A stretch of DNA of 64,000 nt, from contig NC_043007.1 of NCBI RefSeq assembly GCF_006345805.1, positions 66,588,001-66,652,000 of the forward strand. Direction: 5' to 3'. The notes beneath the pieces were generated by a model. That model was given only the letters and a program-made list of their open reading frames with translations. It was not told where the DNA came from and searched no databases. This document shows positions 1 to 64,000 of the stretch, in pieces (position 1 is the stretch's first letter; the number at the start of each line of letters is the position of its first letter). The stretch is from Octopus sinensis. Taxonomy: Eukaryota. The position numbers and the translations under genes were made by a program.

Positions 1-179
1 CCATCTATCAAATTCCGCTATAAATGGAAATGGTTAACCGAGTAGTAAGAGATCAAATCCAGAAACATGTACATGCAAACCGAATTTCTTAATTGTAAAG
101 CCGGGCCCGAGCAGGCATTCACACACACACACACACACACACAGTTCAAATTTACAAAAGTAATATATATAGTTCAAAT

Positions 180-400
180 TTACAGAAAACAAAAGACGAA
201 GACAGCTGTAGGAATAACAAGAAGGTGTATTAGATTAACGCTCGAGAAAAATGGAAATATCTTTGATGTTTCGAGACTACGCTTTTGAACAGAAAGTATT
301 GGGAAGAAAAATAAATGGTAAAAAAAAAAATGGAAAGAGAACGAGAACCAAAATAATACGGAGAGAGAAGAGGTGTGGGGATTAACGATTCAACACGATG
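180..400 (-). mobile_element. Penelope-like pLTR/non-autonomous repeat, degenerate copy with decayed hammerhead-like motif
   Basis: Homologous to 34690-34950, 45790-45975, 51380-51560 and 57575-57760 (aaaacaaaagacgaagacag...gtattag...tttcgagcctacgct). Reverse strand reads ctttctgttcaaaagcgtagtctcgaaac. Confidence 0.55.
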
Positions 401-411
401 ATAATATATAT

Positions 412-810
412 ACTCTTTTACCTGTTTCAGTCATTTGACTGCGGCCATGCTGAAGCACTGCCTTTTAATCGAGCAACTCGACCCCAGGACTTATTCTTTT
501 GCAAGCCCAATTACTTATTCTATCGGTCTCTTTTGCCGAGCCGCTAAGTAACGGGGACATAAACACACCAGCATCGGTTGTCAAGCAATGCTAGGGGGAC
601 AAACACAGACACACAAACACACACACACATATATATATGTATACATATATACGACAGGCTTCTTTCAGTTTCCCTCTACCAAATCCACTCACAAGGCATT
701 GGTCGGCCCGGGGCTATAGCAGAAGACACTTGCCCAAGATGCCACGCAGTGGGACTGAACCCGGAACCATGTGGTGGTTAGCAAGCTACTTACCACACAG
801 CCACTCCTGC

Positions 811-812
<2 letters not shown>
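412..812 (-). mobile_element. tRNA-derived SINE family A (head, internal TA/CA microsatellite, tail ...ccagcatggccgcagtcaaatgactgaaac(aagtaaaag)n), near full length
   Basis: Reverse strand starts ggcgcaggagtggctgtgtgg (A box) ...ggttcagtccc (B-box-like). Near-identical copies at 4395-4812, 10945-11385 and 56788-57190. Confidence 0.9.
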
Positions 813-868
<56 letters not shown>

Positions 869-878
869 TATTATATAT

Positions 879-912
<34 letters not shown>
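813..912. repeat. (TA)n microsatellite
   Basis: Direct reading. Confidence 0.95.
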
Positions 913-1278
913 ATTACTAAGTGAGATAGGGGTTATGAGTGTAACCCACTATGGGATATCATTTATCCAATATACTGCCAGTAAAGTACCCAGAAAGGCT
1001 AATACATAAATGCTGAGAATTGCAATGCAATAAATTCATTTATTGTATTGAAAGAAATCCATTCTTCCATTTTCCAGAAATAGTCATGACTTCTGGAACC
1101 TGACTGAGGAAAGAAAGCCACGAATGACCCGTTCTTTTTTTTTTTGCCTGTCCTTCTAATTATTGTTTCTCATGTCCGTTTGACATGAATGTTTTATGAA
1201 TGTTTTAATGTTCTCTATTGCGTTTCTGTTTCATTTTTATAGTTATATATATTAGGTTTGGAGATGATGTACAGGTAT

Positions 1279-1414
1279 TATATATTAGAAGAAATAAGGA
1301 ACTCAGAAATCTGGATGGTTTTATATTTAGAGATATTTATTAACATGTCACATGTTTTTATAAATATCTGTAAATATAAAACCATCCAGATTTCTGAGTA
1401 CCTTATTTCTTCTA

Positions 1415-1422
<8 letters not shown>
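1279..1422. repeat. Long near-perfect inverted repeat (fold-back), ~70 bp arms
   Basis: tatattagaagaaataaggaactcagaaatctggatggttttatattt... is mirrored by ...aaatataaaaccatccagatttctgagtaccttatttcttctaatata. Confidence 0.92.
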
Positions 1423-1479
<57 letters not shown>

Positions 1480-1859
1480 TCTCAGGAGAGAAGGTAGCAA
1501 GCATGACCTTTTACGAATCGCTAAGACAAGTGTTAAAGGAGAGAGATATCCTAAAACCGGAGACGCGACCGAAATACTTGCAAGAGTGAACTTAACTTAT
1601 GATTTTGAAGGATCAGATAGAAGTGTTAAACAGGAGAAAAAGATTATGTTTACCATCCAAGTAGGCTATTGTACGATTTGAACTCCGAGCGCGGAGTGCC
1701 TTGAAAACAGTGCGTTGTATTCTGTCCGACGCTCTAATGACTCTGTCATTATGCATATTTGCACATATACACTCACATACATACGATAGCGCACATGCAC
1801 ATACGTTCACACACACACAAGTTCACTCATATATGTATAGATATATATGAATATATGGT

Positions 1860-2172
1860 AAAGGCGCGAGGCTTAGTGGTTAAGGTAATCAGCTCACAAT
1901 CATAAGGTCTTGAGTTCGATTCCTTGTGGCGCGTTGTGTCCTTGAGCAAGACACTTTATTTTACATTGCTCCAGTCCACTCTGATGGCAAAAGTGAGTAG
2001 TACTTGTATTTCAAAGGGCCAGCGTCGTCGCATGCTGATTCCCCCTGAGAACTATATTAAGGGTACACGTGCCTGTGGAGTGCTCAATTACTTGCACGTT
2101 AATGTCATGAGCAGGCTGTTCCGTTGATGAGATCAACTGGAACCCTCGTCGTCGTAACCGACGGAGTGCCAG
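1860..2172 (+). mobile_element. tRNA-derived SINE family C (central tgtgtccttgagcaagacactt, tail ...cgtcgtaaccgacggagtgcc)
   Basis: A box ggcttagtgg and B box gagttcgattcc. Copies at 27797-28095 and 58830-59140(-). Confidence 0.88.
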
Positions 2173-2269
2173 TTATATGTATATATAAATATATGTGTGT
2201 GCAATATAGCCATACGCTAACACACAAACATATACTTACACATAGGAACACATAAATAAAGTTGTGCAG

Positions 2270-2555
2270 TATTAAATTAACACACCATAAAACCTTTGCA
2301 ATAATATGGCTTGATACAGAAAGGCGTTCGATTCTGTTCCCCACAAAGTGCTAATGCAATCACTGTGCTTGGCAAAAGTACTTGCTGCCCCAGTTGTTGC
2401 CATTGAAAGATTTACAAAGACTTGGTGAACAAGCTTCACACCTGTAATTGAAAGCGGAACCATTGTCTCCGTTGTTATATTATTTCAAAGGGACTATAGC
2501 AAGGAGACAGCTTGTCTGTGCTTCTGTTTGTTTTGGCACTTAAATCCACTGCAAT
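2270..2555 (+). pseudogene. Non-LTR retrotransposon RT fragment (R4/Dong-like RLE clade)
   Basis: Translates to YRKAFDSVPHKVL and QGDSLSVLLFVLALNP, with stops and frameshifts. Confidence 0.75.
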
Positions 2556-2582
2556 TTTCTTTTTTTACAAAAATTTAGTTAT

Positions 2583-3065
2583 GTTTTAGAGATTACAATA
2601 GCGAAAACACCAATGTACTATATAATTTCTTCGTGAGCCATTTACAGGTCTTTACTAGCAATATTTACAATGCAGAGAAATATCTGTGTTGAATAACAAG
2701 TTTCAATTGATATAGACTATGTAACCAAAAAAAAAAAAAAAAAAAAACATTGAAAAATTAAGAAATGGCCATGTTTGATTTCAGAACGCTGGAGAATATT
2801 TCCTAAACACTGACTTTACATTAATCGTTTTAGAGATTACAATAGCGAAAACACCAATGTACTATATAATTTCTTCGTGAGCCATTTACAGGTCTTTACT
2901 AGCAATATTTACAATGCAGAGAAATATATGTGTTGAATAACAAGTTTCAATTGATATAGACTCTGTAACCAAAAAAAAAAAAAAAAACATTGAAAAATTA
3001 AGAAATGGCCATGTTTGATTTCAGAACGCTGGAAAATATTTCCTAAACACTGACTTTACATTAAT
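2583..3065 (+). repeat. Tandem duplication, 2 x ~240 bp
   Basis: Units start gttttagagattacaatagcg at 2583 and 2827. They differ by about 3 substitutions and poly-A length. Confidence 0.93.
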
Positions 3066-3274
3066 GATTTCCCTTTTTCCGCTTTTATGCACGAGTACTA
3101 CAAATGCGAAGGTGATGAAAATATATATTACAAAGCATGCTATGAATATTGTAGCAGATTTTGTATAAAATATGGCAGTTGGAGTTTTCCTCTCACATGA
3201 TAATATCCCACAATGCATTTCTTCTCCCACTAGTGGCGCAAACATTTGGAATACCCCTTAGATATTGACATAGA

Positions 3275-3970
3275 TTTTGGCACAAGGCTAGCAATTTCGG
3301 TAGAGAGAATAAGTTGATTACATCGACCCCAGAGTTTAACTAGTACTTATTTTATCGACCCGGAAAGCATAGAAGGCGAAGTCGACTTCGGACGAATTTG
3401 GACTCAGAACGCAAATACGGACGAAATGCCGATAATTATTTTGTCAGGTGTTTTAACGATTCTGCCAGTTCCGTCCAAACGCTTTTCCTAGTGTTATTAT
3501 TGAGCTGGAAGAAACGTTAGCACACCGGGCAAAATGCTTAGCAGCATTTCGTCCGTTTCCACGTTCAAATTCCACCAAGTTCGACTTTACCTTTCACCTA
3601 TTCCAAAAATTTCAGGACTTGTGCCTATAGTAGAAAGGATTATCATTATTACTTTTAAGGCGGTGAACTGGTAGAATCGTTAGCAAACCGTACAAAATGC
3701 TTAGCATCATTGCGTCCATTTTCACGTTCTGAGTTCAAATTCCGCCGAGGTTGACTTTGCCTTTCAGCCTTTTGGGGTCGATAAATTAAGTACTACTGAC
3801 ACACTAGGGTCAATTCAATGTAAATGACTAGTCCCCACCCACCAAATTTCAGGCCTTGTGCTTTTAGTGGAAAAGGACGCCGGGCGAAATGCTTAGCGGC
3901 ATTTCGTCTATCGTTATGCACAAATTCTGCAGAAATCGAATTTGCCTTTCAGCCTTCGGGACCGATAAAC
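3275..3970. mobile_element. Cluster of SINE family B copies (head aaggcggcgagctggcagaatcgttagc; core ccgaggtcgactttgcctttcatcctttcggggtcgataa)
   Basis: 3275-3475 on minus; 3500-3600, 3655-3875 and 3878-3970 on plus. The core resembles the Meta/MESC-type SINE central domain (recalled, not searched). Confidence 0.85.
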
Positions 3971-3974
3971 AGAA

Positions 3975-4155
3975 AGACGACCGCGTGTGTATCGTTGGAG
4001 ACATTTTCCCTCTGTCCTCCCTTCCTTGGATCTTTCCTTTTTCTATGTTTCTGATGAAGAGCTCCACTCGAAACTCTAAATCTTCCTTCTTTCCTTCTTT
4101 TCCAATAACTTGTTCTACGTCCTCGCGTTGTTTTTTTTTTTTCTCTTTGTGTAGC
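3975..4155 (+). mobile_element. Penelope-like pLTR fragment containing a hammerhead core
   Basis: CTGATGA-agagctccactc-GAAA at 4051-4073. Its tail acgtcctcgcgttgtt is shared with 34900. Confidence 0.6.
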
Positions 4156-4394
4156 AGGATTTTTCACATGGCTTTGGTCGGACTGGCGCTATATAAATAG
4201 AAGACATCCAGCTAAGATGCCACTCAGTCGGATCGAACATGGCACTAATGGGGTTGGAAAGCAAACCTTTTACCACACCGCCACACTTGCGCCCATGAAA
4301 ATATTTATTTCTTACAAAACCTGTGAGAAAAACAACTGAAAATTTCTACAAAGATTACAGCTTCTCTCTCAAGCTCACTGATATATCCTTATAC

Positions 4395-4608
4395 TTTTTA
4401 CTCTTTACTCTTTTACTTGTTTCAGTCATTTGACTGCGGCCATGCTGGAGCACCGCCTTTAGTCGAGCAAATCGACCCCGGGACTTATTCTTTGTAAGCC
4501 CAGTACTTATTCTATCGGTCTCTTTTGCCGAACCGCTAGGTTACGGGGACGTAAACACACCAGCATCGGTTGTCAAGCAATGCTAGGGGGACAAACACAG
4601 ACACACAA

Positions 4609-4639
<31 letters not shown>

Positions 4640-4812
4640 CATATATACGACAGGCTTCTTTCAGTTTCCATCTACCAAATCCACTCACAAGGCATTGGTC
4701 GGCCCGGGGCTATAGCAGAAGACACTTGCCCAAGATGCCACGCAGTGGGACTGAACCCGCAACCATGTGGTTGGTTAGCAAGCTACTTACCAGACAGCCA
4801 CTCCTGCGCCTA
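4395..4812 (-). mobile_element. SINE family A, full length, young
   Basis: Near identical to 412-812 and 56788-57190. Confidence 0.92.
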
Positions 4813-5089
4813 TAATTTTTACATTTAGTTATGTTAGTAAATGCGTGGTAATCTTGAGAAAATTTGTTGTTTCGGGCAAAGAAATCAGCCACTAACACAC
4901 ACTTTGCAAATCCTTATGCTGAACAGTAAAAATTTACAAGCCTTCTTTTCATAAGTTCAACATGTTATTACTCTTTAGTCACTGTTATTCAAATTCCAGC
5001 AATCAGGCTTTGTTTCTTTGTTAAAAAAAACAGCTTCTTTTTCGTTTTTTCTTGACAGGAAAATGCAAATATATATAAAGAAGGGCTAA

Positions 5090-5767
5090 CATACATACTA
5101 CATACATACATACATACATACATACATTCATACATACATACATATATACATACATACATATATACATACATACATACATACATATATACTTGCATACATA
5201 CATACATACATACATACATTCATACATACATATTTTCATACATACATACTTACATTCATACATTCATACATACATACATACATACATACATACATACATG
5301 CATACATTCATACATACATGATATTTTCATACATACATACTTGCATTCATACATACATACATACATACATGCATACATACATACATACATACATACATAC
5401 ATACATACATACATACATACATACATACATACATACATACATACATTCATATATTCATACATACAGACAGACATTCAAACATACAAACATACATTACATA
5501 CATGCATTACGTTCATACATACATACATACATACATACATACATACATACATACATACATACATACTTACATTCATATATTCATACATACAGACAAACAT
5601 TCAAACATACAAACATACATTACATACATGCATTACGTTCATACATACATACATACATACATACATACATACATACATACATACATTCATATATTCATAC
5701 ATACAGACAGACATTCAAACATACAGACATACATTACATACATGCATTACGTTCATTCATACATACA

Positions 5768-5801
<34 letters not shown>

Positions 5802-5920
5802 CATACATACATACATACATACATACATACATACATACACACATACATACATACTTACATGCATACATACGCACGTACAGACAAATATTTACTCACATAC
5901 GTATATATATATACATACAT
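5090..5920. repeat. (TACA)n microsatellite with ~115-125 bp higher-order repeat
   Basis: The block cattcatatattcatacatacagac...catgcattacgttc recurs at about 5444, 5570 and 5684. Confidence 0.92.
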
Positions 5921-6137
5921 AAAATGAAAAACCAACCAAACAAAGCCACAAAGAGACACAAAGAGGCAATACTACTGAAGTCTAGTAGTAACGCAAGCCG
6001 TCTGCTCCCTTTCTTTCCGTCCCTCTCCCCTTTCTCACTCTCTCTCACTCACTCTCTTCCTTTCTGTCTTTCTATCTCTCACAAGTTTAGTTGGGCTGTC
6101 TTTCTGATCTTAGTATGCATTGTATGCGTATGTGTTT

Positions 6138-6174
<37 letters not shown>

Positions 6175-6949
6175 TGTGTGATGCGAGTGCTGTGTGCGTG
6201 TGTTCAGGGGTGGGAAAGTGTATGGAAGCGTAATGTGGGGGGAGAGAGGGGTAAACTGACGCGTGGACAACATCAGCAATAATGACAGGGTCGGAGGGAT
6301 GGATGGCGGGGGTAGGGGGTTAAGGAAGAGGGGAGAGGAGAGAGGGAGAGAGGGAGAGTTTAGCGTTGCCTTTGCATTTCTATGAGTAAGCTTTCTTTTT
6401 CTAGTGAAGGTACGTTAGAGGTGAGTGTGTATAAAGGAACTGAAGAGTGTCCCGTGATGGAAGTGGTTTGAGAGAAAGAAAGAGCGAGAGTGAGAGAGAG
6501 GGAGATATAGAGAGAGAGTGGTGGGGGATGTGAGAATGTGTTTATGTGTGTGTGTGTGTGTGACGTCATGTACACACGAAGAGGAAGAGTGATATGAACA
6601 CTAGTGTGAAAGAAAGTGGGTTGGTGGCTGGCTGTGATATGGATCGTTGTTGTTGTTGATGATGATGATGATGATGATGATGGATGATGAAGATGGTGGT
6701 GGTGGTGGTGGTGGTGGTGGTGGTGGTGGTATTAGTAAATCGGTTGGAGGGAAGGGGTGTTGAGTGGATGGATGGATGGATGAGATGGAGATGGTGGGGG
6801 CAAAGAAAAAGAGAAAAGTAGAAAATATGAGAAAAAAACGGTGAATTCAACTCCACCCAACACTATCATCATCATCATCACCACCGCTACCACCACCACT
6901 ATCACCACCGTCACCACTGATATCTCTTACCGTCTCCAATGAGAGAACC

Positions 6950-7540
6950 TCGATCCGATGAAACAGAGGGTCTCGACGCAGTCTTCGGACTTACTAGAAA
7001 TAGCAGCCTAATCTCCCTTACATTTCAGCACGCTTCTGTCTAAATGAAAAACAAAAAAAAAAAAATACGAAAACATTAGATAATGTAGTCTCAGATTCCT
7101 TGTACACAAGAGAAAATGTGATGGTCACAGCTGGAATTCCAGTGATATGTTTGCTTGATCAGGAGTGACCTATAATTAAATACCAGCAACAACAACAACA
7201 ACCATTACTATCATCATTTCCATCATTCAACGAAGAAGCCCCTAATAAGACGAGATGGTCACAGCTGGAATACTTCTGGAATACGTCTGCTTGATTACAA
7301 CCCACTCAGACGGTGACGACGACACGAGCTTTTATAAAAGCCTCTATGTGCTAATCCGACTTGTTATAAATATCACCCAGATGCCCTAAAATCACAAAGT
7401 ACCATCTGAGGTAAGGAGCAAAAAAATAACTCCCGAAATAATATAGTCCTACAGAACCTTAAAATAAGCCATGTCTTGAAACGTTTTGATCAAAACTTTG
7501 CTGGGTTAGAATTGATCTGAGCTAAATAACAACAACAACA
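6950..7540 (+). mobile_element. Old dispersed repeat family D (ctagaaatagcagcc...gatggtcacagctggaat...(aac)n tail), 2-3 diverged copies
   Basis: Similar copies at about 25340-25550(-), 26700-26860, 35120-35240, 36680-36870, 43740-43920, 52480-52660(-), 53740-53860 and 58640-58830. Confidence 0.6.
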
Positions 7541-7639
7541 AGAATATCCACCACAATCACCATTTCTTTTTTTTTCTATTCCATTCCTACTTTTTGATGT
7601 ACCCTTTTGGCACCCTTTTGGCGACCTTTTGGCAAGTAT

Positions 7640-8700
7640 CAAATTATAACATTTATTTCTTTATTTACCACTAAAATCGAGGACGGTAGAGGACGATACG
7701 GGGTTCCGTAAAAGTGTGAAAATAATATAAATCCCAGAAACAACGGAACATTGGATAAAAATATTTCCCCCAAACCGGGAAAGCTTTCGGAGGCTGCTCG
7801 AGGAAACACCACAAAACCACAGTCAGCAGATGTTCTCTCTCTCTCCTTCTTACTCCCTCTCTCCCTCTCTCCCCCTCTCTCTCTTTCTCTAACTTTCACT
7901 CCCACTCTACAGGCGCATACTCAGAACAAGCCCGTTCACTCGGGCCAATCTCATCCACTTTTCACGAAATCTGTTTGGGGACCACAATTCCTTCTCCATC
8001 GTCACCTTTCTCTTCAAGTGAAATTGGGAAAAGTTTATGAGGGCTTGGCCAAAGAAGATGTCTGTCTTCATCCCTGTCAGTCTTGTCCACCACACAATCT
8101 CTTCGCCAAAACAACTAGACAGAGTACTTGTCCTTCCTACCCAAAGGAGGGCGGTGGAACAATCTTCACAAAAAACTCAACTGATAACCAGATCCATCCT
8201 TCACGCAATAGCGGTGTTCGACACAACTCCACAGGTTAGCAATGCTCAGGCACTGAACGAGTGCGTGCAGAACAGTTTCGTTGCTTTGAGAACATCACGG
8301 CTAGACCCAGCAGACGGCATTTCTATGACTATAGAGTTTATCCAGAACCGGCAATGCTCCCGGTAGTACTGCCAGACCAGAGATTACTAGAAATTATTCA
8401 TGGGCCCCAGACTGCAAGCGCTTTGTTACAGACTAGTAAGATGTTCGTCTACGCCCAGGGTCTTCCCTGAGAACATCGCCGCTCTTGCTTGCCACTAACA
8501 CTGCAGAACTTTCACTGACCGTATTGCTCAGGTGGCAGAGAGCTGTGAGCGCCCAACGAGAATCTAGGTACTCTGCCCTGGTCTTTGTTTAATCCAGGCC
8601 TGCTGCTCTATCAAAGAGATGGGCTGTGGAAAAGCGAGTCTGACAAACGTTGAGCAAAATCAGCGCATGTCAGTGCATCATTTGTCACAGCATGCCCAGT
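7640..8700 (-). pseudogene. 3' end of L1/Tx1-clade LINE (ORF2 C-terminus with zf-RVT CCHC knuckle, plus 3' UTR)
   Basis: Minus strand gives SLVWQYYR..LPVLDKLY, then CSQSNETVLHALVQCLSIANLW, then WWTRLTG...FHLKRKV...REKWMR. Frameshifted. Confidence 0.78.
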
Positions 8701-8704
8701 TCGT

Positions 8705-9085
8705 TCGACCCCAGTACGCAACTGGTACTTAATTTATCGACCCCGAAAGGATGAAATGCAAAATCAACCTCGGCGGAATTTGAACTCAGAACATAGCCAC
8801 GGGCGAAATACCGCTAAGCATTTCGTCCAGTGTGCTAACGATTCTTATTTCTTTACGACCCACGAGGGGCTAAACATAGAGGGGACAAAAAATGACAGAC
8901 AGACTGATTAAGTCGATTATATCGATCCTAGTGCGCAACTGGTTTTTAATTTATCGACCCCGAAAGGATGAAAGGCAAAGTCGACCTCGGCGGAATTTGA
9001 GCTCAGAACGTAACGGCAGACGAAATACAGCTACGCATTTCGCCCAACGTGCTAAGCTTTGCCCAACGTGCCAGCTCGCCGCCTC
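8705..9085 (-). mobile_element. SINE family B, two tandem copies
   Basis: Core ccccgaaaggatgaaaggcaaagtcgacctcggcggaatttga occurs twice. Confidence 0.9.
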
Positions 9086-9095
9086 AATAATAATG

Positions 9096-9164
<69 letters not shown>

Positions 9165-9220
9165 GAGATGATGATGATGATGGTGATAGTGATGGTGATG
9201 CTGATGCTGATGCTGATATG
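9086..9220. repeat. (AAT)n/(GAT)n trinucleotide repeat
   Basis: Direct reading. Confidence 0.93.
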
Positions 9221-10324
9221 TAGTACCATAGAGACAAAGCTATAGATTTTGTTATAGAAGTCATAATTGATAGAATACCCACCTATGTAGGTGTTTCAAA
9301 AAAGCCATACATAGAAAAATAATATATAATTTGAAGAAAAAAACAGCAGAAAGAAATTGCTAGAAGTATGACAGAATTGAATCCAATGGCATAGTACTCG
9401 GTATTATGCCACTGCTTTCCTAATTGAGAAGCAAAGTGGGAGAGGAAAGCGGGAATTTCAAAGTCGTGGAACTAGTTTAATGTTTACTAAGAATGAAAAA
9501 AATGTAATTGAAAATAAGGGGGAGAGAGAGGGGGCAGAGAAGGGGACAGAAAGGAAGAGAGATAGAAAGAGAGAGAAATCAACTGATTACTAGCGTCTCT
9601 GCATTATTACTGTATGCCAGCGAGCACATGGATACACGCATACATACCTGCATATATACACACATACGTAAATACATACACACATACATACCTACATATA
9701 TACATACATGTGTAAATACATACGTACACACAAACACACACACGCGTATGTATGTATGTATGTATGTATGTATGTATGTATGTATGTATGTATGTATGTA
9801 TGTATGTTTGTATGTGGGAGAAGTGGGGAAAAAGAAAATATCTTGAAAAATATAAAAAATAAACGATTAAGAAATTGTGACTGTGTGTGTGTGTGTGGTG
9901 TGTGTGTGGTGTGTGTGTGTGTGAAAGAGAGACTGCGTCTGATAGACTGATAGAGAAAGGAACGGTGAGAGAGAGAGTGAAGCAATACGGAATTGTAAAT
10001 GAGGAAAGATAAGAAATAAAGCAGAGACAATAGGTAGGGAGTGGATGATATAGAAGAAAAGATGGTAACAGTAGGAGGAATAACTAAACAGCCAAACTGC
10101 AGCTGCCAGGTTAAGAACGTATAAAGTCAACTTAAGTGTCGTCTGCTTGTTGATTCTGTTGGCGGCCGTCTACAAATATGGCGAACACACTATTATGTGC
10201 GTGCGTGAGTGTGCGTGCATGTGTGAGTGTGTGTGTGTGTGTGTATGCGTGTGTGCGTGTGTTGTACTCATAACAATGTCTCCAAACAGTAGAGTGTAGT
10301 GACAAAGCTATGTATAAATAAGCG

Positions 10325-10900
10325 TTTCAAACTTTGGCACAAGGCCAGCAGTTTTGGGGAAGGGGTCAGTCGATTAACATTGACTGGTACTTGCTTTATC
10401 GACCCTTGTGGAGGCGCAATGGCCCAGTGGTTAGGGCAGCGGATTCGCGGTCGTAGGATCGCGCTTTCGATTCCCAGACCGGGCGTTGTGAGTGTTTATT
10501 GAGCGAAAACACCTAAAAGCTCCACGACGCTCCGGCAGGGATGGTGGTGATCCCTGCTGTACTCTTTCACCACAACTTTCTCTCACTCTTACTTCCTGTT
10601 TCTGTTGTACCTGTATTTCAAAGGGCCAGCCTTGTCACTCTCTGTGTCACGCTGAATATCCCCAAGAACTACGTTAAGGGTACACGTGTCTGTGGAGTGC
10701 TCAGCCACCTACACGTTAATTTCACGAGCAGGCTGTTCCGTTGATCGGATCAACCGGAACCCTCGTCGTCGTAACCGACGGAGTGCTTCTCCTTATCGAC
10801 CCTAAAAAGGATGTAAGGCAAAGTCACCTTCGGAGGGATTTGAACTTAGAACGTAATGACGGACCAAATGCAGCTAAGCATTTTGCCCGGTGTGCTAACA
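10325..10900 (-). mobile_element. SINE family B interrupted by a younger SINE
   Basis: Family B sequence resumes after 10803. Confidence 0.8.
10407..10792 (+). mobile_element. tRNA-derived SINE (head E plus family C tail) with 11 bp TSD
   Basis: Head ggaggcgcaatggcccagtggttagggcagcgg. TSD ttatcgaccct at 10396-10406 and 10793-10803. Confidence 0.88.
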
Positions 10901-10944
10901 ACAATTCTATCAGCGTACTGAAAACTTTAAACTTTTTTTTACAT

Positions 10945-11119
10945 AAGGCGCAGGAGTGGCTGTGTGGTAAGTAGCTTGCTTACCAACCACATGGTTCCGG
11001 GTTCAGTCCCACTGCGTGGCACCTTGGGCAAGTGTCTTCTACTATAGCCTCAGGTCGACCAAAGCCTTGTGAGTGGATTTGGTAGACGGAAACTGAAAGA
11101 AGCCCGTCGTATATGTGTG

Positions 11120-11155
<36 letters not shown>

Positions 11156-11385
11156 TGTAAGTGTATATGTTTGAGTGTCTGCGTTTGCACCCCCCCCCAA
11201 CATCTCTTGACAACCAATGCTGGTGTGTTTACGTCCCCGTAAATTAGCGGTTCGGCAAAAGAGCCGGTAAAATAAGTACTAGGCTTCCAAAGAATAAGTC
11301 CTGGGGTCGAGTTGCTCGACTAAAGGCAGTGCTCCAGCATGGCCGCAGTCAAATGATTGAAACGAGTAAAAGAGTAAAAGAGAGA
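10945..11385 (+). mobile_element. SINE family A, full length
   Basis: ggcgcaggagtggctgtgtgg ... gagtaaaagagtaaaagag. Confidence 0.92.
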
Positions 11386-11409
11386 GTTAGTGGAACATCA
11401 CTGACATAT

Positions 11410-11550
11410 GTGTAATAGAAGGCGGGAGGCTTGATTTAGTGGAAAAATCGCAGGTTCTGGTGAAGTAAATATTCCAGCTTCAGCAGTGGATCCTCGAAGG
11501 AGGAGAAGTCTTCGTACTTATTCTCACCTATGGTCATGAATGTCGAGTAG
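11410..11550 (+). pseudogene. Small RTE-type RT fragment
   Basis: gtacttattctcacctatggtcatgaatgt translates to VLILTYGHEC, cf. the RTE motif PILTYGHE.W. Confidence 0.45.
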
Positions 11551-11696
11551 CAGAATAGCTGGCTGGCTTGCTAGTTTGCTGGCTGGCTAACTGGCTGGCT
11601 GGCTGGATGGATGGATGGCTAGTTAACGTATTTTCAGAAATATGAATTTCAATGATATTTTCTATATCTAAATATGTTAATACAACAGAAAGAACT

Positions 11697-11895
11697 ATTG
11701 GCTTTGTATGGTGAACTCAGCAATTGAAAATGTATCAGTATTTTCATTGACTAATATTCTGTAGTTCGTCATGAATGACAAAGAGATCCAAATATCATTT
11801 AGAAAAATTTCGAGAAATTCAGAGTTTTAGGCAACGAAAATACGGGTAGAGAAAAAAAAATCTTCAACTGTAGAATTCACCATATAAAGCCAACA
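11697..11895. mobile_element. MITE-like remnant with ~35 bp imperfect inverted repeats
   Basis: ttggctttgtatggtgaactcagcaattgaa versus ttcaactgtagaattcaccatataaagccaa. Confidence 0.5.
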
Positions 11896-11900
11896 TGTAG

Positions 11901-11970
<70 letters not shown>

Positions 11971-12043
11971 GGTGAATATGGTACTTTAGTTAAAGGCACC
12001 AGAATTTGGTATGGTATTATTCATATAAATCAAATGGAGTGAT

Positions 12044-12102
12044 TATAATCAAAATAAGCAACAAGGATACCTTTGGATATCCTTGTTGCTTATTTTAATT
12101 AT
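12044..12102. repeat. Hairpin with ~25 bp arms between TA tracts
   Basis: ataatcaaaataagcaacaaggata-cctttgga-tatccttgttgcttattttaattat. Confidence 0.88.
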
Positions 12103-12256
12103 ATATATATATATAAGAGGTCGAATTTGCTTTTCATCCTTTCGGGGTCGATAAATAAAGTACCAGTTACGCACTGGGGTCGATGTAATTGACTTAATAC
12201 GTTTGTCTGTCCTTGTTTGTCCCCTCTGTGTTTAGCCCCTTGTGGGTAGTAAAGAA

Positions 12257-12310
<54 letters not shown>

Positions 12311-13189
12311 ATATAATATATATATATGTAGCATTAAAAATAGAAAGTCTTTGTTACAGTATTATGTATTTGAAGAAAGGAATAAGAATGGCTTTTCTGA
12401 TAATTTTCCGTTATGTATAATTAGATGTTTATAAATCAGACTATTTATATAAAACGAATTGTGAACATTGAATGATTTATATACATCTAATTATTAAAAT
12501 AAGAATAATTATCAGAAAACCCGTTCCTGTTCATTTCTTCAAATGTGTGTGCGTGTGTGTGTGTGTGTGTGTTATTTATTATATTATATTGTATGAGAAT
12601 GGTTTGGATGGTAATATTAATTCATGTCTCGAGGCCTTCTGTAGACGATAGTGTGTTGTTGATTAATAGATTTTTGTTTTGTTTCATTCGCTTTTTTTTT
12701 TTTTTGTCAAACGTATTCTATTTATGTTGTGATATGATGTGCTGCATACTGTGACTTGTTGCGGTTGTTTGGTCTTGTATAGAAGCCTTGCACTGCATAG
12801 GGTGCCGTGTCCAGCCGTAAGGTATTGTAATATGGCCTGCTGCCTTTGTGTAGTTCGTGTTCTATTACATAGTGTGACGTAGATCGCTTTAGTTTAGTTT
12901 CTATTGTGTTGCATATTGTGACAACGTTGAGTTGTGTATAGCATGTTGTTTTATTTCATTTTCCTTGTCAGGTATGTTGAGACACATAGCTTAACAACTT
13001 TATGCACAAAGCACAACATGAATCAATGGACGTATTTCCTCGCATAAAAGGTTCGATATATATAAAAATAATAATAATTAAGTATGAGAGCACATTTTAT
13101 AACAACCGAAACGGTCTTTTGATCTTCTTGCGAACAATAATTTGGTAAAGTTTCAAACATATTTTAAATGACACACCACATCAGCGTTT

Positions 13190-13815
13190 GTACATACATA
13201 CACACATACACACATACATACATACATACATACATACATACATACATACATACATACATACATACATACATACATACATACATGTATACATGCATACATG
13301 CATACAAACATACATACTTACATACATACATACATGCATGCATGCATACATATATACATACATACATTCATATATACATACATACATACATAATACATAC
13401 ATGCATACACACACTCATACATGCATACATACATACATACATACATATATACATGCATACATAATACATACATGCATACATACATACATGCATACATACA
13501 TGCATACATGCATACATGCATACATACATACATACATACATACATAATACATACATGCATACATACATGCATACATACATACATACATACATACATGCAT
13601 GCATACATACATACATAATACATACATGCATACATGCATAATACATACATGCATGCATGCATACATACATACATACATGCATAATACATACATGCATACA
13701 TGCATACATACATCCATACATGCATACATACATGCATACATGCATACATACATGCATACATACATGCATACATACATACGTACATACATGCATACATACA
13801 TACATATATACATAC
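13190..13815. repeat. (TACA/TGCA)n compound microsatellite
   Basis: Direct reading. Confidence 0.95.
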
Positions 13816-14928
13816 GGGTAGTGAGGAAATGATAGAATCAGTTCTCAACGCCGTATGGGTGGATGAATAATATTTTTAGATAGAATTTTATAGCCTGATA
13901 CCATAAGTTTCGAGAAAGTATGTTCACGATTATTTAATAGGAGTTTGAATAATGGAGAATGACTTCGCTATATTAACTGGCAAGAATTTGTGTATGGCTG
14001 GGGTGGGGATTCTGTCTGTGCAAGGCAAATTGCTGTCGGTCTGTCTTATAAACAGCAACCACACAAATCTATTTTTCTATTTTAAATAATTTTCATAAAT
14101 TAATAACTCAATTAGAAGGTAATGATAAAATAAATGTACCGCTATTTTAAAGATTTTCAAACTCGTTTGGATCATCAGAAATAAATCGATTCTACAAATT
14201 TGATTTTAAAACATATAAATGTTAAACAAAATGCTCCAAGTTTACGAGAAACAGACATTTTATAGTCTGTAAAGACATTTTATAGTCTGCCAGTTTAACA
14301 CATTTTCACAAACGAAATATATTAAAATAAAATACCGCCCCCGTTGTATATTTAATCATGGAAATTAAGATAATTGCATTATAATTTTCTCTGTGTTTTT
14401 TTTTTTTGCTTGTGTGTTTTTGTTTCAGTTATATATTTTTTCCAGTTTTGACTCTTCTATGAGATGATGTGAAATAGCAGCAAATGGTCATATGACTAAT
14501 ATATACAAAACTGCATTAATACATCTCTCAACACATATCTACACCACGCTTGGCCTGAACAGCAGCCTCACGCACCGGTTACCTTCGTATCCATCAGCAT
14601 GAAGAAGCTCAGTGATTCGCTACAGATTAACTACTCGGGTACGAGTAAATGCCAACGGCAACATTTCTTGGCAAAGTTAGGAGAGTCTTCATCGCGAACC
14701 AACACCGTTTGTTCCATTCTGAACGCATTCGGAGTTCTTCACAAACATAACAAACGGTGAACCCACCTATTGAGGACAGGTGAGGTTTCTGCAATTTTTT
14801 GCTGAGCAACCTGTATTAATGGTTTGTTTATCGTGACCAAATGTATGTATGTACAAAATAGCTCACTATCTCCATCACATCATCATTGCTTGTACAGGTG
14901 CACGGTGTGTCACGCATCAGATGTCGAA

Positions 14929-14959
<31 letters not shown>

Positions 14960-15230
14960 TTTATGTATACATCTTTGTTTAGAAACATTACGTTACCTGT
15001 ATTTAGCAAATATTACCAATAACTACATTAACTCGTAATTCTATTTATATCTGATGTATGCATGCATGTACGTATGTATACATGCATGGAAACATATATA
15101 CATACATACATACATGCATACATGCATACATGCATACATGCAGGCAAGCATATAGGCATACATAGATATATACATATAAATGTATGTGCGCATATATGTG
15201 TGTGTAAGAAACACAAATACATGCGTATGT

Positions 15231-15303
<73 letters not shown>

Positions 15304-15786
15304 AAATATATGCTTGTCTATATACATTCACAAAAATAAATATTCGAACATGATTCGTTTTTATAAATACCTCTCATTCACGCAAAGAAGCACACAAACA
15401 CACGCACGAACATGTTATATGCGTGTGTGAGAGAGTATACAGGCACACACACACACACGCAGAACCTCATGCTAAATTACTCTTGGAGACGTTTATGTAG
15501 GTACATAGATACTTGTTTCGGTAAATGGATATTAAAACTAGACTATCGCGTGACAGTCATTAACTGGACATTACGATAATATCTGGTGATTAAAAAAACA
15601 AAAACACAAAATGGCAGACAGCTACTGGACCGAACATTAGCTCACGGCATCAGGAAAAACAATAACAAAAGTAGGTATAAAAATGATAAAACGAAAATAC
15701 GTCTTTCTTTATTTGCCACAAGGGCAATAAAAATGTGTTTAAATTATGTAACCAGGACAAACTACTGAACGTGCAAAATTGAATTA

Positions 15787-17367
15787 TATCAGGCTGAGTA
15801 AAACGTAAGCAACGTTTTGAAACATGAAATTCATCACAATATATTTCAAAAATGCGGAAATTTTATTTATCAAAGTACCACGACAATCAACACCTTTTTG
15901 CCAACGAGTTACAAGTTTGTTTATTCTGGTAATATTAAAAATCTGGAGTTCTGGAACTGATGAACTCTTTGCACGCCCTTCCAACATCGGTTTGATCTTT
16001 GAACTCCTTCTCTCGCAGGATGCTTTGAAAAAGTGGTAGCCAGTGAGAGTAGGGTCTGGGGAATAAGCTGGGTGGGGAAGGACTTTGTAGCGAAGGTCCA
16101 TCTATTTCTGCAACATCATTAGTGAAATGTGTAGTCGAGCATTGTCATGAAGAATGATTGGCCCTCTTCTGTTGACCTGTCTGGAACGGAGGAGTAGCAG
16201 TTTTTTTTAATTCATTTTGACAATTTCATGGCAAAATGTTTTGAAGTAATGGTTTTTCCGGATTTTAAGAAGTTATAGAGAGTGAGTCCAGCAGTACACC
16301 ACCAAACAGTTACCATAACCTTCTTTTTGAAGAGCTCGGGTTTAGGGAAACTTTTCGGTACTTCATTTTGGTCCAACTACTGCGAAGAACGTTTTTTTTA
16401 TTATTGTACAGAATCCACTTTTCATCGCAAGTTACAATACGGTCGAGTAATGGATCGGTCTGGTTACGGATCAGAAGCGACAAGCAAATTTCATGTCTGC
16501 GCATTTTCTGATTTGCATTCAAATCGTGTGGTACCCATTTGTCGAGCGTTTTTTTTTTGTTTTTTTTTCCGATCACATGCAAATGGTTACAAGCAGTTTT
16601 CTGGCTAACTTGAAGTTCTTTTGCCACTTCTCAAGTCGTTTTATGTGGATCTTTCTCAATGACCGTCATTGAGGACAGATGGGCGTCCACTACGCTCACG
16701 ATCTTCGAGGCCTAGGTCTCCACTGCGAAATCGTTTAAACCATTTTCGAACTGGTCATTTCCTCACCAAACGTTTTGTTGATATTACGAGCAGTTTCAGC
16801 TGCTTTACGTACTTTTTTGAAGTTGAATAGCAAAATTGCTCGAATATCGCACTTTAACAGTTCCATTTCAGATTATTTTTTCCTACTCTAGGCACAAGGC
16901 CCGAAATTTGGGGTAGGGGGCCAGTCGATTAGCTCGACCCCAGTATGCAACTGGTTCTTAATTCATCGACGCCGAAAGGATGAAAGGCAAAGTCGACCTC
17001 GGCGGAATTTGAACTCAGAACGTAGACAGACGAAATACCTATTTCTTTATTACCCACAAGGGGCTGAACATAGAGGGGACAAACAAGGACAGACATAAGT
17101 ATTAAGTCGATTACATCGACCCCAGTGTGGAACTGGTACTTAATACCGCTATGCATTTCGCCCGGCGTGCTAACGTTTCTGCCAGCTCGCCGCCTCTCCA
17201 TTTCAGATGATTGTAACAACGGTGAATTTATTGATGCATTTGGGCAAGTCTATGTCTGTATTATCAGATAATTGCAAAAAATGTTGATAACTATTTAAAA
17301 ATCTGCAGAAATCTGGTACAAATTCTTCATGGTTCAAAACGTTGCTTACTTTTTACTCAACCTGATA
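15787..17367 (-). mobile_element. Full-length degenerate mariner (DD34D-type) transposon with both TIRs, interrupted by a SINE
   Basis: TIRs tatcaggctgagtaaaacgtaagcaacgttttgaa (15787) and its near reverse complement ending 17367. Transposase motifs MELLKCDIRAILLFNFKK, WVPHDL, IVTCDEKW and HPAYSPD; many frameshifts. Confidence 0.93.
16874..17196 (-). mobile_element. Dimeric SINE family B inserted at the mariner start codon
   Basis: TSD tccatttcagat at 16862-16873 and 17197-17208. Confidence 0.88.
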
Positions 17368-17727
17368 AAATAGAAGTTAATACAAACACTCGCGCACACG
17401 TACACACCTAAGCTCGCGCGTACACACATAAACATATATACATTACCTCCATTTTTAAAAACCCTTTATCTCGACTTCCTTCCCGCTCTACAGGGCATAT
17501 GCAACAGTTGGAATTTCCCTAAATATACCTCCCGAGATATATATTGCATACATGAGTATATACAGTATATCGTTTGAACGAGTTACAAATATTGTAATAT
17601 TTGCTCCTGTCATGAACAAATAATTCCTGATTAGAGGTTTGCTTTTTCATTTTTTCTTTTTACTTTATCTCATTTCAGCCAGAAGATGAAGCCTTACTGG
17701 GGCACCACCTCCAATGCGATTGGTTTT

Positions 17728-18622
17728 TATTGGGTTGTCCGGAAAGTCCGTGCCGATTTATAGTAACTTACCTTTCGACTTATTTTAGAACATAGGATTT
17801 GACTACACCTCCATTTAAAGCAGTTTAAGCTATCTTTTCGTGGAAGAAGGTTTATGTTCCTCTAACCTGTGTTAATTCTGTAGCCCTTTAAAATGGAAGA
17901 TAAGAAAGTTCTTTTTCGGAACTTGATGCTTTTCTTTTTCCGTAAAGGGAAAAATGCCTCACAAGCAACCAAAGAAATATGCGCAGTTTACGGTTGTGTC
18001 TCTTTATCCGAAAGAACTGTACGGAAGTGGTTCGCAAGGTTCCGAGCTGGAGATTGTAGCCTTATTGATAAAGAGCGATCAGGCAGACCATCCACTACAG
18101 ATATTGACCAAATCAAGTCATTAATTGAGAATAACCCACATTGCACAACCCGAGAATTGGCAGAAAGCCTCAACCTATCAAAATCCGTCGTTCGTGAGCA
18201 CCTGGTAAAGCTTGGGTACACAAATCGCTGCGATGCTTGGGTACCACATGAGTTGAGTGAGAAGAACCTTTTGGATCGCATTTCCATCTGTGATTCGCTT
18301 TATAAACGGAATGAAATGGATTATCTACCAAAATGTTCAGAGAAAGCGATCCTGGAGTAAGCGACATGAGCCACCCTTAGCCACCCCAAAAGCGGGTCTT
18401 CACCCTAAAAAGGTCTTGCTTTGTGTCTGGTGGGACTGGAAAGGAATTCTGTACTATGAGCTTCTCCCAAGTAACCAGACAATTAATTCTGAGAAATACT
18501 GCACACAACTGGACGAGTTAAAAGCAGCAATTCAAGAGAAACGTCCAGAATTGGCCAACAGGAAAGATGTTGTTTTCCAGCATGTTAATGCAAGAGCGCA
18601 CGTTTCTTCGGGAACCAGATAA
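17728..18622 (+). mobile_element. Mariner transposon, 3'-truncated, second family; transposase pseudogene 17893-18622
   Basis: Left end ta-ttgggttgtccggaaag. MEDKKVLFRNLMLFFFRKGKNA..RSGRP..WVPHEL, then LHPKKVLLCVWWDWKG..FQHVNARAH. The first catalytic D (TGDEKW) is lost by a frameshifting deletion near 18315. Nested in a decayed SINE A. Confidence 0.93.
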
Positions 18623-18780
18623 AACAGTTCAACCTCAGTGCTTTCATTCTAATCCTGGTCCAAAGTTCCTCGGTACCCTATGTTGAACGGCTAAGTTACA
18701 GGGATGTAAACAAAGCAACACCGTTGTCAAGCAAACGTTGATGGGGAACAAACACAAACACTAAGACACCATCCCATCCC

Positions 18781-18815
<35 letters not shown>

Positions 18816-18935
18816 CATACATACATGTATGTATGTAAGTATGTATGTATGTATGTATGTATGTATGTATGCATGTAAAAAATTAGAGACGACTCAACGT
18901 TTGTGAACGAAATTGTCCCTTGTGAGTGAATTTGG

Positions 18936-18986
<51 letters not shown>

Positions 18987-19204
18987 GACTGGCTTCTTTC
19001 AGTTTCCGTCTAACATATACAAATCTATTCACAAGACTTTGGTCGGCCTTGAGCTAAAGTAGAAGACAGTTGCCCAAAGTACTGCGCAGTGGGACTGAAC
19101 TCGGAACTACATCGTTGGGAAGCAAGCATCTTATAAAGGATATTTACCGTCAACCCCATTTTCATTCACGCTCGCAGGTCAAACTGAATTACCTTTGCTT
19201 TTTG

Positions 19205-19735
19205 CTTTTATTTTCTTCAGTCGCGCAACTAGAGTCATGCAGAAGCACTACCTTGAAGGGGCAGTCGATCAAATCAACGCCAGTACTTATTCTAAGTCAG
19301 GGACCTATTGTATTCTCTTTTACTCTTTTATTTGTTTCAGTCATTTGACTGCGGCCATGCTGGAGCACGTGTCTCTTTTTTTTTTCTTTTACGAGTTGCT
19401 AATTTACGGGGATGTAAATAAACGGGCTGTCAAGCGGTGACTCAAACACCCAGATACAAATACACACACGTGCACGAGCGCGTGAGAGTGAGAGAGAGAG
19501 ACAGACAGACAGACAGACATACATACAGACAGACAGACAGACAGACAGACAGATAGAAAGACAAATAGACAGAAAGACACACAGACAGAAAGGGGACTCT
19601 GATAGACATACGCATTTTCCATCTACCAAATTTACTCACAAGGCATCGGTCGTTCCGGGATTATTGTAAAAGACAGTTACACAATATGCGATGCAGTAGG
19701 ACTGAGCACAGAACCATGTCGTTGCAAAATCTGCG
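19205..19735 (-). mobile_element. Degenerate SINE family A copies with (GACA)n
   Basis: tttcagtcatttgactgcggccatgctggagcac ... gcagtaggactgag. Confidence 0.75.
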
Positions 19736-20034
19736 CAATAAACTTGTATCCATGTCGAAGGAATGTGTGTGTGTGTTGGGGGGGGGGGACGCATGCATGT
19801 GTGTTGCTAGATTTATTATACTATTTCATTGGGCATTTTGCTAAATTTTGCACAAACGAAGAAATATTTTCATTATATGTTAGATTTTTAAAAGATTTCT
19901 GTTAGTATCATAACTTCCCTTCACTGTAATTAAAATTTCACTTTGAAATTCTGGAGTTTACACTTTAAACCTTTTTACTCTTTTACAGGTTTCAACCATG
20001 TTGCTGCAATCATGCTCGACTACCACCGCAAATT

Positions 20035-21340
20035 TGCACCCTTTCCACGGCCTTCTGTATTTGGTTACTTCTAGCGGAATTTTATATCACCACCTTTGCA
20101 TGCGCTTTTTTCTTTGTTGTTGGTTCATTTGATGTATGAGGGAGTTTGATATTGTCACCCGCATCTGCACTTAGTGCCAAGACGTTGGTTGTCTGATATC
20201 GTAGACAGGAGATGCCCATTTCGTTTTTGAAAGCATTTCCTGGATTCAGGAAAGGAATATCATGTATCGACAATATTTTTGTAATTCCCCAAATACTTGA
20301 CAATCCCATGAATGGAACTCGTCTTTGTGCATGTTGTTTGTTAACTTTGAAAAAGCTCTCGATATCCTTCACTGAGATACACTTTGGAAGATTCTCAGAG
20401 ACAGGTTTCCCACACGAATTGGTCATGATGATTCATTTATTGTATGAAAACGTCGAATGCCAAGTTACACACAACAACAAACTGACAGATCCGTTTTAAA
20501 TTAAAACCGAAGACAAACAAAGATGGGTATTATCACCAATCTTATTTCCATTGTCTATGAATTGGTTGATGCAAAGTACGACAGAAGAATATAAACGTGG
20601 TATAGAATGGCACACAGCTCAACCAGAAAATTTAGATTATGCAGACGACATTTGCTTGTTCTAATATACGCTCCAAGAGTTACAAAACAAATCTGAAAGA
20701 CCTAGTCAAATAGCCAACACCGTAGGTCTTAAAATCAAGGAGAGGAAAATGTACACCCTTTGTAAAAATATAACAGATGTTGACCATGTGACTTTGAACG
20801 ACAAACCAATCGCAAATGTTGACGAATTTAACTATCAAGGCACCAAAATAACAATTGATGGAGACTGCATTCATGAAATAAATACAAGAATCAGCAAAGT
20901 CAACCAATCATTCGGTATGTAAAACTCAATATGGAAATCATCAATACTCAGCAAGAACACCAAAATACGATTTTACAAAAGCAACATACTTAGCATCTTC
21001 CTCTATGGATCTGAATGTTGAAAACAGCCAAAAGTATTGAAAAGAAATTGGAGGTGTTTCAAAATAAATGTTTACGAAAAGCTTTGAAGGTCTACTGGCC
21101 AAATATGATCGCGAATAGCCAACTACTTACCAAGGCTAACGTGAAACTAATAAGATAAACTATTGAAGCAAGGAGATGGAAATAGCTTAGTCGAACTTGT
21201 TATAAATCAAAATTGCCAGGATCGCTTTGTAATGGGTTCCACAAGGTTCAAGAAGACGTGGCAGACCAAAGGAAACGTGGTGGAGAACAATAACAGTGTT
21301 AGAAGGTGGAATGATCTTACTGTTGCGTCAGGTAACACAA
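20035..21340 (+). pseudogene. RTE-clade LINE RT/3' region, degenerate, with possible inverted 5' segment
   Basis: GFRKGISCIDNIF, VLSPILF, LDYADDICL, SIFLYGSEC, EVFQNKCLRKALKVYWP, RRGRPKETW. Confidence 0.88.
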
Positions 21341-21509
21341 GGCACGATGAGAACCGAATGAATTGATGATTTAGTCTATCGGTTTCCTTTGGTCGAGCCG
21401 CTAAGTTACGAATCAACAACGGTTGTCGAGCGTTTATCAGGGACAAACGCAAACAAAGGCACACACACAAATAAATAGGAAATCATCATTGTCATCATCA
21501 TCATCATAA

Positions 21510-21726
21510 TTAAGGCAGTGAGCTGGCAGAATCGTAAACACACCGGGCGGAATACTTAGCGGTATTTCGTCCGTCTTCACGTTCTGAGTTGAAATTCAGC
21601 TGAGGTCGACTTTCATCCTTTCGAGGTTGATAAATTAAATACCAGTTGAGTATTAGGATCGATGTTATTGATTGTCCCCCTCCCCACAAAATCCAGGCTT
21701 TGTGTCTATAATAAAAAGGATTATTA

Positions 21727-21758
<32 letters not shown>

Positions 21759-21980
21759 TATTATTATTATTATTATTAAGGTGGTGAGCTGACGGAATCG
21801 TTAGCACGCCGTGCGAAATTTTTAGCAGTATTTCGTCTGCCACTACGTTCTGAGTTCAAACTCCACCGAGATCAACCTTGCGCTTCATTCTTCCGTGTTC
21901 GATCAAATGAGTACCAGCTGAGTACTGGGGTTGATGTAGTCGACTTATCCCCTCTCCGAAATTGCCAAAATTTGAAATCG
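21510..21980 (+). mobile_element. Two SINE family B copies separated by (ATT)n
   Basis: Heads aaggcagtgagctggcagaatcg and aaggtggtgagctgacggaatcg. Confidence 0.85.
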
Positions 21981-22569
21981 TCCTCCTCCTCCTCATCATC
22001 ATCATCATTATTATTGTTATTATTATTATTATTATTATCATTATTATTATTATTATTATTCCCGATATTCTGAAGGTATTTTCGCCACATCACAGTAGCA
22101 ACACCGCTTCTTGTGTACTCATTGTACGAATCTTAGTGTCCATTACATTAACGTAAGTGATAATGCATGCATACATACACACATACATACATACATACAT
22201 ACATACATACATAAACATAGACACACTCACGCGCGCACAAGCTCATAGACACACAGACGCGCGCGTACAACAAGAATATAAACTGTTGGGATTATCAGTG
22301 TTAATTAATTAAAGCCTTTATTCCATTGCCTGATTACAGAAGCACCTCTTACTCACCCCGTCTCCCACTTAGGCTTCTATCATTGAATGAGTTGTTATAT
22401 AATCCTTATACTAGTTCCCTAAGGAGTTTTAAAGTCAGCGGCGCTCTACTAAAAGGGAGCTCAGCTTTCACTGAAATATCCTCGACAGTGTTTCAGATTT
22501 CTAAGACCTTATTAATCCATAAAATATTGTGAAGCTTTTGTGTCTAGCTGCATTAATCCGAACGGGATT

Positions 22570-23120
22570 TTGTTTATTCTTATTGTCTACTTCTTTCCTT
22601 ACACCTTCTCTCGTTCTCGTGCTGTTTCTCCCTCTTTTTGATCTTTTTTTCTCTTTCATTCAAGATCATCGCGTCTTACCTTGCTTATTCTCTCTTTTTC
22701 ATTTTCCTTTTTTATTTTCATTCCTTCCTTTATTCTTTCTTTCTTTCTCTATGTCTGTAATATTCTCTCAGCAAATTTTTCATTCAATCCTTTCTTAAAG
22801 TTTTGTTTTCAACTTGCACACATCTTCTTCTTCTTCTTCTTCTTCTTCTTCTTCTTCTGCTTCTTCTTCTGCTTCTTCTTCTTCTTCTCTTCTTCTTCTT
22901 TCTCAGCTTCTTCATCATCATCATCATCTTCTTCTTCCTCATCCTCTTTCTCCTCAATTTGTCTACTTTTTATCTCTTCATTTTCGTATTTTCTCCTTTT
23001 CTTCTTCACCATCGTCATTTTCTCCCTTTCATTCTTCATTCACTTCCTCCTCCTTATCTGCCTCTTCTTTTCCTCATCCTCCTCCTTCTCCTCTTCCTCT
23101 TTCACCTCTTTCTCTTTCTT
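22570..23120. repeat. Pyrimidine-rich low-complexity tract including (CTT)n
   Basis: Direct reading. Confidence 0.9.
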
Positions 23121-24334
23121 CCACATACCACAAAAAATTTGATCTCTTCCGGCTTAGTGCTTCAAGAATTCAATATAGCTTAATCTGCACGTGTTCTTAT
23201 AAAGGTAAAGAAAATACAGGCTGGTCTTTGGTAAAAATACACGCAGAGAACATTAATAACAATAAAATAAAACCAAAACATGAATGTTATTTTTCACCAG
23301 TTGGCTTTAAAATCAGGATTCATCCCTTCTGTATCACCATTATTTTTTTAATCCTGCCAAATATTATGAGGAAATTATTATATCCCTTGTAATAACTAAA
23401 TCTGACTTAAAACTACAGACATGACTTTTAACCACACTTGGTTGGGGAAGTTCCAGAGTTTTAAGGAATGTGGAACCACCGGTTAGCCACAAATTTTCCC
23501 AAATATACTTTGGCCCGGAGTAGTAGCACCTTCAGGGTCCCATACGTGAGTAAAATGCTATGTAACCACCCGAAGCAGAGTACGTTGAAATCATGGGATG
23601 CAGCATGGTGGATATGAACTATTTCGGCAAACGAATTTCTTTAAATTAATGGTACTTAGCACTAGATGCTAAGCAGATAAACTGACAACAAACTGTCAAT
23701 GGTCAGTATCAACCAATTCACTTAGCGATCTGTTGCCATCGTCTGTTTGTCCCCCTACCATCATCGCTTCACAACCGTAACTTAGCGGTTCGGCAAAAAA
23801 GACCGAAAGAATAAGTACAAGGCTTAGAAAAAATAAGTCCTGGGGTAGATTTGTTCGGCTAAAGGTGATGCTCCAGCACGGCCTCAGTGAAATGACTGAA
23901 ACAAAAAAATGAAAAAGATTCAGTTTAAACACATTTTAACATTTAAATCCACTGAAAATGCGAAAAGACAAACGGCCCGACTCTATTACGTACTACTTCT
24001 GTCATTGTTACGGTAGAAAAACTATCGGTTGCCAAGTGAAAGAAAGAATGATTTTCTTGAGTCTTGCTTTAAATAGCTAAAATGGCTGCAGGAATTCACA
24101 TCTTTAAATAGTCCTTAGAAAATTAGCGAGAAACTAGAAACCACACCTGCTGCAGCGAGGGAATCGCTTTACATTTAATAACGTGAAATTGGTTGACATT
24201 TATGACACAGCATCCAATGAACGGTTAATGGCGAATGGAGACGATTATGACTTCGGAGTAAATGTCATCCTCAACTAGTTTACCCGCTTTTTTCAACGGA
24301 TAAATAATTTTTGTCACGCTTGTGAAATGTATTG

Positions 24335-24656
24335 CGACACTGGCTTACACTTATTGTCCGATCCCCATATAGTGCATTAATATTCCTCGAACTTTCCGTT
24401 ACGTTGTTGCCTTTATTGAAATTATAAAGTAAAATATGCCGAATATGTTCCTTTATAGCTTTGAAGAAAATAACTGTTAAAATCGAACTGTACTCTTCAA
24501 AACTTGTGCAGAAATAAAAAGACAACAATAAGCACAAGGTAAAATTACTACCTGCCTTTATAGCAAGTTGATGCAGATAGTTTATTCTGTCCCCTCACCT
24601 CCAACTTTTAGTTCATGCAATTAAAAACACAGCATTATTTATGGGATGATCCAATA
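24335..24656 (-). mobile_element. 5' fragment of a third mariner family
   Basis: End ta-ttggatcatcccataaat; translation KEHIRHILLYNFNKGNNVTESSRNINALYGDRTISVSQC (mariner HTH). Confidence 0.85.
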
Positions 24657-24886
24657 TGTATGTCTATGTATTTGTATGTATATATATATATATGTATGTA
24701 TACTTATGTATACATGTGTGTATACGTGTGTATATGTGTGCGTGTGCGTGCGTGAATGTGTGTTTGTGTGTTTGCAATAACGTTTGAAATATTATTTTAG
24801 TACGTGTAACTGTATAATTGTATATATTTGCATTTGTCTACTGAATTGACCGTATATTCTCATTTACATACAATATAAGTGGATGC

Positions 24887-25005
<119 letters not shown>

Positions 25006-25154
25006 GGAAAATGAGTTATATGCAAAGGGGAATGAAGGAATTTTCTAAGATAATTGAAAAGAGAAAGCATATGCGCTTTTGCGCATGTGTGTAGAGCATA
25101 TATATGTGTGTAGAGCATATATATATATATATATATAGTATATATATATATATA

Positions 25155-25209
<55 letters not shown>

Positions 25210-26489
25210 ATAAGACAGGCAGCAAGTGAGCGCGATGCAGAAAATATAGCGAGAATGAAGTGAAAGAGTGGGGAAGAACAGTTTATGCAAATATCATTCA
25301 TTAAATATGCATTCGGATGTAAGTAGGGAGACATCTGTATGCAATTATGTTGTTTTAAGCCTTAGGTCAATATTGCTTAAGCAGACCGATAGTTAATGTT
25401 ATTCTAGCTATGACCGTCCCTTATATTTTAGGTGTATGACTAGGATTATATTATCAAACATATATTCTATGTTTTCCTTTTTCAAGACATTATGGTTTAT
25501 GATTTCATTGGGTTTTGGCTACTATTTCAAACAGGTGGAGTGTTTATACATTAGCAATGAATATATAAATATGTATATAATATCTGAAAATTACTTAAGG
25601 TCAAACAACACCGATTTTCTTTCTGTCATATGGTCTCTGTATGCATAAATTATTGCAGCATTATCTGAAAATAAACACTTTCATTTTAAGAAAATGTCGC
25701 ATATATCAAAGCGCGATGATCCTCTTTTTTTATGCACTGAGTGCGCCTATGATATTATAGCGATAACATGCATTGGCATTTTTACGATTACATTTGTTCA
25801 GTGTATATGAATGCGTGTGATTGTGTATATATATATATATATATGGAAGAGGGAGTGCGCGTGTGCGTGTAATTAGTTTATGTGTATGTGTGAATTTGTA
25901 CAAGTAAGTCCAGTTATATACACGTACTGACCATGGTATTGGTGCTGGTGTCAGATGTCGACGTTGTCGACGACATTAAGCGTTAGAGCCAGTGTCGGTG
26001 CTGGCGTTGGTGTCTGCTGAAAAACGACAGCTGTTGGCAACACATGAATCGAACATGAAATTATTAGCATATCGTAAAAACAAACAAAAACATTTGTAAA
26101 TACATTATCAAGGAGACGACAATCATAGGTTTTCGTTGTTGTCGTCTTTTTATTTCTGCACTTACCGCTCTCTACCTTGTATTATAGGTGCCAAATGAAC
26201 AAAGGGTAGTCTATCTTAGAATCGATAGAGCTAGCTACGAGTTAGCTTTGTAAATATAAATCAGCCGCGTGTTGAATGACTGAGCTCTTTTTCATATCCG
26301 CAAGCACGTGCTAGCATTAAAGAATATCGCCCATACGCCAGGATGGTCAGTCCTGCTAACAACCTCAATATATAAAAGTTTTACAATGAACCAACGAGAT
26401 TGTCCCTGTGTTACACGAACCATGAACTACCTGGTTTATATGATCGACAAATGCTTTCAAGAACTCGCATGAGGCATCGAAAAAGCATC

Positions 26490-26690
26490 TAGAAGGGACA
26501 AACAAGGACAGACAAACGGATTAAGTCGATTACATCGACCCCAGTGCGTAACTGGTACTTAGTTTATCGACCCCGAAAGGATGAAAGGCAAAGTCGACCT
26601 CGGCGGAATTTGAACTCAGAACGTATCGGCAGACGAAATACGGGTAAGTATTTCGCCCGGTGTGCTAATGTTTCTGCCAGCTCGCCGCCT
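26490..26690 (-). mobile_element. SINE family B, young copy
   Basis: Near identical to 28650-28870 and 43370-43572. Confidence 0.9.
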
Positions 26691-27796
26691 TCTCTCTCTC
26701 AGAAGTACCGTCTTAAAACAAAATGGAAAGACATTGAATAATTCAGTTAAGAGTATAAAGCAATACCTTGAATAAAGACATGATGATCACGGACAAAGGT
26801 TCTTTAAACATAGATGTCTCTCGATCAGAGCCTATCTGGAGTAAGGCAATAAGAACCTATTTAAAATATCACTACACACTTCACTGTCTCAGTAATGGAA
26901 AAGCACTTTGCATAATGAAACGCCAGATATTCTTTCTACTGTATGCACAAAACCTGAAATCTTTTAGGGAAGGGATAGTAGATTTCGACCTTAGTTTTCA
27001 GTTGGTACTTGTTTAATCGACAAATTGGTACTTGTTTAATCGATGAAAGGCAAAGTTGACTTTGCAAAATTTGAACTCAGACTCTAAAGAGCTGGAAAAA
27101 TGCCACTAAGCATTTTACCCGGCATGCAAACGGTTTTGTCAGCTTGTCCTAGGTACACTATTCCTGAAAAAGCAGGACGGTTTCCGATCATAGATGTTCT
27201 TAGTTGGTGCTGGCCTGGAGCTCAATAAATAATGGTTTCTAATTTAGGCACAAGGCCAGCAATTTTGAAGTGTGGGAATTCGTCGATACCACTCATTTTT
27301 GGAACACTGGATCTTGAAGCAGATAAGCTATAAATAATAGCGTGTAAATATTGAGTTAATTGCCTTTGAATAGAAAAAGTCGAAAGCTTATCTGCTTCAA
27401 GACCCAATGTTCCAAGAAAGAATTATTTCATGTTCGCTTAAAGTTTATAAATTTTTATAGAGCCAGCGCAATATGAAATTACGTGTGCAACCCAGTAACA
27501 AGACAAAATGAGCTCCTGAAACCGATTTGAAATCAAACCCTTACATTCAACATTCAATACGTTTACCTCCTCTCCAATTTGCATCTTCTATTTTAGCTTG
27601 ACCATACAGCTGATATTTTAAGTGATCGAAGAATATGTGAATATGTTCGTATCTCTGACCACAAAGAAATATTATGATCCACCGAGAAGTGCTTATAACA
27701 AATCACTTTACCCGAATATAAAAAATTGAAAAATTATCTGAAACAGATATTTATCAGCGCCTCACATTGTGTATTAAACATAATAATCTTTAGTAA

Positions 27797-28095
27797 CGGC
27801 GCGTGGCTTCGTGGTTTGCGTATTCGGTTCGCGATCGCAGGGTCATGAGTTCAATTCCCGATGACGCGCTGTGCTCTCTTGAGCAAGACATTTTCTTTAA
27901 CGATGCTCCAGTCCACTCGGTTGACAAAAACAAGTAGTACTTTGCATTTCAAAGGACCAGCCTTGTCACATTCTTTTCACGCTGATTCTCCCTGAGAACT
28001 ACGTTAAGGGTACATGTCTGTGGAGTTCTCAGCCACTTGTACTTAAATTTCACGAGCAGGCTATTCCGTTGATCGGATCAAGTGGAACCCGTGTG
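27797..28095 (+). mobile_element. SINE family C
   Basis: ggcgcgtggcttcgtgg...gagttcaattcc...gaactacgttaagggtac. Confidence 0.87.
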
Positions 28096-28649
28096 CTTGT
28101 TAGCAACCTTACTCAAATTCCTTTCATGTTGCAAGAATTCTTATTCTTAATATTTTTATTATCAATGTTATGACCGTTTTGCGGATTAGTATTGTAAAAC
28201 TATCTTGGCACAGTGAGACACTGTCGATAGCATTTCATTCCATCAAAGTATTTTAAAACTAGAACCATGTGTTCTAAATCCCTAATACCGCATGCCAACG
28301 TCGACAGACTCGCTATAAAAATTGGTCGATTTGCGTTTATGTATGTGCTATCTTCCTTTTATCAACCGCCTACTGTTTTAAAAGCCGGAACTACACGTTT
28401 CAGTTTCTAATCCCAAGACTATATAAGGGGCTCGGCTCTTATGGCTATAAAAAAAATACTGATTAACATACTCTATACAGACACCAACTGGAGAGTTCGA
28501 GCTAACTCTTACGATGAAAATGTTGAAATACATTTGCAAAAGGAAAAAAAATCTAGTAAATAGCAGCAGCGAATTGACATGGAAGATAACTACAGTCAAT
28601 ATAAACTGGTAACGGTGTATTAGTTTTCTTATTCTTTAGTACACCAAAA

Positions 28650-29035
28650 CAAGGCGGCGAGCTAGCAGAATCGTTAGCACGCCGGGCGAAATGCTTCGCG
28701 GTATTTCGTCTGCCGCTACGTTCTGATTTCAAATTCCGCCGAGGTCGACTTTGCCTTTCATCCTTTCGGGGTCGATTAAATAATTACCAGTTACGCACTG
28801 GGGTCGATGTAATCGACTTAATCCGTGTGTCTGATCTTGTTTGTCCCCTTGTGGGTAGTAAAGAAATAGGTATTTACCCCAGCTTTCTCTTGTTCAAATT
28901 CCGCCGAAGTTGACTTTGTCTTTAATCTTTTCGGGGTCAATAAAATAAGTACCACTTAAGTACGGTGGTCGGTGTAATCGTCTAGTTCCTCCGTTAAAAA
29001 TTCAGACCTTTTACCTATAGCAGAAAGTATTATTG
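28650..29035 (+). mobile_element. SINE family B (module A plus module B)
   Basis: aaggcggcgagctagcagaatcg...aagaaataggtatt. Confidence 0.88.
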
Positions 29036-29254
29036 TGAAGTTTCGGGTGTCACTCTCACGATCCTGTGATCGTAGTTTCTATTCATGCACCGAGTTGTCC
29101 GTCATGTTCTTGAGCAATGCCTATTTGATAGAAGGAGGAAGCTAATGTACAGTGTAAACTTCTGATCACTGAAGCAATTCATCTGTACAAATTGTTCAGC
29201 AAAAAACTGCGGAACACTATTCTGTCGTTTTTGACTGGAGACTCCACATCAAAC

Positions 29255-29535
29255 CGCGCTGTGTGTGGTGTTCTTGAGCAAGACACTTTATTTCACGTTG
29301 CTCCAGTTCACTCGTCTATAGAAATGAATTGCGACGTCACTGGTGCCAAAATGTATTGCCCTATGGCTTTTCCTTGGATAACATAGGTGGTGTGGAGATA
29401 GGAGGCTGGTATGTATGGGCGACTGCTGGTCTTCCATAAACAACTTTGCCCGGACTTGCGCTCGTAGGGCAACTTTATAGAAGAAATCCTATGATCATTC
29501 ATGAGCCAAGAGGGAGGAAGTCTTTACCCTTTACC
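29255..29535 (+). mobile_element. SINE with family C central domain and a different tail
   Basis: ttcttgagcaagacactttatttcacgttgctccag followed by an unrelated tail ending tttacccttta. Confidence 0.65.
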
Positions 29536-30214
29536 ATGCAAGAATATTTTGAAGGGATAACTAAAGATCTGTGACTAAAGATCAAATGTCGAAACGGCAA
29601 ACGGGTAAATTTAGAAAAGTTAGAATAGAATAAAAGTGAAACCAGTTGTTTGAAAGTATTTCATTCTCACATCAAACGTTTCCAAAGCCAACGAGGGTGT
29701 GCTTCATTGTTGTCGCTCGACTTGCTAGAAATGATAGACAAATCTTAAACATTGGTGCATTCTTAAGAAGTTCCTTTTGCAACCACGTGGTTTCGGGTTC
29801 AGTCACACTGTGATACATTTTGAGCAAGTAGCTTCTACTTCTCGGAATTTAAACCACCATCGCAAGATCATGAGTACCACACCATAACCACTAGGTCACG
29901 CGTCTTCACATAGCGGTTTAGCAAGAGAATAAGTACCAGACTTTAAAAATATATATACTGGGAAACGATTTAAACTCTTCGAACCGGTGCCCCAGAAGGG
30001 TCGCATTCTAATAACTGAAACAAGTAAAAGAAAAAAAGAATAAACCATATGTGCCTTTAAAAAAATCATTCCCACGGGACATAGAAGGATTTGGCTCTAT
30101 ACCTGAATAAAAAGAGGTTACAAGATGGACACAGCTTAAATGCTTTTTGACCATTGGTTTTCTCGGTTAGAGCTGATCTGCGGATGAACTATTTTATTAT
30201 TTACAAAATCTACC

Positions 30215-30740
30215 GGCCTCACTTCTCGGTCCGTCATCACTGCCTCAAGGTCCTGGATACATTCCAGGCCAACGTTTGCAATAAAGTTGTCAATATAATT
30301 TCGTTTTTGGAGTTGGTTTGCAATATTCTTTATATGAGTTCGTGTGTTGAAGCATATTCTGTTGTGTCTGGGGAGAGTCATTTTCTTTTTGTGCCTTATG
30401 ATTTAACACACTCACCGGTAAAATTTCCACTTATTTCTTATTTTTATTCTCCTAAAATTTTCGTTGCGTCTTGCAACCTTTTCAATAGTCCTGACTTTAT
30501 CCGTTATTTACACTGCGTTCCTTTTTGTTTGTTTGTGCGCATGTGCGTGGGTCAGTATGTATTAATATAAGCGTGACATTTTCTTCTTGCATCATCATGA
30601 AGTTACACAAGACTAATTTGAATGCTTCTAGATCAGAGTGGCGCATGCAGTGACCAAATAGTCGCAGTCGTCTTTGCCTTATCTTCTCGCTAACTTTCAA
30701 CGGTTTCCATAAAAGCATATATTTGAGAATGGACAATAAC
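30215..30740 (-). pseudogene. RTE/RTE-X-like LINE ORF C-terminus split by a ~280 bp insertion
   Basis: KVSEKIRQRRLRLFGHCMRHSDLEAFKLVL (30600-30700), then NYIDNFIANVGLECIQDLEAVMTDRE (30225-30305). Confidence 0.75.
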
Positions 30741-31261
30741 CTGATGTATATGAAAATCAGTGGGGTACTATGACCATTGTTTTTTTGTCTTGTAATTTCT
30801 TTTCAACAAGTGTTTTTTTTTTGGTTTTACGCCGTGTCTGGTTTCTAAATATATCGATATATCGGGTATGTAGCTATTATTCCCTACGATATCCACAATA
30901 AAACGTGTACAATGTTCAGCTGGGGAAACAACCGTAGCAATCATCAAGGAAATTGCTTACATCACACGAAACATTTCGTCTGAAATAGACTAATTGTAAC
31001 ACATAACATACAGCCATATGTCTCCGTCAACATGTATGGTGAAGGAAAGATAGAAAGAGATAATGAAGGAAAGTGAAAGCCAAACAGACTGAAAGAGAGA
31101 AGGTGATTGTGGGCATTGAAAAAAAAATATGTAGTTAGTAGAAAATCATTTAGTGAGTTAAATACACGCTTTTCTGCTTTGTTTTCTTTTTCAAAAAAAT
31201 TAGGCGTAGTTTAAACACAAAGGCAGTTTCAACTTAACGCAATTTAACATATAACCGTAAG

Positions 31262-31279
31262 CATGTATATACACTATAT

Positions 31280-31323
<44 letters not shown>

Positions 31324-31622
31324 ATATATATATAATATATATATATAGTGTATATATATATATGTGTATGCATATATATGTGTTTATATATATGTATGTA
31401 TATATGTATGTACTATATATATATGTACTATATATATGTATATATACATGCATATATTTATGCATGTATGTATGTATGTAGGCATGTCGTTGTAACTTAT
31501 ACAACAAGCTGTTGCCTGTAATCAATAATCCATTAGTTAGGTGCCGTTGGCCGGTTGTTAACCGCTTTGTTGTTTAGGAAGTTTGCTAAATATGTGTGTA
31601 TTTATGTATGTGTGCATATATG

Positions 31623-31672
<50 letters not shown>

Positions 31673-31839
31673 TGTATGTATGTACACATATATATGTATA
31701 TGCATATATATATATATATACATTCACACACTCATACATAGAGACACGCATAAATATATAACTTTTATATATGTATATATGCGTATATGCTTACACCTGT
31801 ATGTGTGTGTATATAGATAGATAGATTGATTGATTGATT

Positions 31840-31888
<49 letters not shown>

Positions 31889-31894
31889 TTAGAT

Positions 31895-31940
<46 letters not shown>
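31262..31940. repeat. Compound TA/TATG/GATA/GT microsatellites
   Basis: Direct reading. Confidence 0.9.
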
Positions 31941-32074
31941 ACGCACATATATGTTCCTTCAGTCGCTTTACTCTGGATTCTTTCTCTGCAACCCATTTCT
32001 TTCACATGCAGCTTTGCCAATTCTCTAATTATTATGAATCAGCCAAGGATATTTCTTCGAAAAATACTTCTAGA

Positions 32075-32140
32075 CCAGTGCCTCTCAACCATTTTTACCT
32101 ATGGACCCTTTTGTTCCTATATTACTCGGATGTACCTTCA
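32075..32140 (+). mobile_element. hAT (Charlie-like) non-autonomous end fragment
   Basis: cagtgcctctcaaccattttt..ctatggaccc, homologous to the reverse strand at 51925. Confidence 0.5.
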
Positions 32141-32344
32141 CAATCCCGCACACACACACACACACACACGATTACACATATACTATGACGTACCCTATCA
32201 TGCACACAGGTGTCTATTTCACACACCCACACACACGAACACATACACACACACGAACACATACACACACACTCACGCAGACGAACACACGCACACACAA
32301 TTACGCACACACATATTACGTTGTGGCATTATTCTTCAGACTAA

Positions 32345-32775
32345 GAACGGTGAGCTGGCAGAATCGTTAGCACGCCGGGCGAAATGCTTAGCGGTATTTC
32401 GTCTGCCGTTACGTTCTGAGTTCAAATTCCGCCGAGGTCGACTTTGCCTTTCACCTTTCGGGGTCGATTGAATAAGTACCAGTTACGCACTGAGGTCGAT
32501 ATAATTTACTTAATCTGTTTGTCTGTCTTGTCTGTCCCTTCTGTGTGTAGCCCCTTGTGGGTAGTAAAAAAATGAGAATCATTAGCAAGCCGGGTGAAAT
32601 GCTTAGCGGTTTTTCGTCTGTCACTACGTTCTGAGTTCAAATTCCGCCGAAGTCGACTTTGCCTTTCACCTTTCGGGGTCGATAAAATAAGTACCAGTTA
32701 CGCACTGAGTTCGATGTAATTGACGAGCCTCCTTCCTCCAAAAATTTTCATGGCTTCGTGCCTAGATAAGAAATA
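32345..32775 (+). mobile_element. Dimeric SINE family B inserted as one unit, 17 bp TSD
   Basis: TSD attattcttcag(a/t)ctaa at 32328-32344 and 32776-32792. Confidence 0.88.
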
Positions 32776-33399
32776 ATTATTCTTCAGTCTAAATCAATCG
32801 GAATGTTTTGCATCGAACGCGCATACATAGGCAAAAATCTCGCATTTACCATTCACTCGTTTGTCCAGCTGGCCGATGAAGCAAGTCCCGATTTGACGTT
32901 TCAGAAACAGGAACCACCCTAGCACTAGATGCATATTTTTGTGATTTTCAAATCAAGAGCTGAAGCTGCGGATAAGGGATCGATCCTAGACTAAACACGT
33001 TTTCTTCATTTGTCTGTTAAATGCTATTTTCTTTTATCTTTGACTGTCTTTAACATATATCATGTAAAGCTAATGTCACAGCTCAGAATACTCAACATGC
33101 AGGCGCAGGTGTGGCTGTGTGGTAAGAAGATTGCTTCTCAACCACTTGGTTCCGGGTTCATTCCCTCTGCGTGGCACCTTGGGCAAGTATCTTCTACTAT
33201 AGCCTCGGGCCGATTAAATCCTTATGAGTTGATTTCCTAGCTGGAAAATGAAAGAAGCCTGTCATGTGTGTGTGTGTATGTGTTTGCCCCTCCCCACTAA
33301 ATTTATCATGGTTACCGAATAATTGACACATATTACATTTACAGATATATATATATATTTACCTCCTTGTCTGTAAAATACCAAACACATTTGACATTT

Positions 33400-33815
33400 C
33401 CAAAGTTTGTTTCAGGGCACACAACTATTTAATGCCTTGCCAAAACATCTGAGGGATATTAATAGAGTACGGGTAGATGTTTTCAAAAAACATCTTGACC
33501 TCAAAGTGCCCAAGGTCTTAGATGAGCCTAAACAGGGTTGGCAAAAAGTCACTTGACAGTAAATTAAAACCATTTAATTCCAAGATTTATTTATGTTTAG
33601 CAACTGAATGAATTTAATATGAAACATCATGAAAATTGTTCAAACCGAAGTCCTTGAGCGACACATTTTTACATTCACCTTAACACAGAATTACAGATAT
33701 TATTTATGGAATTTTTTATTTACTGTTGTCGGGGGACTTTTGGCCAACCCTGTATAAAAACAGGAAACTCAAAAGAGGCAGCAATGTCGAACTCCCTGCT
33801 TCACCAAAAGCTAGT
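33400..33815 (+). pseudogene. CR1/L2-type LINE ORF 3' end interrupted by a MITE
   Basis: QLFNALPKHLRDINRVRVDVFKKHLD..LDEP [MITE] ..AAMSNSLLHQ. Confidence 0.7.
33533..33752. mobile_element. Tc1/mariner-type MITE, 220 bp
   Basis: TIRs cagggttggcaaaaagtc and gacttttggccaaccctg, followed by TA. Confidence 0.85.
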
Positions 33816-34689
33816 TACATAAGATTGGCCATTGAAAAGATGATTACGTTCCGAGTTCGAATCTCGCCGAGGTTAACTTAATCCTTCATCCTTTCGAGGC
33901 TGATAAAATAAAGCAGCAGTCAAATACCAGGGGCCGATGTAATCAACTAACCAGTTACTAAAATTTTTGACCGGGTACCAAAATTTCAAACAATTATTAT
34001 TATTGTAAGTGAAATCGACTGGCGACGACTCACACGACATACCGGAAGCTGTACCATACGCTCCAGCGTTCACCATGGAGCAAACAAGCATAATCAAAAA
34101 TAAATAAATCATATCAGAAAACAAGACAAAAAAATAAAGAAATAACGTAGCTAGTGACTGCAGTTTGATAAAACACAGGATATTAAATATAATGTATTGT
34201 CCTGTTGTTTTGTCAATGACGTAGAATTTATTGTAGTTAAGTTAGACCAAAGATTTGGTATCTCTGTGGCGCCACAGGTGGATGTATATGAATGTAGTAC
34301 ATCAATAGATGGTTGGTGGGAAAGGAGTGGGTAGATATGGATGAGTGGGTGGAACGCTACATTGGTGGATGTTTAGATGGATGAAAGAACGGATATATAT
34401 CTGTGTGTGTATGTGTGAATACGTATTTATATATATATATTTACACACACATATTAATTCATACGTGTGCGTGTGTGTGTGTTCATGTGTGTGTGAGCGC
34501 GTGTGTGTGTCTGGTTAAGAAGCTTGTTTTGCAAACACCTAGTTTCTAGTTCAGTCCTATTTCGCGGCACATTGAGCAAGTGTCTTCTGCTATAATCACG
34601 ATCGACCAACGCCTTGAGTGTGAACTTGGTAGAAGGAAACTGGATCGAGCCCGTCATATACGCACACACACATACATACAACATACAGT

Positions 34690-34948
34690 CGCCATGGTAG
34701 ATCGGTAGCCACTACACACATTTTTTTCTTTCCTTGTTTCTTTCTGTGTTCCTTTCTGTAGAAGAGCGTAGGCTCGAAACGTGAAAGACTTTTTCAATTC
34801 CTGAGCGTTATACTAATACATCTGTTTGTTTTCTACACCAGCCGTCTTCGTCTTTTGTTTTTTACGTGAACTCTCCCTAAATATATATATATACTTCTTC
34901 CACGTCCTCGCGTTGTTGTATTTTCTCTTTGTTCTTGTTTTTATTAAC

Positions 34949-34950
<2 letters not shown>
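34690..34950 (+). mobile_element. Penelope-like repeat with minimal hammerhead-like motif
   Basis: cttt-CTGTAGA-agagc-gtag-gctc-GAAA-cgtg-aaag at 34752-34787. Confidence 0.65.
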
Positions 34951-34984
<34 letters not shown>

Positions 34985-35244
34985 GTGTGTGTGTGTGTTG
35001 TGTGTGTGTGTGTATGTATGTATATATGTATATGTATATATTTACTCATGTATATGCACACATCTATATAAAGAAAGAGCCCCATGAGACTATGGCCCGG
35101 GAAGGATCTTAGATTTTTTTATATATGAATCAACCCTATCAGCACTAGATGTCTGATATTAAGTTGGCACTACCACCATTAGAAACACCTTTGATCGCTA
35201 GTCTGTTTGATTGGTTCTGATATCTAGCTAAACAACAAGACCTT

Positions 35245-35730
35245 TGTCAGCCGCTCTCCAGCTATCTATTTAAAACTGTATATGAAAATGGTGCGTCCAC
35301 AATTTGAATTTGTATCACCAGCCTGGAAATCCCTATCTTGCTCAGCATATCAATCTTCTGGAAATTGTTCAGAAACGTGTGACAAAACGAATACCCGCTG
35401 TCAAGCATTTTACATATTCTGAACGTCTGGCTTCCTTCCCTGTGCATCGAAAAATTGAAGCTCAGACGTCTGGCAACTGACTTGATAGACACCCATGTGA
35501 TTATCCACCATCTTTCCAAAAACAACCTTGGGCACTTTTTTTAATTCCGCATGACAAATACTCGTGAACACACTTACAAAATATATATATATAAAAGAAT
35601 AACACAGTACCTATGACTTTCGGAGACATTCAGAATAGTTGAAGCATGGAATAAACTACCCACATCAGTCGTTAGCAGTCGAGGCATTACATCCTTCAAA
35701 ACTTCCATGCTTCCTGAAATCTGCCATAGT
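35245..35730 (+). pseudogene. CR1-clade LINE RT C-terminal fragment
   Basis: LYMKMVRPQFEFVSPAW, LLEIVQKRVTKRIP, YSERL, RRLATDLI, RIVEAWNKLPTSVV. Confidence 0.85.
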
Positions 35731-35834
35731 AACCCTGATGTCTTTTTTTGTTTTGTTTTGTTTTTTTTTATTGTAGAACACCTGAGCACTGTATACAACA
35801 ATTTCTTTCATATATACAATATATATATATATAT

Positions 35835-36250
35835 TCTTTTATTCTTTTATTTGTTTCAGTCATTTAACTGCGGCCATGCTGGAGCACCGCCTTTAGTCGA
35901 ACAAATCGACACCCAGTACTTATTCTTTGTAAGCCTAGTACTTATTCCATCGGTATCTTTTGACGAACCGCTACGTTGCGGGGACGTAAACACACCAACA
36001 TCGGTTATCAAGCGATGGTATGGGACAAACACAGATACATAAACATTTATACACATGCACACACACACACACACACACACATACACACACACAAGCACAT
36101 ACATATATATACAACGGGCTTCCATTCACAAGGCTTTGGTCGGCCCGAAGCTATAGTAGTAGAAACTCGCCCAAGATGCCAGACAGTGGGACTGAACACG
36201 AAACCATCTGATTGGCAAGCAAGCTACTTACCACACAGTCACTCCTGCTA
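35835..36250 (-). mobile_element. SINE family A
   Basis: Homology to 412-812. Confidence 0.88.
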
Positions 36251-36284
36251 TGTATATAATATATATATATATATCTATATATAT

Positions 36285-36319
<35 letters not shown>

Positions 36320-36348
36320 GTATGATGGATGTATGTAGGTGGTGTTAG

Positions 36349-36391
<43 letters not shown>

Positions 36392-36444
36392 GTATAATAT
36401 AATGCATATATATATATATATATACATACACACACACAAACAAT

Positions 36445-36484
<40 letters not shown>

Positions 36485-36941
36485 TATATATATATATATA
36501 AATATATAAGATCAAGAAAGTAATTATTCTGCAAAGAAGCTAAGACCTAACAGTGTCTCCGTCATCAACACTACCGCCACATTTATTCAACGAAGGGCTT
36601 CAGTTAGCAACCAAATCTTCCTCAAATTTCGCTCAAATTTCGCTCTAGACTACAACCGCAATGGCTACAAATCCAGCAATAACAGCTAGAACTAGAAATA
36701 GCAGCCAAATTTGTTCAAAGACAACCTATTAGCTAACACAAAGAAACAACACACTGGTCAATGTTGTGTTTGATATAAATATACATAAGATGTGGCGGTC
36801 ACGGTTGCGGTGCCAATGATCACAGACCAGCTGGATCTGACTTAACAATACCAATAACAACTATTATTACAACCCATAGCATAAAAATAAAACCACTAAC
36901 CACCACCACCACACCCACCACCACAACCTCAACCACGCTAC

Positions 36942-37041
36942 NNNNNNNNNNNNNNNNNNNNNNNNNNNNNNNNNNNNNNNNNNNNNNNNNNNNNNNNNNN
37001 NNNNNNNNNNNNNNNNNNNNNNNNNNNNNNNNNNNNNNNNN
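36942..37041. other. Assembly gap (100 N)
   Basis: Run of exactly 100 N, so a gap of unknown size. Contiguity across it is not guaranteed. Confidence 0.99.
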
Positions 37042-37097
37042 TAAACATGCCTCTGCATATATGTGCGCCTGTGTGTGTGTGTCTATATGTGTGTGAG

Positions 37098-37129
<32 letters not shown>

Positions 37130-37155
37130 TGTATGTAGTATGTAATATATCTATA

Positions 37156-37200
<45 letters not shown>

Positions 37201-38049
37201 ATGTATGTATGTATGTATGTATGTAGGTGTATGTATGTATTCATACACGAGCAGATACATATATGTATATATATATATATATATATATAGACAATACGGT
37301 TTGTCAACTATGTGTATGTGTGTATAAGTGGGGATGGTGGTGGGTGTGAGTGCATGTGTGTGTGTGTGTGTATGAGTATCCCCACGCGCGTGCATTTACG
37401 AAAGAGAACGAGAGAGATAGAGAAGAATATCTAAGACAGAAGGGCAACCAAGTTTGAAAGTCACACTGATCATTTCAGTATTTAGCGAAAGGCCAACAGT
37501 CCAGGGATCACTAATAAACATTAAACCGAAGAACAAAAGTAAATCTTGAACTTATTTCTCCAGTTCTTTAATTAACAAGAAAACAATTGCATTTCATTTG
37601 AAAATTTGTTTCTGTAATTAAATCCTAGCAGAACCTTAGATTGTAAGCCGTTTTATTTAAATACTATTGTTTAACGGTTCCGTTTTTAAATCTAGCGCTA
37701 CTTCTTTTCTATGCTTCAGAACAAGAAAAAAAAGGAAAAAAAAAGAGAAAATTTGGTGGAAGATCGGAAGAAATGAAAGGCAAACGTAGATGAAAGATTG
37801 GGTAAGGTGCAAATGAATTAAAAAAGAATTTTGTCTTTTATTCGTACCAGATTTTGGACTGCAGTCATGCTGGGGCACTTACCGTGAAGGGTTTAGTCGA
37901 ACGAATCGACACCAGTACTAATTTTTAAGACTGGCACTTATTCTATCGATTTCTTTTTGCCGAACCGCTAGTTTATGGAGACGTAAACAAACCAATACCA
38001 GTTGCGATATGACGAGGGCTAAACGAACACACACACACAGACACTGACG

Positions 38050-38895
38050 CTGTATGTTATACCAATGAGAAATGTGGAAAGGGTGGAAAGGAAGATAAAT
38101 AAATACCGAAGATGGCTAGGTGTTCCCCCAAGCTTCACTTCAATGGGTCTGTACATAAGATCGGGACAGCTACAACTTCCCCTATCATCCGTAGTGCAGG
38201 AATTTGAAGTAGCAAAATGTAATGTTGTAATGATGTACAGAGACTCCAAGGACGTGCTTGTCAAACATGCAGGTATTACAACAAGGTCTGGGCGAAAGTG
38301 GGTAACTAGCGCTGCAGTCGCTCAGGCTGAAGGGATGCTGGAGCTATGCGACATCATTGGAATCACATGCAGGGGTCGCCAGGGTCTTGGTTCGTCCTAT
38401 TTCCAAAATAGAAGAAAGCAGACACCAGGGAGAGGTGGGCTATGACCAAGGATACGGTGCGGTACGAGGAGGAAGAAAGAAGAAAACCAAGAGCTGTGGA
38501 GTTGGTATCTCAGGGTGCATGGACTAAATGGGATCTCCCTTATAGGAAGCTCACATGGACTGACCCGTGGAGGCTGAAACCTTCTTGCATCTCTTTCTTG
38601 CCGCGGCCGGTGTATGATACTCCCGACGCCAACAAACCTGCATAGATGGGGTTTGAGGGATGACCAGCTGCATAGACTTTGTGGAGAAAGGGGTACTCTA
38701 GCACACATCTTGGCAGGGTGCAGAGTAGCACTTTCTCAAGGCAGATATAAATGGTACCATGATAGGGTGCTTGCAACACTTGTTCACACCCTGGAGCAGG
38801 AAAGCCGCAAGAAACATCATCACCAAGGGAAGGCAACAGCAGCAATTAAATTCGTGGAAGAGAGTGAGAGACCAGTAAAGTCAACAAAAGCAAAT
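38050..38895 (+). pseudogene. RLE non-LTR retrotransposon fragment (HERO/NeSL-like), post-RT region with zinc knuckle
   Basis: RRWLGVPPSFTSMGLY..LPLSSVVQEF, GRQGLG, QGAWTKW, LPTPTNLHRWG..LCGERGTLAHILAGCRVALSQGRYKWYHDRVL. Confidence 0.82.
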
Positions 38896-39550
38896 TTTGA
38901 CACGGGGCCAGCAATTTCGGTGGTGGGGATGAATCAATTACATCAACCCCAGAGTTCAACTAGTATTTAATTTAACGACTACAAAAGGATGAAAGGCGAA
39001 GTCGACCTCAGCTGAATTTGAAATTAGAACATAAAGACAGATGAAATGATACTAAGCATTTTTGCCCGGCGTGCTAATGATTCTGCCAGTTCGCCGTCTT
39101 AGAAAGTGGTTGATATTAGACGTTAATTTCAAGGTGGTGAGCTGGCAAAATCTTTAGCACGCCGAGCAAACTCCATAACGGCGTGTCACCCGTCGCTACG
39201 TTCTGAGTTCAAATCCCGCCGAGATCGGCTTTGCTTTCCATCCTTTCGGGAGTCTATAAAATAAGTTCTATTTGAGTACTGGGGTCTATACAACCGACTT
39301 ATTTCGTGCCCTCACACCTGAAATTGTTGGCCTTGTGCCAAAATTTGAAACAATTTTTTTTTAAGACCACGTGTTAGCATATTCGTTATCATGTCAGACA
39401 AAAAGCATAGTGACGTTTCGTCTGTCTTTACGTTCTGAGTTCAAATTCCGCCAAAGTCGTCTTTACTTTTATCCTTCCATAGTCCATGAAATAAGTACCA
39501 GTTGAGAAGTGGGGTCAGTGTAATCGACTTACTCCCTACCCCCAAATTGC
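38895..39550. mobile_element. Three SINE family B copies (-, +, +)
   Basis: 38895-39100 on minus; 39130-39355 and 39370-39550 on plus. Confidence 0.85.
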
Positions 39551-40040
39551 TTGACAGCATTAGAGCTCATTCTCTTATTGGTACTTATTGTGTTGTTGGA
39601 CGAAATGAAAATGCAGAATAGAATCTTGCAGGTTATTAATTACAATTGGGAACCTAATAGGGCGTAACTTAACACCACAAAGGGATCTCTGTTCGGTTCT
39701 CTATCAATATTTATCATCTCATGCTAGAGGAAGATAAAGCGACAAAGGACAGGAATAAAAAAGAAAGAAAGGAGAAGAGGAGGAGGAGGAGACAAAACTT
39801 AGGCAAAAGTATTGAAGCAAAAATGCGTTTAGGACGAAAAAAATAGTTAGGACAAAGAAAATAGAAATATACATGTTGAGTGGTAAAGATGAAAGTTTGG
39901 AAAATAAGTGGATTGAGGGATGGAGAGGGGAGAAAAAGTAAAACAGAGTGGGGTGGGGGGACCCGAGGAAAGAGTGTCAGAGGAGCCTAGTGAACAAAGA
40001 ATTAAAACGATATGTATATATACATATGTATATATATCTA

Positions 40041-40078
<38 letters not shown>

Positions 40079-40946
40079 ATATACATACATAGGTATACAA
40101 ATATGCAATTATACACACCACGCACGCAAGTGTGTGTGTGTGGTGTGTGTGTGTGCCTGTATATGTGTACAACATCAGTGCCGGTGTTGCAGATAGATTG
40201 AAAGAACTGAGAAAAAGAGTAAAAGGAGATAGTGTGAGACAAAGAGAGAGAAAAGAGTGCGAGAGGGGAGAAGAGGAGAGAGCAAGAGGGAGAGGATGAG
40301 GGGAAGGCACAAAGTGGTGGGGGAGGTTCTGTTTGGTTTGTTGTATTTACCTGTATTCTACAGTTAACCCATTTGTTGTACGCGTGTTTTTGTTTGGGTA
40401 TGTAATCGTGTTGTGCGCGCATGCATGAATGATGATTATATATGGGAATATGTGTTCATCTCCCGCTTTAGACATACATATACAATAACATTACTTAAAT
40501 TGAGTGTGCGTGTGTGTGTGTGCGCACGCGCTCATGTGAGTGCATATATATATATATATATAATATATAATATATATATTTTATTATATATATATATACA
40601 CACTAACAGAGATGCCTTACCTTGCTTCGGATTAAAAAAGGCATAGTCATTTTTTTTTTTTACTTGGTTCAGTCATGTGACAGCGGCTATGCTGGAGCAC
40701 CGCCGTTGGTCGATCAAATCAACCACAGAATTTCTTCTTTGTAAGCCTAGTACTTATTCTAGCAGTGTCTTATACCGAACCGCTAAGTTATGTTGCTGTA
40801 AACACAGCAACATAGGTCGTCAGGCAATGGTAGGGATACAAACATCGACACATACACACACAAATATATACATATATACGACAGACTTCTTTCAATTTCC
40901 GTGTACGAACACATTCACATAGGCTTTGGTCGTCCTTAGGCTATAA

Positions 40947-40979
<33 letters not shown>

Positions 40980-41118
40980 TATATATCCATATATATGTAT
41001 ATATAGATAGATAAAGCTTACTTGAAGAGGATTCGTGGCGTTAATCATATAATGATATAAATAATATATGTGTGTATGTGTGTGTGTGTGTATGCATATA
41101 TATATATACATACATATA

Positions 41119-41173
<55 letters not shown>

Positions 41174-41696
41174 GTATGTATGTATATATATATATATATA
41201 TATAATATAATATATAATGTGTGTGTGTGTGTGTTGTGTGTGTGTGTGTGTGTGGTCAGAGGATGTTACGAAACGTGTACAAAGCAAAAAGATACGAAGC
41301 GCGAGTACATGGAATATGAACTATTCTTTCTTTCGAACAAAAGACACAAATGGAGAACAACACAAAAAACGACCCTTCATTAGTTGTTGGTTGTTTTTCT
41401 ACTCTCGTATATCGCGGATTAAATAACAATATACATTTTCGATAACACAGTGGCTCCCGCAAAGCAAATTAAGTAAAATTTGTGTTTTTGCGGAGAGTCA
41501 AAATAGGTAACATAACTAGGACAATGAAAATAAACAGGAAGGCCTGCTATGCCTAAACGAGGTTGTGGTGGCGAAAGCATAAATCAAGCTAGGACAGAAG
41601 ACAAACAAGGATACGTCCTCCTTCTTCCAGTTACAGCGGAGAGAAAGAAAGATGACCGATGGTCACGTGTGTGCCATGTGAGCAAGGGATATATAC

Positions 41697-41758
<62 letters not shown>

Positions 41759-42023
41759 ATATATCTATATATATATACACATTACATATATATATATATT
41801 CTTTTAGTCTGTTAGGTGCTTCAGTCATTTGAGTGTGGCTATGCTGGAGTACCGCTGTTAGGTGAAGAAAATCGACCCCTAGACTTAATTCTTTCTAAGG
41901 CTGTTGCTTATTCTATCGATATCTTCTGCGAACCGCTACACTACGGGAACATAAACGCTCGAATATCGGGTTCTAAGTGATGCTTTTGGTGGTACAAACA
42001 CAGACACAAACACACACACACAT

Positions 42024-42088
<65 letters not shown>

Positions 42089-42494
42089 CGCATATATATA
42101 AACGCACTCACACACATATATACTTATATATATTCACACACGTATATATATATACATATACATACACACACACACATACACATATATATATACATATATA
42201 TATACACACACATTTATACATACTCATATATATATACACATAAATACATATATATATATATACGTATATATACATAGATATGCTGAAATAGTGTAAGAGA
42301 TAAGAGATTGCTATTTATAGCAAATCTTATAACCACGTAGGGAAACCCTTGTTAACTCGTAGAGTTTTAAAACATCATCATCGTCTGTTGCTTCTGCTGC
42401 TGGTGCAGGTGCTGGTGCTGCTGTTGCTTGTGGTGGTGATGATAATGATGATTTTTCTCTCCGCCTCTTCTTCTTGATTATATATATGTTTTTC

Positions 42495-43595
42495 TTCTTA
42501 CATGTTTCAGTCACTTGACTGCAGTCATGCTGGGGTACCACTTTGAAGAATTTTAGTAAAACGAATTGACGCCAGTACTTATCTAATCGAGATACTTCCT
42601 CTATCGGCCTCATTTACCGAAGCGCTAGTTACGGGATATAAACAAACCAACGCCGGTTGTCAAACGGTGGTGGAGACAAATACAAACACCAACACACACA
42701 TATACACACATCCATACATACACACACTGCGTGGCACCTTGGGCATGTGCCCAAGTGGATTTGGTAGAGTGAAACTGAAAAAAACCCTTTGTACATGTGT
42801 GTGTGTTACTGCATGTGTTAGTCCACCCCACCGCCACAACCGCTAAACAACTAGCGTTGGTATGTGTGCCTGCGTCTCCGTGACTTAGCGTTTCGGTATA
42901 AGGACCCGACTGAATAAGTATCAGGCTTAAAATTAAGTACTAGGTCGATTCATCCGAATAAAAATTCAAAGCGGACTTCCAGCATGGCTGCAGTCTAATG
43001 ACTAAAACAAACAAACAAACACAAATATAATACAAAGGGCTTCTTTCAGTTTCCGTCTACGAAATCTCACTCACAAGGCTTTGATCAGCCCGAGGCTCTA
43101 ATAGATGACACTTGGACAAGATGCCACGCAGTGAGACTGAACCCGGAACCATGTGGCTTTGAAGCAATATTCTTACCACACAGCCACACCTATTTCTTTA
43201 CTACCCACAAGGGGCTAAATACAGAAGGGACAAACAAGGACAGACAAACGGATTAAGTCGATTATATCGACCCCTAGTGCGTAACTGGTACTTATTTAAG
43301 TCGACCTCGGCGAAATTTGAACTCAGAACGTAGCGTCAGGCGAAATACCTATTTCTTTACTATCCACAAGGGGCTAAACACAGAGAGGACAGACAAACGG
43401 ATTAAATCGATTATATCGACCCCAGTGCGTAACTGGTACTTAATTTATCGACCCCGAAAGGATGAAAGGCAAAGTCGACCTCGGCGGAATTCGAACTCAG
43501 AACGTAACGGCAGACGAAATACGGCTACGCATTTCGCCCGGTGTGCTAACGTTTCTGCCAGCTCGCCGCCTTCTCACAGCCACACCTGCGCCTAT
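42495..43595. mobile_element. Nested SINE cluster: A(-) tail, A(+), and A(-) head carrying a SINE B insertion
   Basis: SINE B dimer 43192-43574 is flanked by the 13 bp TSD cacagccacacct (43179-43191 and 43575-43587). Confidence 0.85.
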
Positions 43596-44469
43596 ATGTG
43601 TATCTATATATGTATGTATTTATGAATGAACGTATGTATAAATATATCGTATGACTCTTTCTAGTCGATGACTTTATCGCGGTTATTGTAGCTTCAGCTC
43701 CAATGGTGGTAACAACAACAACCAGAACATGTCACGTAATGAACCTCTGCGTGACCGGTTGACCTGCTAGAAATATCAGCTAAAAAATAGACAGGACACA
43801 ATGGATAATGTTTATTCCACAAGTTCCATATATATTGCATTGGTCGCGTTTGGAAATGCTTTGATCATAGGTTGGAAATGGTTTGACGAAAGTTAACGTG
43901 GATCCAAACGCAACAGTAACAACAGCATCAGCTCCCCGACTTCCGACGCAACCGCTGAGCCTGGATGCGTATTCATCCGTCCGTCGATGCTCTCGGTGTC
44001 GGGGGTTGACCTGCTTTCTCTTCTGCGTGTCTTACGAATAGCAAAGGACCACGCTTCGGACTTCTCCTATCTTGCGAGCTCTGGGACGAAGACCGTTCGC
44101 TCAAGAGCAGCAGCAACAATAGCAACAAGAGCAACAACGACGCAAGAGACAACATCAACAATAGCAATACAGTTAAACAGTTAAGAACACGGTGAGTAAA
44201 AACAAAGAGAAAAGAGAGAGGGGGAGAAGGAGTGAAGGAGCGAGTGGAGGAGGGGAACAGAGACCAAGGAAGATTACTGAACATTGAAAGCAACAATAGT
44301 TTCTACTCCAATTTAATTCAAAATGGCAGCGGTGTAGGAGAAAAAGTTACGTGAAAGTCTGTCAGTTCTTATACATATACGTGTGTGTGTGTGTGTGTGT
44401 GTGTGTGGTGTGGTGTGTGTTGTTCATGTAATGTGAACAGGTGTGTGTGTGGATGATGAAATAAAGCTT

Positions 44470-45078
44470 TTGAAAGACGAAGGAAGGAACGAAAGAAAGA
44501 AAGAAGAAGAAAAGAAAGAAAAGGAAGAGAGTGGAAGGACAAGAAAGGATGAAGAAAAGAAAGAGAAGGCAAAGGAAAGAGAAAGAGAAAGAAAAAGGAG
44601 GAAGAAAAGAAAAGAAGAAAAGAAAAGAAAAGAAATAAGTTGCGAGAAGAAAGAGAAACAGAAAGAGAAAAGAAAGGGAAGAGAAGAAAGAAAGAAAAAG
44701 AAAGAAAAAGAAGAGATAGAAGAACAAGAAGGCAGGAAGGAAAGAGGAGAAGGAAGAAAAAGAAAGAAAGGAAAGAAAGAAAAAGAAGAAAGAAAAAGAA
44801 AGAAAGAAAGAAAGAACAAAGAAAGAAAGAAAGAAAGGAAAGAGGAAGAAGAAGAAAGAAAAAGAAAGAGGAAGGGAAAGAAGAAAGAAAGCAAGAAAGA
44901 AAAAAAGAAAGAAAGAAGGCAGGAAGGAAGGGAAAGAATGAAAAAGAATTAAGTGAGAAAGTAATGACTGAATGAAAGAAAGAAAGATAGAAAGAAAGAA
45001 AGAAAGAAAAAGAAAGGATGAATGAAAACAAGTAATAATGGAAGAATAAATAACAAAAAAGAAGAAAGAAAGGAAAAG
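44470..45078. repeat. ~600 bp almost pure purine (GAAA/GAA) tract
   Basis: Direct reading. Confidence 0.93.
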
Positions 45079-45366
45079 GGTTTCGTGTGCTCTTGTGTGA
45101 GTGTATGTACAGGTGTTTTGTGTCCAGTTATGTGTGTTTGTGTGTTTGTGTGTTTTTTTATGTATATTTACATGTCTCTGTGTACAGGTCTGTGTGTGTG
45201 TGAGAAAGAGAAAGAGAGAAAAAGAGAGAGAGAGAGAGAGAGAGAGACAAAGAGATTACATGTGCTCTTGAATTAATATACTTGTGTGGTTTGTGTACAG
45301 GTGTATATGTGTATACTGGTACGTAAGTCAGAGATTTTGTCTTCAAATGTGCCTGCGTGTGTGTCC

Positions 45367-45405
<39 letters not shown>

Positions 45406-45789
45406 GGAGCAGGTGTGTGAGAGAGTACGTTTGTTCCTGTATGTAGATGTACATACGGGTTTTTTTTTGTACGGCTATATAAGTGTGCGTTTATGTGTTT
45501 ATGAAAGAAAGACGGAGAACTCGAGTGAGAGAGAGACAGAGAGAGACAGAGAGACAGTGAGTGCATGTCTACAGGTGCTTTTCTGTGCGGGTTTGTGTGT
45601 GTGTGTGTATGTATGTGTGTGTGAGCATGTCTACAGTTACATACTTGCCTGTGTATGCATATCTACACACAAGCACACGCACACATGTATGTATGTATGT
45701 ATGTATGTATGTATGTATGTATGTATGTATGATGTGTATGTATGTATATACGTATATGTATATATATATACGTATATATACGTGTATAA

Positions 45790-45975
45790 TTCAAATTTAC
45801 AGAAACAAAAAATAGAAGACGAAGGCAGGTGTAGTGACAACAAGCAGGCGTGTTAGTTTCATGCTCGGGAAGAATGGAAAAGTCTTTTACGCTTCGAGCC
45901 TACGCGCTTCACCAGAAAGGATTAAGAGGGGGAAAACGAAGAAAGAATGGAAGAAAACACGGAAAGAGAAAAATA
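45790..45975 (-). mobile_element. Penelope-like repeat copy (hammerhead-like motif mutated)
   Basis: Reverse strand ctttctggtgaagcgcgtaggctcgaagcgtaaaagac. Confidence 0.6.
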
Positions 45976-46390
45976 TGAGTGGCTGTGTGGTAAATAGCTT
46001 GCTTACCAGCTACATGGCTCCGGGTTCAGTCCCACTGCGTGTTACCTCGGTCAAGTATCTTCTACTATAGCCTCGGACCGACGAGTCTTGTGAGTGGATT
46101 TGGTAGACGGAAACTGAAAGCCCGTCGTATATATGTATATACATGTGTGCGTAGTGTGTGCGCGCGCGAGCGTGTGTGTATGTGTGTCTGTGTTTGTCCC
46201 CCCAACATCGCTTGACAACCGATGGCGGTGTGTTTACGTGCCCGTAACTTAGCGGTTCTGCAAAAGAGACCGATAGAATAAGTACTAGGCTTATAAAGAA
46301 TTAGTCTAGGGGGTCGATTTGCTTGACAAAAGGCGGTGCTCCAGCATGGCCGCAGTCAAATGATTGAAACAAGTAAAAGTGTAAAAGAGA
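45975..46390 (+). mobile_element. SINE family A
   Basis: gagtggctgtgtgg ... aagtaaaagtgtaaaagag. Confidence 0.9.
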
Positions 46391-46433
46391 ATATATTCAT
46401 ACATACATGCATACATTTATACATACATACATA

Positions 46434-46477
<44 letters not shown>

Positions 46478-46532
46478 GAGGCAAACAGGAAAAATGCAAC
46501 TCAAAATATGAGTATATGTATATTTCTATTAA

Positions 46533-46626
46533 TATTTAGCAGAAGTAACAGATTAACTAATCACTTTTCAAGCGCCAATGCACGAATCTCTCGGACCTTG
46601 AGTCACTCTGTTACTTCTGCTAAATA
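46533..46626. repeat. Inverted repeat, 20 bp perfect arms
   Basis: tatttagcagaagtaacaga and tctgttacttctgctaaata. Confidence 0.88.
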
Positions 46627-46670
46627 AAATATATCAAAATATATATACAATATACATATATATGCATATA

Positions 46671-46990
46671 CAGGGGTTGGACAAAATAATGGAAGCACCT
46701 AGTATCATAGCATCATAATTTTGAAATATCTATAAAACCGTCAAAGGCTTGTTTATTTTGTATGTTTCTTTTATTTATTATTATTGTTGCTTAATATGTT
46801 TTGCTAAAATTGTTGCTTCTTTTCAGATATCATCAGAAAAAGGTAATTATAATTCATTAAAATGGCAGATCTATCGGACTTTCAAAGAGGTCAAATTGTT
46901 GGTGCCCGTATGGCAGGCACTAGTGTAACGAAAACAGCCGAAATGTTTGATATATCAAGAAATACTGCCTCGAAAGTAATGACAGTTTGG
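46671..46990 (+). mobile_element. Tc1-like transposon 5' fragment (TIR plus transposase N-terminus)
   Basis: TA-caggggttggacaaaataatgg; ATG at 46862 gives MADLSDFQRGQIVGARMAGTSVTKTAEMFDISRNTASKVMT. Confidence 0.88.
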
Positions 46991-47221
46991 AGTTTTTTTA
47001 TAAGAAAAATTATTATTTTATTTATTTATTAAAAATATTGTTTAACTCTATTGTCTTATTTATTTAACTATTATCATTAACTTGAAGATTGACTATAATT
47101 TTTGTTCGAATTTATTTCAATTGAATTTAAACTTAATTGTAATTCGAATTTAATTATAGCCGTGAAAACGTACGTAGTGTTTTTACTTATTATATTATAT
47201 TTATAATTCTTTTTATACTTT

Positions 47222-47266
<45 letters not shown>

Positions 47267-47419
47267 CTATATATATATATTATATATTATACTAATTATA
47301 TTATATTATTTGTTATTTAGTATTGGTTTATGTCTATCACTGTTTGAGTTGCATAATAGTGGTTTTATCTCTAATTCATATTATATATATATATATATAA
47401 TATATATATATGCATATAT

Positions 47420-47733
47420 GTGGAGACGGAATGGCCCAGTGGTTAGGGCAGCGGACTCATGGTTGTAGGATCGTGGTTTTGATTCCCAGACCGGGCTTTG
47501 TGAGTGTTTATTGAGCGAAAACACCTAAAGTTCCACGAGGTTCCAGCAGGGGGTAGTGGTGATCCCTGCTGTACTCTTTCGCCACAACTTTCTCTCACTC
47601 TTTTTTCTGTTGGCCTGCTCGCTTAGCCAGTGGAGTGGCGTAATTTGAAGGCTAAAACAATGCGAAGCGCATTGTGACCAGCGATGTATAGTAACATCTG
47701 ATAGCCTTGTCGATCACGGTGATCACGGTGATA
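47420..47733 (+). mobile_element. tRNA-derived SINE, head E with a different tail ending (tcacggtga)2
   Basis: First ~185 bp match 10407-10590; the sequences diverge after ctttctctcactctt. Confidence 0.85.
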
Positions 47734-47984
47734 TGATTTACACATTTACATATATATGCATATATGTATGTATGTATCCATGTTTGTATGTATGTATGTA
47801 TGTATGTATGTATGTATGTATGCATTCATGCATGTATGTATATAGCGCGCGTGTGGTTAAGGACAGAGAATTTCAAAGAAATAATGTTAGAAAGGTATTT
47901 TCTCGTATATTGCCATTGTGCTTAATCGAAAATTTATTGATAAGAGACCTTTCTTACTCTTGACGACAGCTTCGAAGTCGAAAT

Positions 47985-48073
47985 CGATGATGATGATGAT
48001 GATGATGATGACGACGACGATGAAAGATGATTATGACGACGAAAGATGATGATAGATGATGATGATGGTTGTG

Positions 48074-48113
<40 letters not shown>

Positions 48114-48481
48114 AAGAGTAGTGGTAGTGACGGTTGTGGCTTGAAAGTGATGACGGCAGCTGCGGCGTTGCTGCTTGTGATGGGGCGTGGAGGTGACGGT
48201 AGAGACGGTGCTGATAACAACCACGACAATGATGACAGTAGTTGTGGTGGTAGTGGTGGTGGTGGTGATGGTGGTGGTAATGATTTTGTCACGACGAAGA
48301 AGACGACGACGACGACGACGACGACGATGATGACGATGAGAGGAGGAGGAGGAGGAGGAGGAGGAGGAGGAGGAGGAAGATCCTCCCCATCATCATCGCA
48401 TCATCATCGCCGAAAGAAATGATAGTGATTCTAATATTGCTGCTACTAATGATGCCTATATTTTTATTTTTGTAATCCTGT

Positions 48482-48515
<34 letters not shown>

Positions 48516-48520
48516 GCTGT
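47985..48520. repeat. Compound trinucleotide tracts (GAT, GAC, GGT, GGA, GCT)
   Basis: Direct reading. Confidence 0.9.
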
Positions 48521-48834
48521 CCAGGACACAATGGCGACTTGAAAATATCGCCATGATGCCTGTTTACCGGTAAGAATAGCAAAGAAATTTGATAGCCGTC
48601 CATTTAGAGATCTTCTGCTTCTTTCCTTCTTTCTTTTTTTCCCCATGTTTCTGCTTCTTTCCTTCATTTATCTTGTTTATTTATTTCGATTATTTAGTCT
48701 TCATTTCTTTCCTTCTCATTCATTCACTCACGCTCTCCTCTCTCTAATATTTCGTTCTCTTTCTATCTCTCCTTTTTCTCTCCTTCTTTCTCGCCTTCTC
48801 TCTTCCCCCCATTCACTTACATCGTCATTGTCTC

Positions 48835-49660
48835 TTTTACTCTTTACTCTTTTACTCTTTTACTTGTTTCAGTCATTTGACTGCGGCCATGCTGGAGCAC
48901 CGCCTTTAGTCGAGCAAATCGACCCCAGGACAGTACTTATTCTATCAGTCTCTTTTGCCGAACCGCTAAGTTACGGGGACTTGAACGCACCAGCATCGGC
49001 TGTCAAGCGATGTTGGGAGGACAAACACAGACACACAAACACACACATATATATATACATATATATACACGACAGGCTTCTTTCAGTTTCCGTCTACCAA
49101 ATCCACTCACAAGACTTTGGTCGGCCTGAGGCTATAGAAGAAGACACTTGCCCAAAGTGCCATGCAGTGGGACTGAACCCGGAACCATGTGGTTGGTAAG
49201 CAAGCCACTCCTGTCACACATTATCCTTCATTCTATGATTACATTTCAGTATGTATTCTTTCATTCTTTTATTCTTTTACATGCTTCAGTCATCTGAATG
49301 AGGCCATGCTGGGGCACATCCTTTAGTCGAACAAATCGATCCTAGGATTTAATCTTTGTAAGCCTATTACTTATCCTATCGGTCTTTTTTTGCCGAACCG
49401 CTAAGTTACGGGGACGTAACCACACCAACATCGAATGTCAAGCGATGGTGGGGGGACAGACACAGACACAGATACAAATATATTCATATATATATATATA
49501 TATATATATACGACAGGCATCTTTCTGTTTCCGTCTACCAAATACACTCACAATGCTTTGGTTGACTCGAGGAGATAATGGAAGACACTTGCCCAAGGTG
49601 CCACACAGTGGGACTGAACCCCAAACCATGTGGCTGGTTAGCAAGCTACTTGCCACATAG
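48835..49660 (-). mobile_element. Two SINE family A copies
   Basis: 48835-49215 and 49260-49660. Confidence 0.88.
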
Positions 49661-49669
49661 TATATGTAT

Positions 49670-50250
49670 ATTATCATTTAGTTTTATTTCTTGATTTCCA
49701 GCTAATATAAAAAGAACCGGTTTCTAACCTTCATCCAAACTTCCTTCATTGGAATTTTAAGCAATAACAAGGTATTTGTGCATGCTAGTGTGCATGTGTG
49801 CAATAATTAGAGTCAGAGAATTGCAAATTTGTGTATTTTGTTTCACGCATGTCTTCTCATAGATATAGCTGCATGTCTAGACATGCGCATATATACTTAA
49901 ATTCTAAGCTTTGGAAAGTTGTACATATTTTGACAGTTCAGTTCATGGCTTGTATTTGTAATCTTCTAATTAGCTGTTTTCTTTTTCTGGTTTTGAGAAG
50001 CTTAATTTCTCTAGATTGGTGCTGATTCAGTTTGTTACAATATTTTAGTGTCCCAATTATTACAGGTATAAATCTGAACTTGTAATCCTAGTAGAGCAGC
50101 TGTAAATTTGTCAGTGGTCCAGCGTAGTTGTTTTCTTTTTCGCTCATCTTTACCAATGAGTAAAGAATGAATTTAGAACAACTATTTTATTAGTTACAAT
50201 TGCTTCAGTTTTTGATGCCATTGCACGTATATGACTCCATGTGAAAAGTT
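49670..50250 (-). pseudogene. R4/Dong-like LINE 3' fragment plus 3' UTR
   Basis: Reverse complement of the 55245-55650 family, extending upstream (KENNYAGPLTNLQLL..DYKFRFIPVIIG). Confidence 0.78.
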
Positions 50251-50296
50251 ACGCAATATTCGCAGTGTGCTCTCAGATATATATATACATATAAAT

Positions 50297-50342
<46 letters not shown>

Positions 50343-51379
50343 TTTTATTCTTTTACTTGTTTCAGTCATTTAACTGTGACCATGCTGGAGCAACGACTTA
50401 AAGGTTTTAGACGAACAAATGGACCCCAGGACTTAGTCTTTGTAAGCCTACATTCAGACACAATCTTTTTTAACAAATGAGAGGAAAGAGTACTCAAAAC
50501 TTGTTGAGAGGATTTTTATTCGTAAGAATCCGGTCATTGACTCCGTCCGTTGTTACCCAGGGCTTCTCTTTTAATGGGAAACAATCACCTACGTTTACCT
50601 ACATCTGTGTCTATCTATGTCTTTATCTTTCTTACTGCTTAATTACCTCATCAATCAATCTAACAACATGTCGGTCGATCCTGTGTATTTATCTATCTGT
50701 TTCTCCGTTTACCCGTTCACCAAACTCTCTAGATAATTCCACATGTATCTATCGATCTATTGATTCAACCATTTGACTTATGCATTTTTATGCTTTGTTG
50801 CCAGTTTAAGTGAGACTACAACGCCAAATGAATAAAAAAAAAACTTGGCAAGTAACAACAGTCGTTAGAAATGGCGAAGCAATATAGAAACAATCCTCAC
50901 TTCTCTCCTTCTCACTCCTATTTCTTTCCTTCACTCACTCACTCACACTCTCACTCACTCACTCACTCACTCACCCACTCTCGAACTTAACAAACGTCTA
51001 TGTTGTCTCTTGACAAAACTGCACACATGATGGCAAAGGTAAAACCAAATTCTCCTTCCTGTTTCAGAGAAGTACCATGCATTATCAAATATTGATGGAT
51101 GACCACCAAATATATGACAATCTTTTACTACAGAGTTTAATCTTCAGAGCAAATTGCTTCTGGAATTTTATGCAACAAGACAGACCCAACAAAACCGAAC
51201 CGGTCTTACCTTCTTCCCGAAAATGTTAGAATCACTCTTTATTATTCTTTAATATACTCAAAATTCTCTTACTATGTTGCGGCCTGGGGAAATTGTAAAG
51301 TTCGCTTACTCAACAATGCCATTCATAAATTATGCAAGACTCTCAAAATAATTACTTTCGATTAATAATACATATATAT

Positions 51380-51689
<310 letters not shown>

Positions 51690-51779
51690 ACTCTGCCATT
51701 CAGTTCCACAAAATATTTCATCACCACCGGCATACTTATTTCTATGTAATTTTCCGTTTCTTTCTCTAATATTTTCACA

Positions 51780-51925
51780 AGTTAATGTGTGAAAAACAAT
51801 ATAAGAATTTTGATAGAGGTTTCTATAATACTAGTTTTTAAACATCGAATGGTTATGGAAATCCACCAGATTAAAATAGTAATCAAAGGAGTCCATAGAT
51901 AAGAAAAATTGGTTGAGAGCCCCTG
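51780..51925 (-). mobile_element. hAT (Charlie-like) non-autonomous end fragment
   Basis: Reverse strand begins caggggctctcaacc, a typical Charlie TIR; related to 32075. Confidence 0.55.
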
Positions 51926-52864
51926 GCCTAAATGAATAACTGAAATCAATATTTGAGGCATCATGGTTTGAAGCAAGAAGTTTATCAAATTCTGAATTGT
52001 ATTTAGAGACGTATAAAATGTCTGACTACCAGAAAAGAATTTGAAATTCTTGCGAATAAGTTATGTTCTCTTTTTGGCTGAGAATATCTGCTACCATCTA
52101 TAATAGTTTTATTTACCGCGGCGAAGAGCACTGGGCAGTACCAAATTGCAAACAATCGCTGGCTGCAGGAATGACCGTGTGGTTTGTGTTTCAATTTCAA
52201 TCCAGGATACTTTCTTTTAGAACCATGTGCTACACATATTCCCTCCCCGGTTGAACAATACTTTGTGTGTGTGTAGGAGGGGGGTAATTATTTTTTAAAT
52301 GATCGTGCCTTTATGAACAATACATCTCATATATTTGTCCTCTACCCCCAAATGTCTAGTGGCTCAAAGATTAAATCCCTGAATGTTTGAGGCTGCAAGA
52401 GACAGAGGTTGTTTGCGCATGTTCCCTCTCGTTTTAATGTTCTTATTCTATTGAATGAACTCTCCTATACTTATTCCTTTTTGTTACCATTTAGCCGCAA
52501 ATCAGCACTGTTTGAGTAGACCTGTTCTAGCTATGACCGTCCACTCATATGTTCATATGTTCTAGCTATGACTGTCCACTGTTCAAGGCATGCTTTGCTT
52601 TTAAGCTAATGTCATTTTTACTTACAGATATTTGGTTGCTCTTTCTACGGGGTTCAAGTGGCAGTCATGTGTTCCTTTGTTAGCTGGTATCAAGTAACAT
52701 TTGAGATCTGATGTGGAGAAGTAAGGATCATGCGTCAGGGCATTGGTCATGGTGCATTTATATAGCGACAGAAGCAGCATAACTCGGAATTTCAATGAGT
52801 TCTTATATGTTTGTTTGCAAAAAACTCTGAGTAACGAAATGTGAAGTGAACTGAAAAAAGACAC

Positions 52865-53076
52865 ACTCTTTTATTCTTTTATTCTTTTGCTTATTTCGGT
52901 CATTTGACTGCGGCCATGCTGGGGCACCGCCTTAAGGGGTTTTTAGTCGAACAAATCGACCCCAGGACTTGTATGGTTAGTATTTATTTTCGGTTTGCCG
53001 AAACGCTAAGTTACAGGATTGTAAATACACCAATATCGGTTGTCCAGAGATGATGGGATGTGGGACAAACACAGAT

Positions 53077-53147
<71 letters not shown>

Positions 53148-53310
53148 CGACTGGTCTCTGTCAGTTTCCGTCTACTAAATCCACTCACAAGGCTTTTGTC
53201 GGCCCGAGGCCATAGTAGAAGACACTTTCCCGAGGTGTCACGCAATAAGGCTGAACTCGGAACCATGTGATTGGGAAGCAAGCTTCTTAACAGACAGCCA
53301 CGCCTGCGTC
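52865..53310 (-). mobile_element. SINE family A
   Basis: Homology to 412-812. Confidence 0.87.
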
Positions 53311-53519
53311 TATATCTATATATATTTTAAAGATAAAATGGATAAAGTTCCTTCCCAAGTCATTTAGACTCATAGGACCGGTTTTCCGGTTTCCATGGAC
53401 GGTCAGTCACATGATTACTCATTTTTGCCAGATGAGTCGACTGGAATAACGTGAAATGAAGATCAGAACGACTAAGCCACGCACTTTCACTCTCTCTGTG
53501 TCCGTGTGTGTGTGTGTGT

Positions 53520-53564
<45 letters not shown>

Positions 53565-53869
53565 GTTCGTGTACATTCAGATGTAGGAAAACCTTTAAAT
53601 GTGAAACATACATTCATACATACATATATGCATACATGCATAGAAACATACATGTATACATACATTTATACATACATGCATGCATACATACATTTATACA
53701 TACATGCATGCATACACGGACATACATACAGGACATGTAAGAAAATGTAGTCAATAAAAGACGGTATGTTAAAGGCTGGATTGCACGTGAACATGTGGTC
53801 ATAGGTCTTCTTGACATGATTGACTTGGGGTTGTACAACAACATCGATGCCACAGCTAACAGCTTGTAG

Positions 53870-54082
53870 CAAAATCACCACAACCATCACGCTATACAAC
53901 CACCACACTACACAACCACCGCACTACACAACCACCGTTACTGCCACCCTGTCGATCATCTGCTGCACCACAACAACCACCACCCGACCATACTATTAAT
54001 ACCATCTCTGCCACCCGAGCCACAACGAACACCCAACTCTTACTACTAATACTAATACTACTAGTATTACTACTACTACTAC

Positions 54083-54148
<66 letters not shown>

Positions 54149-54490
54149 GAAAAGAAGAAGAAGAAGAAGAAGAAGAAGAAGAAGAAGAAGAATACCGACC
54201 CAGTTTCACTATACCATCACCGCTGCCATATCAGTACCATCACTACCAACACCATCACCACCAATACCATCACCACCAACACCACCATCACCAACACCAC
54301 CATCACCACCACCGCTCCTACCATAATCACCACCATCTCTTCTACTTCAAACAATTCCACAACAACCACCAACTCCACCACAGCCACAATCATCATCTCT
54401 ATGGCTACCACTACTAGCGCCACTGCCATCATCATCATAACTACCACAATTAAGTTTGATACTACTACCACTACTACCATTAATCTCCCC
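53870..54490. repeat. Compound (CAC/TAC/TAA/GAA)n low-complexity tract
   Basis: Direct reading. Confidence 0.9.
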
Positions 54491-55140
54491 AACCCCGTTA
54501 CACTTCTTTTTTCCACCCACCCATCGCTAGATCAATCTAATTAATTGCAAAGTGAAACCAATGAGGCAAGATACTCTGGGGACAATTATGCAAGTTCCAA
54601 CACAACCGTGGTTTTCTCTCCGTATCAATGTCTGTCTACCTGCCTGTCTATTTGTCTATTTGTTCGTCTGTCTGAAAGTCATTCTGCCTATCTGTCTATC
54701 TGCTGTTTTTATCTCTGAGTTCAAATTCCGCCGATGTCGACTTTGCCTTTCATCCTTTCGGGGTCGATAAATTAAGTACCAGTTACGCACTGGGGTAGAT
54801 GTAATCTACTTAATCCGTTTGTCTGTCCTTGTATGTCCCCTCTGTGTTTAGCCCCTTGAGGGCAGTAAAGAAACATATAAAGAAAAATATAATTAAAAAT
54901 ATCAGACATACTTCATTTTAAGTACCAGATGAGCACTGGTATCAATGTAATTAACTTCCCTCGCACGACAAGATTGCTGGCCTTGTTACAAAATCAGAAA
55001 GAATTATCAAAGTTCACGGTATGATATTTAACAAGATGAAAGTACGTTTATATGAAGAATAAGAGATTTGTGTTTTGCACTTACCTGTTCGAACTTATCT
55101 CTCTACCTACCTACATTCATACACACATTCATATGCATGC

Positions 55141-55219
<79 letters not shown>

Positions 55220-55244
55220 TATATATATATATGCATACATACTT

Positions 55245-55650
55245 TATCCAGATTACAAGTTCAGGTTTATACCTGTAATTTGGAGGGCACTGGAATATGC
55301 AACAAACTACCTTAATACAAATCTTGAGAAATTAGTCTTCTCAAAACCAGAAAAGAGAAAGCTGATTCGAAGACTGAAGATCCAAGCCATCACTGGTACT
55401 ATAAAAATCTGTGAAGCTTTTCAGAAGTTTATCATTTAAGTATATATGAGCATGTCTAGACAAGCGACTATATGCATAAGAATACATACATAAAACAAAA
55501 TATACGAACCTGAACATATAGATACATTCATACAGAAAATACCCAGTTGATGTTGTTGAAATTCCAATGAAGGAGCCTTGGATCTAGGTTAGAAACAAGC
55601 TCTTTCTCCATTGGCAAGAAATCTTGAAATAAAACTGAATAATGACATAA
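55245..55650 (+). pseudogene. R4/Dong-like LINE 3' end (ORF C-terminus plus 3' UTR)
   Basis: LYPDYKFRFIPVI..NLEKL.FSKPEKRKLIRRLKIQAITGTIKIC..FQKFII*; UTR ttggatctaggttagaaac. Confidence 0.78.
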
Positions 55651-56061
55651 ACACTCATGTACATGCATATATACATATTTACGTACGTACGTACGTACAT
55701 ACATGATGATGATGCTGATAATATTGATAATCATGACGATCATGATGATTACGATGTTCATCATGATGATTGCTTCATTTTGTCGGATGATAGCAGTCTC
55801 ACATTCAGTCTGATTGTTCTGGTTTACTCTCATCAGACCAAGAAATTAAATGACAGTTGAACATCTGTACGTCACCGGATTTAAGTGACAAAAGCTCGTA
55901 AAACACTTTGCCACTCTCTCAGGTTTATTTACATACATATATACACACATACGAGCATATATACATACATGCATACATAATACATACATATAATACATAC
56001 ATACATACGTACATACATACATACACATATTTAAACATACATACGTACAATCATAAATACC

Positions 56062-56107
<46 letters not shown>

Positions 56108-56787
56108 GGTATATACATACGTACCTACCTACATACATACATATATATACATAGGTATATACATACGTACCTACCTACATACATACATATATATACATAT
56201 ACACACATATATACATACACATACATGCATGCATAAACATATAATACATACATGCATACATACACACATGCATGCATACATACACACACACACACACATA
56301 CATACATACATACATACATACATACATACATACACACATACATACATAGTGATTACGTCATCTTCACAGATAATTGCTGTCTCCTTTTGCTTCTTCGTTG
56401 TCAATGGCATTACCGACTTTCCGTCCATGACCTCTCAGATTGCTATGGAGTTGCACTGCAGACCTGCATGCCTGTGCGGTTCCAGTTGCTTAGATTTGCA
56501 CACGTCGCGACTCTTCGATCGCCACAGGACTTACAGGAGATGGAATGACAAACAAGGTCACCACAAAGAGACATCTGTATGTCATTAGATTACAGTGATA
56601 AACGCTTGTACAACACGAATGCCACTTTCTGATTTTCTGTGATTAGTGTCTATTAACAGGCCGAAGCGAGATAACCAGAAATCACGTGAAACGCACACAT
56701 ATACGTACATGCACGTACATACATACATACATACATACATACATACATACATACATACATACATACCTAGATTACAAATTTACATTT

Positions 56788-57190
56788 TAGGCGCAGGAGT
56801 GGCTGTGTGGTAAGTAGCTTGCTAACCAACCACATGGTTCTGGGTTCAGTCCCACTGCGTGGCATCTTGGGCAAGTGTCTTCTGCTATATCCCCGGGCCG
56901 ATCAATGCCCTTTGAGTGGATTTGATAGACGGAAACTGAAAGAAGCCTGTCGTATATATGTATATATATATATAAGTGTGTGTGTCTGTGTTTGTTCCCC
57001 TAGCATTGCTTGACAACCGATGCTGGTGTCTTTACGTCCCCGTCACTTAGCGGTTCGGCAAAAGAGACCGATTGAATAAGTACTGGGCTTACAAAGAATA
57101 AGTCCCGGGGTCGATTTGCTCGACTAAAGGCGGTGCTCCAGCATGGCCGCAGTCAAATGACTGAAACAAGTAAAAGAGTAAAAGAGTATA
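56788..57190 (+). mobile_element. SINE family A, full length, young
   Basis: Near-exact reverse complement of 4395-4812. Confidence 0.92.
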
Positions 57191-57574
57191 CCAATAATGA
57201 TTTGAGCACTTGCCTTTGTAAGTAAATGGCTAACCGTCAGTCTTGATAAGTTTGGATTTTTGGAAAAAAGAAATTAACCAACTGACTCGCACGTTACAAA
57301 TACAATCTAGATGTGGAACAGTAAAATTATGCAAGACCTTTCTCAGGTTAAAAATGTGACATTGTTTTCGAAATCTACGGTTCAATGGTGGAGCTTTGTA
57401 TCTTTGTTAGAAAGCAGCTCCTTCTCCAGAGAATGAATTTAAATTATTAAAAACAGAAGACAAACATATACATACATAAATGCATGTATGTATACATACA
57501 TACGAACCTGCATACATTCATGCATACATACCTACATTATACTTACATACATACACACACATACATATATACAT

Positions 57575-57760
57575 GATAGATCGTTAGCCACTACACACAT
57601 TTTTTTCTCTCCTTGTTTCTTTCTGTGTTCCTTTCTGTGGAAAAGCGTAGGCTCGAAACGTAAAAGAGTTTTTCAATTCCCGAGCGTTATACTAATACAT
57701 CTGTTTGTTTTCTACACAACCTGTCTTCGTCTTTTGTTTTTTTTTTTCGTGAATTATCCC
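57575..57760 (+). mobile_element. Penelope-like repeat with hammerhead-like motif
   Basis: cttt-CTGTGGA-aaagc-gtag-gctc-GAAA-cgta-aaag at 57631-57666. Confidence 0.63.
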
Positions 57761-57989
57761 TACATACATACATACATACATACATACATACATACATACA
57801 TACATACATACATACGGAGTACTGGTGGAATGACCCTGTGAAAACCTCAGTAAGCTGTACACCTAATAGACCTGACATAGTAATTTAAGATGGAAGGTAC
57901 AGTTGTGTAAATCAGCTCCGCAGTGGACATTAACATAAAGCTAAAGATGAGGGGAAAAGAAAATACCTACGCTGAACTATTAAAGAATC

Positions 57990-58450
57990 TGCAGTTACTC
58001 TATTCAGATTACAAGTTCAGGTTTATACCTGTAATTATTGGGCACTGACCAAATGCCAATCTTGAGAAATTAGGCTTCTCAAAACCAGAGAGGCGACAGC
58101 TGATTCGAAGACCACCGATCCAAGCCATCACTGGAACTGTAAAAATCTGGAAAGCTTTCCAGAAGTTTATCATTTAAGTATATATCAGCATGTCTAGATA
58201 TGCAGCTATATGTATGAGAAACAAAACATACAAATCTGCACTATACATACATACATACACACATACATGCATGTATGTATGTATGTATGTATGTATGTAT
58301 GTATGTATGTATGTATGTATGTATGTATGTATGTATGCATGTATGCATGCATCCATACATTCATTCATACACACCCTGGTGATGCTAAAATTCCAGTAAA
58401 GGAGACTTGGATCTAGGTTAGAAACCTGCTCTTTCCCTATTGGCAAAAAA
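57990..58450 (+). pseudogene. R4/Dong-like LINE 3' end, another copy, with (TATG)n in the UTR
   Basis: Homologous to 55245-55650. Confidence 0.78.
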
Positions 58451-58712
58451 ACACATTGGGACTGAATCCGGAATCTTGTGGCTGAGAAGCAAACATCTTA
58501 CGAAGCACAAATTATATTTTATCCCTGCTTTGCTTTTAAGGATTAGACTTTCACTATCTTTTTTCTTTTTTTCTTGTTTTCTTTTTTCTAGGTTTTATCA
58601 GTGCTTAGATTTTATATTTGGATGCAGGTCGTTCACTCACCTTAATTCAATGCAAGTCACATCATAATGTCTTAAAATAAGGAAGGACATACTGCATAAT
58701 GTAATTCTAGAA

Positions 58713-58752
<40 letters not shown>

Positions 58753-58829
58753 GGATTGATCACAACTAGAACATCTTTGACTTCATTAGTCCGCTTTAAA
58801 GCGGAGCTAAACAACAAAGGCACAACAAG

Positions 58830-59140
58830 ACTGGTACTCCGTCAGTTATGACGATGAGTGTTCTAGTTGATCCGTTCAACGGAACAGCCTGCTCGTGAAA
58901 TTAACGTGTAAGTGGCTGAGAACTCCACAGACATGTGTGCTCTTAATGTAGTTCTTAGGGAGATTCATCGTGACACGGAATGTGACAAGACTGACTCTCT
59001 ATGTATTTTTTGCCAGTTGGGTGGACTAGAGCAATGTGAAATACAGTGTCTTACTTCAAGGGCACAACGCGCTGCCAAGCATCGAACTGACGACCTTACG
59101 ATCGTGTGCCGAATACCCTAACCAGAAAGCCACGTGCCTT
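58830..59140 (-). mobile_element. SINE family C
   Basis: Reverse complement of 1860-2172. Confidence 0.8.
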
Positions 59141-60569
59141 CACTATAGCACAACAACAACCACCACCACAACAACAACAACAGCAGCAGCAACAGTAACA
59201 GCTAGCCAGCGGTTAGTGGAATGAACCATGAAGATCCATTTCGGTTATGCACACGGCGCAGAGATAAATAGTGTAACAGCTATTGATTACTTCAACTGCC
59301 GTGTCCCAGTCTTATAAGGCTCTGTCTCTTCCCACGTAAGCTATACACACGGCCTTTGTACATATATACAAAGCCACACTTTTCCGCATTTACATATACA
59401 AAATATATTTACACATATGCAAAATATATTTACACATATACAATTGTGTTTACACATATACATTTATATTTGCACATCAAGATCTATTTACAACACGCCA
59501 CTCACATACATACATACGCACACAGAAATACACACACATGCACAAACAAACCAGTAATGGTTTTGCATTTTCTCGTGGGTAAATGTGTTATCAGGAGGGC
59601 CCTCCCCTGTGCACCTATGCACACTTTGTTAGAAACAGGTGCACACCTATGTAAATAGAATATGGTGCAGCAAGCATGCATGTTTAACTGCACGCACGAG
59701 CATGCACGGAAAGGTATCGACGCGTATCTATGCAGATACATACACATACACGTACACATAGAAATCTCTAAATACAGATACATATTTACACACAAGACTA
59801 CGTGCACACAAACACACACACACACACACAGAGGCACACACGCTCACACACACACACACATGCACATCCACACTCATATACAGAACACGTCTCTCTCTTT
59901 CTCTCACTCTCTCTCTCACACACACACACACAATACGATCTCACACATACACACACAACTTACACTAAAATATATACGGACACATAAACCCAATCCTCTC
60001 TCCACACACAAACATTCACGTACATACACACACACACACACATACACACACGCGCACACACATTGGTAAATACATACAAACAACACATAAATACATGCGG
60101 ACACAACATACATCTACACATAGAAAAATATATAGGCACATACACACGTACAAACACATACACAGAAAAAAAAACACACACACACACACACACAAACGCA
60201 CAAAGCGTGTATCCATTTATGCTACTCATAAATGGATATATGCGCCCAGAAATACATATACATAAATACATAAACGCAAAGTGTACGTTGTCACACATGC
60301 AAACAACACACACAAAAATCTTCATGCATACATACCCAAACATGTATACATACACACAGAATATATGCTATCAAACCTATACACATCGTTTTAATCGTCT
60401 CGCTCGCTGTCCATCAAAGACCGTTAATGGCTCACTGTTTGCACAAGTCAAACGTCATTGACACATCATCTATGTACGCTTGTTCGCTCATAAATGCACG
60501 TTGGTGTGTATGATATGCGTATACATGATTACGTACATACCTGTATATGTATATATATAAAGAGAGGGA

Positions 60570-60868
60570 GGTGGAGAGATAGATTGATGCATACATACGC
60601 GCGCACGCATACATACATACGTACATACATACATACATACATACATACATACATACATGCAGGCATCATACATGCATACTTACATGCATGCAGGTATCAT
60701 ACATACATATATACGTATATACATACATACATACATACATACATACATACATACATACATACATACATACATACATACATACATACACACAGGTATGCAT
60801 ATATACATACCTGTATATATATGCATATATATATATATATATACGTATGTATGTATGTATAGATATAC

Positions 60869-60912
<44 letters not shown>

Positions 60913-61054
60913 GTCTATGTATATACATATATGTATATACATATATATATGTATATATTATATATATATATATACATATATATATGTATATATATATATA
61001 TATATGAATATGTATATATATATATGTATTATAAATATATATACGTATACATAC

Positions 61055-61085
<31 letters not shown>

Positions 61086-61165
61086 AACACATACACTGAG
61101 CGTGCGCAAGAGAGGGAGAGAGAAAGAGAGGTGTATACATACATACATACATACATGCATACATA
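60570..61165. repeat. (TACA)n/(TA)n microsatellite
   Basis: Direct reading. Confidence 0.93.
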
Positions 61166-61179
61166 AATACATAGACGTT

Positions 61180-62375
61180 AAAACCCAGAAGATACTGACA
61201 TCAATTGGAAATCTCCACAGAAATAGGGATATCGGCAGACTCTACGTAATAAGGAGGTAGAGGCTTGGGGTCAGTTCTGACAGCCTTTGAATGTCGCATA
61301 GTCTCTCTCAGACAGTACTTGCTAAAGAACAGCAGCAAAATAGATACATCAATTTAGTGCTGAACAGTGAGGAGAGCAATATCTTACGTGTTAGGAGTGA
61401 GCGCCTCAGGAAGAACTCTCTTCCTGACCTGCCAAAGAACCCCTATTCAGCGGGACTAGCTTACCTCGAAGAAGACCTGGAGAGGAAACGTCCAGCATAC
61501 CAAAAAATTATTATGCATGGGTATGTTTACCAAATACTTGAAGAAGACTATTAATATCGACATGAAATGAAGCATCCCTTGGACTCGTAACTGTTATATT
61601 GCATCACATTTCGAAGGCTACGTATTTGCAATCCAAGAATATGAGATTGCTACGAAATACCTAATAAACAAAAGAGAGTGAAACCCTTGGAGTTCCAAGT
61701 TCAACCGAAAATGTATATTATGTCATATTTCTGTAGGAGACATCACACATGGGATTTGCAGCTACCAAAAAATCTCACAAAGGTACCACTTCCCTGTGCG
61801 ACACGACGTTGTCGCAAAGACAATATACAATGCCAGCCAGAAAAAAAGACTGTCTTGGAATACATACTGAGAATTCCCCTGTTATTGAATACGTACGCAA
61901 ATGCAATACAAAGAATACTGGAGGAACATTCCTATCAAAGTTTCTGTTAAATGTAAATATAACAGGCAGGATATTGTTGTTTGGGACAGACAGGAAAAAG
62001 TATGTACCTTTATGGAGGTCAACTGTTCCGCTGATGCGAATATCACTTGAAAAATTAAAGAGAAAGAGGATAACTATGGACAACTGCTTGGACACCTCCA
62101 GCTTCTATATCCAGATTATAAATTCACATTTATGCCAATAATAATTGGTGCACATGGTTTTGTGAGTAAATGCCTAAGTAACAATTTAGACATGCTAGGG
62201 TTTTCAGGGAAAAAAATCAACCAGCTAATTCATAGATTACTAATACAGTCTGTAAGTGGAGCAGTAAAAGTATGAGCGGATTTTCTCATGTTTCAAATGT
62301 GTTACTTTTAATCTAAATTGTAGTGATGGAACTTTGTTAGAAACCAGCTTCTACCTGAGAGCAATAATTTAAATA
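61180..62375 (+). pseudogene. R4/Dong-like RLE LINE, 3' 1.2 kb (CCHC knuckle and restriction-like endonuclease), degenerate
   Basis: SHFEGYVFAIQEYEIATKYL, CILCH..DITH, RHDVVAK, NRQDIVVWD..EV, KEDNYGQL..LQLLYPDYKFTFMPIIIGAHG. Confidence 0.85.
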
Positions 62376-62739
62376 ATCATAAACAGAAGTGAACATGCAT
62401 GCACACAAAAGTATGTATACATACATTCATACATGTGAATGTTTTATGTGTATACATGCGTATACATGCGTATATATATATATACCTGTGCATGCATGAG
62501 TGTACGTACAGGCGCATGTACACACACACGCACATACATATATATACCCACACACATGCATACAAACATACATACATACATACATAATACATACATACAT
62601 ACATACATACATACATACATACATACATACATACATACATACATACATACATACATACATGCATACATACATACATATAGCGATATTAATGTCTTCTGGG
62701 TTTTAAGAAATATATACAATGAACTGAGATGACACAGTT

Positions 62740-63082
62740 GTGTTAATAATTAAATGACAATAAAAAAGATTAATTAATATCAATATTTTAAAAAGATGAA
62801 AAACGTTCAATGGATTAATCGCGCTTGATATAAGAAGGACTATCAGTTTCTGGAAGTTACTTCGCAAAGAGTTATCTCCTTTCTCCATGTAACCCAAGAA
62901 AGGGTATTTTCTTCTCCCAGAGGGCCCGTTACTCATTATGCGAAAAATTTTAAGAGTCTAAAACCATCTCTGGAACATAAGTAATGTATGCTCCCAGTTT
63001 GGAGAAAATCAGTTTTTGAACTTCAGAAGTTATACGGATTTACACACACACACACACAACCTGACTTTTATATATATATATT
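62740..63082 (+). mobile_element. Probable non-autonomous Helitron-type (Lep1/HINE-like) 3' end
   Basis: cagtttggagaaaatcag...gaagttatacgga-(ca)n-ctgacttttatatatata pattern; recognised from memory only. Confidence 0.4.
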
Positions 63083-63237
63083 TTACAAGCTTAGAGATTC
63101 ACTGTTCCAAAAGAGAATTATTTGTCGTTCTGCCCAAAGTTTATAAGTTCTTGTGATGTCATATATATATATATATATATGTGTATTATGTATGTATGTA
63201 TGTATGTGTATATAGATATATAGATGCATATATACAT

Positions 63238-63272
<35 letters not shown>

Positions 63273-63739
63273 TTTAGACACATTGATAGATAGATAGACG
63301 CATGCATGCATATATACATACAAACATACATACGCAAATGCATGCATGCACATACTAAAGTTTGCATGTGTGTGCGCGCGGGAGCGCGTGTGTGTGAATA
63401 TGTATAGCTGCATACATATACACAACCTCACAATCGTACCGTTTCTACGTACTTGAGGAGAAATTCTATCATAGCGTCCATGGCAACACAGGTCAACTGT
63501 TGTCATGGGGATACGTACGTCACCGTTGACAAGTAATCAATAGCATTCTAAAATGGACACTGTCCTTCTGCTGCTGCCGTTGTTGTGATTGTAGTTCTGC
63601 TTCTTGATAATATTGTTGTCGTTGTTGTTGTTGTTGTCGTCGGTGGTGTGTGTGGGGGGGGGGTAGTTCGGTCGATAGTCTTCTTCCTCTCCTTCCTCTT
63701 CTCGTTTACTGATGATATATCTTCCTTTTGTCTTAAGTC

Positions 63740-63935
63740 TTCTATTTCAGTCATTGGATTGTGGCCCATGCTGGAACAGTTTCTTGAAGGATTTATTCGA
63801 GTAACTTATCATTTAAATCTGGTACTTATTCTATCAAACCTCTTTTGCCAATCTTTCAAGTTATGGTGGCGTAAAGAAACACCGGTTGTCAAATGGTGGT
63901 GGGAGACAAACACAACGCAGACACACAAACACACA
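63740..63935 (-). mobile_element. Degenerate SINE family A tail
   Basis: tttcagtcattggattgtggcccatgctgga...ggttgtcaaatggtggtgggagacaaacac. Confidence 0.75.
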
Positions 63936-64000
63936 CACATACGCACACACACACTCATATAAACGTATGTATATGTGTTTGTATGTATATATATATATAT

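What the first reader, a model, noticed from the sequence alone, without database searches (positions are those of the whole stretch)
34690..34950. Dispersed ~200 bp non-coding family carrying a variant minimal hammerhead ribozyme (5 copies in 64 kb)
Seen: copies at about 180(-), 34690(+), 45790(-), 51380(-) and 57575(+) share cttt-CTG(T/G)NGA-aGAGC-gtag-GCTC-GAAA-cgtN-aaag. This gives stem I cttt/aaag, stem II GAGC/GCTC with a tetraloop, and a tiny palindromic ACGT stem III. Known: this is the layout of minimal type I hammerheads in Penelope-like element pLTRs and retrozymes, which are thought to cleave as dimers. Unusual: three copies have U (CUGUAGA, CUGUGGA, CUGUUCA) and one has G at the normally invariant A6, while one has UUGAGGA. 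No RT or GIY-YIG ORF is attached. Inference: a high-copy non-autonomous PLE/retrozyme-like family with a non-canonical core, sitting in TA/TACA microsatellites.
Basis: partly seen in the sequence, partly recalled or inferred. Interest (0 to 1): 0.72.

Follow-up and report, generated by a model that had tools for sequence, protein, structure and literature searches.

The report
Penelope transposon hammerhead with fixed U6
These short repeats are end-pieces of a Penelope-type jumping gene whose whole lineage carries the small hammerhead RNA motif with U in place of a normally fixed core A, while the rest of the motif is kept almost unchanged, so it likely still cuts RNA slowly and only with help, which has not been tested.

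Summary
The five copies are real. They are not a separate non-coding family: they are short ends of an autonomous Neptune-type Penelope-like element (PLE). Longer copies run into RT plus GIY-YIG frames, and 5 of 20 long-ORF loci show pLTR-ORF-pLTR with the motif in both repeats. U6 is the family state, not decay: 13,499 exact genomic motifs have U6, 143 A6, 341 C/G. It is derived: the sister PLE clade (7 of 7) and metagenome relatives (15 of 15) have A6. Across three U6 lineages only N7 and H17 differ among 36 ribozyme columns, against 65 of 155 flank columns: the hammerhead pattern of tolerance. Stem I covaries with the sister clade. Many copies start about 65-90 nt upstream of the motif and span the cut site, so uncut RNA is likely the usual template. 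Cleavage is unshown; a cut-site footprint test was inconclusive. I found no natural A6U hammerhead in print, but the key paper was unavailable. This scan already noted this clade in this genome and U6 cores in other genomes.

The parts
34686..34877 (+). Short pLTR end-piece (about 190 nt) of a U6-clade Neptune-type PLE, 'anchor' lineage
   Evidence: 14 of 28 longer copies of this lineage run into RT/EN
34686..34696 (+). Conserved block (CAGTCGCCATG) where many short copies begin; inferred transcription start of the pLTR
   Evidence: 33 of 74 copies start 60-99 nt upstream of G8, 3 in the next 60 nt; one search shows the block kept in three lineages. Start site inferred, not mapped
34752..34755 (+). 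Hammerhead stem I, 5' strand (CUUU)
34756..34763 (+). Core C3-U4-G5-U6-N7-G8-A9 plus the extra A before stem II; U6 at 34759 replaces the canonical A6
   Evidence: the extra nucleotide between 9 and 10.1 is a described min-HHR trait (PMC4209133)
34764..34775 (+). Stem II (GAGC/GCUC) with GUAG loop
34776..34783 (+). G12-A13-A14, palindromic ACGU helix III, and position 17 (G in this copy; A or U in about 98% of the family). Predicted cut after 34783
34784..34787 (+). Hammerhead stem I, 3' strand (AAAG)
34878..34893 (+). (TA)n tract at the 3' end: target site and inferred internal priming point
   Evidence: in 5 full elements the 5' pLTR continues TTATATATT into the element body, while 3' ends pass into (TA)n at the same place
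34890..34950 (+). 3' tail fragment of the A6-type sister PLE family, a separate insertion, without its ribozyme
   Evidence: 87% identity over 82 nt to L190
170..341 (-). Decayed copy, older U6 lineage (core CUGUUCA)
45785..45970 (-). Decayed copy, older U6 lineage (core CUGGUGA)
51368..51559 (-). Copy of the N7=G, U17 subfamily; C3 lost, A at position 6 in this copy
57572..57769 (+). Copy of the anchor lineage (core CUGUGGA, A10.1)

Best explanation
The repeats are short terminal-repeat (pLTR) pieces of an autonomous Neptune-type Penelope-like retrotransposon clade whose minimal hammerhead has U fixed at core position 6, and this motif likely still works as a slow, dimer- or protein-assisted self-cleaving RNA. 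Shown: linkage to RT plus GIY-YIG frames, motif in both pLTRs, U6 fixed and derived, the rest of the motif conserved. Inferred: transcription starts in the pLTR about 70-85 nt upstream of the motif; the element's endonuclease nicks (TA)n; RT primes internally at a UA tract about 110 nt downstream of the cut site and often runs off the RNA's 5' end, giving the roughly 200-nt stubs; these span the cut site, so the template was mostly uncut. U6 would lower the cleavage rate (loss of A6 hydrogen bonds), leaving more uncut template while keeping occasional cutting when two motifs pair through ACGU or the element's protein folds the RNA.
For: Linkage: (RVT_1 above cut-off; GIY-YIG weak, below cut-off, E 0.001-0.005; CX4CxxC linker and two cysteines between the GIY/YIG equivalents read). 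U6 in 20 of 20 3' motifs of loci picked by the endonuclease, and in 4 of 5 5' motifs (one C6). Genome counts U 13,499, A 143, C/G 341, reversed controls 0. Derived state: DNA tree splits U6 and A6 clades 100/100; protein tree U6 100/99, A6 sister 100/99, nested among A6-bearing relatives; 15 of 15 motifs in 79 metagenome PLE loci have A6 with a scan open at position 6. Constraint: 2 of 36 motif columns differ among three lineage majorities (N7 and H17) against 65 of 155 flank columns, Fisher p 1e-5; position 17 is C or G in only 214 of up to 13,499. Stem I closing pair C-G versus G-C in the sister clade. No variant of 2% or more at position 6 in contigs of four runs under four organism labels, while N7 and H17 vary. 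A natural A6C hammerhead keeps low but detectable activity (PMC3088659, section 8); a PLE hammerhead cleaved only with the element's protein and uncut RNA was the main template (PMC11167929, passages).
Against: No cleavage data. In a full mutational scan of another hammerhead, single and double changes in the CUGA turn gave low activity with no rescue except the C3-G8 swap (PMC9901934, passages). Within the U6 clade stems and loop II are invariant, so there is no within-clade covariation; the one stem I change is a single event between two clades and stem II shows none. Other pLTR blocks are conserved too, so sequence-level constraint is possible. The cut-site footprint is not distinguishable from an A-run bias: 6 of 20 junctions just after the cut against 4 of 20 in a control A run. 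Stubs spanning the cut site fit a dead ribozyme equally well. Hammerhead mutants did not affect insertion in vitro in the anole PLE. Rfam gave no match to the motif even at E 10.
Confidence: 0.55

Rival explanations
1. The U6 motif no longer cleaves; it is kept as a folded RNA signal (binding or priming helper for the element's protein, or translation control), with the hammerhead fold retained.
For: CUGA-turn mutants have low activity; stem II and loop II are frozen in sequence, unlike the variable min-HHRs described; many copies come from uncut RNA; cleavage was dispensable for insertion in vitro; no clear cut-site footprint.
Against: The only positions that changed are N7 and H17, and H17 avoids G, which is what catalysis would tolerate (the NUH rule is recalled knowledge); G8, G12, A13, A14 and the ACGU palindrome are unchanged over 9-16% endonuclease DNA divergence and 21-28% pLTR divergence.
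Confidence: 0.3
2. U6 is fully compensated in this context (by the GUAG loop, the extra A or a distal contact) and the ribozyme cleaves as fast as its A6 sister.
For: U6 co-occurs with a 4-nt GUAG loop, A6 sisters have 3-nt loops; the clade is the largest min-HHR class counted here (20,764 versus 13,574 pattern hits, controls 170 and 147).
Against: No compensating double mutant for this turn was seen in another hammerhead; co-occurrence rests on one evolutionary event; folding gave no support.
Confidence: 0.08
3. The motif is conserved at DNA level (internal promoter or endonuclease recognition) and the RNA fold is a relic.
For: It lies just downstream of the inferred start site; neighbouring blocks are conserved as well.
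Against: Variation confined to N7 and H17 and the compensatory stem I pair follow RNA structure.
Confidence: 0.05
4. One reading: a separate non-autonomous, retrozyme-like 200-bp family.
For: Most copies are short: only 4 of 30 U6 pattern loci have endonuclease sequence upstream within 1.5 kb, and none of the 30 best matches to the anchor do on the same strand; many share a 5' start.
Against: A continuum of 5' lengths up to full elements; same subfamily joined to RT/EN; no tandem units seen; the shared start is explained by the RNA's 5' end.
Confidence: 0.02

Closest known systems
Minimal type I hammerheads (min-HHR) in pLTRs of metazoan PLEs (Cervera and De la Pena 2014, PMC4209133; read main text parts 1-2 of 4 and supplement parts 1-2 of 3)
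   Same: Short stem I, extra nucleotide between 9 and 10.1, G10.1-C11.1, palindromic helix III, U-rich 5' flank, location in both pLTRs, mostly solo copies from truncated elements.
   Different: All 56 families in its Fig. S3 have A6 (its descriptor required it); the described core variant is U3-A8. Here U6 is fixed, and stems and loop II are invariant rather than highly variable. No cephalopod is in that table.
Neptune clade of endonuclease-positive PLEs (Craig et al. 2021, PMC8557442; read introduction and passages)
   Same: Single ORF with DKG motif, RT, cysteine linker, C-terminal GIY-YIG with two inner cysteines, partial-tandem pLTRs, microsatellite target. Relative L385 carries a motif matching, but for one base, the Acropora digitifera entry listed as Neptune and falls in the sister group, 99/99.
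   Different: Non-canonical core; no reference Neptune or Nematis proteins were in my tree, so Nematis is not formally excluded.
PAc Poseidon element of Anolis (Frangieh et al. 2024, PMC11167929; read part 1 of 4 and passages)
   Same: Internal start of reverse transcription, AT-rich target, hammerhead in pLTR, uncut RNA as main template.
   Different: PAc has a canonical A6 core overlapping the ORF start; here the motif is followed by about 110 nt and a UA tract that matches the target.
Natural A6C hammerhead of phage Bcep176 (Perreault et al. 2011, PMC3088659; read section 8 and passages)
   Same: Natural substitution at position 6 with low but detectable activity (kobs under 0.1 per min).
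   Different: A single phage example with C, not U; the text has no 'A6U'. Here the change is fixed in over 13,000 exact copies.
Animal non-LTR retrozymes (bioRxiv 10.64898/2026.07.22.740005, part 1 of 5 read; PMC7229834 search listing only)
   Same: Type I hammerhead, PLE-related.
   Different: Retrozymes are tandem non-coding units; these are dispersed truncated ends of coding elements.

Membership tests
Penelope-like element, C-terminal endonuclease type | One ORF with PLE-type RT and C-terminal GIY-YIG | tested here: met
   12 of 20 loci have DKG, YIDD and endonuclease motifs in one frame; RVT_1 above cut-off, GIY-YIG below cut-off (E 0.001-0.005); homologues carry PF00078 and often PF01541
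Penelope-like element, C-terminal endonuclease type | Direct pLTRs from partial tandem insertion, each with a hammerhead motif | tested here: met
   5 of 20 loci; repeats 91-99% identical over 621-1386 nt
Neptune clade | CX2-5CxxC linker between RT and endonuclease; microsatellite target | tested here: met
   CX4CxxC; (TA)n at the ends; the linker is shared with Nematis
Neptune clade | Phylogenetic placement against reference Neptune and Nematis RTs | tested here: inconclusive
   One search has no named references; only indirect support through L385
Minimal type I hammerhead (min-HHR) | Stem I, stem II with G10.1-C11.1, extra nucleotide after A9, palindromic helix III, U16.1-H17 | tested here: met
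   94% of cells paired; H17 is A or U in about 98%
Minimal type I hammerhead (min-HHR) | Core CUGANGA with A6 | tested here: not met
   U6 in 96.5% of 13,983 exact motifs, A6 in 1.0%
Minimal type I hammerhead (min-HHR) | Self-cleavage after H17, as a dimer or with protein | not testable with these tools
   No raw RNA reads served; genomic footprint inconclusive
Non-LTR retrozyme | Non-coding units in tandem, each with a hammerhead | tested here: not met
   Copies are dispersed ends of coding elements; I did not scan the whole genome for tandem arrays

The most novel reading that the evidence does not exclude
A natural, lineage-fixed A6U hammerhead that is catalytically active in its retroelement context, tuned down or rescued by the element's own protein, and reached more than once in animal PLEs (earlier scan notes report U6 cores in other genomes). 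It would widen the hammerhead core consensus, reveal tens of thousands of motifs per genome missed by CUGA-based searches, and give a natural A6/U6 sister pair for asking whether PLEs need to cut their RNA.
Probability: 0.35. Interest if true: 0.65.

Novelty: new variant of a known kind. Interest (0 to 1): 0.45.

Why it matters
What the hammerhead does for Penelope-like elements is an open question: it is nearly universal in them, yet weak in vitro and dispensable for insertion in the one reconstituted system. This genome holds a very successful, recently active clade (copies 0.3% from their majority in the endonuclease) that changed a core base expected to cripple cleavage but kept everything else, next to a sister clade with the normal core. 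Comparing the two is a direct test: activity would extend the catalytic consensus, inactivity would show the fold is kept for another job. The element class and motif type are known, and the scan has noted this variant before, which limits surprise.

Tried and rejected
Rfam scans: only microsatellite-driven miRNA hits among the 150 of 315 rows listed for the window and no match to the motif. Folding: stems I and II form but z-scores are weak (0.7 to -1.6); U6 can pair with A15.1 into a rod, but natural A6 copies and sister motifs collapse into other rods and no intermolecular ACGU helix was favoured in any set, so the idea of U6 as a folding lock is unsupported. Cut-site footprint: 273 rows, 100 listed, 20 independent junctions after merging overlapping rows, one duplicated pair and one inverted pair; 6 just after the cut, 4 in a control A run (p 0.75): inconclusive. 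Expression: no RNA holder listed; runs are contigs only guessed to be RNA, so nothing is concluded. A hidden A6 sublineage: the 30 A6 loci scatter over all subfamilies; A6 looks somewhat more common in the N7=G subfamily, and the A6 majority of that cluster is a selection artefact; a small revertant lineage is not excluded. The first core-versus-flank test used wrong columns and was redone. One locus (L285) with a sister-type motif 1264 nt behind a U6-clade endonuclease was treated as a separate insertion and left out of the 15. Whether U6 here and in other animals has one origin could not be tested: no such elements with DNA context were in hand. Lunse et al. 2017 could not be read.

Full report
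Observation. The anchor copy spans 34686-34877. Each of the five copies has at least one damaging change, including G17 in the anchor.

Family size and consensus. The window lies in G000, a 2.72-Gb animal genome; earlier scan notes call it octopus-like, which I did not test. Exact 26-nt patterns differing only at position 6 give U 13,499, A 143, C or G 341, with reversed controls at 0, so U6 is 96.5% and A6 is at the level of point decay. With stem II left free, U6 motifs number 20,764 and A6 motifs 13,574 (controls 170 and 147); the listed A6 hits belong almost wholly to other families. A systematic 600-kb sample gave 8 hits to a profile that excludes the core, about 36,000 copies per genome with a wide range.

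What the repeats belong to. Four of 30 U6 loci have GIY-YIG coding sequence upstream on the same strand. A search with that domain scored 150 of 16,322 candidates at 94-100% identity. Of the 20 loci fetched for long open frames, 12 have DKG, YIDD and endonuclease motifs in one frame, all 20 have a U6 motif in the 3' repeat, and 5 also have an upstream repeat with the motif (4 U6, 1 C6). The two repeats are 91-99% identical. Pfam gives RVT_1 above its cut-off and GIY-YIG below it. The cysteine linker and (TA)n ends fit the Neptune clade as described in PMC8557442. The anchor's own subfamily is older: none of its 30 best matches has a same-strand ORF nearby, but 14 of 28 longer copies picked by their upstream UTR run into RT/EN 70-88% identical to the young protein. 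The non-autonomous reading therefore fails.

U6 is derived and retained. Copies picked by endonuclease sequence, not by the motif, gave for an older lineage 15 motifs in 29 loci (13 U, 2 C, 0 A; one further sister-type motif set aside) and for the sister clade 7 motifs in 29 loci, all A6. A DNA tree separates the clades 100/100 (bootstrap not fully settled); a protein tree nests both among relatives whose motifs have A6. In 79 metagenome PLE loci, 15 have a minimal hammerhead and all 15 have A6 under a scan open at position 6 (antisense 2 hits, shuffles 0). Three U6 lineages differ by 9-16% in endonuclease DNA and 21-28% in the 3' pLTR, yet only N7 and H17 differ among 36 motif columns, against 65 of 155 flank columns (p 1e-5). 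Position 17 is C or G in 214 of at most 13,499. Contigs from four runs under four organism labels show variation at N7 and H17 and none at 2% or more at position 6; in one, the core is deeply covered while the flanks no longer match. Against the sister clade the stem I outer pair changes C-G to G-C; stem II does not covary. This is one event between two clades and is modest evidence.

Why the copies are about 200 nt. In full elements the 5' pLTR continues through a short UA tract into the body, and every 3' end passes into genomic (TA)n at that place; priming there is inferred, by analogy with the internal initiation shown for the anole element (PMC11167929). Of 74 pattern-selected copies, 33 begin 60-99 nt upstream of G8, around a conserved TCGCCATG block, and 3 in the next 60 nt. 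The simplest reading is run-off at the RNA's 5' end; the block resembles an initiator consensus that I recall, not one I tested. Such stubs span the cut site, so their template was uncut or rejoined.

Does it cleave? Not shown. For: the tolerance pattern above; low but real activity of a natural A6C variant (PMC3088659); protein-assisted cleavage of another PLE hammerhead. Against: changes in the CUGA turn were low-activity and unrescued in a pairwise scan (PMC9901934); cleavage was not needed for insertion in vitro; 5' junctions just after the cut (6 of 20) did not exceed a control A run (4 of 20); folding did not separate U6 from A6. I put slow assisted cleavage at 0.55, a dead but conserved RNA signal at 0.3, full compensation at 0.08, DNA-level constraint at 0.05.

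Novelty. Minimal hammerheads in PLE ends are well described (PMC4209133); all 56 families tabulated there have A6, though the search required it. Ten full-text searches, among them 'hammerhead ribozyme' with 'A6U', 'CUGU', 'CUGUNGA' and 'octopus', returned no report of a natural A6U core; the one 'A6U' hit is a twister paper, seen as a listing only. Lunse et al. 2017, with about 150,000 PLE-linked variants by my recall, was not held and is the paper most likely to contain it. Earlier, unreviewed notes of this scan describe the same clade in this genome and U6 cores in other genomes; I saw them after and they agree with my reading but are not independent evidence. Verdict: a real new variant of a known kind, interest 0.45.

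Noticed in passing
window 34890-34950 (+), 3979-4152 (+), 13370-13411 (-): Pieces of the A6-type sister PLE family; the copy near 4051-4077 has a decayed canonical-core motif.
   Followed up: partly
window 34694-34708 (+); L107:7265-7279: Just behind the inferred start, three U6 lineages keep a four-codon frame M-(L/I)-(I/D)-R-stop with different Arg and stop codons; it is not kept in the A6 sister (read). A possible conserved upstream ORF.
   Followed up: no
window 34720-34761 (+): A long pyrimidine tract precedes the motif and in the anchor lineage ends in UAG at U6-A7-G8, like a 3' splice site; other lineages lack this AG. An intron end next to helix I is described for Drosophila Penelope.
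   Followed up: no
window 34800-34807 (+): A CCYGAGCG block about 20 nt after the cut site is kept in U6 and A6 clades and can pair with the 3' strand of stem II in folds: a possible alternative structure.
   Followed up: partly
L187-L216 (G000:C1): At least three other min-HHR families with A6 in this genome, one with a longer stem II and different stem I.
   Followed up: partly
window 411-820, 4399-4816, 10938-11382, 34508-34660, 35830-36250, 45977-46390, 48845-49660, 52870-53330, 56780-57190 and others: A 400-bp dispersed SINE-like family with more than ten copies; a second family near 8705-9100, 26490-26700, 28650-29000, 32350-32750, 43190-43575, 54714-54873.
   Followed up: no
window 17884-18360 (+): Mariner/Mos1-type transposase N-terminal fragment (PF17906, E 3.5e-19).
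   Followed up: no
window 5750-5860 (+): Weak sorting nexin C-terminal match (PF08628, E 1.3e-5) in a low-complexity frame; may be a short exon or an artefact.
   Followed up: no
window 2583-3065; 36942-37041: A 97% identical tandem duplication of about 243 bp and a 100-N assembly gap.
   Followed up: no
L024, L045, G000:C5:18897539-18897855: Head-to-head inverted pairs of short copies, the inverted pLTR layout known for PLEs.
   Followed up: no
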